NCBI GenBank assembly: GCA_044225555.1 | Contig: JBGAIM010000018.1 | Span: 73,382-137,381 of the forward strand | Reading direction: 5' to 3' | From: Limisphaerales bacterium | GTDB lineage: Bacteria; Verrucomicrobiota; Verrucomicrobiia; Limisphaerales; JADLHS01 | DNA length: 64,000 nucleotides | In this document: in pieces, positions 1-64,000 of the stretch | How positions within the stretch are numbered: the stretch's first letter is position 1 | Layout: the number at the start of each line of letters is the position of its first letter | Notes under the pieces: generated by a model | Told to the model about the DNA's origin: nothing | Seen by the model: only the letters and a program-made list of their open reading frames with translations | The model's database searches: none | Program-made: the position numbers and the translations under genes

Positions 1-1108
1 CGTTCGAGGTGCCGATGAAGAGATTGTTGACGGCGGAGACGCGCCCGCGTTTTTCATTCGGCGTCAGCAACTGCACCAGGGTGTGCCGCACCACGACGCT
101 GACATTATCCGCGGCGCCGCACGTGAACAGCAGGAGAAACGAGAGCCAGAACCAATGGGAGAGACCAAACCCGATGGTCGCCACGCCGAACACGGTCACG
201 GCCAGGAGCAACGAGCGTCCCGCCTTTTGCAGGGGAGGCCGGTGCGCCAGGACAAAAGAGCAAAGGATGGCGCCCAGGGGCAGCGCGGCTTGAAGCAGGC
301 CGAGCCCGTCGGCTTCAACATGCAATATCTCCTTTGTGTAAACGGGCAGCAGGGCGGTCGCGCCTCCGAGCAACACGGCGAACATGTCGAGCGAAATGAC
401 CCCGAGGATGATGCGATTGGTGAACACGAAACTGAAGCCGGTCAGCAGAGTCTTCAGCGACATTTTCTCGGCGACGACCGGCACATGGTGGATTCGCAGG
501 CGCGCAATCAGGATGGCGCAGACCACCGCCGCGATGACATTGAGGGCGTAGATGGGTGCGGCATGGTTGGTCAGATGCAGGAGTTTTCCGCCGGCGACCG
601 GTCCGATGATGGATGAGGCTTGAAAGATGGAGGCGCTCCAGGTGACCGCGCGGGAGAGTTCCTTGCGTTCCACTAGCTGCGGCAGGAAGGAGGCGCTGGC
701 GGCCGCGAGGAAAGTCCGCGCCGTGCCGGTTACAACCAGGCAGAGGTAAATCAGGAACACGGGCGCGCGCGCTGCCGAGATGATGGCCAAACCGACGTTG
801 GCTGCCGCGATGAGCAGCGTCATCAGGACAATGATGCGTTTCCGATTGTAGCTGTCGGCGAAATGACCGGCTGGCAACGTCCAGAGGATCATTGGCACTA
901 CCTGGGTGAGCCCCACGAATCCCAGCGCCAGGGCCGAGCCGGTACGTTCGTAGATTTCCCAGCCCAACGCCGTGGCAAACATCTGTTGCCCGACAATTGC
1001 CACCAGCCGCGCGATGAAGTAGAGCCGCAGGTCGCGGTTGCGCAAGACCGCGTAGGGATCGGTTTTCCCTGCGGTGCTCGGCGCTTCGGTTGATCCCGAG
1101 GGCGGCAT
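1..1108 (-). CDS. MFS transporter (EntS/MFS_3-like), C-terminus cut by window edge
   Basis: Own minus-strand translation from ATG 1108-1106: MPPSGSTEAPSTAGKTDPYAVLRNRDLRLYFIARLVAIVGQQMFATALGWEIYERTGSALALGFVGLTQVVPM... The frame is open and TM-rich down to position 1. Absent from the ORF track because it has no in-window stop. Confidence 0.8.
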   Translation of the reverse strand, partial: MPPSGSTEAPSTAGKTDPYAVLRNRDLRLYFIARLVAIVGQQMFATALGWEIYERTGSALALGFVGLTQVVPMILWTLPAGHFADSYNRKRIIVLMTLLIAAANVGLAIISAARAPVFLIYLCLVVTGTARTFLAAASASFLPQLVERKELSRAVTWSASIFQASSIIGPVAGGKLLHLTNHAAPIYALNVIAAVVCAILIARLRIHHVPVVAEKMSLKTLLTGFSFVFTNRIILGVISLDMFAVLLGGATALLPVYTKEILHVEADGLGLLQAALPLGAILCSFVLAHRPPLQKAGRSLLLAVTVFGVATIGFGLSHWFWLSFLLLFTCGAADNVSVVVRHTLVQLLTPNEKRGRVSAVNNLFIGTSN

Positions 1109-1388
1109 GCCAGGGCGGGAAGTTAAACGCTATTGGCCCGGCGTCGAGCGTTCTCCCGGCCAACCAGAGTGGCAGCGGGCGGAACCAAGGCCGCTCGGTG
1201 CAAAATCCTGGCGCCGGAGCACGCGACGCTACGGCTCGCAGCGCGAGGCATTCCACCGACTGACCGTCACCTTGCGGTCGCGCTCGACGCAGCGGGGGAC
1301 GCAGAGTATCCAACCGCGAAACACGCCGACCGACTTGCTCCTTCGTCCCATTGTGGCGGCCAGCTTCCCGGGCAAACTGGCAGGCTCA

Positions 1389-2021
1389 ATGATTGAGATG
1401 CCAGCGTTCCCAACGAACATGAATTCAGCCGAACAATTTGAAGCGATCGTCAACGAGCATTACGAGCCGCTATACCGGTTCGCGCTGAGCCTCACGCGCT
1501 CGAAAGCCGATGCCGGCGATCTCACCCAGCACACGTTCTACATCTGGGCGACGAAAGGTCATCAACTGCGCGATCTCTCCAAGGTCAAGACGTGGCTGTT
1601 CACGACGTTACACCGGGCTTTTCTCCAGGGACGCCGCCGGCAGAGCCGGTTTCCCGAACAGGAATGGGATGATGCCGTCGAGCAATTGCCGGCCGCCTCG
1701 CCGACGCTGGGAGATCGCGTGGATGCGTTGCAGGTGTTGCCGGCACTCGCCGAGTTGGACGAAATCTATCAAGCCGCGGTGGCGCTTTTTTACCTGGAAA
1801 ACCACGCCTACAAAGACATCGCGGTCATGCTCGACGTGCCGCTCGGCACGGTGAAATCGCGCATCGCCCGCGGCATCGCGCAGCTCCGGGAAATTATGTC
1901 GGACGGCTCGAGTCCGCGGATTCCGTTGCGGGCGGCGAATTGGGATGGGGCTTTAGTCCCAGTGCCACTTGGGAACCGACCGCTACCGTATGAATCACAA
2001 ATGAGTCACGTCCGCGATTGA
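1389..2021 (+). CDS. ECF-type RNA polymerase sigma-70 factor
   Basis: Track ORF 1074..2021, trimmed to ATG 1389 (alternative 1419). Region 2-like YEPLYRFALSLTRSKADAGDLTQHTFYIW and region 4 HTH YKDIAVMLDVPLGTVKSRIARGIAQLR. Confidence 0.85.
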   Translation: MIEMPAFPTNMNSAEQFEAIVNEHYEPLYRFALSLTRSKADAGDLTQHTFYIWATKGHQLRDLSKVKTWLFTTLHRAFLQGRRRQSRFPEQEWDDAVEQLPAASPTLGDRVDALQVLPALAELDEIYQAAVALFYLENHAYKDIAVMLDVPLGTVKSRIARGIAQLREIMSDGSSPRIPLRAANWDGALVPVPLGNRPLPYESQMSHVRD

Positions 2022-2047
2022 ATCGCGGTAGTAACCAAACCTCAACC

Positions 2048-2353
2048 ATGTATAACAAAGAAAACCTGACCAAGATCAAGAAGCTGAACGAACTCGCGCC
2101 CGAATTGATGAAGGCGTTCTGGGCCTTCGACACGGCGGCCGTCGCCGACGGAACCATTCCCGTGAAGTACAAGGAACTGATTGCCATCGCCGTCGCGTTG
2201 ACCACGCAATGCCCGTATTGCATCGAGATCCACAACGGCAATGCGCGCCGGGCCGGAGCCACGGACGCCGAGATCGCCGAGGCCGCGATGGTTGCCGCAG
2301 CGCTGCGGGCGGGAGCGGCCGTGACTCACGCGACGCACGCGTTGGCCGGCTAG
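2048..2353 (+). CDS. Carboxymuconolactone decarboxylase / AhpD-like family protein
   Basis: ORF 2018..2353, ATG at 2048. KELIAIAVALTTQCPYCIEIH contains the CxxC motif typical of the CMD/AhpD family. Lies immediately downstream of the sigma factor. Confidence 0.75.
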   Translation: MYNKENLTKIKKLNELAPELMKAFWAFDTAAVADGTIPVKYKELIAIAVALTTQCPYCIEIHNGNARRAGATDAEIAEAAMVAAALRAGAAVTHATHALAG

Positions 2354-2434
2354 AACCATGAGGGCCAACCCGGTAACCGCGATTGCCTTTCACTGCGAGC
2401 GAAGATCGTGTCTCCGGCTACGCGGTTGCGGTCT

Positions 2435-3784
2435 TCAGAGAAGTTCCGGCGCGGCGAGGCAGTAGAGGAAGTGTTCGCCGCGCAAATACAATTCTCCCCC
2501 CACCACTGCCGGAGAGGCGCTAAACGAGTCGTTGAGTTGGTTGACGGCCAGGATCGCATTCTCGCGGTCGTGGCGCAGGACAATCGTTGCCCCATCACGA
2601 CCGGTGACGTAGATCCGGCCGGCAGCGCCAACGGGCGAAGCGAAGATGAAGTCGTTGATGCCTTCAAGTCGAAGGGGTTCACCGCGCGGCTGGCCGGTCG
2701 TGGGTTCGAGCCGGGAGAGAATATTCTGATTGTGCCGCAGAAAATAGAGCGTATCGCCGTAGAGCAAAGGGGAGGAGACATACGGCGTCATCCGGTTGAG
2801 TTTCCACGCGACGCGGTCCGTGCCGGTGAGATCGCCTTTGGCTCCCGACAAACGGATGGCCAGCATCGCCTGCTGGTAATAGCTGTTGCCCGTGATCACC
2901 ACCCCGTCCGTAAACACGGGTGACGAGACAACATTATCGGTCAGGCCTGCGCACTCCCAAAGCAGCGTTCCGGTGGCCAGGTCGTAACTGCGCACACGCT
3001 TGGTCGCGCTGACAATCACCTGCGTTTTGCCTTCGTAATCCACCACGAGCGGAGTGGCCCAGGCGGTCTTTTCGTCGCGGGCGGTTTTCCAGAGTTGTTT
3101 GCCGGTGCGTTTGTCGAAAGCATAGAGGAAGGAGTCGCCCTCGTGATCCCAACAGACGATCAGCCTGTCGCCATGGAGCACGGGTGAACTGCCTTCGCCG
3201 TGGGCGTGGAGGGTATGCATCCGACCCAGGTCCTTCTGCCATTTCACTTCCCCTTTCAGGTCCAGGCAGTAAAGCCCGCGCGAACCGAAGAAGGCGTACA
3301 GATGTTCGCCATCGGTCACCGGCGAATTGGACGCGAGACTGCCGGTGACGTGGCCACCCTCGTGCGGCCATTCCTCGCGCAGGACTTTCTGCCAGGAAAT
3401 GCTTCCATCCCGCCGGCTGACGGCCAGGGCAATGAATTGGTGGCGGCGCGTAACCGGCACGCTGTCATGAACCCCGGGGGCATCGTCATGGACTGGCTTT
3501 TGAGCCTCGCCGACCGGCACGGCGGCCAGGAGATAAACCGAATCGCCGAAGACAATCGGCGAAGCGTGTCCCTGGCCCGGCAAAGAAATCTTCCACCGAA
3601 GGTTGTTGGTTTCGCTCCAGCGAATCGGCGGGTCTGCGTGCGGGGCGACTCCATTGGCCAGGGGCCCGCGCCACTGGGGCCAATTGCTGAGCGCCGCCGC
3701 ACTGGCACCCGCTCCCCCTGCACCCGCCGGTGCGGATATGGCGAGCAGACCACTCAGGGCTAAAAGGAATCGCGTTAGCGACAT
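2435..3784 (-). CDS. Secreted PQQ-like beta-propeller repeat protein (BamB-like fold)
   Basis: Signal peptide MSLTRFLLALSGLLAISAPAGA, then WPQWRGPLANGVAP and repeated G..Y....G.L.C.D...G...W propeller-blade motifs. Confidence 0.75.
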   Translation of the reverse strand: MSLTRFLLALSGLLAISAPAGAGGAGASAAALSNWPQWRGPLANGVAPHADPPIRWSETNNLRWKISLPGQGHASPIVFGDSVYLLAAVPVGEAQKPVHDDAPGVHDSVPVTRRHQFIALAVSRRDGSISWQKVLREEWPHEGGHVTGSLASNSPVTDGEHLYAFFGSRGLYCLDLKGEVKWQKDLGRMHTLHAHGEGSSPVLHGDRLIVCWDHEGDSFLYAFDKRTGKQLWKTARDEKTAWATPLVVDYEGKTQVIVSATKRVRSYDLATGTLLWECAGLTDNVVSSPVFTDGVVITGNSYYQQAMLAIRLSGAKGDLTGTDRVAWKLNRMTPYVSSPLLYGDTLYFLRHNQNILSRLEPTTGQPRGEPLRLEGINDFIFASPVGAAGRIYVTGRDGATIVLRHDRENAILAVNQLNDSFSASPAVVGGELYLRGEHFLYCLAAPELL

Positions 3785-3899
3785 TGGGAACGACAGTCAT
3801 GGCTGCGCGTTATTTCGTCAACGGTGAAAGTTTTTCCAGGATCGATTTTGGGGCAGCCGCGCTTTCAGGCTTCGCGTGTTGCCTGGAGGGCGAGGACCT

Positions 3900-4955
3900 T
3901 CACCGCTTGAATTTGACTTGGTCGCGGATGATCGAGATGATTCTAGGCGCGGAATTGGGTGGGGCATCGGCTGGCAGGACTTGAAGCTGTAGCAAAGTGC
4001 CTGGCGCGCCGCGGACCATTTTGACGATCTCGGTCAGGGAAACATCCCGCGCGTCCACGAAAGAGTTGTCGCCCTGGGCCAGCGCGAGAATGCGGTCGCC
4101 GGGTCGGATTTGGCCACTGCGGTCGGCGGGGGTGCCGGGGACAAGTTCCTGGATGACCGGATAGCCGTCGCGCACGGCGAGGGCAGCGCCGATGCCCACG
4201 GGGGCCGTGGTGCGAATGGCTTCCAGCGCCGCCGCACGTTCCGCCGGATCGGGGAGTTTTTCCGACCATTGTAAAGCAGCCTCGGTATCTTTGCGGCCCC
4301 ACTCCGCGAACACAGCATCGTAAAAATAGCGGCGCTCGGTTTCGGGAACACGGTTGCTGAGAGCGAAAGCGGAGACCGGATCGTGGCTGACCAGGGTGCT
4401 GGCTGTCGCTTCCAGCAGAATCGCGCGGCCCTTTTCATCGGTCAGTTCATTGGCCCACGCCACGGCCAATTCCGGATTTTTGACGAGCTCCAAACCCAAT
4501 CCCACGTCCAGTCCATAAACAGCAATGGCCTGGGCGCGGCTGCGAGATGGGCCTAATTCGCCCTGGGTCCATTCCGTCACCAGGGTAAGCAGGGCGGTTT
4601 CGCGCTCGGTATCGTCCGTGAGTCGCTTGGCCGCGCGGAGGGCCGCCGTCGGCTCGCCGGCCGCCAAGGCGCGGAACTGGTCGCGGATGCCGGCCAGGCG
4701 CTCAAGCTTGTTGGTGCTCAATATGGCTGGGGCGTCCGGCTCGGGCGAGAAGGCCGGTTCGTGCTCAGTGAGCGCGACCGGCTCCGGGAACCTCGGGAGC
4801 CGTGGCGTATCCGGTGGCGCCGACGCAGCGGAAAGAGTAACCTCTGTCGGTGCCGGCTCAGAATTCCTGGATGAGCCGGGCGGACGGAGCCGGGCAACGA
4901 TGATCGCCAGTGCGATGCCGGTAACGATGCAAGCCGTGACAACTTTTGTTCTCAT
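3900..4955 (-). CDS. Membrane-anchored PDZ domain protein
   Basis: N-terminal TM segment VVTACIVTGIALAIIVA. C-terminal PDZ-like GIGAALAVRDGYPVIQELVPGTPADRSGQIRPGDRILAL...GAPGTLLQLQVL. Confidence 0.65.
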   Translation of the reverse strand: MRTKVVTACIVTGIALAIIVARLRPPGSSRNSEPAPTEVTLSAASAPPDTPRLPRFPEPVALTEHEPAFSPEPDAPAILSTNKLERLAGIRDQFRALAAGEPTAALRAAKRLTDDTERETALLTLVTEWTQGELGPSRSRAQAIAVYGLDVGLGLELVKNPELAVAWANELTDEKGRAILLEATASTLVSHDPVSAFALSNRVPETERRYFYDAVFAEWGRKDTEAALQWSEKLPDPAERAAALEAIRTTAPVGIGAALAVRDGYPVIQELVPGTPADRSGQIRPGDRILALAQGDNSFVDARDVSLTEIVKMVRGAPGTLLQLQVLPADAPPNSAPRIISIIRDQVKFKR

Positions 4956-5612
4956 CCGCTCACCTGATCAGGGGAACGAAACTACCTTGCCAGCGGTGGG
5001 CCTTCAATACTTCAATGGACGGTAGTTTTTGGCCTCCGCAGTTGCGACGGTCATGCGAGTCACCGGCGGACTTGGTCCCGTTCAACCCGCCGTGCGCAAA
5101 GGGAAGTGGAAACTGGCGACGCTCCGAGCTTCTCGCCCGTGGGAAGGCGCAGAAATCGCATGGGGAATAATCCCTGAACTTCGCTTTGGGATTGGGCAGG
5201 AACTTCCCTCGCGACCGGCGACCCACAGTCACGGTTACTTTTCCGGGTCCAACAAGGAGTCCGGAGATTTCAGAAAATCCCTGCTAGACAAGGCGGAACC
5301 TCAACTTTAGAGTCAAAAATCCTGAACCGGATGAACAACAATCCCGTCGCTCAATCATAAAGGTAGGCCGTTCTCGCGAGTATGGACGAGAAACCACATC
5401 AGGCAAAATCGAAAGCGGACATGCCGCCACCGCGGAAGCCGCCTGGTCTCAGTTCGGTCGCGGGCGCAGGTGGGGACGACTACAGGAAGCGAGAGGCTGT
5501 TCGCATCTCGTTGCCGCCGACGCCCACAGAAGTGCCGCAGATTTCGCCACCGACGGATTCCACCACATGAGCAATTTACACCAACGGCAAAACCTTAGGT
5601 GACATCACGCGT

Positions 5613-5906
5613 ATGGCCATTCTCGCAGCATTATTTGGTTTGGTGGTTGCGACGGCTCTGGTTGCATTTGTGGCTGGCGTGCTGACTCGCAGTCGTGCCC
5701 TCGCGATTGCCATGACACTGATTATCGTCGAGGCCAGCGTTCTGTTTATTTTATACCACAACATCGGGAGTTCTTTTTCATCCGATGTTCCAGAGGTTAT
5801 TGGCGTGCCGCCGTTTCTTGCCATTGCGGTCGCGCCGGTTATTCTGCTTACAGCATTTTTCTCGGTGCGCTCCGTCGAGCGGATGCGCAGGGACAGACAA
5901 GTATGA
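5613..5906 (+). CDS. Small hypothetical membrane protein (3 predicted TM segments)
   Basis: 97-aa ORF that is strongly hydrophobic (ILAALFGLVVATALVAFVAGVL, VPPFLAIAVAPVILLTAFF). Sits in a lower-GC accessory patch. I recognise no family. Confidence 0.4.
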   Translation: MAILAALFGLVVATALVAFVAGVLTRSRALAIAMTLIIVEASVLFILYHNIGSSFSSDVPEVIGVPPFLAIAVAPVILLTAFFSVRSVERMRRDRQV

Positions 5907-5963
5907 CAAGATTCCCGTGCGCGGGGTCGCTGGGGCGTTAGGCTGCCTATCGCGCGTCACTCA

Positions 5964-6485
5964 ATGATTCGATACTCACATGTCAGCCTTCTAATTCCAT
6001 GCGACGCCAAGAGTGCGGCGACCATCACGACGGCTCTCGGTGTTCAGCCGACTCGCATTCGCGAGGACAAGTCGCAGGGGCAGCGTGAGGGCGGCGGTTG
6101 GGAGGAGCATATCCACCACACTTGGATGCTCGATTCCCCCAAGAGTCACACTGATGGCGACCCGACGGCGCGGCTCTACGCGCTGGCCGATACCATTGAG
6201 CCTTTCGCTTCGCGACTGCCAAGCCTCCGACCGCAGTTTAGGGCGTGGGTTGACATCATTTATCACATTACGCCGCAGCACCCACACGGTGTCATGGGCG
6301 AGTTTGATTGGTTCCGGATGCCTGCGGAGTTGATGCGACGTTACAGCGCGTGGGATTTGGACGTTTCTTACGAGTCGTTTTGGTTCGATCATCCCGACTG
6401 GATTAGTCCGACACGCGGTGGTTGGTGGAGCAGATTGTTCGAGTCATTCAAAAGACGGCAGCCGCTTAAGAAACTGAGCGAGTAA
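5964..6485 (+). CDS. Hypothetical protein, DUF4279-like
   Basis: 173-aa ORF. The N-terminal pattern (SLLIPCDAKSAATITTALGVQPTRI...) resembles DUF4279 proteins as I recall them. Not verified. Confidence 0.4.
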   Translation: MIRYSHVSLLIPCDAKSAATITTALGVQPTRIREDKSQGQREGGGWEEHIHHTWMLDSPKSHTDGDPTARLYALADTIEPFASRLPSLRPQFRAWVDIIYHITPQHPHGVMGEFDWFRMPAELMRRYSAWDLDVSYESFWFDHPDWISPTRGGWWSRLFESFKRRQPLKKLSE

Positions 6486-6487
6486 GT

Positions 6488-6700
6488 TCATGCGGTGCAA
6501 AGGAGTTGGAAGCCCAGGGCGGAGGCGTTTTGTTGGAGCCGTTTGATTTTCTTTTGCCGCAGTTTGGCTTCGGCGGCCGAGCCACACCGCCAGATCGTAA
6601 GCCTGCTGGTATTTGAGCAGATGACAGAGGATGCGCGCCAACTCACGCGCCACGGCGATGCTGGCTTCGGTTGTCCGGTCGGGTTGTGAATAACTTCCAG
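6488..6700 (-). mobile_element. IS110-family transposase C-terminal remnant, frameshifted and lacking the N-terminus
   Basis: One frame reads TEASIAVARELARILCHLLKYQQAYD. The adjacent frame ends AEAKLRQKKIKRLQQNASALGFQL. Both are typical IS110 C-terminal motifs, but in two frames and with no catalytic domain upstream. Confidence 0.5.
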
Positions 6701-6844
6701 CGGAAGGTGATGGACATTCGGTCGGGCTGGATTTTCAATCACGGCACGCTTCGTGGAGGCACGAGGCGACGGTTCCTCCTCCGGCCTGTCTCCGCTCGTG
6801 TGAGCGTCGGGCAGCATTAACACTATGGTGTCGCCCTTGATTCA

Positions 6845-9800
6845 TTGGGATCGCAAAAACTCCGCTCTTCTATGCAAGCAGCAAAATCTATCCGGCAGCG
6901 CGCAGGGTGGTTCATCGGGACCTGCCTCATCGTTTCATGTCTGACCAGCCCGGCGCAGGTGCTGCCACCGGCGTTGCTGGTGGAGGACCAGAACCATTCA
7001 ACGCCCCTGGCCATTTCCACCGTGGACGTGGAGGTGCGCATTCACGGCCCCATCGCCGAAACCCGCATGACCCTGGTTTTCCGCAACGAACTGAGCCGGC
7101 CCTTGGCGGGCGATCTTTATTTTCCGTTGCCCGTGGGTTCAACCGTCAGTGGGTATGCGTTGGACGTGAACGGAGCCATGGTGGACGGCGTGGCGGTGGA
7201 CAAGGACCGGGGCCGGCAGGTTTTTGAAACGGAAGTCCGCAAAGGGGTGGACCCGGGACTGGTGGAATGGACGCGCGGCAACCATTTCAAAACCCGGGTC
7301 TTTCCCATCCCCGCCCGCGGCACGCGCACGGTTCGGGTCAGTTACCTGAGTGAAGTCCAGCCGGACGAGCGCGGCGATCGTTACGAATTGCCGCTGCATT
7401 TTAAGGAGAAGCTGAAGAACTTCCACCTGCGCCTGGAAGTCGTGAGCGCCGAGGATAAGCCAGTCACCCGCCAGGGCCCGCTGATGAACCTGCAGTTCAG
7501 CAAATGGCGGGAGGGTTACGTGGCGGAGGCCCGGCGCACGAACGCGAGCCTGGTCGGCGATCTCGTGATCAACCTGCCGGCAGTGGAGAAGCAACCGGTG
7601 TTGGTGGAGAAGGCGAGCGACGGCCAGTATTACTTTTGCGCCAGCGATTTGCCGGTGGACCCGCGGCCGAGGCAATCCAAGCTGACCTTGCCGACGTTGA
7701 ATCAGTTGACGATTTTCTGGGATGCCTCGGGGTCGCGAGCCCAAACCGACCATCGGCGTGAACTGGACTGGTTGCGGACCTGGTTCGCCCTTTACACCGG
7801 GCGTTCGCTCAAGGTCAATCTGGTGCCGTTTCGGAATGCGCTGGACCCGATCCAGCGTTTCGTCGTGACCAACGGCGATGCGTCCACCGTGTTGAGCGCG
7901 ATTTCGCAGATTGCCTACGATGGTGGGACGCAAATGGGTTGCCTGACGAATCTTCCTGCAGCCGGTCCCAATTCGGTTGGTTTCCTGTTCAGTGACGGTC
8001 TGGGAAACATCGGTCGAACCGAACCGGTCGCGTTGGACAGGCCGTTGTTTATCTTCACGGCGGATCAAACCGTGGATGAACCGTTTCTGGAGCACCTGGC
8101 CCGGCGGTCGGGCGGCGACGTGTTCTCGTTACGGCGACTGAACGACCAGCAAGTGCTCGCGGCCATGGCGACCAGGCCGTTTTCCTTCCTGGCGGCCGAG
8201 TTGCCGGCCGGCGGCGTGGCCGGGCTTTGCCCGCAAACTTCGCGCCGCGTCTCAGGGCGCTTCACCTTGGTGGGGAAACTGACCGCACCCGAAGCTGCAC
8301 TGCTGCTGAAATACGGGGCCGGCGGCAAGGAGCTGTCCCAGGTGAAATTCCGGGTGGCGCGCAACGCGGCGGTGGGCGGCGGACTTCTCCGCAAGTATTG
8401 GGCGCAAAAGAAACTGGCGGAGCTGTTGGTATTGGAAAAGCAGAACCAGGCGGAGATAGCGGAGCTGGGCCGGCAGTACGGCTTGGTGACACCATTCACC
8501 TCGCTGATCGTGCTGGAACAGGTTGAGCAATACGTTGAACACCGGATCACGCCGCCCAAGAGCCTGCCACGAATGCGGGCCGAGTACGCCCGCATCGTTG
8601 AGGAGCAGGACCAGGTGGCGAAACGCGAAGAACGCGAGAAGACAAACCACCTCCTCAAGTTGTGGAATAACCGCGTGACGTGGTGGAACAAGCAGTTCAA
8701 GTATCCGGAAGATTTCAAATTCCGCGAGTCGCGCGGCGCCGGCGAACCTGAGGCGGTAGCGAGCAGGCCAAGCCGAAGCCGGGCCTTGGGTGTGACCCCC
8801 ATTCCTCCCCAAACCGTGGCATCTCCTCAACCGGACAACGCTGGCGGCCTGTCTCCGGCACCAGCTTTGGCGATGAATGAATCGGTGCTCTTCCACATGG
8901 ATGCGGCAACACTTGGCGGTGGCGGTCGCCGCCCGGAACCGCAGCCCGGCATCGCCATCAAAGAGTGGGATCCCAAGACGCCTTACCTCCAGGCGCTCAA
9001 GCGGGCGGGCAGCAATGACGCTTTTGTCGTTTATCTGACGCAGCGCAAGACCTACGGCACGTCACCCGCCTTCTTTCTTGATTGCGCCGAGTTCTTCCGC
9101 CGGCGAGGGCAGACCGAACTCGCGATTCGGGTGCTCTCCAACATTGCCGAGCTGGAACTCGACAACGCGGCCCTGCTGCGCGTGCTGGCGTATCGCCTTC
9201 TTCAAATCGGCCAACTCGATCTGGCCTGCGGTCTCTTCGAGGACATCCTCAAGCTGCGCCCGGAAGAACCGCAGTCCTTCCGCGATCTGGCCCTGGCTCT
9301 CGCGCAACGCGGGCTTGCTTCCCATAATGCGGCGGACTGCCGTCGCGCTTTGGAACTTCTGGCTCGCGTCGTCAACCAGAAGTGGGACCGGTTCGACGAG
9401 ATTGAGGTGGTCGCGCTCATGGAGCTGAATTCGTTGTGGGCGGAATACGAGCGGCGCTTTCCGAACGAGAAGTTGAAGTTCCCCGTGGATGCACGGCTGA
9501 AGAAGCTGCTCGATCTGGATGTTCGCATCCTGCTGACGTGGGATGCCGACCTGACGGACATAGATCTGCACATCACCGAGCCTTCCGGTGAAGTGGCGAT
9601 GTACAGTCACAACCGGACCACCATTGGCGGACTGGTCAGCCGGGATTTCACCCAAGGTTACGGGCCGGAGGAATACTGTCTGCGCAAAGCCATGCACGGA
9701 TCGTACAAGATTGAAGCCAATTACTATGGGTCGCAATCGGTGGGCGTCATGGGCCCGGTGACCGTCCAGGCGGAAGTCATCACTCATTTTGGCCGGCCCG

Positions 9801-9877
9801 ATGAAAAGCGCAAAAGCCTGACCTTGCGCCTGGAAGAGAAAAAGGAAACGGTCGTCGTCGGCGAGGTGGAGTTTTAA
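6845..9877 (+). CDS. VIT domain protein with vWA-like, TPR-like and C-terminal DUF2135-like regions
   Basis: N-terminal VIT pattern (VDVEVRIHGPIAETRMTLVFRN...DLYFPLP...SGYALDVNG...VFETEVRKGVDPGLVEW...FKTRVFPIPARG). C-terminal DVRILLTWDADLTDIDLHITEPSGEVAMYSH...GYGPEEY (DUF2135-like). A later ATG at 6872 is a possible start. Confidence 0.75.
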   Translation: MGSQKLRSSMQAAKSIRQRAGWFIGTCLIVSCLTSPAQVLPPALLVEDQNHSTPLAISTVDVEVRIHGPIAETRMTLVFRNELSRPLAGDLYFPLPVGSTVSGYALDVNGAMVDGVAVDKDRGRQVFETEVRKGVDPGLVEWTRGNHFKTRVFPIPARGTRTVRVSYLSEVQPDERGDRYELPLHFKEKLKNFHLRLEVVSAEDKPVTRQGPLMNLQFSKWREGYVAEARRTNASLVGDLVINLPAVEKQPVLVEKASDGQYYFCASDLPVDPRPRQSKLTLPTLNQLTIFWDASGSRAQTDHRRELDWLRTWFALYTGRSLKVNLVPFRNALDPIQRFVVTNGDASTVLSAISQIAYDGGTQMGCLTNLPAAGPNSVGFLFSDGLGNIGRTEPVALDRPLFIFTADQTVDEPFLEHLARRSGGDVFSLRRLNDQQVLAAMATRPFSFLAAELPAGGVAGLCPQTSRRVSGRFTLVGKLTAPEAALLLKYGAGGKELSQVKFRVARNAAVGGGLLRKYWAQKKLAELLVLEKQNQAEIAELGRQYGLVTPFTSLIVLEQVEQYVEHRITPPKSLPRMRAEYARIVEEQDQVAKREEREKTNHLLKLWNNRVTWWNKQFKYPEDFKFRESRGAGEPEAVASRPSRSRALGVTPIPPQTVASPQPDNAGGLSPAPALAMNESVLFHMDAATLGGGGRRPEPQPGIAIKEWDPKTPYLQALKRAGSNDAFVVYLTQRKTYGTSPAFFLDCAEFFRRRGQTELAIRVLSNIAELELDNAALLRVLAYRLLQIGQLDLACGLFEDILKLRPEEPQSFRDLALALAQRGLASHNAADCRRALELLARVVNQKWDRFDEIEVVALMELNSLWAEYERRFPNEKLKFPVDARLKKLLDLDVRILLTWDADLTDIDLHITEPSGEVAMYSHNRTTIGGLVSRDFTQGYGPEEYCLRKAMHGSYKIEANYYGSQSVGVMGPVTVQAEVITHFGRPDEKRKSLTLRLEEKKETVVVGEVEF

Positions 9878-9889
9878 GAGGCGGCCTTG

Positions 9890-11273
9890 CTACCAGACAA
9901 ACGTGGCCACCGCGCGGCTGGCCAGCGCGCTCGTGGCCTGTTTCCCGCCGTGCGAAATGTTGAAGCTCTGCGTCTGTGAGCTGTCATTGAGCACGATCAG
10001 GACGTAACGGCCCTCCGGCGACTTAAAGGCTACGTTTGGGAGACCGGCCGGTACGTTCGACCCGAGGCGGACGGAATTCGGCCGGACGAATTTGGCGGCG
10101 TGCGCGATGATGTAGTAGGCCGGATTGCGGATCACGTTGTTGCCCTCGATTGTCACGGCCCCGAGGCAGCGCGTGCATCCACCGCGGTCGGTGTGCGGTT
10201 CCCAGCGCGAGTTCGCCGCCAGATTCCACTCCAGCACCGTCCGGCTCCAATTGCGAGTGGCGCCGATGATCAATTCGCGGACGTGCCAGGTCAGATCGCC
10301 GCGAAAGTTGCCGGGCGCGCCGATCCATTGCTCGGTGAAATAGAGGTTCTTGTCCGGATGCGCGTCGTGGACCGTGGTCAGCGCATCAATTTTTCCGGCG
10401 TAAAGATGAAACGCCGAGCCGTCCACGTACTTCGCCGTCGCGGGATCTTTCAGGATGGCGAGCGGATAATCCGGATGATCACAGTTGTGGTCGAAGAGAA
10501 TGATCTTCGTGTCGAGCTTGGCTGCGGCGAAAGCGGGGCCGAGGCTGCGTTTGATGAACGTGGCCTGTTGTTGCGCGGACATGAACATGCTGGGGTTGTT
10601 GTCCGGATTGAGCGGCTCGTTTTGTACCGTGAGCGTAGGCGTCGTGGTATTCCGGTTTCAGGCTCGCCCCACGCGTGTCGTTCGTGGTCTTCATCCAGGT
10701 CGGGGCCGACCACGGTGAGCCCAGGAGTTTGATCCCGGGATTGATGGCCAGGATTTCCTTGAGCACCGGGATGACATCGGCGCGGTCCGGGCCCAGGTCG
10801 AACTTTTTCAACTCCGGGTCGGTTTGTCCGGCGGACAGGTCGTTGTAGGAAAACACGCGCGCGTTCAAGTCGGAGGCGCCGATGCTCAACCGCAGGTAAC
10901 TGATACCGATGTTGGTGCCATCGGTGGCGAACAACTCCTGCAGCAACGCGGATCGGGCCGCCGGCGCCATGCGGACGATATGCAAGGCGCTCCCGCCGGT
11001 GAGGGTAAAGCCGAAGCCGTCAATGGATTGAAATCGTCTGCCGTCGTCCACCGTGATGGTGGGATGCGGATTCGTGGCGGCGCCAAAGGGCAGGGGTGCG
11101 TCCTGCCGGCGGAACAACGCTGATTTGTCGGGAGTGGTCAGCCAGACTTCAACTTGCGCGCTGCCGGTGGCCGGCGGCAGGATGAGCAGCAGTCCGAGCA
11201 GGATGGGTGACAAACCGGTTTTCACCCGCGCATCTTGGTCGGACCGTGGGCGACATTCAATCCGATTGTCCAC
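9890..11273 (-). pseudogene. Glycoside hydrolase family 30 (glucosylceramidase-like) gene, disrupted by an internal deletion plus frameshift
   Basis: The N-terminal part (ORF 10479..11273) reads ...QSIDGFGFTLTGGSA...LGSPWSAPTWMKT...KPEYHDAYA. The C-terminal part (ORF 9890..10588) is in another frame. At ~10600-10630 the sequence jumps from ...DAYA to LTVQNEPLNPDNNPSMFMSAQQQATFIK. Confidence 0.7.
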
Positions 11274-11346
11274 GGTCCGCGCGGACGTTTTGCGGCTGGA
11301 CAGTCTGCCGTTTGCCGGGTAGTGAATTTTCGCGCGGAGACAAACT

Positions 11347-12054
11347 ATGACGGCAAAGGAAATCCTCGAAGAGTTGAAGCCGCTGGGCAGCGATGGCTAC
11401 AAACGGGTGATCTTCAACCACGGCGTGAAGGAGCCGTGCTTCGGCGTCAAGATCAGCGACCTGCAAAAGATCGTGAAGGGCATCAAAAAGGATTACCAAC
11501 TCGCGCTCGATCTTTATGACACCGGCGTTTACGACGCGATGTACCTGGCCGGGTTGATCGCCGACGACGCCCGGATGACGAAGCAGGACCTTCAGCGGTG
11601 GGTGACGAAAGCTTATTGCCGCCCGCTCTGCGGAACGACAGTGGCCTGGGTGGCGGCGGGCAGTCCGCACGGATGGGAGTTGGGGCAGAAGTGGATTGAT
11701 TCGAAGGCGCCCCTCGTGGCGGCAGCCGGTTGGGCGACGCTGAGCAGTCTCGTATCCATCAAGGCCGACGCCGAGTTGGACCTGATGGAATTCAAACGGT
11801 TGCTGGAGCGTGTGCGCCTGACGATTCACCAGGCGCCGGACGCGGTGCGTTACCAGATGAACTCGTTCATCATCGCGCTGGGCAGCTATGTGTCATCCCT
11901 GACCGGCATTGCCATTCAGACGGCGGAAAGAATTGGCCCCGTCACCGCAGACATGGGCAACACCTCGTGCGAAGTGCCGTTGGCCGCAGACTACATCCGA
12001 AAGGTGCAGAAACGCGGCGCCATCGGCAGGAAGCGCAAGACCGCGAAATGCTGA
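11347..12054 (+). CDS. DNA alkylation repair protein (AlkD-like HEAT-repeat family)
   Basis: 235-aa ORF: MTAKEILEELKPLGSDGYKRVIFNHGVKEPCFGVKISDLQKIVKGIKKDYQLALDLYDTGVYDAMYLAGLI..., the typical family pattern. Confidence 0.75.
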   Translation: MTAKEILEELKPLGSDGYKRVIFNHGVKEPCFGVKISDLQKIVKGIKKDYQLALDLYDTGVYDAMYLAGLIADDARMTKQDLQRWVTKAYCRPLCGTTVAWVAAGSPHGWELGQKWIDSKAPLVAAAGWATLSSLVSIKADAELDLMEFKRLLERVRLTIHQAPDAVRYQMNSFIIALGSYVSSLTGIAIQTAERIGPVTADMGNTSCEVPLAADYIRKVQKRGAIGRKRKTAKC

Positions 12055-12131
12055 ACGGGCATGGCTTGCAAGTTTGTGCGTGAATCCGGCCGCCGATGAT
12101 GGAATGCTGGCCGCGTATCACCATATCGCCT

Positions 12132-13430
12132 ATGAAAACTTCTCGCCGGAGTTTCATCCGGCGCACCGCTGCCTCCGCCTGCCTGGCCGCCGTCGCGCCC
12201 CAGATTGTGCCGTCCTCGGTCTTGGGCGCGGATGGCCACACCGCACCGAGTAATCGCATTACCGTCGGCTTCATTGGCACCGGGAGCCACGGCGTGGGCT
12301 GGAATCTCGGGCCCTACCTCCAGCACAAGGACGCCCAGGTCGTCGCGGTGTGCGATGTGGACGAGCGTCACCTGTTTCGCGCCCGGGAGACGGTGACCGA
12401 TCGCTATCAGAACGAAGATTGCTTCGGCACGAAGGATTTCCGCGAGGTACTGGCCCGCAAGGACATTGATGCGGTCATGATTTCCACCCCCGACCATTGG
12501 CACACACTGATCAGTCTGCTGGCCATTCAGGCTGGCAAGGATGTGCAATGCGAAAAACCCACGCTGACCATCCACGAAGGCCGGGTGCTGGCTGCAGCCG
12601 TCCGTAAACACAAGAAAGTTTTTCAAACCAGCACCGAGGATCGGTCCGTGGTCGAGTATCACCGCCTGGCCGAACTGGTTCGCAATGGGCGCATCGGCAA
12701 GCTCCAGCGCATTGAGGTAATCTTGCCCAAGCAACCCAATGAACCGGGCGACGCGACGCCACAGCCGGTGCCCAAGGAACTGGATTACGAAATGTGGCTC
12801 GGCCCGGCGCCGTTTGCGCCGTACACGCGGGACCGCGTCCACTTCAACTTCCGCTGGATTCAAGATTACTCCGGGGGAATCATCTGTGATTGGGGCGCGC
12901 ACCTTTTTGACACCGCGCAATGGGCCAATGACACCGAGCACAGCGGTCCGGTCGAGGTCGAGGGCACCGGCTCTTATTGGGAGGGCGGCCTCTACAACAC
13001 CGTCAAGGACTATGACGTCTCCTATCGTTACGCCAACGGCGTGGTGATGACCTGTAAACCGGGCGAACCCAGCATCAAGTTCATTGGCAGCGAAGGTTGG
13101 GTTGGCAACACCGGCTGGCGGGGGCCGCTCCAGGCCAGTTCCAAAACGATTCTCGAATCGAAGATCGGCCCGAACGAACTCCACCTTTACACCAATCCGA
13201 ACGGCGAGCACGACGACTTCCTGCAGTGCGTCCGAAGCCGCAAAGATCCCTACTTTCCGGTCGAGATCGGCCACCGCGTCTCCACGGTTTGTCACCTGGC
13301 CAATATTGCCATCAAGGTCGGGCGCAAGTTGAAGTGGGATCCGGTGTCGGAGCGGTTCATTGGCGACGCCAGCGCGAACGCGATGCTTGATCGCAAACGC
13401 CGCGATCCCTGGCAACTGCCGGCGATCTAA
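12132..13430 (+). CDS. Gfo/Idh/MocA family oxidoreductase with Tat signal
   Basis: MKTSRRSFIRRTAASACLAAVAP (twin-arginine signal), then the Rossmann motif ITVGFIGTGSHG. ORF 12096..13430 trimmed to ATG 12132. Confidence 0.85.
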   Translation: MKTSRRSFIRRTAASACLAAVAPQIVPSSVLGADGHTAPSNRITVGFIGTGSHGVGWNLGPYLQHKDAQVVAVCDVDERHLFRARETVTDRYQNEDCFGTKDFREVLARKDIDAVMISTPDHWHTLISLLAIQAGKDVQCEKPTLTIHEGRVLAAAVRKHKKVFQTSTEDRSVVEYHRLAELVRNGRIGKLQRIEVILPKQPNEPGDATPQPVPKELDYEMWLGPAPFAPYTRDRVHFNFRWIQDYSGGIICDWGAHLFDTAQWANDTEHSGPVEVEGTGSYWEGGLYNTVKDYDVSYRYANGVVMTCKPGEPSIKFIGSEGWVGNTGWRGPLQASSKTILESKIGPNELHLYTNPNGEHDDFLQCVRSRKDPYFPVEIGHRVSTVCHLANIAIKVGRKLKWDPVSERFIGDASANAMLDRKRRDPWQLPAI

Positions 13431-13618
13431 GGCGGTGTTCGCGCGCCGGCGATCCACTGCGCTGGCCGCGTCGAAGTCGGAGGGGCTATTGGCATTGACA
13501 GGCCCGGTTGCTTGGGGGCATACATCGCGCGTGCTCCCCAAGGGGTCGGTCTGTCGCGTCACGGCAACCGTACGATCGAACGGGGCGGCATCAAACCCAT
13601 TGAAGAGAAAGGCACATT

Positions 13619-14056
13619 GTGGCAGGCGAAAAATCAGGATTACAGAAGCAGGATGTGGAGAAGATTACCAAGCAAATCAAACAGATCGAGGAACTGATTG
13701 CGTTTCTGGTCAAGCTGGGCGTGGAGGTGCCGGCGCCACTGCCCATCGCCCTCAAGAAACTGCGGCAAGCACTGGAGACGGGCAAGATGGTTGCCGAAGC
13801 CGCCGAAGAGGCAAGCGAGGAAGTGAAGAAAGTCGAGAAGGACCTCAACGACCTTTGCAAACAGCTTGACGCAGACAGCCAGACCGTTTGTGAAGCGGAA
13901 GTCGCGCGCAAGTACCAGGCGCGTGGGGTAAAATATACTTTGGACCCCAAGAATCCGAAATCAGTCATCAGCCTCAGCATCAAGAAGGCCGTGCAGAAGG
14001 CGACCCCGGGGATCGTGTGCAAGCATTGGGACTATTGCGCCAAGAAGGCTGAATAG
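13619..14056 (+). CDS. Hypothetical K/E-rich protein
   Basis: 145-aa ORF with a GTG start and a purine-rich stretch (gaagagaaagg) upstream. Lower GC than neighbours. No recognisable family. Confidence 0.35.
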   Translation: MAGEKSGLQKQDVEKITKQIKQIEELIAFLVKLGVEVPAPLPIALKKLRQALETGKMVAEAAEEASEEVKKVEKDLNDLCKQLDADSQTVCEAEVARKYQARGVKYTLDPKNPKSVISLSIKKAVQKATPGIVCKHWDYCAKKAE

Positions 14057-14106
14057 GCGGTTGCCAGATCCCAGGCTGCGCGTCCGGCAACACTGTTAAC
14101 AGTAGG

Positions 14107-15093
14107 TCACCCGGCCCAGGTCCGATCTCGATTCAACGTTTCGGCAAGGACCTGTCTGGCGATGGTCACATTCTCAGCGACCTGAAAGTCGAACATCCCT
14201 ACGACGCAGAAATCAGCCCCGCTGGCGAAGGCGTGTTTGAAGCCCGCCTGTGGTTGAATCGCGCCGGCGGCGAGGACTTTGTACGCAATCCATGGCCGTT
14301 CCAACTCCGAGAAAAAGCGCACGGTCTCCTCCTCGTCTTTGCACCAGTAGTTATCAATGCCGTAGTTGTCGATGACCTCCTTCTGCTGGTCGGGCCGGCG
14401 TGCAGACCAGTAATTGGCGCTGTGCAGGGTCTTCATGTAGAAGTCCGGCTTGATGCCTGCCTGTTCGACGGTTTTCGGCGTGCGCAACTCGTGCCCCGCC
14501 ACGCCGGCGATGATGCCTTCCGCCTTTACCAACTCCACGAACTTGTGAATACTCGCCACGTCACCTTCGCGCGTCCATGCGTCACCAAAATTTCCGACTA
14601 GTAACGCACCTTGAACCCCGGCATCCACGGCTTCCTTGATCTGGGTGGCGAGATCGTTCTTCGGCGGATCGAGTTGGGCGAGGCATTGAATTTTGCCGCC
14701 TTGCGCACGGTACTTTCGGTAGGTGGCCAGCGCCGGTCGGCTGCTCGGGTTGAAGATCATTGTGTTCACGCCATGTTGCTCGCACAGCGCCCAGGTCTCC
14801 ATGATCTTGGCCTCGGTGAAGTAAGCCTGTAGCAGTTTGGAAACGTAAATGAGATCGCGGCTGTGAGCATAGCCGCTGATGAGATTGCCACCGCAAATCA
14901 GGCGGCTCAACTTGACCTTGCCGATGGTGCCGGTTGGCAATCCGGCGGTCGGTGCAGGGGACGGGGTTCGGGTGGGTGGCTGCGATTCCTGAGCCGCGAG
15001 GGCATATTCTTCGAGGCTGGCAACCAGTGGCATTGTGAGCGAGCCAGCGACCGACGTCTTCAAAAAACGCCGGCGGTTCAACGTGGTTTTCAT
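14107..15093 (-). CDS. Tat-signal hypothetical protein
   Basis: MKTTLNRRRFLKTSVAGSLTMPLVA twin-arginine signal and a 328-aa coherent ORF. Function not recognised. Confidence 0.55.
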   Translation of the reverse strand: MKTTLNRRRFLKTSVAGSLTMPLVASLEEYALAAQESQPPTRTPSPAPTAGLPTGTIGKVKLSRLICGGNLISGYAHSRDLIYVSKLLQAYFTEAKIMETWALCEQHGVNTMIFNPSSRPALATYRKYRAQGGKIQCLAQLDPPKNDLATQIKEAVDAGVQGALLVGNFGDAWTREGDVASIHKFVELVKAEGIIAGVAGHELRTPKTVEQAGIKPDFYMKTLHSANYWSARRPDQQKEVIDNYGIDNYWCKDEEETVRFFSELERPWIAYKVLAAGAIQPQAGFKHAFASGADFCVVGMFDFQVAENVTIARQVLAETLNRDRTWAG

Positions 15094-15548
15094 AGGTTGA
15101 ATCTGGGTTCAGCCTAATCCTGCAATGCAATCGTGTAAATAAAGATTATGTGTGAATCAGCGGAGGGGCGGAGTACTGAGGAACAGGCTTCCGTTTTCCA
15201 ATTTTGCTCGGGAAGAGTGACAGCGGTGCGACAGTGGTCACTATTGGCATCGTCGTCGCCGCCGGGCGCCAGTCCGCCCCCGACGTGGTATTGGTCAACG
15301 CGCGGCTCCCGCGCCCTTCGCAGGCGATCAGCAGCCGGGACCTCGCCGACTTCATCTTCGCCGATTTCATTTAGGTTCGAGGTGAATTACTCCGATTTAA
15401 TATGCAGATGGGATTCGGGCGGCGGCCTACTCGCTTCGGCTACCCAAAAATAAATGGGCCGATCATCAGATGCTACTGCTCGAATCCTGCATTCACCCCG
15501 AAGTTATCCATCGCCCGGCTGAAGCCTGCCATGCTCTCCCCGTTGTGT

Positions 15549-18032
15549 TCACCAAAGCGACTTCCAGTACGCCTGTTCGGTCCTGTAAACATCAATCACA
15601 TCCGCGTTCAACTCCCCTTCAAGAATCCCGTAACGCTTCATCTCGCGAACCCAGTCGGGGCGCGGTTGAAAGCCCGGCATGTCGAAGCGTTTCACTTTCT
15701 CCAATTGATCTTTGCCAGCGACGCACATGGCCAGCAGCTTGCGGTAACCGGGATCCTTGGTATCGGCAAATACGATGCGCGGCTCCTTCGTTTTCGGATC
15801 GCGGCACAAGCCCCAGCCGCCCGCCTCCCTGGCCAGAGGCGCGAGCAGCAACAACGATTGCTCGGGATGTGTGAGGTTGAAAACAATGTGGCGACTGGTT
15901 AACAGGCGTGGATCGCGCAGGTCGGGTTGCCAAAACGAGACGCCGCGTTCGTCCGAGAGACTGCGTGGCAGGAGGCGTTCCGGCGCTTCATGACAGGCCG
16001 CGCAGCGCTCACCAATTACATTGGCGCCCGCCTGGGTGCTGGGCCAATTCCAGTCGGTTTCGACCGCTTCGTTCTCGGCGTAGGCGCCGATCATTCCGGT
16101 TCCCAGTGCGGCATAGGTGCCGGGATAAGCTGCGCCCGTCTCGATCCAAAGTCGGAGCATTCGTTTCTGGTCGGACGTCGCGCGAACCTCGTAATGCGAA
16201 CCGTCAAGCATCTTGAGCAAACGACTGGCGGAGGAACCCAGCGTGCGTGGATCGTAATTGCTGCGGGGTTCATTGCGTCCGTCTTTGAACAAGCCCGCGA
16301 TGGTGAGCATGTAATAGCTGTGGCTGAACATCGGCCCCCGGTCGCCGCTCAACACGAGCCGTCCGGCGCGCGGACCGCCCGCCTCCGTCTTCTTGTAGCC
16401 GTGACAATTGACGCAGAGCGCGTCGAGGATCGGTTGGATGTCGCGGGGAAAATCGAGCACGTCCGGCACGCCCGCGATGGGTTCGATGCGACTGGGCGGT
16501 CGGTGCAAAGCCTGGGCGGTCTGCAGTGCCGTTGAACTCGAAGGCGTGCGCGTGCGTTGTTCATGGCAGCCGATGCAACTCGTGGTCTCGCCCGGTTGCA
16601 CGGTGAGGAAGCTTTGCATGCGCTTGACGGAGAAATCATTTTCATCCAGTGCCACGAAGAAGAAACTGCGTTCGGCGGGCAGTTCCAGATACGCCGAGCC
16701 ATCCGTCTCGACGGGCACCGTCCCGACGATGCGCTCCAGCGTGAAGGTCCCACCATAACTGAGCGGGTCCATCCCGCCGGTGTAATGGATCGGCATTGGG
16801 AGCGTTTCGAGCACGAGCAGCTTCCGGATGTCGCCGCGCTTCACGCCCTGCATGTTTCGCCCTTCATAAATGTCCGCGAGCACCAGGCTGCCGGTGGGCG
16901 CGCCGGGGTTGACGCGATCCGGGATGACGGTCTCACGCGGGCGGGTCACCACCGGGCGGGGCTCGCTTAGTTCCATTTCTGCTGCAATGTCGGTTTTGGG
17001 TAATCTGTAAATCTCCTGCATCCGTCCGTTGTCATCCAAAAGTACCAGTGCCGGTCCGAGCGCAGCCATGAAGGCTTGCTCGTTGAACGCCCACGGGTCA
17101 CGGAATTGATCGCTCTTGGAAATGCGTTTCGCGGACGCCAGCGCATCGGGTCCGGACTTGGGATCAACTATGGTGACGGCCCCCGCGTGTTCGCGCTGGC
17201 CGTGACCCGGCGAAAAACTGGCCACCACTTTGTCCGAGCCGGGGATGGGTTTGGCGTCAATCATCGTGATGCCGGGATGCAGGTTGCCGTACCAGATCAT
17301 CTGGCCGGTGCCATCGGGATTGGCGACCCAAAGGTGGTGGAAGTTCACCTGGCTGCGGTCCACATATTCCCAGCGCGTGTAGAGAATACGTCCATCCGCC
17401 AGCGGCCAGGGTGTGTTGTCCTGTTCGTTGTTGCTGGAGATCGGGTGGACGTTTTCACCGTTGGGTCCGCACCGATGGAGCACCGCCACCTGCGTAAGCC
17501 AGCAATTGACCCAACGTTTGCATCGGCTACTGACGAAAACAATGTCGCCGTTCGGGAGATAGGAAGGCTCGAAGTCGTCGTATTCGCCGCTCGTGATCTG
17601 GCGCAGACCCGAACCGTCCAGGTTGATCTCGTGGAGCAGATAATTCTCCGTGCCGCCCTTGCGATAGGCGAATAGAACTTTGCCGCCGTCGTAATGCACC
17701 TGCGGATCGCGCACCCCGCCACGCGGATCTTCCAGCATGGTGATGACTTTTCCGGTGGCGAGGTTCAACCGGCAAAGCTTCGTGCCTTCGCGCCAGGCTT
17801 TACGATTGGGATCATGGGCATAGTAGCCAAAGTTCGCGTACCAGTGGCCGTCAGTGGGATTCGGTTTGCGTGCACAGAAGATGACGTCGGCGATGTTTGA
17901 CATCGGGCCGCCACGGAATTCCGCGAGCAGACCACTGTCGGCGCGTGCGGGGGACCATCCGCTCGCTGCAACCAGGACCAGTCCGGCCAACAGCACCCGG
18001 TTCCTCCAGGGTCTCACCGCTGCTGTTTTCAT
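15549..18032 (-). CDS. HzsA-related multihaem beta-propeller protein (paralogue 1)
   Basis: 827 aa with a signal peptide. PD40/propeller-like repeats (DPQVHYDGGKVLFAY, YDDFEPSYLPNGDIVFVS, PWPLADGRILYTRWEY). Three CxxCH haem motifs (CIGCH, CVNCH, CAACH). 4-nt overlap with the upstream gene. Confidence 0.7.
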   Translation of the reverse strand: MKTAAVRPWRNRVLLAGLVLVAASGWSPARADSGLLAEFRGGPMSNIADVIFCARKPNPTDGHWYANFGYYAHDPNRKAWREGTKLCRLNLATGKVITMLEDPRGGVRDPQVHYDGGKVLFAYRKGGTENYLLHEINLDGSGLRQITSGEYDDFEPSYLPNGDIVFVSSRCKRWVNCWLTQVAVLHRCGPNGENVHPISSNNEQDNTPWPLADGRILYTRWEYVDRSQVNFHHLWVANPDGTGQMIWYGNLHPGITMIDAKPIPGSDKVVASFSPGHGQREHAGAVTIVDPKSGPDALASAKRISKSDQFRDPWAFNEQAFMAALGPALVLLDDNGRMQEIYRLPKTDIAAEMELSEPRPVVTRPRETVIPDRVNPGAPTGSLVLADIYEGRNMQGVKRGDIRKLLVLETLPMPIHYTGGMDPLSYGGTFTLERIVGTVPVETDGSAYLELPAERSFFFVALDENDFSVKRMQSFLTVQPGETTSCIGCHEQRTRTPSSSTALQTAQALHRPPSRIEPIAGVPDVLDFPRDIQPILDALCVNCHGYKKTEAGGPRAGRLVLSGDRGPMFSHSYYMLTIAGLFKDGRNEPRSNYDPRTLGSSASRLLKMLDGSHYEVRATSDQKRMLRLWIETGAAYPGTYAALGTGMIGAYAENEAVETDWNWPSTQAGANVIGERCAACHEAPERLLPRSLSDERGVSFWQPDLRDPRLLTSRHIVFNLTHPEQSLLLLAPLAREAGGWGLCRDPKTKEPRIVFADTKDPGYRKLLAMCVAGKDQLEKVKRFDMPGFQPRPDWVREMKRYGILEGELNADVIDVYRTEQAYWKSLW

Positions 18033-19954
18033 AACGAGAGCAGGTAGGCGACGAGATCATTCACCTGCGTGGGCGTCAGGTGCGAAGATTTGCCATGCTC
18101 GTCCTTTGGGTTGCAGGTCGTCAACACGTCGCGAAACGTGGTCGCCGAACCATCGTGCAGATACGGCGCGGTGCGCCACCCTTCGACCAACGTGGGCGTA
18201 TCGAAGAGTTCCTGTCCGCGATCGAGCGGTCCAGTTGTGCCCACGGGATAAGAACTTAAATCCGTGAACAGCGGCGCGGGATGACACTGGGCACAACCTA
18301 CCTCGCGGCTGCGGAATAGTTTTTCGCCGCGCCGGGCAGCGGGCGAGAGCTTTCCATTCACCAAATGTGGACTCGGGACAGGTTGAAGGGACTTGAGCCA
18401 GGCGTCCAACGCATCGGCCACCCCAGGTGGTTGCATGGTGAAAAGAATGTGCCGGATGCCCGCGCGCACGGCGATTTCGGCCGTGTCGCGAATGCCGGTG
18501 CTCATGGCGGGCGGTGTTCGGTGCGCCAACAGGAGACTCTTGTTGTTCTTCGGATTGCCGATGCCGTCGTTGAGCAGGTCCCAGTTCAAGCCATCCACGC
18601 GGCCGTCGCCCGGATGACAGCTCGCACAGCTTTGCCAGCCTTGGAAACAAATGCCCGCATCGTTGAAATAGAATTCGCCCCGACGAACCAAGCTCATTTC
18701 AGACTTTGGTCCGAGGGCAATGCTTCGGGCCGGCGATTGCGGCTGGGCCAGATCAAGGACCGTCAGGCTGTCGCTGAAGTAATTGGCCGTTACAGCGTGG
18801 TTACTCACCACCACAAGCGCGCGCGGGCCAAGAGCAGCTGTTGGCAGCTTGACGCGCTGGCGCAGTCCGACGAGGAAGGCGAGATCGTTGGGCACGTCGG
18901 CTCGTGAGTGTGAGGATTGGGAGTAATCCCCGGCAGCGTTCGCGGGAGGTGCGGCTGGCAATTTTGCCAGGCGGTCCCAGAGTCCTGGAAAATCAATGAC
19001 ACTGACCTCGTGCGTCCCGGCGTGAGCCACTACCAGCTTGCGACCATCGGCTGACCACGCGACGCCCCACGGATTAGCCGCGCCGCGATCCACGTCGTCG
19101 AGCAAGACAGTGTTGAGCACCTCCAACCGGTCGAGCGCGATGATCGTTTTCGCATTGGTGTTCATCCAACCGCGATCCAGTTGCGTGGTTGGCAGCCCAA
19201 ACCGCGCGAGGATGTGCGTGACGACCGCGTATTTGCCGTCCGGCGAAATGCGAATGTCCTGCAACGAACCTGAGCCGTTGGGCAAGCGCAGTTCCTTCAC
19301 CACCCGTCCCGCGGCCACATCAATGACGCTGACAACCGCAGCTAGCGGTGGTTGATCTGCCCTCCCTGCGGGCAGGTGATTGGCGACTAGTAAATGGCGA
19401 CCGTCGGGCGTAATCGCCGCGGCGACCGGCTCGCGCGTGACGGCGATGCGGCGGAGTTCCTTTCCCGTCGCGACTTCCAACAGGCTAATGGCATCATTGA
19501 ACCGGTTGCAGGTGAAGAGTGTTTTACCGTCGGGCGAGAGTATTGGCGACATCGCGGTGTGCCCGGCGGCAAATTTTGCGGTGACCTTCGCGCGCGCCAG
19601 ATCCACAACGCAGATCTCGCTCTTCGGGGACGCACAAGTCACAAATAACCGATGGCCATCGGATGACAAAGCCAGACCGGTCGGGTGCGGTGAGACACGA
19701 ATGGAGGCAAGTACATCCCCGTTCGCCAAATTCGCGACCTTAACCAATCCCGCCGTGCCGCAGGCAACATAGACCTTCGTTCCATCCGGTGACGCGACCA
19801 GCGCCGTGGGCGACAATTCCTCTCCGGCCAGGATTGAATTTGCACAGACGAAGACGAGGACGAATGGAAGCCAGTGGTTTTGCCCAAACATTTTCAGGAG
19901 CGAAGCAACGATGTTTGCGACGGCGATCACGATGTTCCCAACCATGAATGTCAC
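18029..19954 (-). CDS. YVTN-type beta-propeller fused to a dihaem cytochrome c peroxidase (CCP/MauG-like) domain
   Basis: N-terminal repeats of the form SPDG.KV/LYVAC (SPDGTKVYVAC, SSDGHRLFVTC, SPDGKTLFTCN, TPDGRHLLVAN, SPDGKYAVVTH). C-terminal QSCASCHPGDGRVDGLNWDLLNDG and GCAQCHPAPLFTD...APYLHDGS. The true start may be the internal M at ~19891. Confidence 0.75.
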   Translation of the reverse strand: MTFMVGNIVIAVANIVASLLKMFGQNHWLPFVLVFVCANSILAGEELSPTALVASPDGTKVYVACGTAGLVKVANLANGDVLASIRVSPHPTGLALSSDGHRLFVTCASPKSEICVVDLARAKVTAKFAAGHTAMSPILSPDGKTLFTCNRFNDAISLLEVATGKELRRIAVTREPVAAAITPDGRHLLVANHLPAGRADQPPLAAVVSVIDVAAGRVVKELRLPNGSGSLQDIRISPDGKYAVVTHILARFGLPTTQLDRGWMNTNAKTIIALDRLEVLNTVLLDDVDRGAANPWGVAWSADGRKLVVAHAGTHEVSVIDFPGLWDRLAKLPAAPPANAAGDYSQSSHSRADVPNDLAFLVGLRQRVKLPTAALGPRALVVVSNHAVTANYFSDSLTVLDLAQPQSPARSIALGPKSEMSLVRRGEFYFNDAGICFQGWQSCASCHPGDGRVDGLNWDLLNDGIGNPKNNKSLLLAHRTPPAMSTGIRDTAEIAVRAGIRHILFTMQPPGVADALDAWLKSLQPVPSPHLVNGKLSPAARRGEKLFRSREVGCAQCHPAPLFTDLSSYPVGTTGPLDRGQELFDTPTLVEGWRTAPYLHDGSATTFRDVLTTCNPKDEHGKSSHLTPTQVNDLVAYLLSL

Positions 19955-20002
19955 CGCGGCCGGAGCAGGTCAATCCCGTTCCAGGCCTTATTCCATCCAT
20001 TA

Positions 20003-22711
20003 TCATTCCGCGTGGTCGGCCAGCAGTGCGCGAATGTTTTCCTGCTCGAGGGTCTCCATTTGTTGACGCTTGCGGGCGTAGTGCTGGTATTTCTTCATCT
20101 CGTCCTCCGTCCAGGTGTTGGCTTCGAGATAGTCGCCACAGTAAGGGACCAGCAAGTCGATCCAGCAGGCGATGCGCTCCAGTTCGGCGCGGGTCAGTGT
20201 CACTCCTTGATGACCGGTTTGGAGCAGTATCATCAATTCGCTGCGAACCGCGCCAGCAGTGTAGGGTGGCTGCGGCTCGGGAGCGGATTGCGAACCACTC
20301 CAGTTGACGACGCGGCTTCGAGGCTCGCCGATGAATTGGCGACCGGGTTCGTTTGCCGAGGCGGCGCGTGACTGGGTGAGCAGGAGATAGGCGTCGCTCC
20401 ATTTTCGTTTGGCGGTCGGATCGACGGTTTCAGTCGCCAGCAGGCTGAACGCGGGTTCGAGGCGAGAACCGTCGCCCGTGGTGTTGGCAGGCTGCGTGCG
20501 TTTTAGCAGCGAGCGGCGGGACTCGCCGCTGACGAGTTTCTGGACGGGAGCGCGGTCGTTGTGGCAACGGACGCAGTGACGATCGAGGATCGGTTGGACT
20601 TCCTGGCGGAAACTGAAACCTCGCGGCGGTCCATGGAATGGTGCCAATTGTTGCACTCCGGTTCTCATCGCGAGAGTAGTTCGATAAGTCTCCGCCGGGG
20701 CAGCTGTGCTTTTGTTGTCGTGGCAACCCACGCACGAGAAAGTCTCGCCGGGTTGGAGTGTGCTCCAACTGCGCATGGTCTGCACGGCGTAGCCGCGTTC
20801 ATCCAGGGCTTGAAAGTAAACCGGAGTTCGCGCCGGCACCGTGAACAGCGACGAGCCATCCTCGTAAACTCGGGCGTCGCCCAACACCTTTTTGACATCC
20901 CAAGTGCCGTTACCGATGGCGACCGGGGTGCTGATCATGGCGCCGCCGCCCGGACCACCGCTGCTGTTGTTGCCCACACCAGCGGCACGGAAATCCAGCG
21001 CCACCACGCGCAGCTTCTTGATCGTGCCCCGGCGGACACCGGCCAAACCGGGTCCAGTGTAAATATCCTGCACGTAATACGTGCCGTTCGTATGGCGATA
21101 ATCCACATGATTGGCGCGCGGCGACGGTTTGGGGCGCGCGACCAACGGCACGGGCTGACTGCACGGGAGCGATGGGTCGGAGGCCAGCAGTTCCCGGCGG
21201 CCGTCAAAGTCCATCCAGTAGATGCCGAAGTCAGCATCACCTTGACGCCGCTGCGGGCGATCCCAGCCCAATGGTGCGTAGGTGACGAGGCATTCGGTTT
21301 CGTTCAACGGATGGGGATATTGCCAAAGCTCGCCTTGCTGGCCGTAGGAATCGATGCAATCGGCTGGCGTGGGACGGGTAGGTGCGACCATTTGAACTCC
21401 CGCGTTCTCCTGTCGGCCCCGGGTCGGATCAATCACCGCGAGCTTCCCGGCTTGCGTGCTGTGATGGCCGCAGAGAATTGCGAGCGCCTTCTGCGTCCCG
21501 GGAATGCCGCGGGCGTGAGCGATGGTGGTGGGAAACCAGGAGTTGTTGCCGTAAAACTCCGTTTGCCCGGTGCCGTCGGAGTTCATTTGAAACAGCGGTT
21601 GGGGAAAAATCTGCCCGCGATCATTGTAATCCCAGCGCGTGTAAATCACCCGGCCATCGTCCATCACCTGGGGATAAACCGTGTGCACCTGGTCGAAGCC
21701 GAGCCGCCGCAGGAAACGTCCGTCGGGGGCGCACACGTAAAGGTTGCTGACTTCGGTCCACCAGCAATCCACGGTTTGCACGCAGCGCGTCGAGGCGAAG
21801 ATGATGTCGCCGTTGGGCAGGTAGGCGGGTTCGTAATCGGCAAAGCCCTTTCCCGAAGTGATCTGCCGGATGGTGTTGGCGGTGACCGTCAACTCGTAAA
21901 GATGGTAGTCGTCTTCGTCGAGCGACTTTTTCCATGCGAACAGAATGCGTTGGCCATCCCACGAAACTGCCGGGTCGCGGATGGCGCCGGCAGGATCAGC
22001 CAACAGCGTGCGCACTTGGCTGCGCGAGCCATCCAACTCCAGCAGGCACAACTCGGCTCCGGGCAAAAAATGGCGCTCGTTCTGCGCATCGGACTGTCCC
22101 TCGGTGTAAGCGAAGAAGGAGGGGCGGATGGTGCGATGTTTGACAAAGACGATGCGCGGTGACTTCGCAAACACCGTCCGGAGGCGTTGCTGGCGTCGCA
22201 GCTCGCAAGTGCTCACATAAAGTTCCAGCCAACGCGGATCGTTTGCGGAAGTCTTCGCCTGAATCAATTGCTCCATCACCTCGCGGACCTGCGCCGGCTT
22301 TGAGCCGAGATCCTCGGCGGCGCGGGTGATCAAATGTTGCTCAACGTCGGTGGTCGTGGCGGAACCAAACCACTGCGAGAAGTCCATACCGCTGTCCTGC
22401 TGCGCCCAATCCCACTGAACAGGGAAATCGTCTTGGGTGCGGAGACAGATTTGTTCCGCCGCGGCAGCCGCCTCATTTTTCGCGAGTGCTTGGGCTAGAA
22501 GGTTGGAGCGCGAAGCGAGCAGGGTATCCACCCAGCCGGATTTTTTGACATAGAATTCGGAGGCCGAGGCGCCGACAGGGAAGGGGACAAGCATCAAAAA
22601 CAAAGCGAGCAGCAATCCCACAATGGTCCGGTGATTGTTGGGCGCAATCAAACCGCTCCGCTGCTTGGGCTGCGGAGGACGGGTGAAGCGTTTCCTCACT
22701 CCACCTCCCAT
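20003..22711 (-). CDS. HzsA-related haem beta-propeller protein (paralogue 2)
   Basis: 902 aa with the same repeat pattern as 15549..18032 (DPAVSWDGQRILFAW, FADYEPAYLPNGDIIFAS, YPQVMDDGRVIYTRWDY). Two CxxCH motifs (CVGCH, CVRCH). Confidence 0.7.
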   Translation of the reverse strand: MGGGVRKRFTRPPQPKQRSGLIAPNNHRTIVGLLLALFLMLVPFPVGASASEFYVKKSGWVDTLLASRSNLLAQALAKNEAAAAAEQICLRTQDDFPVQWDWAQQDSGMDFSQWFGSATTTDVEQHLITRAAEDLGSKPAQVREVMEQLIQAKTSANDPRWLELYVSTCELRRQQRLRTVFAKSPRIVFVKHRTIRPSFFAYTEGQSDAQNERHFLPGAELCLLELDGSRSQVRTLLADPAGAIRDPAVSWDGQRILFAWKKSLDEDDYHLYELTVTANTIRQITSGKGFADYEPAYLPNGDIIFASTRCVQTVDCWWTEVSNLYVCAPDGRFLRRLGFDQVHTVYPQVMDDGRVIYTRWDYNDRGQIFPQPLFQMNSDGTGQTEFYGNNSWFPTTIAHARGIPGTQKALAILCGHHSTQAGKLAVIDPTRGRQENAGVQMVAPTRPTPADCIDSYGQQGELWQYPHPLNETECLVTYAPLGWDRPQRRQGDADFGIYWMDFDGRRELLASDPSLPCSQPVPLVARPKPSPRANHVDYRHTNGTYYVQDIYTGPGLAGVRRGTIKKLRVVALDFRAAGVGNNSSGGPGGGAMISTPVAIGNGTWDVKKVLGDARVYEDGSSLFTVPARTPVYFQALDERGYAVQTMRSWSTLQPGETFSCVGCHDNKSTAAPAETYRTTLAMRTGVQQLAPFHGPPRGFSFRQEVQPILDRHCVRCHNDRAPVQKLVSGESRRSLLKRTQPANTTGDGSRLEPAFSLLATETVDPTAKRKWSDAYLLLTQSRAASANEPGRQFIGEPRSRVVNWSGSQSAPEPQPPYTAGAVRSELMILLQTGHQGVTLTRAELERIACWIDLLVPYCGDYLEANTWTEDEMKKYQHYARKRQQMETLEQENIRALLADHAE

Positions 22712-25128
22712 TCGTATAGCCCGACCGAGAAGTCCTTGGGCAACTGGACTTCAAGGCGGAGTGCTTTGGTGGTGACGGGCGTGAACGTGACTTTGACGGC
22801 GTCTCGCTTGCGGACGGCGTAAGCTGACGGGCCGGCAACCGGCTGCCATTGGCCGTTGTCGGCAAGGAAGTGTACGCGCCAGGAAACCGGCAGGCGACAT
22901 TCACCGGTGCCGGTGTCATCGAACCAGGAGACGTTCACGGCTTTGACCGGCGTCGGTTTCGCAAACTCGTAAGACACCCATTCGCTGGAGCCTTTGTGCG
23001 GCCAGAAATTGAAGTTCGGCGCGAACCCGTCGGTCGCATTCTGCGGCAGCAGTTGGTCGTTTAGACAGGAAGGATCAATTTCCGTACGGTGAAACGAGGT
23101 CGTGATCTTTGCCAGGGAAGCGATCGTGGGACGCGGGGATGGGCGGGCGTTGGTGATGGCGCGCGCGACCCAGACGGTCATCGGGCTGAGACCGCGGTTG
23201 GCCCAGACCGCGTAAGGAATGGCCGTCAGGTTCGCCGGCTTGGAGGTGAACGTGCCGGACTCATTGCGAACGGCCTTGAGGGCGTGTTCAACTTTCAGCA
23301 CGGTCACGCCGCCGAGCAGCGCGCCGCGATATTCCGGCGTGACTCTGGCAGTGTCGGGCAGGACCGCATCAAAGACGGCGCCATCATTGTCCACACCTTC
23401 GAGGGCGTACACGGTCGGCCCGCGTTCCAGCGCCACCAGACCGCGCGTGGCCGCGATCTTGGGATTGCCGGTCACGCGACGGACCGGCATCGGCAGGTCG
23501 AGCGTGACGGTGTCGCCGTTTTTCCATTCGCGGGTGATGGCCGCGTAACCTTGTTTAAGTGCAACCGAAACCGATTTGCCGTTCACGCTGACGGACCATT
23601 TGGCGGGTGTGGCATCTTCGTAAGCGTAAAGATCGCTCGGTAGCGGCCGGCCTTGCACCCAACCAGGGACGCGCAGGCAAAGGGTAAAGGTGGCGGGCTT
23701 CTGCGGGCTCAGGCGGAAGGCCACCTGGCCGTCCCACGGGTAACGCGTGGTCTGCGCCAATTTCACCGGATTGCCGGCGATAGTCGCGGTGGCCTCGCCC
23801 TCGGCGTAAAGATTCACGAAGAGTTTGTCATCCTGAACAGCGCAAACGTAACCACCGAGCGAGGCCAGCGTGCGCAGAACGTTCGGCGGACAGCAGGCGC
23901 AACCGAACCACGGCGCGCGCCCGGCGTGACCATGGTTGTTTACCGCTTTGCCGTCGTATTCGAGCGGATTGGGATAAAAGAAACGATCACCGCTGAGCGA
24001 CACGCCACTCAGGACGCCGTTGTAGAGCGAGCGCTCGAAGACGTCCATGTATTTGGCGTCGCCGGTCATGAGGAACATGCGGTGATTCCAGAAGAGGAAC
24101 GCGACCGCAGCACAGGTTTCGTTGTAGCAGCGATTCGGCAGCTCGTAATTGTCGCCATAGGCCTCGCCCGCGGCGCGCGCACCGCAACCGCCGGTCAGGT
24201 GCAACTTTTTTGAAACAACATTTTCCCAGATGGCGGTGATCGCGGCGAGATAGCGGGCGTCACCAGTGAGTGCGGCGACGTCCGCCATGCCGCTGTAGAG
24301 GTAATTGGCGCGAACGGCGTGGCCCACTGCTTCCCGCTGCTCAACGACTGGTTTGTGATTCTGGCTGTACTCGTTGCCGGTGCCGCGACAATCGAGGAAG
24401 AATTTCGCCAAAGCGATCCAGCGCGGATCACCGGTCTGGCGATACAGTTTGGCAAAGCCCATCTCGATGACTTCATGACCGGGAGCAATCCGCGGCTGGC
24501 CGTCGCCGAAGTCCTTTTGCAGCAGGTCAGCGCTTTTGAGGCAGACGTTGAGCAACGAGTTGGAGCCGGTGGCCTGGTCGTAGGCGACACCAGCTTCGTA
24601 GAGATGGCCGAGATTGTAGAGTTCATGGCTGAGCTGCGGATCCTTGAGCCAGCGCTGCCGATCGATCCAGTCGTGGGCTGGACTATCCGGATGCATCGTG
24701 CGCCAGGTGTAGAGATAGCCGTCTGGTTCCTGGGCGGCGGCGATGCGTTTGATCATGGTTTCGAGTTGTGCCGCCACGGCGGGATTGGGCTGCACACTCA
24801 GGCAGAACGACGCACCTTCGATCGCCTTGTAAACATCCGAGTCGTCAAACGGATACTGGGTGGGCGGCTGGTTCTGGAAGTGGGTCTCACCCGCCGCGCG
24901 TTTCTGCATTGTCTCCGTCGCGAGGTCAAAGTTTTTCAACCGGTCCGACGACTCGCACTGGCCAAGTGCGAACGGCATGGTCACAGCGCTGTTCGTGGCC
25001 TGGCGCGCCTGCAGCAGTCCACCAGTGATCCGCACATCGGTAAATGGCACTGGCTTCACGGGGTAATCCGACGCGGCGTAAGCGGCCAGACCAGCCAGGC
25101 TCAGAAGTATCAGGAGCAAATGCTTCAT
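22696..25128 (-). CDS. Glycoside hydrolase family 127 (beta-L-arabinofuranosidase-like, DUF1680) with C-terminal discoidin/F5-8C-like domain
   Basis: Signal peptide MKHLLLILLSLAGLAAYA, then VKPVPFTDVRITGGLLQARQ, YNETCAAVAFLFW and FYPNPLE. The C-terminal ~150 aa are jelly-roll-like. ORF 22696..25167 trimmed to ATG 25128. Confidence 0.75.
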   Translation of the reverse strand: MKHLLLILLSLAGLAAYAASDYPVKPVPFTDVRITGGLLQARQATNSAVTMPFALGQCESSDRLKNFDLATETMQKRAAGETHFQNQPPTQYPFDDSDVYKAIEGASFCLSVQPNPAVAAQLETMIKRIAAAQEPDGYLYTWRTMHPDSPAHDWIDRQRWLKDPQLSHELYNLGHLYEAGVAYDQATGSNSLLNVCLKSADLLQKDFGDGQPRIAPGHEVIEMGFAKLYRQTGDPRWIALAKFFLDCRGTGNEYSQNHKPVVEQREAVGHAVRANYLYSGMADVAALTGDARYLAAITAIWENVVSKKLHLTGGCGARAAGEAYGDNYELPNRCYNETCAAVAFLFWNHRMFLMTGDAKYMDVFERSLYNGVLSGVSLSGDRFFYPNPLEYDGKAVNNHGHAGRAPWFGCACCPPNVLRTLASLGGYVCAVQDDKLFVNLYAEGEATATIAGNPVKLAQTTRYPWDGQVAFRLSPQKPATFTLCLRVPGWVQGRPLPSDLYAYEDATPAKWSVSVNGKSVSVALKQGYAAITREWKNGDTVTLDLPMPVRRVTGNPKIAATRGLVALERGPTVYALEGVDNDGAVFDAVLPDTARVTPEYRGALLGGVTVLKVEHALKAVRNESGTFTSKPANLTAIPYAVWANRGLSPMTVWVARAITNARPSPRPTIASLAKITTSFHRTEIDPSCLNDQLLPQNATDGFAPNFNFWPHKGSSEWVSYEFAKPTPVKAVNVSWFDDTGTGECRLPVSWRVHFLADNGQWQPVAGPSAYAVRKRDAVKVTFTPVTTKALRLEVQLPKDFSVGLYEWEVE

Positions 25129-25513
25129 AGTTGTGACGAGGGACGTGGATTTCGGCGCAGTTGTCAAGCGTGCCGGTGCTACTCCAATTACTCGGTCGAA
25201 GAATTTTCATGCGGCATGGTTATGGTGGATCGGAGTTTGTCACGGCGCTCAGTGGGATTCGTTTGCGTCCTCTGACCACGCCCGGCTCAGGCCGGAAGAA
25301 CAATTGCATTTCCCGGTACGCTGGGGTCTGCTTCCCGGACAGATCACGAGATGTTTGAACGTGATGAACCAAGCCGCTTCTCGCCGGAAACATGAAGTGC
25401 GGCCGTCGCATCAAAAATCGTCTGGCAACATCGGAAGCAAAGCATGAAATCACCAGCCATCATACCGAAGTCCGGCGGCATCGGGTGGTGTTGGTGTGGG
25501 TGAAGCCGGGACG

Positions 25514-25894
25514 CTAGGCGCAACCAGCTTTGGTCCGTTGGGGATGGCGGAACCAGCCATCGAGCAAATGCCAGAGGCTCAGCCATGGATGCTCCCACAG
25601 CATCTTCGGGCCGGCGTAGCGCATCACGATCTTGATCTGCTCGCGACGATCGCGCTGGTAACAATGCACGGGACACCTGGCACAGGTGGGTTTTTCTTCA
25701 CCGAACCGGCACCGGTCCAGCCGGAGGTTTACGTAGCTCATCAATTCCTGACAGTCGCCACACAGATTGCCGGCGTGTTTGTCCCGGCAATAAATGTGCA
25801 ACATGGCGGAGACGGTTTTCCATTCTCGTGCCAGCCGAGGATTGGCGAACTTTCGAAGTGGGTTTGGCGTGCTGGTCGCGACGGTTGCATTCAT
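25514..25894 (-). CDS. Nitrous-oxide-stimulated promoter family (YgbA-like) Cys-rich protein
   Basis: IYCRDKHAGNLCGDCQELMSYVNLRLDRCRFGEEKPTCARCPVHCY pattern. Overlaps the upstream DGC gene by 4 nt. Confidence 0.65.
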   Translation of the reverse strand: MNATVATSTPNPLRKFANPRLAREWKTVSAMLHIYCRDKHAGNLCGDCQELMSYVNLRLDRCRFGEEKPTCARCPVHCYQRDRREQIKIVMRYAGPKMLWEHPWLSLWHLLDGWFRHPQRTKAGCA

Positions 25895-26292
25895 GGGTTT
25901 GCCTCATTTGCGTTAACAAGTTTTTGGATCAGTTCGGCGCCGGCTTGAACCGCGATGGCGAGCCGTTTCTCGGTCGGGGGACAACTGCCTTTGCGGATTC
26001 CCAACCGATGCAATTCCAGAGGATGCACGCTCTCGAAGCCGGCATTGGCGAGCGTGTGCCGGGCGCAATTTAGCGGGCAGCCGTCAATGGCGACAAGGTG
26101 GTCAGCCTTCTCGGCTTTGAGCAGGAGCGGTTTGACGCGACCTCCGATCCCGGCCAGGCAGGACATCTCGCCAAGTTTCTGTTGCGACAAAGCGCGGGCG
26201 GCGCGGTCCGCCAATTCGCCCGCATCGGAACATCCCGAGCACGCGTAGATCACGATGCGCTTGGCGGCTGCGGGATCTTGGTTCTCATTCAT
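25891..26292 (-). CDS. DGC-domain putative zinc-binding protein
   Basis: IVIYACSGCSDAGELADRAAR...LVAIDGCPLNCARHTL (DGC motif). Confidence 0.65.
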   Translation of the reverse strand: MNENQDPAAAKRIVIYACSGCSDAGELADRAARALSQQKLGEMSCLAGIGGRVKPLLLKAEKADHLVAIDGCPLNCARHTLANAGFESVHPLELHRLGIRKGSCPPTEKRLAIAVQAGAELIQKLVNANEANP

Positions 26293-26372
26293 GATCTCAG
26301 GTGCGTAGGATTTGAAATGGTTTGCTCCTGGAGCAGGAGCCGGTTCGAACCGACTCCTGCCAGGAGCGGCTG

Positions 26373-28724
26373 CTATTCTGAGGCCGCGGCTTTTGCCGCC
26401 GCCGCTGCTAGCGCGCGTTCTTCTTCACTTTGATCCGCGAAGGACCAGCCCGTCTTCAAGCCCAGGACGAACCAGCCGATTCCCACCGCGCCGAAGGCAA
26501 AGATCGTGTCGCCGAGGACGCGCAACCAGCGCAGGTTTTGGAGCAGGGGCTGTTGCAGGAATTCCGCCGAGCGGGCGTACCACATGCCGTGTTCCACACT
26601 GGCCCAGGTTTGCAACAAACCGACCGGCAGCAGGCTCACAATCACCATGAGGGCCAGGCCGACATTCAACGACCAGAAGCTGAACGATAGCGTGCGCGAC
26701 TTCCAATGTTCCTGCCGGGTCAGGCCGCGGAGGCAGAACAACATCAGTCCAATTCCGAGCATCCCATACACGCCGAACAAGGCCGCGTGGCCATGCACCG
26801 GCGTGGTGTTCAGTCCTTGCATGTAATAGAGCGCGATGGGCGGATTGATGAGGAAGCCGAACAGGCCGGCGCCCACCAGATTCCAGAACGCCACGGCGAC
26901 GAAGAACAGGATCGGCCAACGATACGCGGCCACCCAGGCTTTGGCGCGCGACAACGTCAGGTTTTCATAAGCCTCAAATCCAATCAGCACCAGCGGCACA
27001 ATTTCCAACGCACTGAACGAAGCTCCGAGCGCGAGCACGCCGGTCGGGGTGCCGCTGAAATATAGATGGTGCATCGTTCCCAGAATGCCGCCGCCAAGGA
27101 AGATGATCGTCGAGAAGATCACCGAGGAAGTAGCCGTCGCAATTCTCAGCAGGCCCATGCGGGTGAACAGAAAGGCGATCACGACTGTGGCAAACACTTC
27201 AAAGAAACCTTCCACCCAGAGGTGCACCACCCACCAGCGCCAATACTCCGCCATGGCCAGGTGTGTCTGCCGGCCCCACATCAGGCCCGCGCCGTAAAAC
27301 ATTCCAATGGCTGCCGACGCAATGATGAACAGCGCCAGCAGATGCCGATTGGGACTGGGGTTTTTGATCGCGGGCCACAGGGAACGGCCCATGAGAAACA
27401 GCCACACAAACAGGCCGACAAACAGGAAGATCTGCCAGAAGCGTCCGAGGTCCACGTATTCATACCCTTGGTGGCCGAACCAGAAGTTCGAGACAAAACC
27501 GAGCTTCTGTTGCACCCCGAACCATTCACCGGCCAGCGAGCCGACCACGATGATGAGGAGGCAGGCGAACAGAAAGTTGATGCCGAAGCGCTGTCCCTTT
27601 GGCTCATAGCCTGAAACGGCGGGCGCCACAAACAAACCGGTCGCTAACCAGGCGGTGGCGATCCAGAAGATGCCGAGTTGCGTATGCCAGGTGCGGGCGA
27701 CCGAATACGGCAGCCACTTGCTCAAGGGAATGCCGAAGAAGCCGTCGCCTTCCACGCCGTAGTGTGCCGTGACGGCGCCCAAGCCGACTTGAACCACAAT
27801 CAATGCGGCCACGATCCAAAAATATTTCAGCGTGGCTTTCATGGAGGGCGTGGCCTTGAGCGCGAGGAGCGGATCGCGCTCCGGCAGTTCATGGTCTGGC
27901 TCGCTTACTTCTTCCTCGCGGCGTTGCACTGCGAAATACCAGACCAGCGTTCCCACTCCGGCCAGCAGAATGACGAAGCTGATGACGGACCAGAGGATGA
28001 TTGAACTGGTCGGACGATTATCAATGAGCGGCTCATGCGGCCAGTTCTGCGTGTAAGTGATGTGCGTTCCGGGGCGCTCCGCAGCGCACGACCAGGCGGT
28101 CCAGAAAAAGAAGGCGTTCATCAACTGTCGGCGTTCCGAGGTCTTGATGGCATTGGCCGGGATGGCATAACTCCTCCTCAATTCGCTCAATGCCGGGTCG
28201 TCGCTGAACAACGAAGTGTAGTGACTGCTCACCGCCTGGATGGCGGCTGCCCGGGTGGTGGACACGACGAGATCACCGGTCTCAGCGTTGTAGGTATTCA
28301 CGCGCAGTTCATGCTTCAAACGCTCGCGCAACGCGGCCTGCGTTTCGGTCGGGGTTTGTTCGTAGCTCTTGCTCCCGGACTGCCCGGCCCAATTGTCGAG
28401 CAGCCACATTGCTTCGCGATGCAGCCAATCCCCCGACCAATCCGGCGCGACATACGCGCCGTGCCCCCAGATGCTCCCGACTTGCTGGCCGCCCATGGAT
28501 TGCCAGACGTTTTGCCCATCCTTGATGGCTTGTGCCGTAAACAGCACCTGGCCGTCGGTTGTGATCACGCGTTTGGGGATGGGCGGCATTTTGCGGTAAA
28601 TTTCCCCGCCGTAATAACCGAGCACGAGGAACGAGAGCCCCAGCACCGCAATCAAGCTGATCCAGAGTTTGCGGTACGATTTTGGTTTGGAGTTTGGTTT
28701 CAGTTTTTCAGTTTCAGTTTTCAT
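26373..28724 (-). CDS. Quinol-dependent nitric oxide reductase (qNOR, NorZ/NorB-like haem-copper oxidase family)
   Basis: 783 aa. N-terminal periplasmic extension TTDGQVLFTAQAIKDGQNVWQSMGGQQVGSIWGHGAYVAPDWSGDWLHREA, followed by ~12 TM helices with conserved His (HHLYFSG, HGHAALFG). Confidence 0.85.
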   Translation of the reverse strand: MKTETEKLKPNSKPKSYRKLWISLIAVLGLSFLVLGYYGGEIYRKMPPIPKRVITTDGQVLFTAQAIKDGQNVWQSMGGQQVGSIWGHGAYVAPDWSGDWLHREAMWLLDNWAGQSGSKSYEQTPTETQAALRERLKHELRVNTYNAETGDLVVSTTRAAAIQAVSSHYTSLFSDDPALSELRRSYAIPANAIKTSERRQLMNAFFFWTAWSCAAERPGTHITYTQNWPHEPLIDNRPTSSIILWSVISFVILLAGVGTLVWYFAVQRREEEVSEPDHELPERDPLLALKATPSMKATLKYFWIVAALIVVQVGLGAVTAHYGVEGDGFFGIPLSKWLPYSVARTWHTQLGIFWIATAWLATGLFVAPAVSGYEPKGQRFGINFLFACLLIIVVGSLAGEWFGVQQKLGFVSNFWFGHQGYEYVDLGRFWQIFLFVGLFVWLFLMGRSLWPAIKNPSPNRHLLALFIIASAAIGMFYGAGLMWGRQTHLAMAEYWRWWVVHLWVEGFFEVFATVVIAFLFTRMGLLRIATATSSVIFSTIIFLGGGILGTMHHLYFSGTPTGVLALGASFSALEIVPLVLIGFEAYENLTLSRAKAWVAAYRWPILFFVAVAFWNLVGAGLFGFLINPPIALYYMQGLNTTPVHGHAALFGVYGMLGIGLMLFCLRGLTRQEHWKSRTLSFSFWSLNVGLALMVIVSLLPVGLLQTWASVEHGMWYARSAEFLQQPLLQNLRWLRVLGDTIFAFGAVGIGWFVLGLKTGWSFADQSEEERALAAAAAKAAASE

Positions 28725-28745
28725 GGTTTAACAGGTTGTTGAAAA

Positions 28746-29369
28746 TCAGGGAGGCAGCTGACGGGTGCGGGGAGTGGTTCGAATCGTTTCTGCAAACAGC
28801 AGCCACGCCCGTTCGCAATGTTGTTCCAGATCGAAGTCACCCTGGCCCAGCAACCAGATAATGGCCGGCGATTGCACCAATCCCAGCCACATCAACGCCA
28901 GCGAATGGGCTGCGAGTTCAGTCCGGATGAGGCCCTGCTTTTGCCCAGCCCGGATGAGCGCCGCAATCTCACCGAGATAGACCTGGTAAATGGCCCGAAT
29001 GCGTTTGCGGTGCCGCGCGTTGCCGGTGAATACGTCTTCCGATAGGATGATGCGCGGCACGGGGACACCACTGGTGATCAATTTCAAATGCCGGAGCAGA
29101 GTTTCATGCAGGCACTCGACCGGGTCCGTGGTCGCCTCCCGGGCGGCCTGGATATTCGCCTGGAAACTCTGCCCGACCAGTTCCAGCACGGCATCCAGGA
29201 CCTCATCCTTGCCGGAGAAGTGGCGGTAAATGGCCGATGTCACGACGCCGACCTGCCTGGCGATGGCGGTGAGGCTGACCTTTCGCCAGCCGCGTGCCGC
29301 CAGCAGCCTCAGCGCGGCTTGCGCAATCTGCTCCTGCCGGATCTCTGTTTTGGCCTTAGTCGCACGCAT
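28746..29369 (-). CDS. TetR/AcrR family transcriptional regulator
   Basis: N-terminal HTH RQEQIAQAALRLLAARGWRKVSLTAIARQVGVVTSAIYRHFSGKDEVL. Directly upstream of qNOR on the same strand. Confidence 0.85.
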   Translation of the reverse strand: MRATKAKTEIRQEQIAQAALRLLAARGWRKVSLTAIARQVGVVTSAIYRHFSGKDEVLDAVLELVGQSFQANIQAAREATTDPVECLHETLLRHLKLITSGVPVPRIILSEDVFTGNARHRKRIRAIYQVYLGEIAALIRAGQKQGLIRTELAAHSLALMWLGLVQSPAIIWLLGQGDFDLEQHCERAWLLFAETIRTTPRTRQLPP

Positions 29370-29522
29370 ATTGTGAATGCACGTTCACAACATAGCGGTC
29401 GCCGGGGAATCCACTTTGACGGAGGTCAAGGTTTGGCAAAATCTCCGGTGGAACGCTTGCCGGGTTGACACCACGCGCGGCTTTACCGCGCCGGTGCCAG
29501 CCGGTAAGTTCCCTTCAACCAA

Positions 29523-30536
29523 ATGAAAAACCTCTGGAAAACATTTTGCCTGCTCCCGATTCCGCTCATGGCAATCAGTCAGGCGCAAACCACCACCCCC
29601 ACGACGGTGGCCGCGGCGGCCAACGCCCCGGCGGTTTTGCCGGGCAAGGGACTCGCGCAGCACGACTTCTTTTACGCGGGCGAGGCGAAGGAGGAACGCC
29701 TGTTCATCGTGCGGAAGGGCGCGATCGTCTGGTCATACACGCATCCGGGGCGGGGCGAGATCAGCGATGCGGTGTGGCAGCCGAATGGGAATATTCTCTT
29801 CGCGCATCAGTATGGGGTGACGGAAGTCTCCGCCGAGAAAAAGGTTCTCTGGAATTACGATGCGCCCACGAACTCGGAAATCCACACCGCGATGCCGTTC
29901 GGCACAGACAGCGTCTGGTTCGTGCAGAACAGCGACCCGGCCAAGTTTGTCGTTCTCAACAAGACCACCGGCAAAGTCGAACGCGAATTCGTGCTGCCGG
30001 TGAAAAATCCCCGGAGCATCCACGGTCAGTTCCGCCACGCGCGCATGACGGATGCGGGCACGCTGCTCGTCGCCCACATGGATCTGGGCAAGGCCGCCGA
30101 GTATGATTTGAACGGCCAGGAACTCTGGTCGCTGGACGTACCGGGCATCTGGTCGGCTGTGCCCCTGAAGAACGGCAATGTCCTGGTCGTCAGCACCCGC
30201 AAGTTTGTGCGCGAGGTCAATCGCGCCGGGGCCACCGTTTGGGAATGGACCCCGGCCGACGCGCCCGGTTACAGGTTTTCAAATCTGCAACTTGCCGTGC
30301 GCCTGCCCAGCGGCAATACGATCATCAACGACTGGTTCAACCAATGGTCCGGTAAGGTGGACACAAACAATCCACCGGTGCAGGCCATTGAAGTCACCCC
30401 GGACAAACAGATCGTCTGGGCTTTGCGCTCCTGGACGCCGCCGGCCGATCTCGGCCCGGCCACGACCATCCAGATCCTTCCCGCCATCGCGCCGGCAACC
30501 GACGCGCCGGCGGCCGGTCCAGGCAACCATCCGTAA
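29523..30536 (+). CDS. Secreted beta-propeller-like hypothetical protein
   Basis: Signal peptide MKNLWKTFCLLPIPLMAISQA. Repeated W-containing blade-like segments (IVWSY, VLWNYD, ELWSLD, TVWEW, IVWAL). Confidence 0.5.
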   Translation: MKNLWKTFCLLPIPLMAISQAQTTTPTTVAAAANAPAVLPGKGLAQHDFFYAGEAKEERLFIVRKGAIVWSYTHPGRGEISDAVWQPNGNILFAHQYGVTEVSAEKKVLWNYDAPTNSEIHTAMPFGTDSVWFVQNSDPAKFVVLNKTTGKVEREFVLPVKNPRSIHGQFRHARMTDAGTLLVAHMDLGKAAEYDLNGQELWSLDVPGIWSAVPLKNGNVLVVSTRKFVREVNRAGATVWEWTPADAPGYRFSNLQLAVRLPSGNTIINDWFNQWSGKVDTNNPPVQAIEVTPDKQIVWALRSWTPPADLGPATTIQILPAIAPATDAPAAGPGNHP

Positions 30537-30662
30537 CGCCGGGGTCCAGATGGATTTGACCGCGGGGCGGGTTGCGCGGCGGGAGCGCTCGCCGAAGGTG
30601 CCGGCGATGCAAACAAAGCCTTGGAGGAAACCGGTTTCGCCCTAAGATATTTCCCGGCGACC

Positions 30663-31508
30663 ATGAGCGACAGCAACAACCCTTTCACCGAATATGTGAC
30701 CAGATCAAAATGTTCCCGATCCACGAGGGTGGCGATCGGGATCCTGGCGATGCTCGTCGTGGTATCGGTGGCGGCAGTGATTGCTCTGGGGTCGTTGGTT
30801 CGCCGCGAGCGGCTGGAAAGGGAGACGCTCCGCACCCGCCTCAGTCAGGTGGTGATGGAAGCCCAGAACGCGCAGGTCACCGCCGCCGAACGACTGGAAT
30901 CGATCACCCGACTAAGGGAGCGGGTGGCGGAGTTGGAAAAGGAAAAGGAGCTGGCCGTAAAAGCCGCGCGCGGATTGGAAGAGGAAATGCGCGCCGAACT
31001 CGAATCCAAGGACGTCACCATCTCCAAGTTGCAAGGCAAACTGACGGTCAATATCCTCGACCGCATCCTGTTTGATTCCGGCGAAGCGGTGTTGAAAAGT
31101 GACGGCGAGACCGTGCTGAACAAAATCGCGGCCATCCTCGCGCAACATCCGGAACTCAAAATTCACGTGATCGGCCACACCGACAACGTGCCGATTCGTC
31201 CGGGCGCCCGCGGCCGGTTCGCCAGCAACTGGGAACTTTCAACGGCCCGGGCGCTGGCTGCGGTGCGCTTTCTGACGGAGCGCGCAGGCGTGGACCCACG
31301 CCGTTTGGGGGCCGTTGGCTACGGTGAGTTCCGGCCCATCGCTGACAATGCGACCGCTGAGGGGCGCGCGCGCAACCGGCGCATCGCGGTCACCATCCTC
31401 GCGGATGAACTGGCTGGTGCCGATACGGTGCCCGCGGCACAGCCTTCCGTGACGACCAATGCCCCGCCATCAGAAGTGGAGCCCCGACTTCCTCTGCCCG
31501 CAGACTAA
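30663..31508 (+). CDS. OmpA/MotB-domain protein with coiled-coil linker
   Basis: TM segment VAIGILAMLVVVSVAAVIAL, a coiled coil, then the OmpA-like region ILFDSGEAVLKSDGETVL...HTDNVPI...SNWELSTARALAVRF...NRRIAVTIL. ORF 30621..31508, likely start ATG 30663. Confidence 0.8.
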   Translation: MSDSNNPFTEYVTRSKCSRSTRVAIGILAMLVVVSVAAVIALGSLVRRERLERETLRTRLSQVVMEAQNAQVTAAERLESITRLRERVAELEKEKELAVKAARGLEEEMRAELESKDVTISKLQGKLTVNILDRILFDSGEAVLKSDGETVLNKIAAILAQHPELKIHVIGHTDNVPIRPGARGRFASNWELSTARALAAVRFLTERAGVDPRRLGAVGYGEFRPIADNATAEGRARNRRIAVTILADELAGADTVPAAQPSVTTNAPPSEVEPRLPLPAD

Positions 31509-31944
31509 CCAGACCAGGGCGCATCACCGTTGCAGACGGTTTCCAAAGGGGGGCGCGGCAAAAAGAAAAATCGTGGAAGCTCGGGCCGCTGGACTGGTTC
31601 CCAGCCACCGGTAAAAGAAAATCCGCCATCGTTGTGTTGAGGTCTGGTATCAAACAATGCGGATATTTGAATTCAAAATTTGTCACCCCCACAAAGTATA
31701 AGTGGACTGTAACCATGCTCTCGTGATACTCGTCTTGCACGTTCGATGAGAAACTGCATGAACATAACCGCCACGAGTTGGCCGAAGATGTCGGTCGCGA
31801 AAGCGACCCGTCATAGCCGGTATAACCCGGGTGGTGTGTTTAGCCAGAGGCTATCCCTCGCACCCATTGGGCAACGTCCCGAAGGTAATTTGGATAGACT
31901 CGGTGTAGGCAGGTTCTGAAGAAGCGAACGAAAGATTTCTCTCA

Positions 31945-31977
31945 CCCTGCTTACCGCGATGTAAGCAGGGTTTTTTG
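31945..31977 (+). terminator. Rho-independent terminator-like hairpin
   Basis: CCCTGCTTAC-CGCGAT-GTAAGCAGGG (10-bp perfect stem) followed by TTTTTTG. Lies ~440 nt downstream of the OmpA-like gene, so it may end an unannotated RNA. Confidence 0.6.
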
Positions 31978-32277
31978 TTCCCTGAAACTGATGGTGAAAT
32001 GGCCGCAACGAAAGGTGACGATCTGTGAACGATAACCAAGTGACGTCTTGATGATGTCTGACCGTGCCAAGCGAATTGAGGCGCAGGAATGCCGAGGCAT
32101 TCCACCGGTGGGGTCTGCCCATCGTGAGCGAAGACGCGCGCCGAGACGATTGGAAACGCTTTTACAATTTAAGGGCTTCGGAGGAGGTGTGCCCCTAAAC
32201 ACCGAAACAGCCGCCGTGAATCCGCGGGTTGGTAGCGCAAGCTAGCAAGAGGTGTTTGTTCTTTATTGAAATGGCAG

Positions 32278-32316
32278 GGGCCGGGAGTGCAATGACGCTC
32301 CCGGCCCTTTCAATTT
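32278..32316 (+). terminator. Strong hairpin plus TTTCAATTT, immediately upstream of the first tRNA-like gene
   Basis: GGGCCGGGAG...CTCCCGGCCC (10-bp stem) followed by TTTCAATTT. The same TTTCAATTT tail follows the hairpin at 39301..39338. Confidence 0.45.
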
Positions 32317-32318
32317 CC

Positions 32319-32393
32319 GCGGTTGTGATTTAACAGCCAGAATACCTCCCCGCCACGGAGGACGTCCGGGTGCGATTCCCGGCAACCGCACCA
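32319..32393 (+). tRNA. tRNA-like gene, anticodon GCC (Gly-type), non-canonical G55 T-loop
   Basis: Acceptor GCGGTTG/CAACCGC. Anticodon (AC) stem CCTCC/GGAGG, loop CCGCCAC (C33). T arm CCGGG-TGCGATT-CCCGG. A73 plus encoded CCA. 75 nt. Folded by eye. Confidence 0.55.
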
Positions 32394-32402
32394 TTCCATT
32401 CT

Positions 32403-32554
32403 CGATTTATGATTTGCGATTTACGATTTGCTGTGCGAATCGAACAGGCTGCGCGTCAGCACGCGGCCGAGTCTCCAAAACTCAGCTTACTCCGGGCAGC
32501 ACGGAGGCAGCCTGCCAAATCATAAATCGGAAATCGGAAATCATAAATTCATTT
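32403..32554. repeat. Inverted repeat built from 7-nt periodic units (GATTTNN x4 / AAATCNN x5) bracketing tRNA-like 32446..32517
   Basis: Left arm 32403-32430 is cgatttatgatttgcgatttacgatttg. Right arm 32518-32554 is aaatcataaatcggaaatcggaaatcataaattcattt. The arms are imperfectly complementary. Confidence 0.6.
32446..32517 (+). tRNA. tRNA-like gene, anticodon CCA (Trp-type), mini D-arm, GGCAGCA T-loop
   Basis: Acceptor AGGCTGC/GCAGCCT (A1-T72). D hairpin GCGT-CAGC-ACGC. AC loop CTCCAAA. T arm CTCCG-GGCAGCA-CGGAG. G73 plus CCA. 72 nt. Confidence 0.55.
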
Positions 32555-32629
32555 GGGGTCGTGGCAGACAAGCAATGCACTTGCCCTGCAAGCAAGCTGA
32601 TGCGGGAGCGTTACCCGCCGACTCCACCA
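32555..32629 (+). tRNA. tRNA-like gene, anticodon TGC (Ala-type), AGCGTTA T-loop
   Basis: Acceptor GGGGTCG/CGACTCC with G3.T70 wobble. AC stem CTTGC/GCAAG, loop CCTGCAA (C33). T arm GCGGG-AGCGTTA-CCCGC. A73 plus CCA. 75 nt. Confidence 0.6.
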
Positions 32630-32637
32630 TTTCACTT

Positions 32638-32710
32638 TGCGGGGAGTATGAGATTCAGGCGAGCCTCATAAGCTCTGCCTTCGTGGGCGCAACTCCCACC
32701 CCCGCTACCA
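32638..32710 (+). tRNA. tRNA-like gene, anticodon CAT (Met-type, 1-72 mismatch)
   Basis: Acceptor TGCGGGG/CCCCGCT (positions 2-7 paired, T1xT72 mismatch). AC loop CTCATAA. T arm GTGGG-CGCAACT-CCCAC. A73 plus CCA. D region reduced (TGA-GAT-TCA). Confidence 0.5.
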
Positions 32711-32731
32711 CTACTTGCGTAGGGCCACAAA

Positions 32732-32821
32732 GGGAAGTGATCCAGTTGCCCGACTGTAAATCGGGTGTCGCAAAACAAAACTGGAAGTGACGAACTGGAG
32801 CGTTACCAGCACTTCCCACCA
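32732..32821 (+). tRNA. tRNA-like gene, anticodon GTA (Tyr-type), long extra region
   Basis: Acceptor GGGAAGT/ACTTCCC. AC stem CCCGA/TCGGG, loop CTGTAAA. 28-nt extra region in which CTGGA can pair with TCCAG at positions 10-14. T arm ACTGG-AGCGTTA-CCAGC. A73 plus CCA. 90 nt. Confidence 0.5.
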
Positions 32822-32844
32822 GCCTTAGCAAGGCATGCCATCAT

Positions 32845-32919
32845 GCTCTCGTAGCTGAATAGAAAAGCAACCCGTTGTCTGCGGGAAGAGTGTGAGTGCA
32901 AGTCTCACCGGGAGCGCCA
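32845..32919 (+). tRNA. tRNA-like gene, anticodon GTC (Asp-type), G55 T-loop
   Basis: Acceptor GCTCTCG/CGGGAGC. D arm GCT-GAATAGAAA-AGC. AC stem CCCG/CGGG, loop TTGTCTG (pyrimidine at 37, atypical). T arm GTGAG-TGCAAGT-CTCAC. G73 plus CCA. 75 nt. Confidence 0.5.
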
Positions 32920-33013
32920 ATTTAAAATCTCACCGCGCCGCCGTGTCCCAAGGTTTTCGGCAGCGCGATTCTCCACTCCGACGTTCGATTCAATCGTTCG
33001 GCGTCCATTTCAT

Positions 33014-33152
33014 CGGAGCGTAGCTCAGTCTTTGGAGCGCGCGGCTTGGGCCCGCGAGGTCGCAGGTGATTACAATTCGCGATAGCGAACAGATCAATTT
33101 GGGGAACCCATCTTGTAAGGCTTGGGAAGCCCAAATCCTGCCGTTCCGACCA
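33014..33152 (+). tRNA. tRNA-like gene, anticodon TGG (Pro-type), with a 63-nt insertion inside the T-loop
   Basis: Acceptor CGGAGCG/CGTTCCG (C1-G72). D arm GCTC-AGTCTTTG-GAGC. AC stem CGCGG/CCGCG, loop CTTGGGC. T stem GCAGG(33062-66)/CCTGC(33137-41) with loop TG^CAAAT interrupted by 33069-33131. A73 plus CCA. Confidence 0.5.
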
Positions 33153-33162
33153 TTTTCAAAAC

Positions 33163-33239
33163 GCTGCCGTGGCCGAATCATTCAGGCATCCGTCTTCTAA
33201 GCGGACTTCATGCAGGTGGAAATCCTGCCGGCAGCGCCA
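33163..33239 (+). tRNA. tRNA-like gene, anticodon TCT (Arg-type)
   Basis: Acceptor GCTGCCG/CGGCAGC. D arm GCC-GAATCATTCA-GGC. AC stem TCCGT/GCGGA, loop CTTCTAA. T arm GCAGG-TGGAAAT-CCTGC. G73 plus CCA. 77 nt. Confidence 0.6.
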
Positions 33240-33243
33240 ATCT

Positions 33244-33337
33244 GTTGGTTAAAAGTTGAAGGTTACAAGTTGCAGGTTTAATTGCGCGCGCGCAGATGCG
33301 TTCCAACCTGCAACCTTCAACCGACAACTTGCAACCC
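33244..33337. repeat. Inverted repeat built from 7-nt periodic units (GTTGNAG / CTNCAAC type)
   Basis: Left arm gttggttaaaagttgaaggttacaagttgcaggtt. Right arm aacctgcaaccttcaaccgacaacttgcaaccc. GC-rich central loop taattgcgcgcgcgcagatgcgttcc. Confidence 0.6.
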
Positions 33338-33343
33338 TCGAAA

Positions 33344-33418
33344 TGCCAGGTGGTGTCAAAGTAGCACGGCGGCCTGTTAAGCCGTTCGGTGTTGGTGCGA
33401 GTCCAACCCTGGCAGCCA
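33344..33418 (+). tRNA. tRNA-like gene, anticodon GTT (Asn-type)
   Basis: Acceptor TGCCAGG/CCTGGCA (T1-A72). D arm GTG-TCAAAGTAG-CAC. AC stem GCGGC/GCCGT, loop CTGTTAA. T arm GTTGG-TGCGAGT-CCAAC. G73 plus CCA. 75 nt. Confidence 0.65.
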
Positions 33419-33424
33419 ATTTTA

Positions 33425-33518
33425 TTTTCGATCTACGAATGACGATTTACGAAACGCTTGGAGATTTGCCACTACCAGTCAGCGCGTAAATCCTAAATCC
33501 AAAATCGCAAATCTCGCG
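33425..33518. repeat. Inverted repeat built from 7-nt periodic units (CGATTTA type)
   Basis: Left arm ttttcgatctacgaatgacgatttacgaaacgc. Right arm gcgcgtaaatcctaaatccaaaatcgcaaatctcgcg. The arms are imperfectly complementary. Confidence 0.5.
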
Positions 33519-33607
33519 GAAGGCAGGCAGATATAAGCTGGCTGCACCTGTCTCGAAAACAGGTTCCGTTTCCACGGAGGTCGGAGCATTACCGACGCCT
33601 TCCGCCA
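33518..33607 (+). tRNA. tRNA-like gene, anticodon CGA (Ser-type, class II variable arm)
   Basis: Acceptor GGAAGGC/GCCTTCC. D arm GCAG-ATATAAGCTGG-CTGC. AC stem CCTGT/ACAGG, loop CTCGAAA. Variable arm TCCG-TTTCCA-CGGA. T arm GTCGG-AGCATTA-CCGAC. G73 plus CCA. 90 nt. Confidence 0.65.
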
Positions 33608-33624
33608 AATTCTTTAACAAGCAT

Positions 33625-33698
33625 TGTCCCGTAGCTCAAAAGCAGAGCGCTCGCCTGATAAGCGAGAGACCGCGGAGCGTCACCGCGCGGGACAACCA
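33625..33698 (+). tRNA. tRNA-like gene, anticodon GAT (Ile-type)
   Basis: Acceptor TGTCCCG/CGGGACA. D arm GCTC-AAAAGCA-GAGC. AC stem CTCGC/GCGAG, loop CTGATAA. T arm CGCGG-AGCGTCA-CCGCG. A73 plus CCA. 74 nt. Confidence 0.65.
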
Positions 33699-33731
33699 AT
33701 TTCCGCACAGGTAAAGGCCGTGCGCCAGCAC

Positions 33732-33806
33732 CCCCGAATAGCTGAGACAGATTAGCGTCTCGTTGAAGCCGAGGAGACGTTGGTGCGAAACCAACTTCGG
33801 GGACCA
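33732..33806 (+). tRNA. tRNA-like gene, anticodon GAA (Phe-type)
   Basis: Acceptor CCCCGAA/TTCGGGG. D arm GCT-GAGACAGATT-AGC. AC stem TCTCG/CGAGG, loop TTGAAGC. T arm GTTGG-TGCGAAA-CCAAC. A73 plus CCA. 75 nt. Confidence 0.6.
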
Positions 33807-33812
33807 ATTTCA

Positions 33813-33890
33813 GTCCGTGAATGCAAAGCAGCTCGCGCGTCCAGTCCTTCAAGCTGGTCCTAGCCGGTGCGAGTCCGGCCACGGATGCCA
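33813..33890 (+). tRNA. tRNA-like gene, anticodon TTC (Glu-type)
   Basis: Acceptor GTCCGTG/CACGGAT (G1.T72). AC stem CCAGT/GCTGG, loop CCTTCAA (C33). T arm GCCGG-TGCGAGT-CCGGC. G73 plus CCA. D region poorly defined. 78 nt. Confidence 0.5.
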
Positions 33891-33910
33891 ATGCTGGCTC
33901 AAGGCCAATT

Positions 33911-33988
33911 GCTCTCAAGGTGTAATTAGTTCTGCACGCCGCTCTGCGAAGGCGGAGGTTCGTGGTGCAAATCCACGTGAGAGCACCA
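33911..33988 (+). tRNA. tRNA-like gene, anticodon GCG (Arg-type)
   Basis: Acceptor GCTCTCA/TGAGAGC. D arm GTG-TAATTAGTTCTG-CAC. AC stem CCGCT/GGCGG, loop CTGCGAA. T arm CGTGG-TGCAAAT-CCACG. A73 plus CCA. 78 nt. Confidence 0.6.
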
Positions 33989-33992
33989 TTTT

Positions 33993-34080
33993 GATCTACG
34001 ATTTCAGATTTACGATTGCCGATTTTCGCGGGCCCGATAGCGCGGCCCATTCGTAAATCGTAAATCAACAATCGTAAATT
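33993..34080. repeat. Inverted repeat built from 7-nt periodic units (ACGATTT / AAATCGT type)
   Basis: Left arm gatctacgatttcagatttacgattgccgattttcgcgggcc. Right arm gcgcggcccattcgtaaatcgtaaatcaacaatcgtaaatt. This repeat generates the spurious IYDLR-type ORFs in the track. Confidence 0.55.
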
Positions 34081-34085
34081 CCGTT

Positions 34086-34161
34086 GCCCCCGTGCCTCAG
34101 CAGCTACAGGGCGGGTTTCGTAAACCCGTATTCGTCGGTGCGAGTCCGACCCGGGGCTCCA
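34086..34161 (+). tRNA. tRNA-like gene, anticodon CGT (Thr-type)
   Basis: Acceptor GCCCCCG/CCGGGGC (one C.C mismatch). D arm CCT-CAGCAGCTAC-AGG. AC stem CGGGT/ACCCG, loop TTCGTAA. T arm GTCGG-TGCGAGT-CCGAC. T73 plus CCA. 76 nt. Confidence 0.6.
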
Positions 34162-34175
34162 GATTCAGAGCGAAA

Positions 34176-34232
34176 GGCGGAGCGCGGAACGAACCGCCCA
34201 CAGTCGGGCATTCCGCACTCCGCCGGTGATTG
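34176..34232. terminator. Long hairpin between the first tRNA-like block (+) and the convergent TIGR03067 gene (-)
   Basis: GGCGGAGCGCGGAA...TTCCGCACTCCGCC, a 14-bp stem with one mismatch. There is no clear U-tract, so a terminator role is tentative. Confidence 0.3.
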
Positions 34233-34255
34233 GAGGTTGGTCTTGGTTCCCCGAC

Positions 34256-35320
34256 CTACTTCTTCGGCCGCCATTGACTGAAAGTGCGGCCGCTTCCGGC
34301 CGACGCGGAGAAGTCATCCGGCCGCGGCCCGCCGGGAGCGCCCATACAGAAACAGGCTTCGTCGCCGTCCCATTTGAACAACCCAAGCTGGATCGCACCC
34401 GGGCAGGCAGCCGCAATGCTGTAATAATCCACCTGCATCGGCTCCATGCTCTCGTTGATCCTGACCAATGCGTGGATGATGGTCTGTCCGCCGACTGTGA
34501 TTTTCACCTCGTTGCCAGACGCACTGCGGCGCGCCGTCCACAGCAGCATTTTGGGGAGTTCTTGGCCGTCGCGATTGATTGTCACCGCGCCCCACTCACC
34601 TTGAAGTTTTGTCAGCGTCGGCGACGGCATGAATGCGAATGCATCTTTGGATGGCGAACCCGGTGGTGCGACGCTGGCGGGTGGCGTTCCCCCGGTGACA
34701 TTGTCCGGACGGGCCATGGAAGTCCGCTTCAGCGTCTCGAAGGCATGGCCGCTTCCAGGGCTAGAGCTGAACTTGGCAGGTCGCGGTTTGCCATTCAGGT
34801 CGAGGCAGATCTCAAGAACGTCGCCGTTGAGCCGGAAAATGCCGTAGTTCCAATTCCCGGCTTCTGGGCCGGCGACGAATTCAATGTCGATTTCATGTGG
34901 CTGAGCCTCGACGTTGATATTGAAGATGCCTTCGTAATTCGCCTCGGGCGATTCGGTGCGAAACCGGTCGCCGTCAATTAACAGGCGGGACGCTTGCATC
35001 GCGGCTGCCGGCATGACACTGCCCTCGACTTCCAAACGCGCGAAGGCCCATGTCCCTTCGAGCGAGCGCAGTTGCTCCACGTGGCGCGCCAGATGAGGCC
35101 AACTGGCGAAACTGCTTTCACGCGCGATGGCGGATTGAGCATCGGCCAGGCGGAATCGCGTATTGAGCACTTCGGTTTCGCTCAGGCGTTTGGCTGCGGG
35201 CAGGTGTTTGAGGATGGTGGCGACTGCTTTTGGGTCGCGCGCGTCGAGCCCGGCCAGGAGTTTCTTGGCCTGACGCCGAAGATGGTCCAGGTTCGGTCGG
35301 GCCGGTAGTTGCTTTTCCAT
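34256..35320 (-). CDS. Tandem TIGR03067-domain protein
   Basis: Start trimmed to MEKQLPARPNLDHLRRQAKKLL (ATG 35320). Two copies of the pattern L.G.W......G......GIF.L.GD.L.IC......RP..F. The track ORF's 98-aa upstream extension overlaps RNA genes and is rejected. Confidence 0.7.
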   Translation of the reverse strand: MEKQLPARPNLDHLRRQAKKLLAGLDARDPKAVATILKHLPAAKRLSETEVLNTRFRLADAQSAIARESSFASWPHLARHVEQLRSLEGTWAFARLEVEGSVMPAAAMQASRLLIDGDRFRTESPEANYEGIFNINVEAQPHEIDIEFVAGPEAGNWNYGIFRLNGDVLEICLDLNGKPRPAKFSSSPGSGHAFETLKRTSMARPDNVTGGTPPASVAPPGSPSKDAFAFMPSPTLTKLQGEWGAVTINRDGQELPKMLLWTARRSASGNEVKITVGGQTIIHALVRINESMEPMQVDYYSIAAACPGAIQLGLFKWDGDEACFCMGAPGGPRPDDFSASAGSGRTFSQWRPKK

Positions 35321-35502
35321 AATGTTCTCCGCGGTAATGCCTGGATCCGCAAACAGGCGGCACGAAGAACGTGCGGTTGTTGTTCTGTTGGATTTGAAGT
35401 CGGGTTGAACCCTTTCCGCGGATCCGGTGGCTTGCTTCGAGCCGTGCCGAAATCCTACGAAAGCCGCGGTGGGAGGCCAGAGAATTTTATGCAAACCTGA
35501 TT

Positions 35503-35577
35503 CAGGATCGTGGTGTAATAGCAGCATCTTCGCCCGTGAAGCGAACGGTCCGGGTGCAAATCCCGGCTTCCTGACCA
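35503..35577 (+). tRNA. tRNA-like gene, anticodon GTG (His-type)
   Basis: Acceptor CAGGATC/CTTCCTG (5 bp plus 2 mismatches). D arm GGTG-TAATAGCAG-CATC. AC stem TTCGC/GCGAA, loop CCGTGAA (C33). T arm CCGGG-TGCAAAT-CCCGG. A73 plus CCA. 75 nt. Confidence 0.5.
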
Positions 35578-35583
35578 TTTTTC

Positions 35584-35733
35584 GATGGGCCGCTCGTCGT
35601 GGATTATCGCTCAACCAATCGAAACCGAATGCGGATGTAGTTCAACGGCGATAGAACACCCGGACGCGAGTCCGGGAGATGCAGATTCGAGACCTGCCTT
35701 CCGGTTTCTAAGCCACCGCACTTCTTGCCCATC
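35584..35733 (+). ncRNA. Y RNA-like module 1 (YrlA-like: Ro-binding stem plus internal tRNA-like domain)
   Basis: Closing helix 5' GATGGG-C-CG (35584-92) / 3' CTTG-CCCATC (35724-33) with bulged C. Followed by GGATTATC. Internal D arm GTTC-AACGGCGATA-GAAC. Anticodon-position stem CCCGGAC-GCGA-GTCCGGG (GNRA cap). T arm GCAGA-TTCGAGA-CCTGC. Helix GAAACCG/CGGTTTC. Confidence 0.6.
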
Positions 35734-35817
35734 TGAATCTGCTGTCGCAGAAAGATTTTTTGCGACGCAAACAACATCCGATCGTTGCGACGCGAAATGT
35801 CGTGTTCGCAACAGGAC

Positions 35818-35893
35818 CGCCTCGTAGTTCAACTGCGTTAGAACACCCGAAGAAATTCGGGAGACATGGGTTCGATTCCCATCGAGTGCGCCA
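35818..35893 (+). ncRNA. Anticodon-less tRNA-sized RNA (tRNA mimic with GAAA-capped anticodon stem and encoded CCA)
   Basis: 76 nt. Acceptor CGCCTCG/CGAG(T)GCG. D arm GTTC-AACTGCGTTA-GAAC. Stem CCCGAA-GAAA-TTCGGG in place of the anticodon arm. Canonical T arm ATGGG-TTCGATT-CCCAT. 3' CCA. Its D arm is paralogous to that of module 1. Confidence 0.55.
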
Positions 35894-35898
35894 CTTTC

Positions 35899-36005
35899 GA
35901 CGGGCCGTTGAGTTTGGATTATCGGTGAAGTCCGAAAGGATGAGCGGGTTCAAATCCCGCCCCAGCCGCCAGATGGCTGGGTTTCCAACTCGCTCCTTGT
36001 CCGTC
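35899..36005 (+). ncRNA. Y RNA-like module 2
   Basis: 5' GACGGG-C-CG / 3' CTTG-TCCGTC with bulged C. Upper stem GAGTTTGGA/TCCAACTC. GGATTATC. Internal TCC-GAAA-GGA hairpin. T arm GCGGG-TTCAAAT-CCCGC. Closed 7-bp hairpin CCCAGCC-GCCAGAT-GGCTGGG. No D arm. Confidence 0.5.
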
Positions 36006-36013
36006 ATCCATTT

Positions 36014-36136
36014 GGAATGGGCCGCTGCACTTTGGTTATCGAACTGGTAGCTCAATCGCGTCAGAGCGTCTCGCGCCAGCGGGAAGATTGGGTTCCAATC
36101 CCACCAGAAACATCGAAGTCGTTCCTTGCCCATTCC
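36014..36136 (+). ncRNA. Y RNA-like module 3 (YrlA-like)
   Basis: 5' GGAATGGG-C-CG / 3' CTTG-CCCATTCC (8 bp, bulged C, C-G and G.T). GGTTATC. tRNA-like core CTGG-TA-GCTC-AATCGCGTCA-GAGC-G-TCTCGC-GCCA-GCGGGA-AGAT-TGGG-TTCCAAT-CCCA-CCAG. Confidence 0.65.
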
Positions 36137-36152
36137 ACATTGCAGGCTTTTC

Positions 36153-49191: not shown

Positions 49192-50781
49192 TCAGTCATG
49201 GGCTTCCAGTTTTTCTGACAACAGGCGCGCTTGGATCAACTCGGCCACCAATTCCTGACCGGGTGCGAGCAGGTGCACGCCGTCCTTCGTCAAACTGGGA
49301 AGCAACGCCTTGAGCGGCGTGTGAATATCGAGATAGTCGGCCTCATTTCGACTGGCCACGCCCCGCATCGCCGCCACCAGCCGTTCCACCCGGGCCGGCC
49401 CGCCGACATACTTTGAATCCAGCCGGTCATTCGGTCCCATCGGCGGGGGACTGACCACCAGAAGTCGCGGTGGATGGGCACGAAGCAAGGGGTTGTCCCG
49501 AATGATGTGCAGTAGCTTGTCCATGTTTTCCAGCACCTCCGCCTCCCGGTCTGCAAAGACGGCCTTCCGATCATTCGTGCCCAGCAGGATGACGATTTGG
49601 TGGATCGGGCCGACCAACTTCACCGTCTGTGCGAGGGCGGCGTCAATGTTTCGCAGCGTGTTCAGCTTGGGATTGTCCAGATTGTCAAAGCCGATGGTGT
49701 TGCCGGAGACGGACGCGTTGATGATCACATCCCCGAAGCGCCGGGCACGAAGCTGGGCGACCCAGCCGTCGGGAGCGGCACCGTTGGAATCGCCGATGGC
49801 CAGAATCGTCGCGGACGGAACGTGATCGAGCGCGCGCGCCACCAGCATCTCGTGGCTGCCCTCGAAAACGTCGAGTAGCACGTGATCCTGAAAACGCCGC
49901 GCATAGATGGTGTCCCCGTGTCTGGGCCTCGCTCCAAGACCGGCTCCCGGCGCGGTGCGCTGGCGCAATAGCGTCTCGGTGATCTCCGGCGGGACCAGTG
50001 AATCCACCGCTGTCGGATCGAAATCCCGGACGACCTTGTCGTAAAATTCCACTGTCTGCGTGATGGGAACCGAGCCGAGGTAGCCGTCGTGGACGCCGAC
50101 GTGGAGGAAAAGTTTGCTGTGGGCGCGTCGAGCGAGCGGCGTGTCCAGGTACAGCGGCGAGCGCTTCCGGGCCTCAATCACGTCGAAGCGCGCGGGATCA
50201 CCGGTCGTCACCTGGCACAGGTTGGTGGCATAGACCGCGCTCCGACCAACTGACTCGTAATACCATTTCACCAGATCAGAGATGCCGACCCAGGCGGAGA
50301 AACTACGCACGTTGTGCCGGGAGCGCATCCACATGAGCATTGCAGCATGTCCACCGCCGCTGGCGCCGATGATGTGGATGTTCGAGCGCTCCACCCGACC
50401 ATTAGCGATCGCGTAATCAATGGCATCGTCAATATCCGCCACAACCAGATCGCTGCCGCAGGCTTCGGGTTGGTTGTTCGGGCCGCGGAAGTTCGGGTGA
50501 AGGTAATTGAAACCGCGCGCCACGATGGCTTCTGCCAGCGGATCCGCCTGGCGAAAATCACCGCTCCAAGTGTGCAGGCTGACGATCAACGGCTGCGGGT
50601 TGGTCCGCGAGGTGGCATGCCACAGGGCCGGCTGGGCCGCGGCCCCGGCAGTCGAGTTGATGGACACCCGGGTGAACGCTTCGCTCCAGCCCGCTTCGCG
50701 GGTGTCGTCCCAGGCGGGCGGTGCTTCCGCGGCGAAGCCCGGAGCGCCCGCGAGGATGAGCGGCAGGCAAACCGCCTCCAT
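49192..50781 (-). CDS. Fusion of alpha/beta-hydrolase (esterase/peptidase-like) and SGNH/GDSL hydrolase domains
   Basis: Nucleophile elbow IHIIGASGGGHAAM in the N-terminal half. SGNH blocks ILAIGDSNGA, LLGTNDR and DGVHLLAPG in the C-terminal half. Start probably MEAVCLPLILAGAPGFA (50781). Confidence 0.6.
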   Translation of the reverse strand: MEAVCLPLILAGAPGFAAEAPPAWDDTREAGWSEAFTRVSINSTAGAAAQPALWHATSRTNPQPLIVSLHTWSGDFRQADPLAEAIVARGFNYLHPNFRGPNNQPEACGSDLVVADIDDAIDYAIANGRVERSNIHIIGASGGGHAAMLMWMRSRHNVRSFSAWVGISDLVKWYYESVGRSAVYATNLCQVTTGDPARFDVIEARKRSPLYLDTPLARRAHSKLFLHVGVHDGYLGSVPITQTVEFYDKVVRDFDPTAVDSLVPPEITETLLRQRTAPGAGLGARPRHGDTIYARRFQDHVLLDVFEGSHEMLVARALDHVPSATILAIGDSNGAAPDGWVAQLRARRFGDVIINASVSGNTIGFDNLDNPKLNTLRNIDAALAQTVKLVGPIHQIVILLGTNDRKAVFADREAEVLENMDKLLHIIRDNPLLRAHPPRLLVVSPPPMGPNDRLDSKYVGGPARVERLVAAMRGVASRNEADYLDIHTPLKALLPSLTKDGVHLLAPGQELVAELIQARLLSEKLEAHD

Positions 50782-51047
50782 CGTCCAGCGGCAAAATGTC
50801 GAGACGGCTGCTTTCACAATGTTTCTCCGCGCGCCCCAGGCTGCGACCGGTAATTGGCAGGAGTGCGCTTGGTGAGGTTGTTGCAGGATGTACTCATGTT
50901 GCCGGCGTTCCAAGGACTGACTCTACCGTGCCTTGCCCGTTGAACCATTGTCCGGAAGGATAAGCCCACGCACGATTTCACGCTTGTCACGGCGGGGAAC
51001 TCAGGCTTGATACTGCTGAAGTTCGCCTCCGACTGGAGGCACTGCGC

Positions 51048-52754
51048 ATGAAAACGACCAGCCCGATCCAATTGGCCATTTGCCTGGGGTTCACCGCCCT
51101 GTTGCCGGCCAGTGCGCAGGCCGCCCAGGCTGACCTCGGCCCACGGGTGCTGATCTTCGAGCCTTCGCAAACGGACACCCAGCAGCGGATTCAAGCGATC
51201 TTCAAGGAACAGGAGCGGGCGCAGTTTGGCTCGGGCCGTTACGCGCTGCTCTTCAAACCGGGGCGTTATGAGTTGGATGTGCCGGTTGGCTTTTACACGC
51301 ACGTCGCAGGGTTGGGGAAATTGCCTGGTGACGTCACCATTGCGGGGCACGTGTGGACGGACGCCGCGTGGATGAATTACAACGCCACCTGCAACTTCTG
51401 GCGCGCCATGGAAAACCTCACCGTGCAGCCACCCGATGGCACCAACATCTGGGCGGTGTCGCAAGCGGCACCGATGCGCCGGACGCACATTCGCGGCGAT
51501 CTTCAACTCTGGTCCGGCAAGGGAGGCGCCAGCGGTGGATTCATGGCCGATTGCCGCATTGACGGCGCAGTGAAGGCCGGCAGTCAGCAACAATGGTTTT
51601 CGCGCAACAGTGGTTGGCAGGAATGGGACCGCGTGAACTGGAACATGGTCTTCGTTGGCTGCGAGAATCCGCCAGCTGGTGAGTGGCCGCAGCGCGCTGT
51701 GACGCGGATTGAGTCAACGCCCGTCATTCGCGAGAAGCCGTATCTCACCATCGAGGGGGATCGTTGGTTCGTCCAGGTGCCGCCGCTGCGACCGCATCCA
51801 ACCTCCGGTCTCTCGTGGGAGGGAGGCCAACCTCGGGGCGAAGTGATACCGATCGAAAAATTCTATATCACCCAACCCAAACGAGACACCGCCGCGAGCA
51901 TCAATGCCGCGTTGCGCGCCGGCCAGCACCTGCTCGTCACGCCGGGCATCTACCTGCTCAACGACACCCTGGTCGTTTCGAGAACGAACACGGTGATTCT
52001 TGGTCTTGGTTTTCCAAGCTTCGTTCCGACTACGGGTCGGACGGCGCTGCGCGTTGAGGGTGGCGAAGGCGTAATCGTCAGCGGACTCATTTTCGACGCA
52101 GGCCCAATGGAGACGGACACGCTGGTGGAAATCGGCAAACCGGGTCACGCGACCAGCCGCGCGGAGAATCCGATTTGTATTCACGATCTCGTCTGTCGCG
52201 TTGGCGGCTACGGGCCCGGCAAGGCTCGGCTCATGGTCGCGATCCACAACAACCACGTCATCGGCGACAACTTCTGGCTCTGGCGCGCCGACCATGGCGA
52301 CAATGTCGGTTGGACGGAAAACACCTGTGACACCGGATTGCTCGTCACAGGCGACGACGTCACGCTTTACGGCTTGTTTGTCGAGCACACGCAACAGCAT
52401 CAAACCGTTTGGGAGGGCGAGCGTGGCCGGGTTTATTTTTACCAAAGCGAAATGCCGTATGACCCACCGTCACAAGCTGCGTGGCGCAATCCCACTGGCG
52501 ATGGCTACGCTTCCTACAAAGTTGCCAACGGAGTCAGGAGTCACGAGGCGTGGGGACTGGGCGTCTATCACGTGTTTTTCAAAGCCGCGGTGGTCGCCGA
52601 AAGTGGAATCGAAGCGCCCGATTCTCCCGCCATCAACCTGCATCATCTGCTTACCTTCCGGTTGGGCGGCGGCAAACCCGGCAGCGGCATCCGCCACGTC
52701 GTGAACGGCCAGGGCGGCGAGACGATCCAAGCGCAGAAGGCGATGGTGAAATAG
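51048..52754 (+). CDS. Secreted hypothetical protein, probable right-handed beta-helix glycosidase-like fold
   Basis: Signal peptide MKTTSPIQLAICLGFTALLPASAQA. Conserved-looking RYALLFKPGRYELDVPVGFYTHVAGLG...NFWRAMENL...WAVSQAAPMRR...GGASGGFMADC. I do not confidently recall the family. Confidence 0.45.
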   Translation: MKTTSPIQLAICLGFTALLPASAQAAQADLGPRVLIFEPSQTDTQQRIQAIFKEQERAQFGSGRYALLFKPGRYELDVPVGFYTHVAGLGKLPGDVTIAGHVWTDAAWMNYNATCNFWRAMENLTVQPPDGTNIWAVSQAAPMRRTHIRGDLQLWSGKGGASGGFMADCRIDGAVKAGSQQQWFSRNSGWQEWDRVNWNMVFVGCENPPAGEWPQRAVTRIESTPVIREKPYLTIEGDRWFVQVPPLRPHPTSGLSWEGGQPRGEVIPIEKFYITQPKRDTAASINAALRAGQHLLVTPGIYLLNDTLVVSRTNTVILGLGFPSFVPTTGRTALRVEGGEGVIVSGLIFDAGPMETDTLVEIGKPGHATSRAENPICIHDLVCRVGGYGPGKARLMVAIHNNHVIGDNFWLWRADHGDNVGWTENTCDTGLLVTGDDVTLYGLFVEHTQQHQTVWEGERGRVYFYQSEMPYDPPSQAAWRNPTGDGYASYKVANGVRSHEAWGLGVYHVFFKAAVVAESGIEAPDSPAINLHHLLTFRLGGGKPGSGIRHVVNGQGGETIQAQKAMVK

Positions 52755-52821
52755 CCGCTGCGCAGGGTCCGGTGCTTTCCGATGCTTTTGTGGTTGGTGC
52801 TAGCGGCTGTCCTCTTGTCTG

Positions 52822-54735
52822 TTACTTGGCTGCGGCTCCACGATCCACGATCACTTCGACGTCTTTCATCGTCGCAGCTTGCCAGTCGAGGTGCAGGACC
52901 CCGGTTGTCGAGTCGTACTTCCACCGCGCGGGCTTGCCGCCGAGACGCACGGCCGCGGGCGGGGACGAGAGATGCAGGGCGAGCTGCCACTGACGGTGCT
53001 TGAGCTTGCCAGCGTAATCACCTTGGATCGCGCCGACATGAAACTTCACCAGTTGTGGTCCCGGCTGGCAGGTGAAGGTGGTGGCCGCATAACCGTTGGT
53101 CAGATAGTCGTTGGACGTGCCGTCGTCCTCGTAGAGGGTGAACTCGGTTTCTTTGACTGAACCTTCGGGATAAACATCGAGCGTGAGAGTGGCGTTGTTG
53201 CCGCGCAGCACGGACGGCGCATAGTCGCGCATGGGAATGATCGCACCGGCGCGTACGAGCAACGGCAGATGATCGAGCGGTGCGGGAACGGTCACTTCCT
53301 GGCCACCCCCGTAGGACTGGCCTGTCCAATAGTCAATCCATCGGTTGCCGGGCGGCAGCCACACGGTGCGGTTCGTGGCGCCGGGTTCGTGTACTGGAGC
53401 GACCAGGAATGCATCCCCGAACGTGTATTGATAGCGATGCTCCGTTTCCCCCTGGATCATCTTTTGACCAGTGAGACGCGTTAGCATCGCGTGGGTGTAG
53501 CGGTAAGGAAATAATCGCAGGCGAAGGTGAGTGTGGGTGCGAAAATTGTCCTGAACGTACGCCGGCCAGCCAAAGGGCGCGTTCTGTTCCGGCACCGTCG
53601 GCGCTCCAAAAACCTGCATGATAGAGCCGAAGGTGGAGAACTGGGCCCAACGGATAAAGAGTTCCTCCGCAGCGGTACCTGACAAGGATCGTGGATGGAA
53701 ACCGCCGGTGTCGTTGGCCAGAAAGGGATACGCGTAATGCCGCCACGTCGGATTCGCGACCATCTCGATCTGCTGGCGCAGTCCGCCAAGGATCCACCGC
53801 TTGGTGTCAGGATAATCCGGTTGATTCCAGGAAGCTTCGGCGTCGCCCGTCCAGGCGGCGGGATACCGTTTGATGTCCGTCACCGAATCCCGTGCGCTCT
53901 GGGTCAGCACAAATCCGCGGCCTCGTGTGTGCTTGCCGCGTGTCTGGGTCAGCTCGAAATGGGTACGCAAGTAATCCGCTTTCGGAGACGCATCGATTTT
54001 GAAGAAGTCCACGCCCTCCTCCAGAAAGGGCCGGAGTTTCTCCCCCCACCGGGCGGCGGCTTCCGGATTGCCGAAGTTCACGGTTCGCCCGATGCTCTTC
54101 AGTCCGATGTTGTGCCAGCCGTTGCCGACAATCTGCCCCGAGTTGAAGTATCCCTTCGCTTCGAATTCCCCGAAGACCTCCGCATTCGCATCCAGGATTC
54201 GATCCCACACCCAGATGCCGAAACGAATGTCGCGCTGCTCCAATTCGCGCGTGAGTTGGCGCAGGTCCGGGAACGCCGCCCGATCACCCCTGAAATCCAG
54301 ATAACCTGCTGGCCCTTTCGTTGTAAGATCCCAGAATGACGAGTCGGCCCAGATGGCGTCGACGGGAAAATCCCCGGTCTCAAGCCGTTCAAGGTTTCGA
54401 AGGATCCCAACCTGGTTGGTGTAATAGCCGTGCAAAACTCCAAACGCCCAAGCCGGGGGGAGAACGACATCGGGATCAACTGCGGGCCGGGTTGGCGTCG
54501 ACGTCGGCAACTCCCTGAACTCGAATGCGGTCCCAGCCCCGGAAACGGCCACGTTGGCTTCATTGGTCGCTGGGCTGAGTTGAGCCACCAGGAGCAGAAG
54601 TGCCAAGCTCAGCCGGAGGACCAGTTTCGGGTTGCTGTTGCCAGCGGCCACAATCGTCGGGAAGGCCTCGGGCGACTTCGCCGCTGCCTTGGTAATCGCG
54701 CGGTGTTTCAAACTGAAGCTACACAACACTTCCAT
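52822..54735 (-). CDS. Glycoside hydrolase family 31
   Basis: DAIWADSSFWD, FGIWVWDRI, VDFFKIDASPKAD (nucleophile-region KxD) and YPAAWTGDAEASW (WxGD). The start is either 54735 or 54786. Confidence 0.75.
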   Translation of the reverse strand: MEVLCSFSLKHRAITKAAAKSPEAFPTIVAAGNSNPKLVLRLSLALLLLVAQLSPATNEANVAVSGAGTAFEFRELPTSTPTRPAVDPDVVLPPAWAFGVLHGYYTNQVGILRNLERLETGDFPVDAIWADSSFWDLTTKGPAGYLDFRGDRAAFPDLRQLTRELEQRDIRFGIWVWDRILDANAEVFGEFEAKGYFNSGQIVGNGWHNIGLKSIGRTVNFGNPEAAARWGEKLRPFLEEGVDFFKIDASPKADYLRTHFELTQTRGKHTRGRGFVLTQSARDSVTDIKRYPAAWTGDAEASWNQPDYPDTKRWILGGLRQQIEMVANPTWRHYAYPFLANDTGGFHPRSLSGTAAEELFIRWAQFSTFGSIMQVFGAPTVPEQNAPFGWPAYVQDNFRTHTHLRLRLFPYRYTHAMLTRLTGQKMIQGETEHRYQYTFGDAFLVAPVHEPGATNRTVWLPPGNRWIDYWTGQSYGGGQEVTVPAPLDHLPLLVRAGAIIPMRDYAPSVLRGNNATLTLDVYPEGSVKETEFTLYEDDGTSNDYLTNGYAATTFTCQPGPQLVKFHVGAIQGDYAGKLKHRQWQLALHLSSPPAAVRLGGKPARWKYDSTTGVLHLDWQAATMKDVEVIVDRGAAAK

Positions 54736-54838
54736 CCGGATGGACACAAGTGCGAAATCCCTCCGCGGCGTTGTCCTTTCGGACAATGGCGCGGCTGCAA
54801 CGCCATGCTAGGCTCGGCCTACTGATACACACCCCATC

Positions 54839-55591
54839 ATGCGTGCGACGATGACAAACACTGGCGTCCGGACGAGACCAGTCGCTTTCACCTTGATCGA
54901 ACTACTGGTGGTCATCGCCATTATCGCGATCCTGGCGGCGATGCTATTGCCGGCCTTGGGCAAGGCCAAGGACAAGGCGAAACGGATCGCTTGTTTGAAT
55001 AACCTGAAGCAACTCGGTTTGAGTTCGATGCTTTACGCCGATGATTCCAACGGCGATCTGGTGGGTGACTCCCGGGGCTGGCCGGCGGGAAAGCGGGACG
55101 GCGACGATGACGATACAAATTACTTGTACCCGCCCTACGCACCGAATCTGGCCAGTTTCGTTTGCCCCAACACTCAGAACACGGTGACGAACGAGACTTT
55201 TGTTTGGTCGGGACGGAATTTGATCTGCGACCTGACGAACAATTGCCCGACGGGGCGGAAGGCAGGCCGCGGCACCAGTTATGAAATCTTCGGGTCCATG
55301 TCGAACTCCACCGGACAGAAGAAGTCCGAAAAGGCGATCAACGGCTACACCCTCACCGTTAACTATGCCAATCGCGGAATGAAGCCAGGTGGGGCTCGGG
55401 TCTGGCTCTTCACGGATGCCGACGACCAAGGCATGGTTGGTAGCATCAACAACTATCCCGACAAGACTGATAATCACGGGGACGCCGGCCTGAATGTGAT
55501 GTACTGCGATGGTCATGCCGCGTGGCTGTTCACCAAGAACTATCTCAACGAGTTCAACGTCTCCTTCGACGAAAACCGCTCCTCGCCCTAG
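54839..55591 (+). CDS. Prepilin-type N-terminal cleavage/methylation domain protein (H-X9-DG-like)
   Basis: [45 protein letters not shown]...[12 protein letters not shown]. Confidence 0.8.
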
Positions 55592-55647
55592 TCGGCTGCG
55601 CCAAGCATCGTTGCTTTCCCAAATCACAACCCCAATAGACAAACCCA

Positions 55648-58602
55648 ATGAAAACAAGAAACCTGCTCCTATCAACCGCGGCGGTTCTGCTGACCGCCTC
55701 ATCCCTCCTCGCTGATGTTCGCGAAGGACTCGTTGCCTATTGGCCACTCAACACGGCCACGGGCGCTTATCCGATGGTCACCCCGGACGTCGTTGGCGGC
55801 AATGACTTGGCGGGGCCAAATATGGACAGCGGCTCTTCCGTGGTGAGCGGTCACTTTGGGAACGCCGTGGCCTTCGACGGGTTTTCCTTCTACCTCACGT
55901 TTCAGGCGCTCCCGGGGACGGACACGGGATTGCCGATTTCAAAACAGGGCAGTTGGACCATTTCGGCCTGGGTGAACGGCGCCGCCCAAACCGCCGGCAG
56001 CTACTATTTGGTTGAGAGTTCGAGTTTGAACAACAATCCATTGACGGCGTTCACGGCCCGCGCCAACACGAACACAACGGCCATTTATTTCCGGGACGCC
56101 AGCGGCAATAACCCCGTCAACTTCCCGGGCGTGACCAACGTCACTTTGAACGGGACCTGGCATCACGTGGCGATGACCTATGACGCCGTGTCTCACGCGT
56201 TTTTGCACTACGTTGACGGCAGTCTGGTTTACAGCAACAATTTTGTGCCGAATTACAGCAACAATAGTCTCTGCGATCTGGTGAACCTCGGCGCCAGAAA
56301 CCGCAACGGCGTACAGGACCTCTTCTTCACCGGCAGTGTGGATGATGTGGCACTCTGGGCCCGGGCGCTCAGCCAAGCGGAGGTACAGGATGTGATGAAC
56401 AACAGCATCGCCACGCCGGTGCCGCAGTTTGCACCGGTGGTGACCATTGATCCGAAGGGCTCAACCAATCTTCTCGAAGGTGACAGCATCACCATGGGCA
56501 CCGCGGTTTACGGGTCGCGTCCGCTCTATTATCAGTGGCTTAAGGACGGCACGAATTACCCCGGAGCTAATTCGGACAAGCTGACCCTGTCGAACGTGAC
56601 GACCAACGACAACGGCATCTATCGCCTGGTCGTTACCAACACCACGGGCGGTGCCACCAGTCTTGTGGCGCAAATCACCGTGAATATTTACGGCAGTCCC
56701 GATCTGACCAATGGCTTGGTCGCCTACTGGCCGCTGGATTCGATCGCGGGAGTGAAGACTCCCGACCTGGTCAGCGCCTACGACATGACGGTGAACAACA
56801 TGGGCAGTTCGAACGTGGTCGCAGGCAAATGGGGCAACGCGCTGGCTTTCAACAAGACCTTCTCCCAGTACGCGCGGCGCATCCATAACTCTGGAGACGC
56901 CTTGCCGGCTTATTCCCGGACCAATTTCACCGTGTCATTGTGGGTGAAAGCACCTATTGCCACCGGTGGAGGTTGGGCTTTCACCGAAAGTCGTTCCGAT
57001 GGGAACAACAACACCGCGTTCTGCATGGGACTTTTTAACAACATCAACCAGGGATTGGACGCTTTCGTGCGTAGCGACGCCGGTCAGCCGGCGGGCGACC
57101 ACCGGATCTCCGTCACTCCGGTCTGGGATGATTCCTGGCACAATGTCGTTTGGGTGCAGCACGATGCCGGTGGGGTGCCCAAGGCCCAGTTGTATATCGA
57201 TGGTATCTTGGATGGTGCCAACAATCTCAACCCGGTCTACCCGGTGAATCCCAACAACACGGCCTTGGCCTCGTTTGCCCGCGCCACTCCCGGGCAGTTC
57301 TACTCGGGATTAATTGATGAGGTGGCCATTTGGGAACGCGTCTTGTCGCCCGCAGAAATCACCGTGCTCCAAAGCGGATACATCACCAATCCTCCCAGCC
57401 GGCTGACGCCGCTGGCCATCAGTTCCTACAAAGCCGACCTCGCGGCCGTAGCCAGTGGTGACTCCACCGTGCTGCGGTGGGATGTACCCGCAAACGTCAC
57501 CTCTGCCTACATCAGCAACCTTGGCGATGTAACTGCCAAGACCGCCGCTGGCGGTGGCGTCGCCACGAATGTGGTGACCGTGACCAACACGACAACCTAT
57601 ACACTCACGATCACCCGAGGCACGGAGACGGTCAGTAAAAGCGTTACCGTGGGGGCGGTGAAGGGCGTTGCGCCGGGCTGGAGCCTGCTGGACAACTTTG
57701 ACTTTTATCAACCCGGTCAATTGGGCGTGAATGGCACCTGGATTGACATGTACGGCAACACCATGTCCGTAGCCCAGCCTGCAGGCCAGAACCGGGTCGC
57801 CAAAGTGACCGCCATCGCCGCAGCGGGTGGTACCTATCTGAAACTAAACGGACTGGCCTTTACCGGGAATCAAGCTCGCACGCTGTTCTTCCGCATGACA
57901 CCAAAGGGCAATCCGGTCGATGCGATCAAGCAGGTGATCGGTCTCTCAGACCGGACACCCAACTTCTATTATCAGGTGGCAAGCCAGAATAACATGGGCC
58001 CGGTAATCTACCCCTCCGTGAATTCCACCGAATGGCAAATTGGTGTCAGCACCAACTTCGGCCCGGGCACCGTTTACGACCCGACGCCCTTAACTGTGGA
58101 TGCGGTTTATAGCGTTTGGATTGACATCACCAATGTGCCGATTGTCAACTTGCCCGGGGCCCGGGTCGAGCCGGACGAGGAGGATCTGTACTCGGTATAC
58201 ATCCAGAAGGAGGGCGATGCGAACCGCACGGCCCTGTTCCTGGACTGTGCCAGCGATCGCAAACTCAATTCGGTGGATGAATTCACCACTGACTATCCAA
58301 CCGACAACATCAGCCGGCTGTACTTGGTCGGAAACAGCGATACGGAAGGCGCGTGGTACGACGACATCTACCTCAGCACAGCGGGCTACAATTCCACCAT
58401 TCCCATTGGCGCTGGGTATGCGGGCCCCGCACCCACGCTGCAATTGCAGAAATCTGGCAACCAATGGCAGATTCTCTTCCAAGGGAAGCTCTTGGAAGCT
58501 CCGACGGTCAATGGGCCGTGGACTGATGCGGCCGGCGCAACTTCGCCGTACCCGGTTAACACAACCGGTGACAAGAAGTTCTACCGCGCGGTTTACAACT
58601 GA
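55648..58602 (+). CDS. Large secreted LamG/concanavalin-A-like lectin repeat protein with an Ig-like segment
   Basis: Signal peptide. Two copies of GLVAYWPL......DL.G......N......G.FGNA..F......WV.......G...DEVA.WER.LS..E. Ig-like LYYQWLKDGTNYPGANSDKLTLSNVTTNDNGIYRLVVTN. Confidence 0.65.
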   Translation: MKTRNLLLSTAAVLLTASSLLADVREGLVAYWPLNTATGAYPMVTPDVVGGNDLAGPNMDSGSSVVSGHFGNAVAFDGFSFYLTFQALPGTDTGLPISKQGSWTISAWVNGAAQTAGSYYLVESSSLNNNPLTAFTARANTNTTAIYFRDASGNNPVNFPGVTNVTLNGTWHHVAMTYDAVSHAFLHYVDGSLVYSNNFVPNYSNNSLCDLVNLGARNRNGVQDLFFTGSVDDVALWARALSQAEVQDVMNNSIATPVPQFAPVVTIDPKGSTNLLEGDSITMGTAVYGSRPLYYQWLKDGTNYPGANSDKLTLSNVTTNDNGIYRLVVTNTTGGATSLVAQITVNIYGSPDLTNGLVAYWPLDSIAGVKTPDLVSAYDMTVNNMGSSNVVAGKWGNALAFNKTFSQYARRIHNSGDALPAYSRTNFTVSLWVKAPIATGGGWAFTESRSDGNNNTAFCMGLFNNINQGLDAFVRSDAGQPAGDHRISVTPVWDDSWHNVVWVQHDAGGVPKAQLYIDGILDGANNLNPVYPVNPNNTALASFARATPGQFYSGLIDEVAIWERVLSPAEITVLQSGYITNPPSRLTPLAISSYKADLAAVASGDSTVLRWDVPANVTSAYISNLGDVTAKTAAGGGVATNVVTVTNTTTYTLTITRGTETVSKSVTVGAVKGVAPGWSLLDNFDFYQPGQLGVNGTWIDMYGNTMSVAQPAGQNRVAKVTAIAAAGGTYLKLNGLAFTGNQARTLFFRMTPKGNPVDAIKQVIGLSDRTPNFYYQVASQNNMGPVIYPSVNSTEWQIGVSTNFGPGTVYDPTPLTVDAVYSVWIDITNVPIVNLPGARVEPDEEDLYSVYIQKEGDANRTALFLDCASDRKLNSVDEFTTDYPTDNISRLYLVGNSDTEGAWYDDIYLSTAGYNSTIPIGAGYAGPAPTLQLQKSGNQWQILFQGKLLEAPTVNGPWTDAAGATSPYPVNTTGDKKFYRAVYN

Positions 58603-58633
58603 TGGTTCGGGTTGGTTGTGGTTGGGTTCATCG

Positions 58634-58672
58634 CCGGGGCGGTTCCATTCTGGGCCGCCCCGGTTGATTTTC
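58634..58672 (+). terminator. Rho-independent terminator after the LamG gene
   Basis: CCGGGGCGG-12 nt-CCGCCCCGG followed by TTGATTTTC. Confidence 0.55.
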
Positions 58673-59128
58673 GGGCCTAAGAAACTGTTCGTTGTCTATC
58701 TGGAATCTGTTTGGTGTTGTGTCTTCTCGCGGCAACCTTCGAGGCCGCCGTACTAGCCATTACACCGGTCTTCTTGGTTTTTCCCGCCGGAGTGCCCCGG
58801 TGGAGTAGCGGGGAGCACATCGGGCGCTTGGGGCTTCCGGGTTTTGTTCACTCCGCCATTCATCCAATTCGCAGAATGCCAGCCGTGGATGATTTCGATT
58901 TCGTTGTTTTGGCAATGACGTTCAAGTCCCCGAACGTCCCACGAGATTGTACAGGAAGACGCACTCACCACCGGCGCGACTCGACTGGTGTTCCCCGATT
59001 GGAATAACGCTTTCTCAAAGTTCACGACCAGGGGTTGCGGGACCGTGGTGCGCCTGCTTTGCCCTTGTTTGTTGGGCGGGGTGTGGTAATTGAGTCGGCA
59101 ACCCTTTTGAAGCGACTATCGCGACTCT

Positions 59129-64000: not shown

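What the first reader, a model, noticed from the sequence alone, without database searches (positions are those of the whole stretch)
35818..35893. Free-standing 76-nt tRNA mimic with no anticodon loop but a canonical T-loop and encoded CCA
The sequence is CGCCTCG-TA-GTTC-AACTGCGTTA-GAAC-A-CCCGAA-GAAA-TTCGGG-AGAC-ATGGG-TTCGATT-CCCAT-CGAG(T)GCG-CCA. It has exact tRNA length and arm order, but the anticodon loop is replaced by a 6-bp stem with a GAAA tetraloop. It therefore cannot decode. Its D arm is a close paralogue of the one inside Y-like module 1, yet it lacks a Ro-type closing stem. It could be a decoy or adaptor for a tRNA-binding enzyme (CCA-adding enzyme, RNase P, a modification enzyme or a nuclease), or a processed-out Y RNA domain.
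Basis: seen in the sequence. Interest (0 to 1): 0.65.

Follow-up and report, generated by a model that had tools for sequence, protein, structure and literature searches.

The report
Anticodon-less tRNA mimic among Y RNAs
A conserved small RNA gene with the shape of a tRNA, but a capped stem where the anticodon should be, sits between the Y RNA genes beside the Ro (Rsr) gene of soil and sludge Verrucomicrobia. It looks like a free copy of the tRNA-like part of those Y RNAs and cannot read codons.

Summary
Window 35818-35893 (+) folds as a 76-nt cloverleaf with a canonical T arm. A 6-bp stem capped by GAAA replaces the anticodon loop, and CCA is encoded.

It is not a chance match or a decayed tRNA. 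Orthologues occur in 26 Verrucomicrobial MAG loci and at least 120 metagenome contigs. Thirteen of 22 base pairs show compensatory changes, including all six anticodon-stem pairs. The cap varies (GNRA, UNCG, 3-6 nt) and no anticodon is conserved.

The element sits in a co-transcribed array: tRNA array, Y RNA, this element, Y RNAs, then rsr. It is nearly always 5 nt upstream of the next Y RNA, and its CCA-NUUU 3' context matches the array's real tRNAs. Its D arm and capped anticodon stem are paralogous to tRNA-like domains inside neighbouring Y RNAs, but it has no Ro-binding stem. It is a lineage-specific insertion.

Two caveats. CCA is conserved in only 56 of 99 copies, and the outermost acceptor pairs are often unpaired.

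Best reading: a Ro-stem-less copy of the Y RNA tRNA-like domain, excised like a tRNA, acting as a non-decoding mimic or decoy. A purely cis processing role is a close rival. No discrete 76-nt species could be tested. I rate it a new variant of a known kind.

The parts
35818..35893 (+). The tRNA-like element (TL). It has a 7-bp acceptor stem with one bulged U (35887), a D arm, a 6-bp stem capped by GAAA in place of the anticodon arm, a 4-nt variable region, a canonical T arm and an encoded CCA.
   Evidence: Conservation and covariation.
35846..35861 (+). Capped helix replacing the anticodon arm (CCCGAA-GAAA-TTCGGG).
   Evidence: All six pairs have compensatory changes and 95.6% of cells are paired. 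Among 99 copies the cap is GNRA in 14, UNCG in 11, a UCA triloop in 13, and 7 nt in only 4.
35894..35898 (+). U-rich 5-nt spacer (CUUUC) between the CCA and the 5' strand of the next Y RNA module. Presumed endonuclease site.
   Evidence: The spacing is fixed in 81 of 99 copies. All real tRNAs of the array show the same CCA + N + UUU context.
35776..35817 (+). Long hairpin B, directly upstream of the element.
   Evidence: Present in 'class ii' loci, with covariation such as TCCGCGA/TCGCGGA versus TCTGCAA/TTGCAGA.
35738..35761 (+). Hairpin A followed by a T run (terminator-like in this window only).
   Evidence: Homologues have the hairpin without the T run. RNA contigs read through it.
35584..35733 (+). 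Y RNA module 1 ('YT' type). It has a Ro-type stem and an unpermuted tRNA-like domain (35631-35709) with a GCGA-capped anticodon stem. This is the closest paralogue of the element.
   Evidence: Rfam tRNA 33.4 bits. Model R1 scores 53.8 bits. Sequence identity.
35503..35577 (+). tRNA-His(GUG)-like unit ending in CCA-UUUUUC immediately before Y module 1. This is the same tRNA-then-Y-RNA arrangement as the element with module 2.
   Evidence: Rfam tRNA 34.4 bits. Orthologues are called tRNA-His by ARAGORN. 3' context.
35899..36005 (+). Y RNA module 2: Ro-type stem, small GAAA hairpin, T arm and closed acceptor-like hairpin.
36014..36136 (+). Y RNA module 3, with an unpermuted tRNA-like domain (36041-36115) that has the same AACYGCG-type D loop.
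36154..36397 (+). Two YrlA-like (circularly permuted tRNA-like) Y RNA modules, at 36154-36287 and 36296-36397.
   Evidence: Rfam YrlA 38.7 and 34.2 bits, both below the gathering score of 69.
36723..36799 (+). Minimal Y RNA just upstream of rsr.
   Evidence: Rfam Y_RNA 19.9 bits and sbRNA family 28.4 bits, both sub-threshold.
36853..38553 (+). rsr, the bacterial Ro60 orthologue.
   Evidence: Pfam TROVE 3e-47 and Ro60 vWA 3e-60. NCBIfam Rsr 2.5e-151 (504.7 bits, below that model's curated cut-off of 900). Start codon.
32319..34161 (+). Upstream half of the flanking tRNA array, with non-canonical T loops.
39341..41656 (+). Downstream half of the flanking tRNA array.

Best explanation
Identity (well supported). 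This is a real, selected, non-decoding tRNA-shaped RNA gene. It is one unit of a co-transcribed array (tRNAs, Y RNAs, then rsr) in Limisphaerales-type Verrucomicrobia. It is a paralogue of the unpermuted tRNA-like 'effector' domains inside the neighbouring Y RNAs (modules 1 and 3) and has no Ro-binding stem.

Mechanism (inferred).
1. The element is transcribed within the polycistronic tRNA/Y RNA precursor.
2. It is released the way the array's tRNAs are. RNase P cuts at the 5' side of the acceptor stem. An endonuclease cuts in the U-rich CCA-NUUU spacer and also creates the 5' end of the next Y RNA. The 3' end is then trimmed or repaired by the CCA-adding enzyme.
3. The free L-shaped RNA cannot decode. 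It presents the same conserved D-arm and T-arm elbow surface as the Y RNA tRNA-like domains, but without Rsr attached.
4. It therefore most likely binds the same, still unknown, tRNA-elbow-binding partner of the Y RNAs, as a Ro-free competitor or decoy that tunes the Rsr-Y RNA system.

Only the transcription in step 1 is shown, and it is shown at contig level only.
For: Structure:
- Cloverleaf with a capped stem instead of an anticodon loop.

Selection:
- Orthologues in 26 MAG loci and at least 120 metagenome contigs, scoring 81-103 bits against 50 bits or less for almost all true tRNAs (best 52 bits).
- Thirteen of 22 pairs show compensatory changes, with 0 of 500 shuffles as high.
- All six anticodon-stem pairs covary while the loop is free to vary.

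The pattern of constraint fits an elbow and core ligand rather than a pure RNase P signal. The anticodon stem, which RNase P does not need, is 95.6% paired. The two outermost acceptor pairs are paired in only 42% and 67% of sequences.

The D-stem, D-loop and T-stem sequences are nearly invariant in the 26 MAG loci, which were found without any sequence pattern. The same unexplained property was reported for YrlA and taken as a factor-binding site (bioRxiv 10.1101/312249).

Paralogy:
- 23 of 26 identical positions with the module 1 domain.
- Model scores of 49-63 bits on module 1-type and module 3-type domains.
- Those domains also have GNRA-capped anticodon stems.

Processing context:
- The 3' flank CCA + N + UUU is the same as for all 17 other tRNA units in the window.
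- A tRNA-His unit precedes Y module 1 in the same way.
- M. smegmatis YrlA is cut by RNase P and receives CCA in vivo (PMC4201824).

Transcription:
- Low-depth metatranscriptomes assemble only the array, not its flanks. One contig spans 35592-36005.
- Independent soil metatranscriptomes cover an orthologue together with its neighbours.

Independence from module 2:
- Module 2 has the same architecture with or without the element.
- Four intact copies have no Y module downstream.
Against: - No discrete ~76-nt RNA, no RNase P site and no binding partner has been observed. The RNA data are assembled contigs that only show long transcripts.
- The outer acceptor stem is poorly paired in the commonest sequence classes (AGT|C|GCG and ATT|A|GCG, 53 of 99 copies). 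A stable hairpin abuts it, which would make RNase P cleavage inefficient.
- CCA is absent from 43 of 99 copies.
- The element is missing from many close relatives that keep the same Y RNA array, so it is dispensable for the core Rsr/Y RNA function.
- The D-arm and T-loop invariance in the metagenome set is partly imposed by the search pattern.
Confidence: 0.42

Rival explanations
1. Purely cis-acting processing 'punctuation', as with MALAT1 and mascRNA. The tRNA-like fold only recruits RNase P and the 3' tRNA-processing enzymes. Their cuts define the 3' end of the upstream Y RNA and the 5' end of the downstream Y RNA. The released RNA is a by-product with no function in trans.
For: - The element is always between two Y modules, and 91 of 99 copies are followed by a Y 5' strand at a fixed distance.
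- In 'class i' loci it starts only 4-10 nt after the upstream Y RNA's 3' strand, with a U at position -1.
- Its 3' context is the same as for real array tRNAs.
- Long co-transcripts exist.
- There is a precedent for RNase P cutting a Y RNA tRNA-like domain (PMC4201824).
Against: - Relatives without the element separate the same two modules with just GAGUnUUUCC, so the element is not needed for processing.
- Selection is strongest on the anticodon stem and D arm, which RNase P does not need. It is weakest on the outer acceptor stem, which RNase P does need.
- Four intact copies lack a downstream Y module.
Confidence: 0.3
2. It is never separated from module 2. The mature RNA is a composite Y RNA whose 5' end carries a complete tRNA-like domain tethered to the Ro-binding stem by the 5-nt U-rich linker.
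For: - Fixed 5-nt linker to the module 2 stem.
- Module 2's own internal domain lacks a D arm.
- RNA contigs run across the junction.
Against: - The junction has the same CCA-NUUU signature at which 17 genuine tRNAs of the array must be cut.
- Module 2 is unchanged in loci that lack the element.
- Some copies have 33-43-nt spacers or no module 2 at all.
Confidence: 0.12
3. A chargeable or acceptor-end-directed mimic. It would be aminoacylated by an anticodon-independent synthetase for a non-ribosomal use, or it would act as a decoy for toxins that attack the tRNA acceptor end (TacT- or MenT-type enzymes).
For: - CCA or YCA follows the acceptor stem in 79 of 99 copies.
- One related locus carries a TacA/GNAT toxin-antitoxin pair inserted in the Y array.
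- L-array tRNAs have been proposed as sponges for tRNA-targeting toxins (PMC8421152).
Against: - The acceptor end is the least conserved part: the outer pairs are often unpaired, a bulge is conserved, there is no clear discriminator, and CCA is missing in 43% of copies.
- No known identity element such as G3:U70 is present.
Confidence: 0.07
4. A decaying tRNA pseudogene of the tRNA array that lost one or more nucleotides from its anticodon loop.
For: - It lies in a long tRNA array, and some members of such arrays are pseudogenes (PMC8421152).
- ARAGORN sometimes forces a tRNA call on orthologues, with random anticodons.
Against: - It is conserved over at least 83 distinct sequences, with compensatory changes in every helix.
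- The loop is repeatedly a stable GNRA or UNCG tetraloop.
- The T loop is canonical, whereas the array's tRNAs almost all have UGC- or AGC-type T loops.
- Its closest relatives are Y RNA domains, not array tRNAs.
Confidence: 0.02

Closest known systems
tRNA-like effector domain of bacterial Y RNAs: YrlA (Rfam RF02553; Chen et al. 2014, PMC4201824; structure in bioRxiv 10.1101/312249)
   Same: - D arm, T arm with a canonical T loop, and an L-shape core.
- No anticodon loop.
- Unexplained sequence conservation in the D and T stems.
- Encoded next to rsr.
- M. smegmatis YrlA can be cut by RNase P and receive CCA.
   Different: - YrlA is circularly permuted. Its acceptor stem is a closed hairpin and its 'anticodon stem' continues into the Ro-binding helix.
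- The element here has normal tRNA topology, open 5' and 3' ends, a capped anticodon stem and no Ro-binding helix.
- The Rfam YrlA model does not match it.
D. radiodurans Yrn1 and the unpermuted tRNA-like domains of this locus's own Y modules 1 and 3
   Same: - Normal arm order.
- Short 'anticodon arm' with a non-anticodon loop (Yrn1 has 5 bp plus a 6-nt loop; PMC4201824).
- Same AACYGCG-type D loop and GNRA cap as modules 1 and 3.
- 23 of 26 identical positions with module 1.
   Different: In those RNAs the short acceptor helix opens into the Ro-binding stem. Here it is closed off by 1-3 further pairs and followed by CCA or YCA.
mascRNA and the MEN-beta tRNA-like small RNA (released from MALAT1/NEAT1 by RNase P and RNase Z)
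   Same: - A tRNA-like fold with a shrunken anticodon loop.
- Embedded directly 3' of a non-coding RNA, so that excision would define the neighbouring RNA's end.
- The product cannot decode.
   Different: - Eukaryotic and unrelated in sequence.
- mascRNA's CCA is added after cleavage.
- Processing of the element here is not demonstrated.
Operonic tRNAs of long tRNA arrays ('L-arrays'; Santamaria-Gomez et al. 2021, PMC8421152)
   Same: - It is a unit of a long, dense tRNA array with an HNH endonuclease neighbour.
- It has the same CCA-NUUU 3' context as the array's tRNAs.
   Different: It has no anticodon. It also has a canonical T loop, whereas the array's tRNAs have UGC- or AGC-type T loops.
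tRNA-like domain of tmRNA and viral 3' tRNA-like structures
   Same: tRNA mimics that lack a true anticodon arm.
   Different: Those depend on a conserved CCA end and aminoacylation. Here the acceptor end is the least conserved part.

Membership tests
tRNA (Rfam RF00005; decoding tRNA) | Cloverleaf scoring above the family's gathering score | tested here: met
   39.4 bits against a gathering score of 29.
tRNA (Rfam RF00005; decoding tRNA) | 5-bp anticodon stem with a 7-nt loop, U33 and a conserved anticodon | tested here: not met
   The window has a 6-bp stem with a GAAA tetraloop, and ARAGORN makes no call. Among 99 homologues, 80 have loops of 3-6 nt and only 4 have 7-nt loops. Where ARAGORN forces a call, the 'anticodon' differs each time (tcc, aaa, cag, ttg, tta, tga).
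tRNA (Rfam RF00005; decoding tRNA) | 7-bp acceptor stem, discriminator base and CCA end | tested here: inconclusive
   The window has 7 pairs interrupted by a bulged U, with CCA directly after and no spare discriminator. Across the family, the outer three pairs are paired in 88%, 67% and 42% of sequences. CCA occurs in 56 of 99 copies.
tRNA (Rfam RF00005; decoding tRNA) | Elbow nucleotides: T loop UUCRANY, and G18 G19 in the D loop | tested here: inconclusive
   The T loop TTCGATT is canonical. The D loop is AACYGCGNNA, with a pyrimidine where G18 is expected.
Y RNA / YrlA (RF00019, RF02553, RF01053) | Ro-binding helix formed by the RNA's own 5' and 3' ends (GGGCCG...GGUUAUC paired with CUUGYCCAUC) | tested here: not met
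   The flanks are hairpin B on the 5' side and a 5-nt linker on the 3' side. The nearest Ro-type strands belong to complete neighbouring modules. No Y-family Rfam hit covers 35818-35893.
Y RNA / YrlA (RF00019, RF02553, RF01053) | tRNA-like domain with D and T arms, encoded next to rsr | tested here: met
Y RNA / YrlA (RF00019, RF02553, RF01053) | Circular permutation (closed acceptor hairpin), as in YrlA | tested here: not met
   The arm order is that of a normal tRNA, with open ends.
Y RNA / YrlA (RF00019, RF02553, RF01053) | Bound by Rsr in vivo | not testable with these tools
   Needs co-immunoprecipitation.
RNase P-released tRNA-like small RNA (mascRNA type) | Lies immediately 3' of a non-coding RNA whose 3' end its excision would define | tested here: inconclusive
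   Met in class i loci, with 4-10 nt between the Y 3' strand and the element. In the window and in class ii loci an 84-95-nt structured spacer intervenes.
RNase P-released tRNA-like small RNA (mascRNA type) | Cleavage by RNase P and by a 3' endonuclease, then CCA addition, giving a discrete small RNA | not testable with these tools
   Only assembled metatranscriptome contigs were available. They show read-through transcripts.
tRNA pseudogene | Neutral decay: no compensatory changes and no conservation of structure | tested here: not met
   Thirteen of 22 pairs show compensatory changes, 93.6% of cells are paired, and 0 of 500 shuffles are as high.

The most novel reading that the evidence does not exclude
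The element and the Y RNA tRNA-like domains are 'canonical-elbow' decoys in an integrated tRNA-protection island. The roughly 20 array tRNAs around rsr carry an altered elbow (G55-type T loops and D loops without GG). That would let them escape an elbow-recognising nuclease, toxin or quality-control factor. The anticodon-less mimic (free) and the Y RNAs (bound to Rsr/PNPase) would present the housekeeping-type elbow to capture or sense that factor. This would make the element a new class of free bacterial regulatory tRNA mimic acting in trans.
Probability: 0.12. Interest if true: 0.85.

Novelty: new variant of a known kind. Interest (0 to 1): 0.58.

Why it matters
Bacterial Y RNAs are known to carry tRNA-like domains, but the partner and purpose of those domains are still unknown. 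Here the same kind of domain exists as a separate gene with normal tRNA topology and open ends. It is conserved in a large uncultured clade.

That gives a natural 'minimal' version of the domain, with three uses:
- as bait for the missing partner;
- to test whether the domain works with or without Ro;
- to test whether tRNA-processing enzymes mature Y RNA operons.

The setting is also new. The element lies in an rsr gene embedded in a long tRNA array whose tRNAs have non-canonical elbows. This links Ro/Y RNA biology to the poorly understood stress-induced tRNA arrays.

Tried and rejected
- **Exact look-up of the Rsr protein.** Not on record. Relatives were found by pattern scan instead.
- **Alternative pairings proposed by RNAalifold.** It paired CCCGU of the element with ACGGG of module 2, and module 1's 3' strand with module 2's 5' strand. 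I set these aside. All Y-module strands are mutually complementary and invariant. The acceptor pairing has its own compensatory changes (CTCG/CGAG, CCTG/CAGG, CAC/GTG, GAC/GTC, CGC/GCG).
- **A pairing partner for the conserved 3' tail GCGYCA or the conserved single-stranded linker CARAACCGCR.** I looked by hand at the D loop, hairpin A and the 5' leader. I found only 3-bp matches and Y-with-Y correlations, and no Watson-Crick covariation.
- **The idea that the element supplies a D arm missing from module 2.** Rejected, because module 2 is the same in loci without the element.
- **A promoter between module 1 and the element.** No sigma-70-like site was found. The terminator-like hairpin at 35738-35761 is specific to this window, and RNA contigs read through it.
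- **Other RNA families.** Rfam in E-value mode over 35300-36800 gave nothing else for the element.
- **Phage origin.** No match in the viral contig collection.
- **Discrete-transcript test.** All RNA runs offered were stored as assembled contigs, so read ends and small RNAs could not be examined.
- **Neighbouring proteins.** Their domains (TIGR03067 domain, DUF1579, HNH, SEC-C) gave no direct clue to a partner.

Full report
**What is there**

- Rfam's tRNA model scores it at 39.4 bits (gathering score 29). It has to squeeze 6 nt into the 7-nt anticodon loop.
- ARAGORN does not call it.
- The minimum-free-energy fold is the cloverleaf with a GAAA tetraloop on a 6-bp stem (z = -2.45).

**Context**

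The window is a bacterial chromosome. It encodes a nitric-oxide reductase, a TetR regulator and an OmpA-family protein, among others. The organism is a Limisphaerales or Pedosphaera-type Verrucomicrobium. The best Rsr relatives are 91% identical and come from Verrucomicrobial MAGs.

The element lies in a dense non-coding array, all on the + strand:
- tRNA array, 32319-34161
- a tRNA-His-like unit, 35503-35577
- Y RNA module 1, 35584-35733
- a structured spacer
- the element
- Y RNA modules 2-5, 35899-36403
- a small SEC-C ORF
- a mini Y RNA, 36723-36799
- rsr (Ro60 orthologue; TROVE and vWA domains), 36853-38553
- a second tRNA array, 39341-41656
- an HNH endonuclease gene, 41781-42365

Modules 4 and 5 match Rfam YrlA below threshold. 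Modules 1 and 3 contain unpermuted tRNA-like domains.

**Is it more than chance or decay?**

A blastn search followed by a covariance model (R1) found the element in 26 of the 80 Rsr loci fetched from species-representative genomes.
- Orthologues score 81-97 bits. A few diverged copies, or copies carrying an insertion, score 63-69 bits.
- The tRNA-like domains inside Y modules score 49-63 bits.
- Genuine tRNAs almost all score 50 bits or less (best 52 bits).

A pattern scan found at least 120 metagenome contigs from soil, peat, rhizosphere and sludge. It found none in the viral collection.

On 83 distinct sequences, 93.6% of cells are paired. Thirteen of 22 pairs have changes on both sides, and 0 of 500 shuffles reach that. 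Slid controls give 32-56% paired.

There is a caveat. The metagenome pattern fixed most of the D arm and the T loop. Their invariance is therefore meaningful only in the 26 MAG loci, where it also holds. The acceptor stem, the anticodon stem, the 3' tail and the flanks were not constrained by the pattern.

**Anatomy across the family**

- *Anticodon arm.* It is a 6-7-bp helix in 79 of 99 copies, and all six pairs covary. The cap is GNRA in 14 copies, UNCG in 11, a UCA triloop in 13, and other loops of 3-6 nt in most of the rest. Only 4 copies have a 7-nt loop. Where ARAGORN forces a call, the 'anticodon' differs each time. The family therefore cannot decode.
- *Acceptor stem.* The inner four pairs are almost invariant (CCCG/CGGG), with compensatory CTCG/CGAG and CCTG/CAGG. 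A single bulged nucleotide follows on the 3' strand in nearly all copies. The three outer pairs are paired in 88%, 67% and 42% of sequences, with clear covariation in part of the family (CAC/GTG, GAC/GTC, CGC/GCG, CGC/GTG). They are poorly paired in the two commonest classes (AGT|C|GCG and ATT|A|GCG).
- *3' motif.* It is CCA in 56 copies, TCA in 23 and something else in 20.

The window copy is among the most tRNA-like members.

**Position and origin**

In 91 of 99 copies a Y-module 5' strand (GAYGGGYCG) follows, and in 81 of them at a fixed distance (CCA-NUUUN).

Upstream there are two arrangements:
- *Class i:* the 3' strand of the preceding Y RNA, 4-10 nt away.
- *Class ii:* an 84-95-nt structured spacer made of hairpin A, a conserved single-stranded CARAACCGCR motif, and a long covarying hairpin B that ends 3 nt before the inner acceptor stem. 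The window belongs to this class.

Close relatives without the element join the same two modules by CAUC-GAGUnUUUCC-GACGGG, and their module 2 has the same architecture. The element is therefore a lineage-specific insertion into a Y-Y spacer. It is not a required part of module 2.

Its D arm and the 5' half of its anticodon stem match the module 1 domain at 23 of 26 positions. Module 1-type and module 3-type domains share the AACYGCG D loop and the GNRA- or loop-capped short anticodon stem. The simplest origin is duplication of a Y RNA tRNA-like domain with loss of the Ro-binding stem.

**Expression**

Three deep sludge metatranscriptomes cover the whole region evenly, so DNA carry-over cannot be excluded there.

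Four shallow metatranscriptomes assemble only 35453-36343 and nothing in the flanking coding DNA, apart from one run's contigs within rsr beyond 36886. One contig runs from 35592 to 36005, that is, across module 1, the spacer, the element and module 2.

Independent soil metatranscriptomes cover an orthologue (L087:8315-8391) together with its upstream neighbours in single contigs.

So the element is transcribed as part of polycistronic RNA. Contigs cannot show whether a discrete ~76-nt product accumulates.

**How it most likely works**

Every tRNA unit in the window ends in CCA followed by (A/C/U)UUU, and so does the element. A tRNA-His unit precedes Y module 1 in just the way the element precedes module 2. 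Since the real tRNAs must be cut out at these sites, the element is probably cut out too. RNase P would act at the 5' side, and an endonuclease in the U-rich linker would also make the next Y RNA's 5' end. This step is inferred. The precedent is M. smegmatis YrlA, which is cleaved by RNase P and receives CCA (PMC4201824).

The pattern of selection argues that the product is more than a processing signal.
- The anticodon stem and D arm, which RNase P does not need, are the best-kept parts.
- The outer acceptor stem and CCA, which RNase P and acceptor-end enzymes do need, are the loosest parts.
- Sequence-level invariance of the D and T stems was also noted for YrlA and read as the footprint of an unknown factor (bioRxiv 10.1101/312249).

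I therefore favour a free, Ro-less copy of the Y RNA effector domain that competes for, or titrates, that factor. My confidence in the full mechanism is about 0.4. My confidence that it is a selected, non-decoding, Y-RNA-derived tRNA mimic is about 0.9.

The rivals are:
- a purely cis punctuation role, as with mascRNA (about 0.3);
- a 5' domain that stays attached to module 2 (about 0.12);
- an acceptor-end mimic or chargeable RNA (about 0.07);
- a pseudogene (about 0.02).

**Comparison with known systems**

It works like, and is probably derived from, the tRNA-like domains of bacterial Y RNAs. It fails the defining Y RNA test, because it has no Ro-binding helix of its own. It also differs from YrlA in topology, because it is not permuted.

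It passes Rfam's tRNA threshold but fails the anticodon-loop requirement.

Its placement and shrunken anticodon loop parallel mascRNA, but cleavage is untested.

The surrounding array fits the 'L-array' concept: a long tRNA array with an HNH neighbour and a proposed role in translational stress (PMC8421152).

Full-text searches found no description of a free-standing anticodon-less tRNA mimic in rsr loci.

**Verdict**

This is a new variant of a known kind, of moderate to good interest. It is mainly useful as a natural minimal tRNA-like Y RNA domain, and as an entry point to an unusual island that combines Ro, Y RNAs and a tRNA array.

Noticed in passing
window 32319-34161 and 39341-41656; loci L001-L062: The tRNAs flanking rsr form a long array with non-canonical elbows. 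Of about 615 ARAGORN tRNAs in Verrucomicrobial loci, the T loop starts UGC in 371, AGC in 78, UGG in 48, UGA in 44 and CGC in 31. It starts with the canonical UUC in only 16, and most of those are miscalls of the mimic or of Y domains. Their D loops lack GG. Non-array tRNAs in the same loci (L044:11194-11267, L059:4179-4254, L061:2113-2189) are canonical. Chloroflexia rsr loci have canonical arrays.
   Followed up: partly
window 41781-42365: An HNH endonuclease ORF lies at the end of the tRNA array, as reported for cyanobacterial 'L-arrays' (PMC8421152). This suggests that the whole tRNA/Y RNA/rsr block is an L-array-type island.
   Followed up: partly
window 36465-36647: A small SEC-C-motif ORF between the Y RNA array and rsr ends in ...CPCGSGRSF-stop. 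The +1 frame continues with KKCC, which completes the SEC-C zinc motif. This could be a frameshift, a sequencing error or a programmed +1 shift at UUU-UAA-G.
   Followed up: no
L067:3892-4032, L043:966-1106, L017:633-772: Three orthologues of the mimic carry a conserved insertion of about 63 nt just after GGGTTC of the T arm. The insertion contains its own hairpins. Rfam finds no match, and its nature is unknown.
   Followed up: partly
window 35734-35817; for example L036:2034-2119: A conserved structured spacer lies upstream of the mimic. It consists of hairpin A, a single-stranded CARAACCGCR motif and a long covarying hairpin B. No pairing partner for the motif was found, and its function is unknown.
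   Followed up: partly
window 35584-36799 and related loci: At least five architecturally different Y RNA types occur in tandem upstream of one rsr gene:
- Yrn1-like (Rfam Deinococcus_Y_RNA, 38 bits in L067);
- modules with unpermuted tRNA-like domains, in two kinds;
- a module with a T arm plus a closed acceptor hairpin;
- permuted YrlA-like modules;
- a minimal Y RNA.
The usual order is Y1, mimic, M2, (M3), YrlA-like, rsr. The window has a YT-type first module instead of Y1.
   Followed up: partly
L031:3237-4068: A TacA antitoxin and GNAT (TacT-like, aminoacyl-tRNA-acetylating type) toxin pair is inserted between Y RNA modules in one related locus.
   Followed up: partly
L009:4027-5286: In one relative the position of the mimic is occupied by an insertion of about 1.2 kb that encodes an alpha/beta-hydrolase (esterase) on the opposite strand.
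   Followed up: no
window 35503-35577: A tRNA-His(GUG)-like unit has two mismatches at the base of its acceptor stem. Rfam calls it (34.4 bits) but ARAGORN does not. Orthologues in other loci are called tRNA-His.
   Followed up: no
window 35453: One metatranscriptome contig (run X27) starts at 35453 with an adapter remnant. This may mark an RNA 5' end about 50 nt upstream of the tRNA-His-like unit. No sigma-70-like promoter was found there.
   Followed up: no
window 40871-40962: The tRNA-Ile(UAU) call is 92 nt long, so it carries an insertion (an intron or a long extra arm) relative to its neighbours.
   Followed up: no
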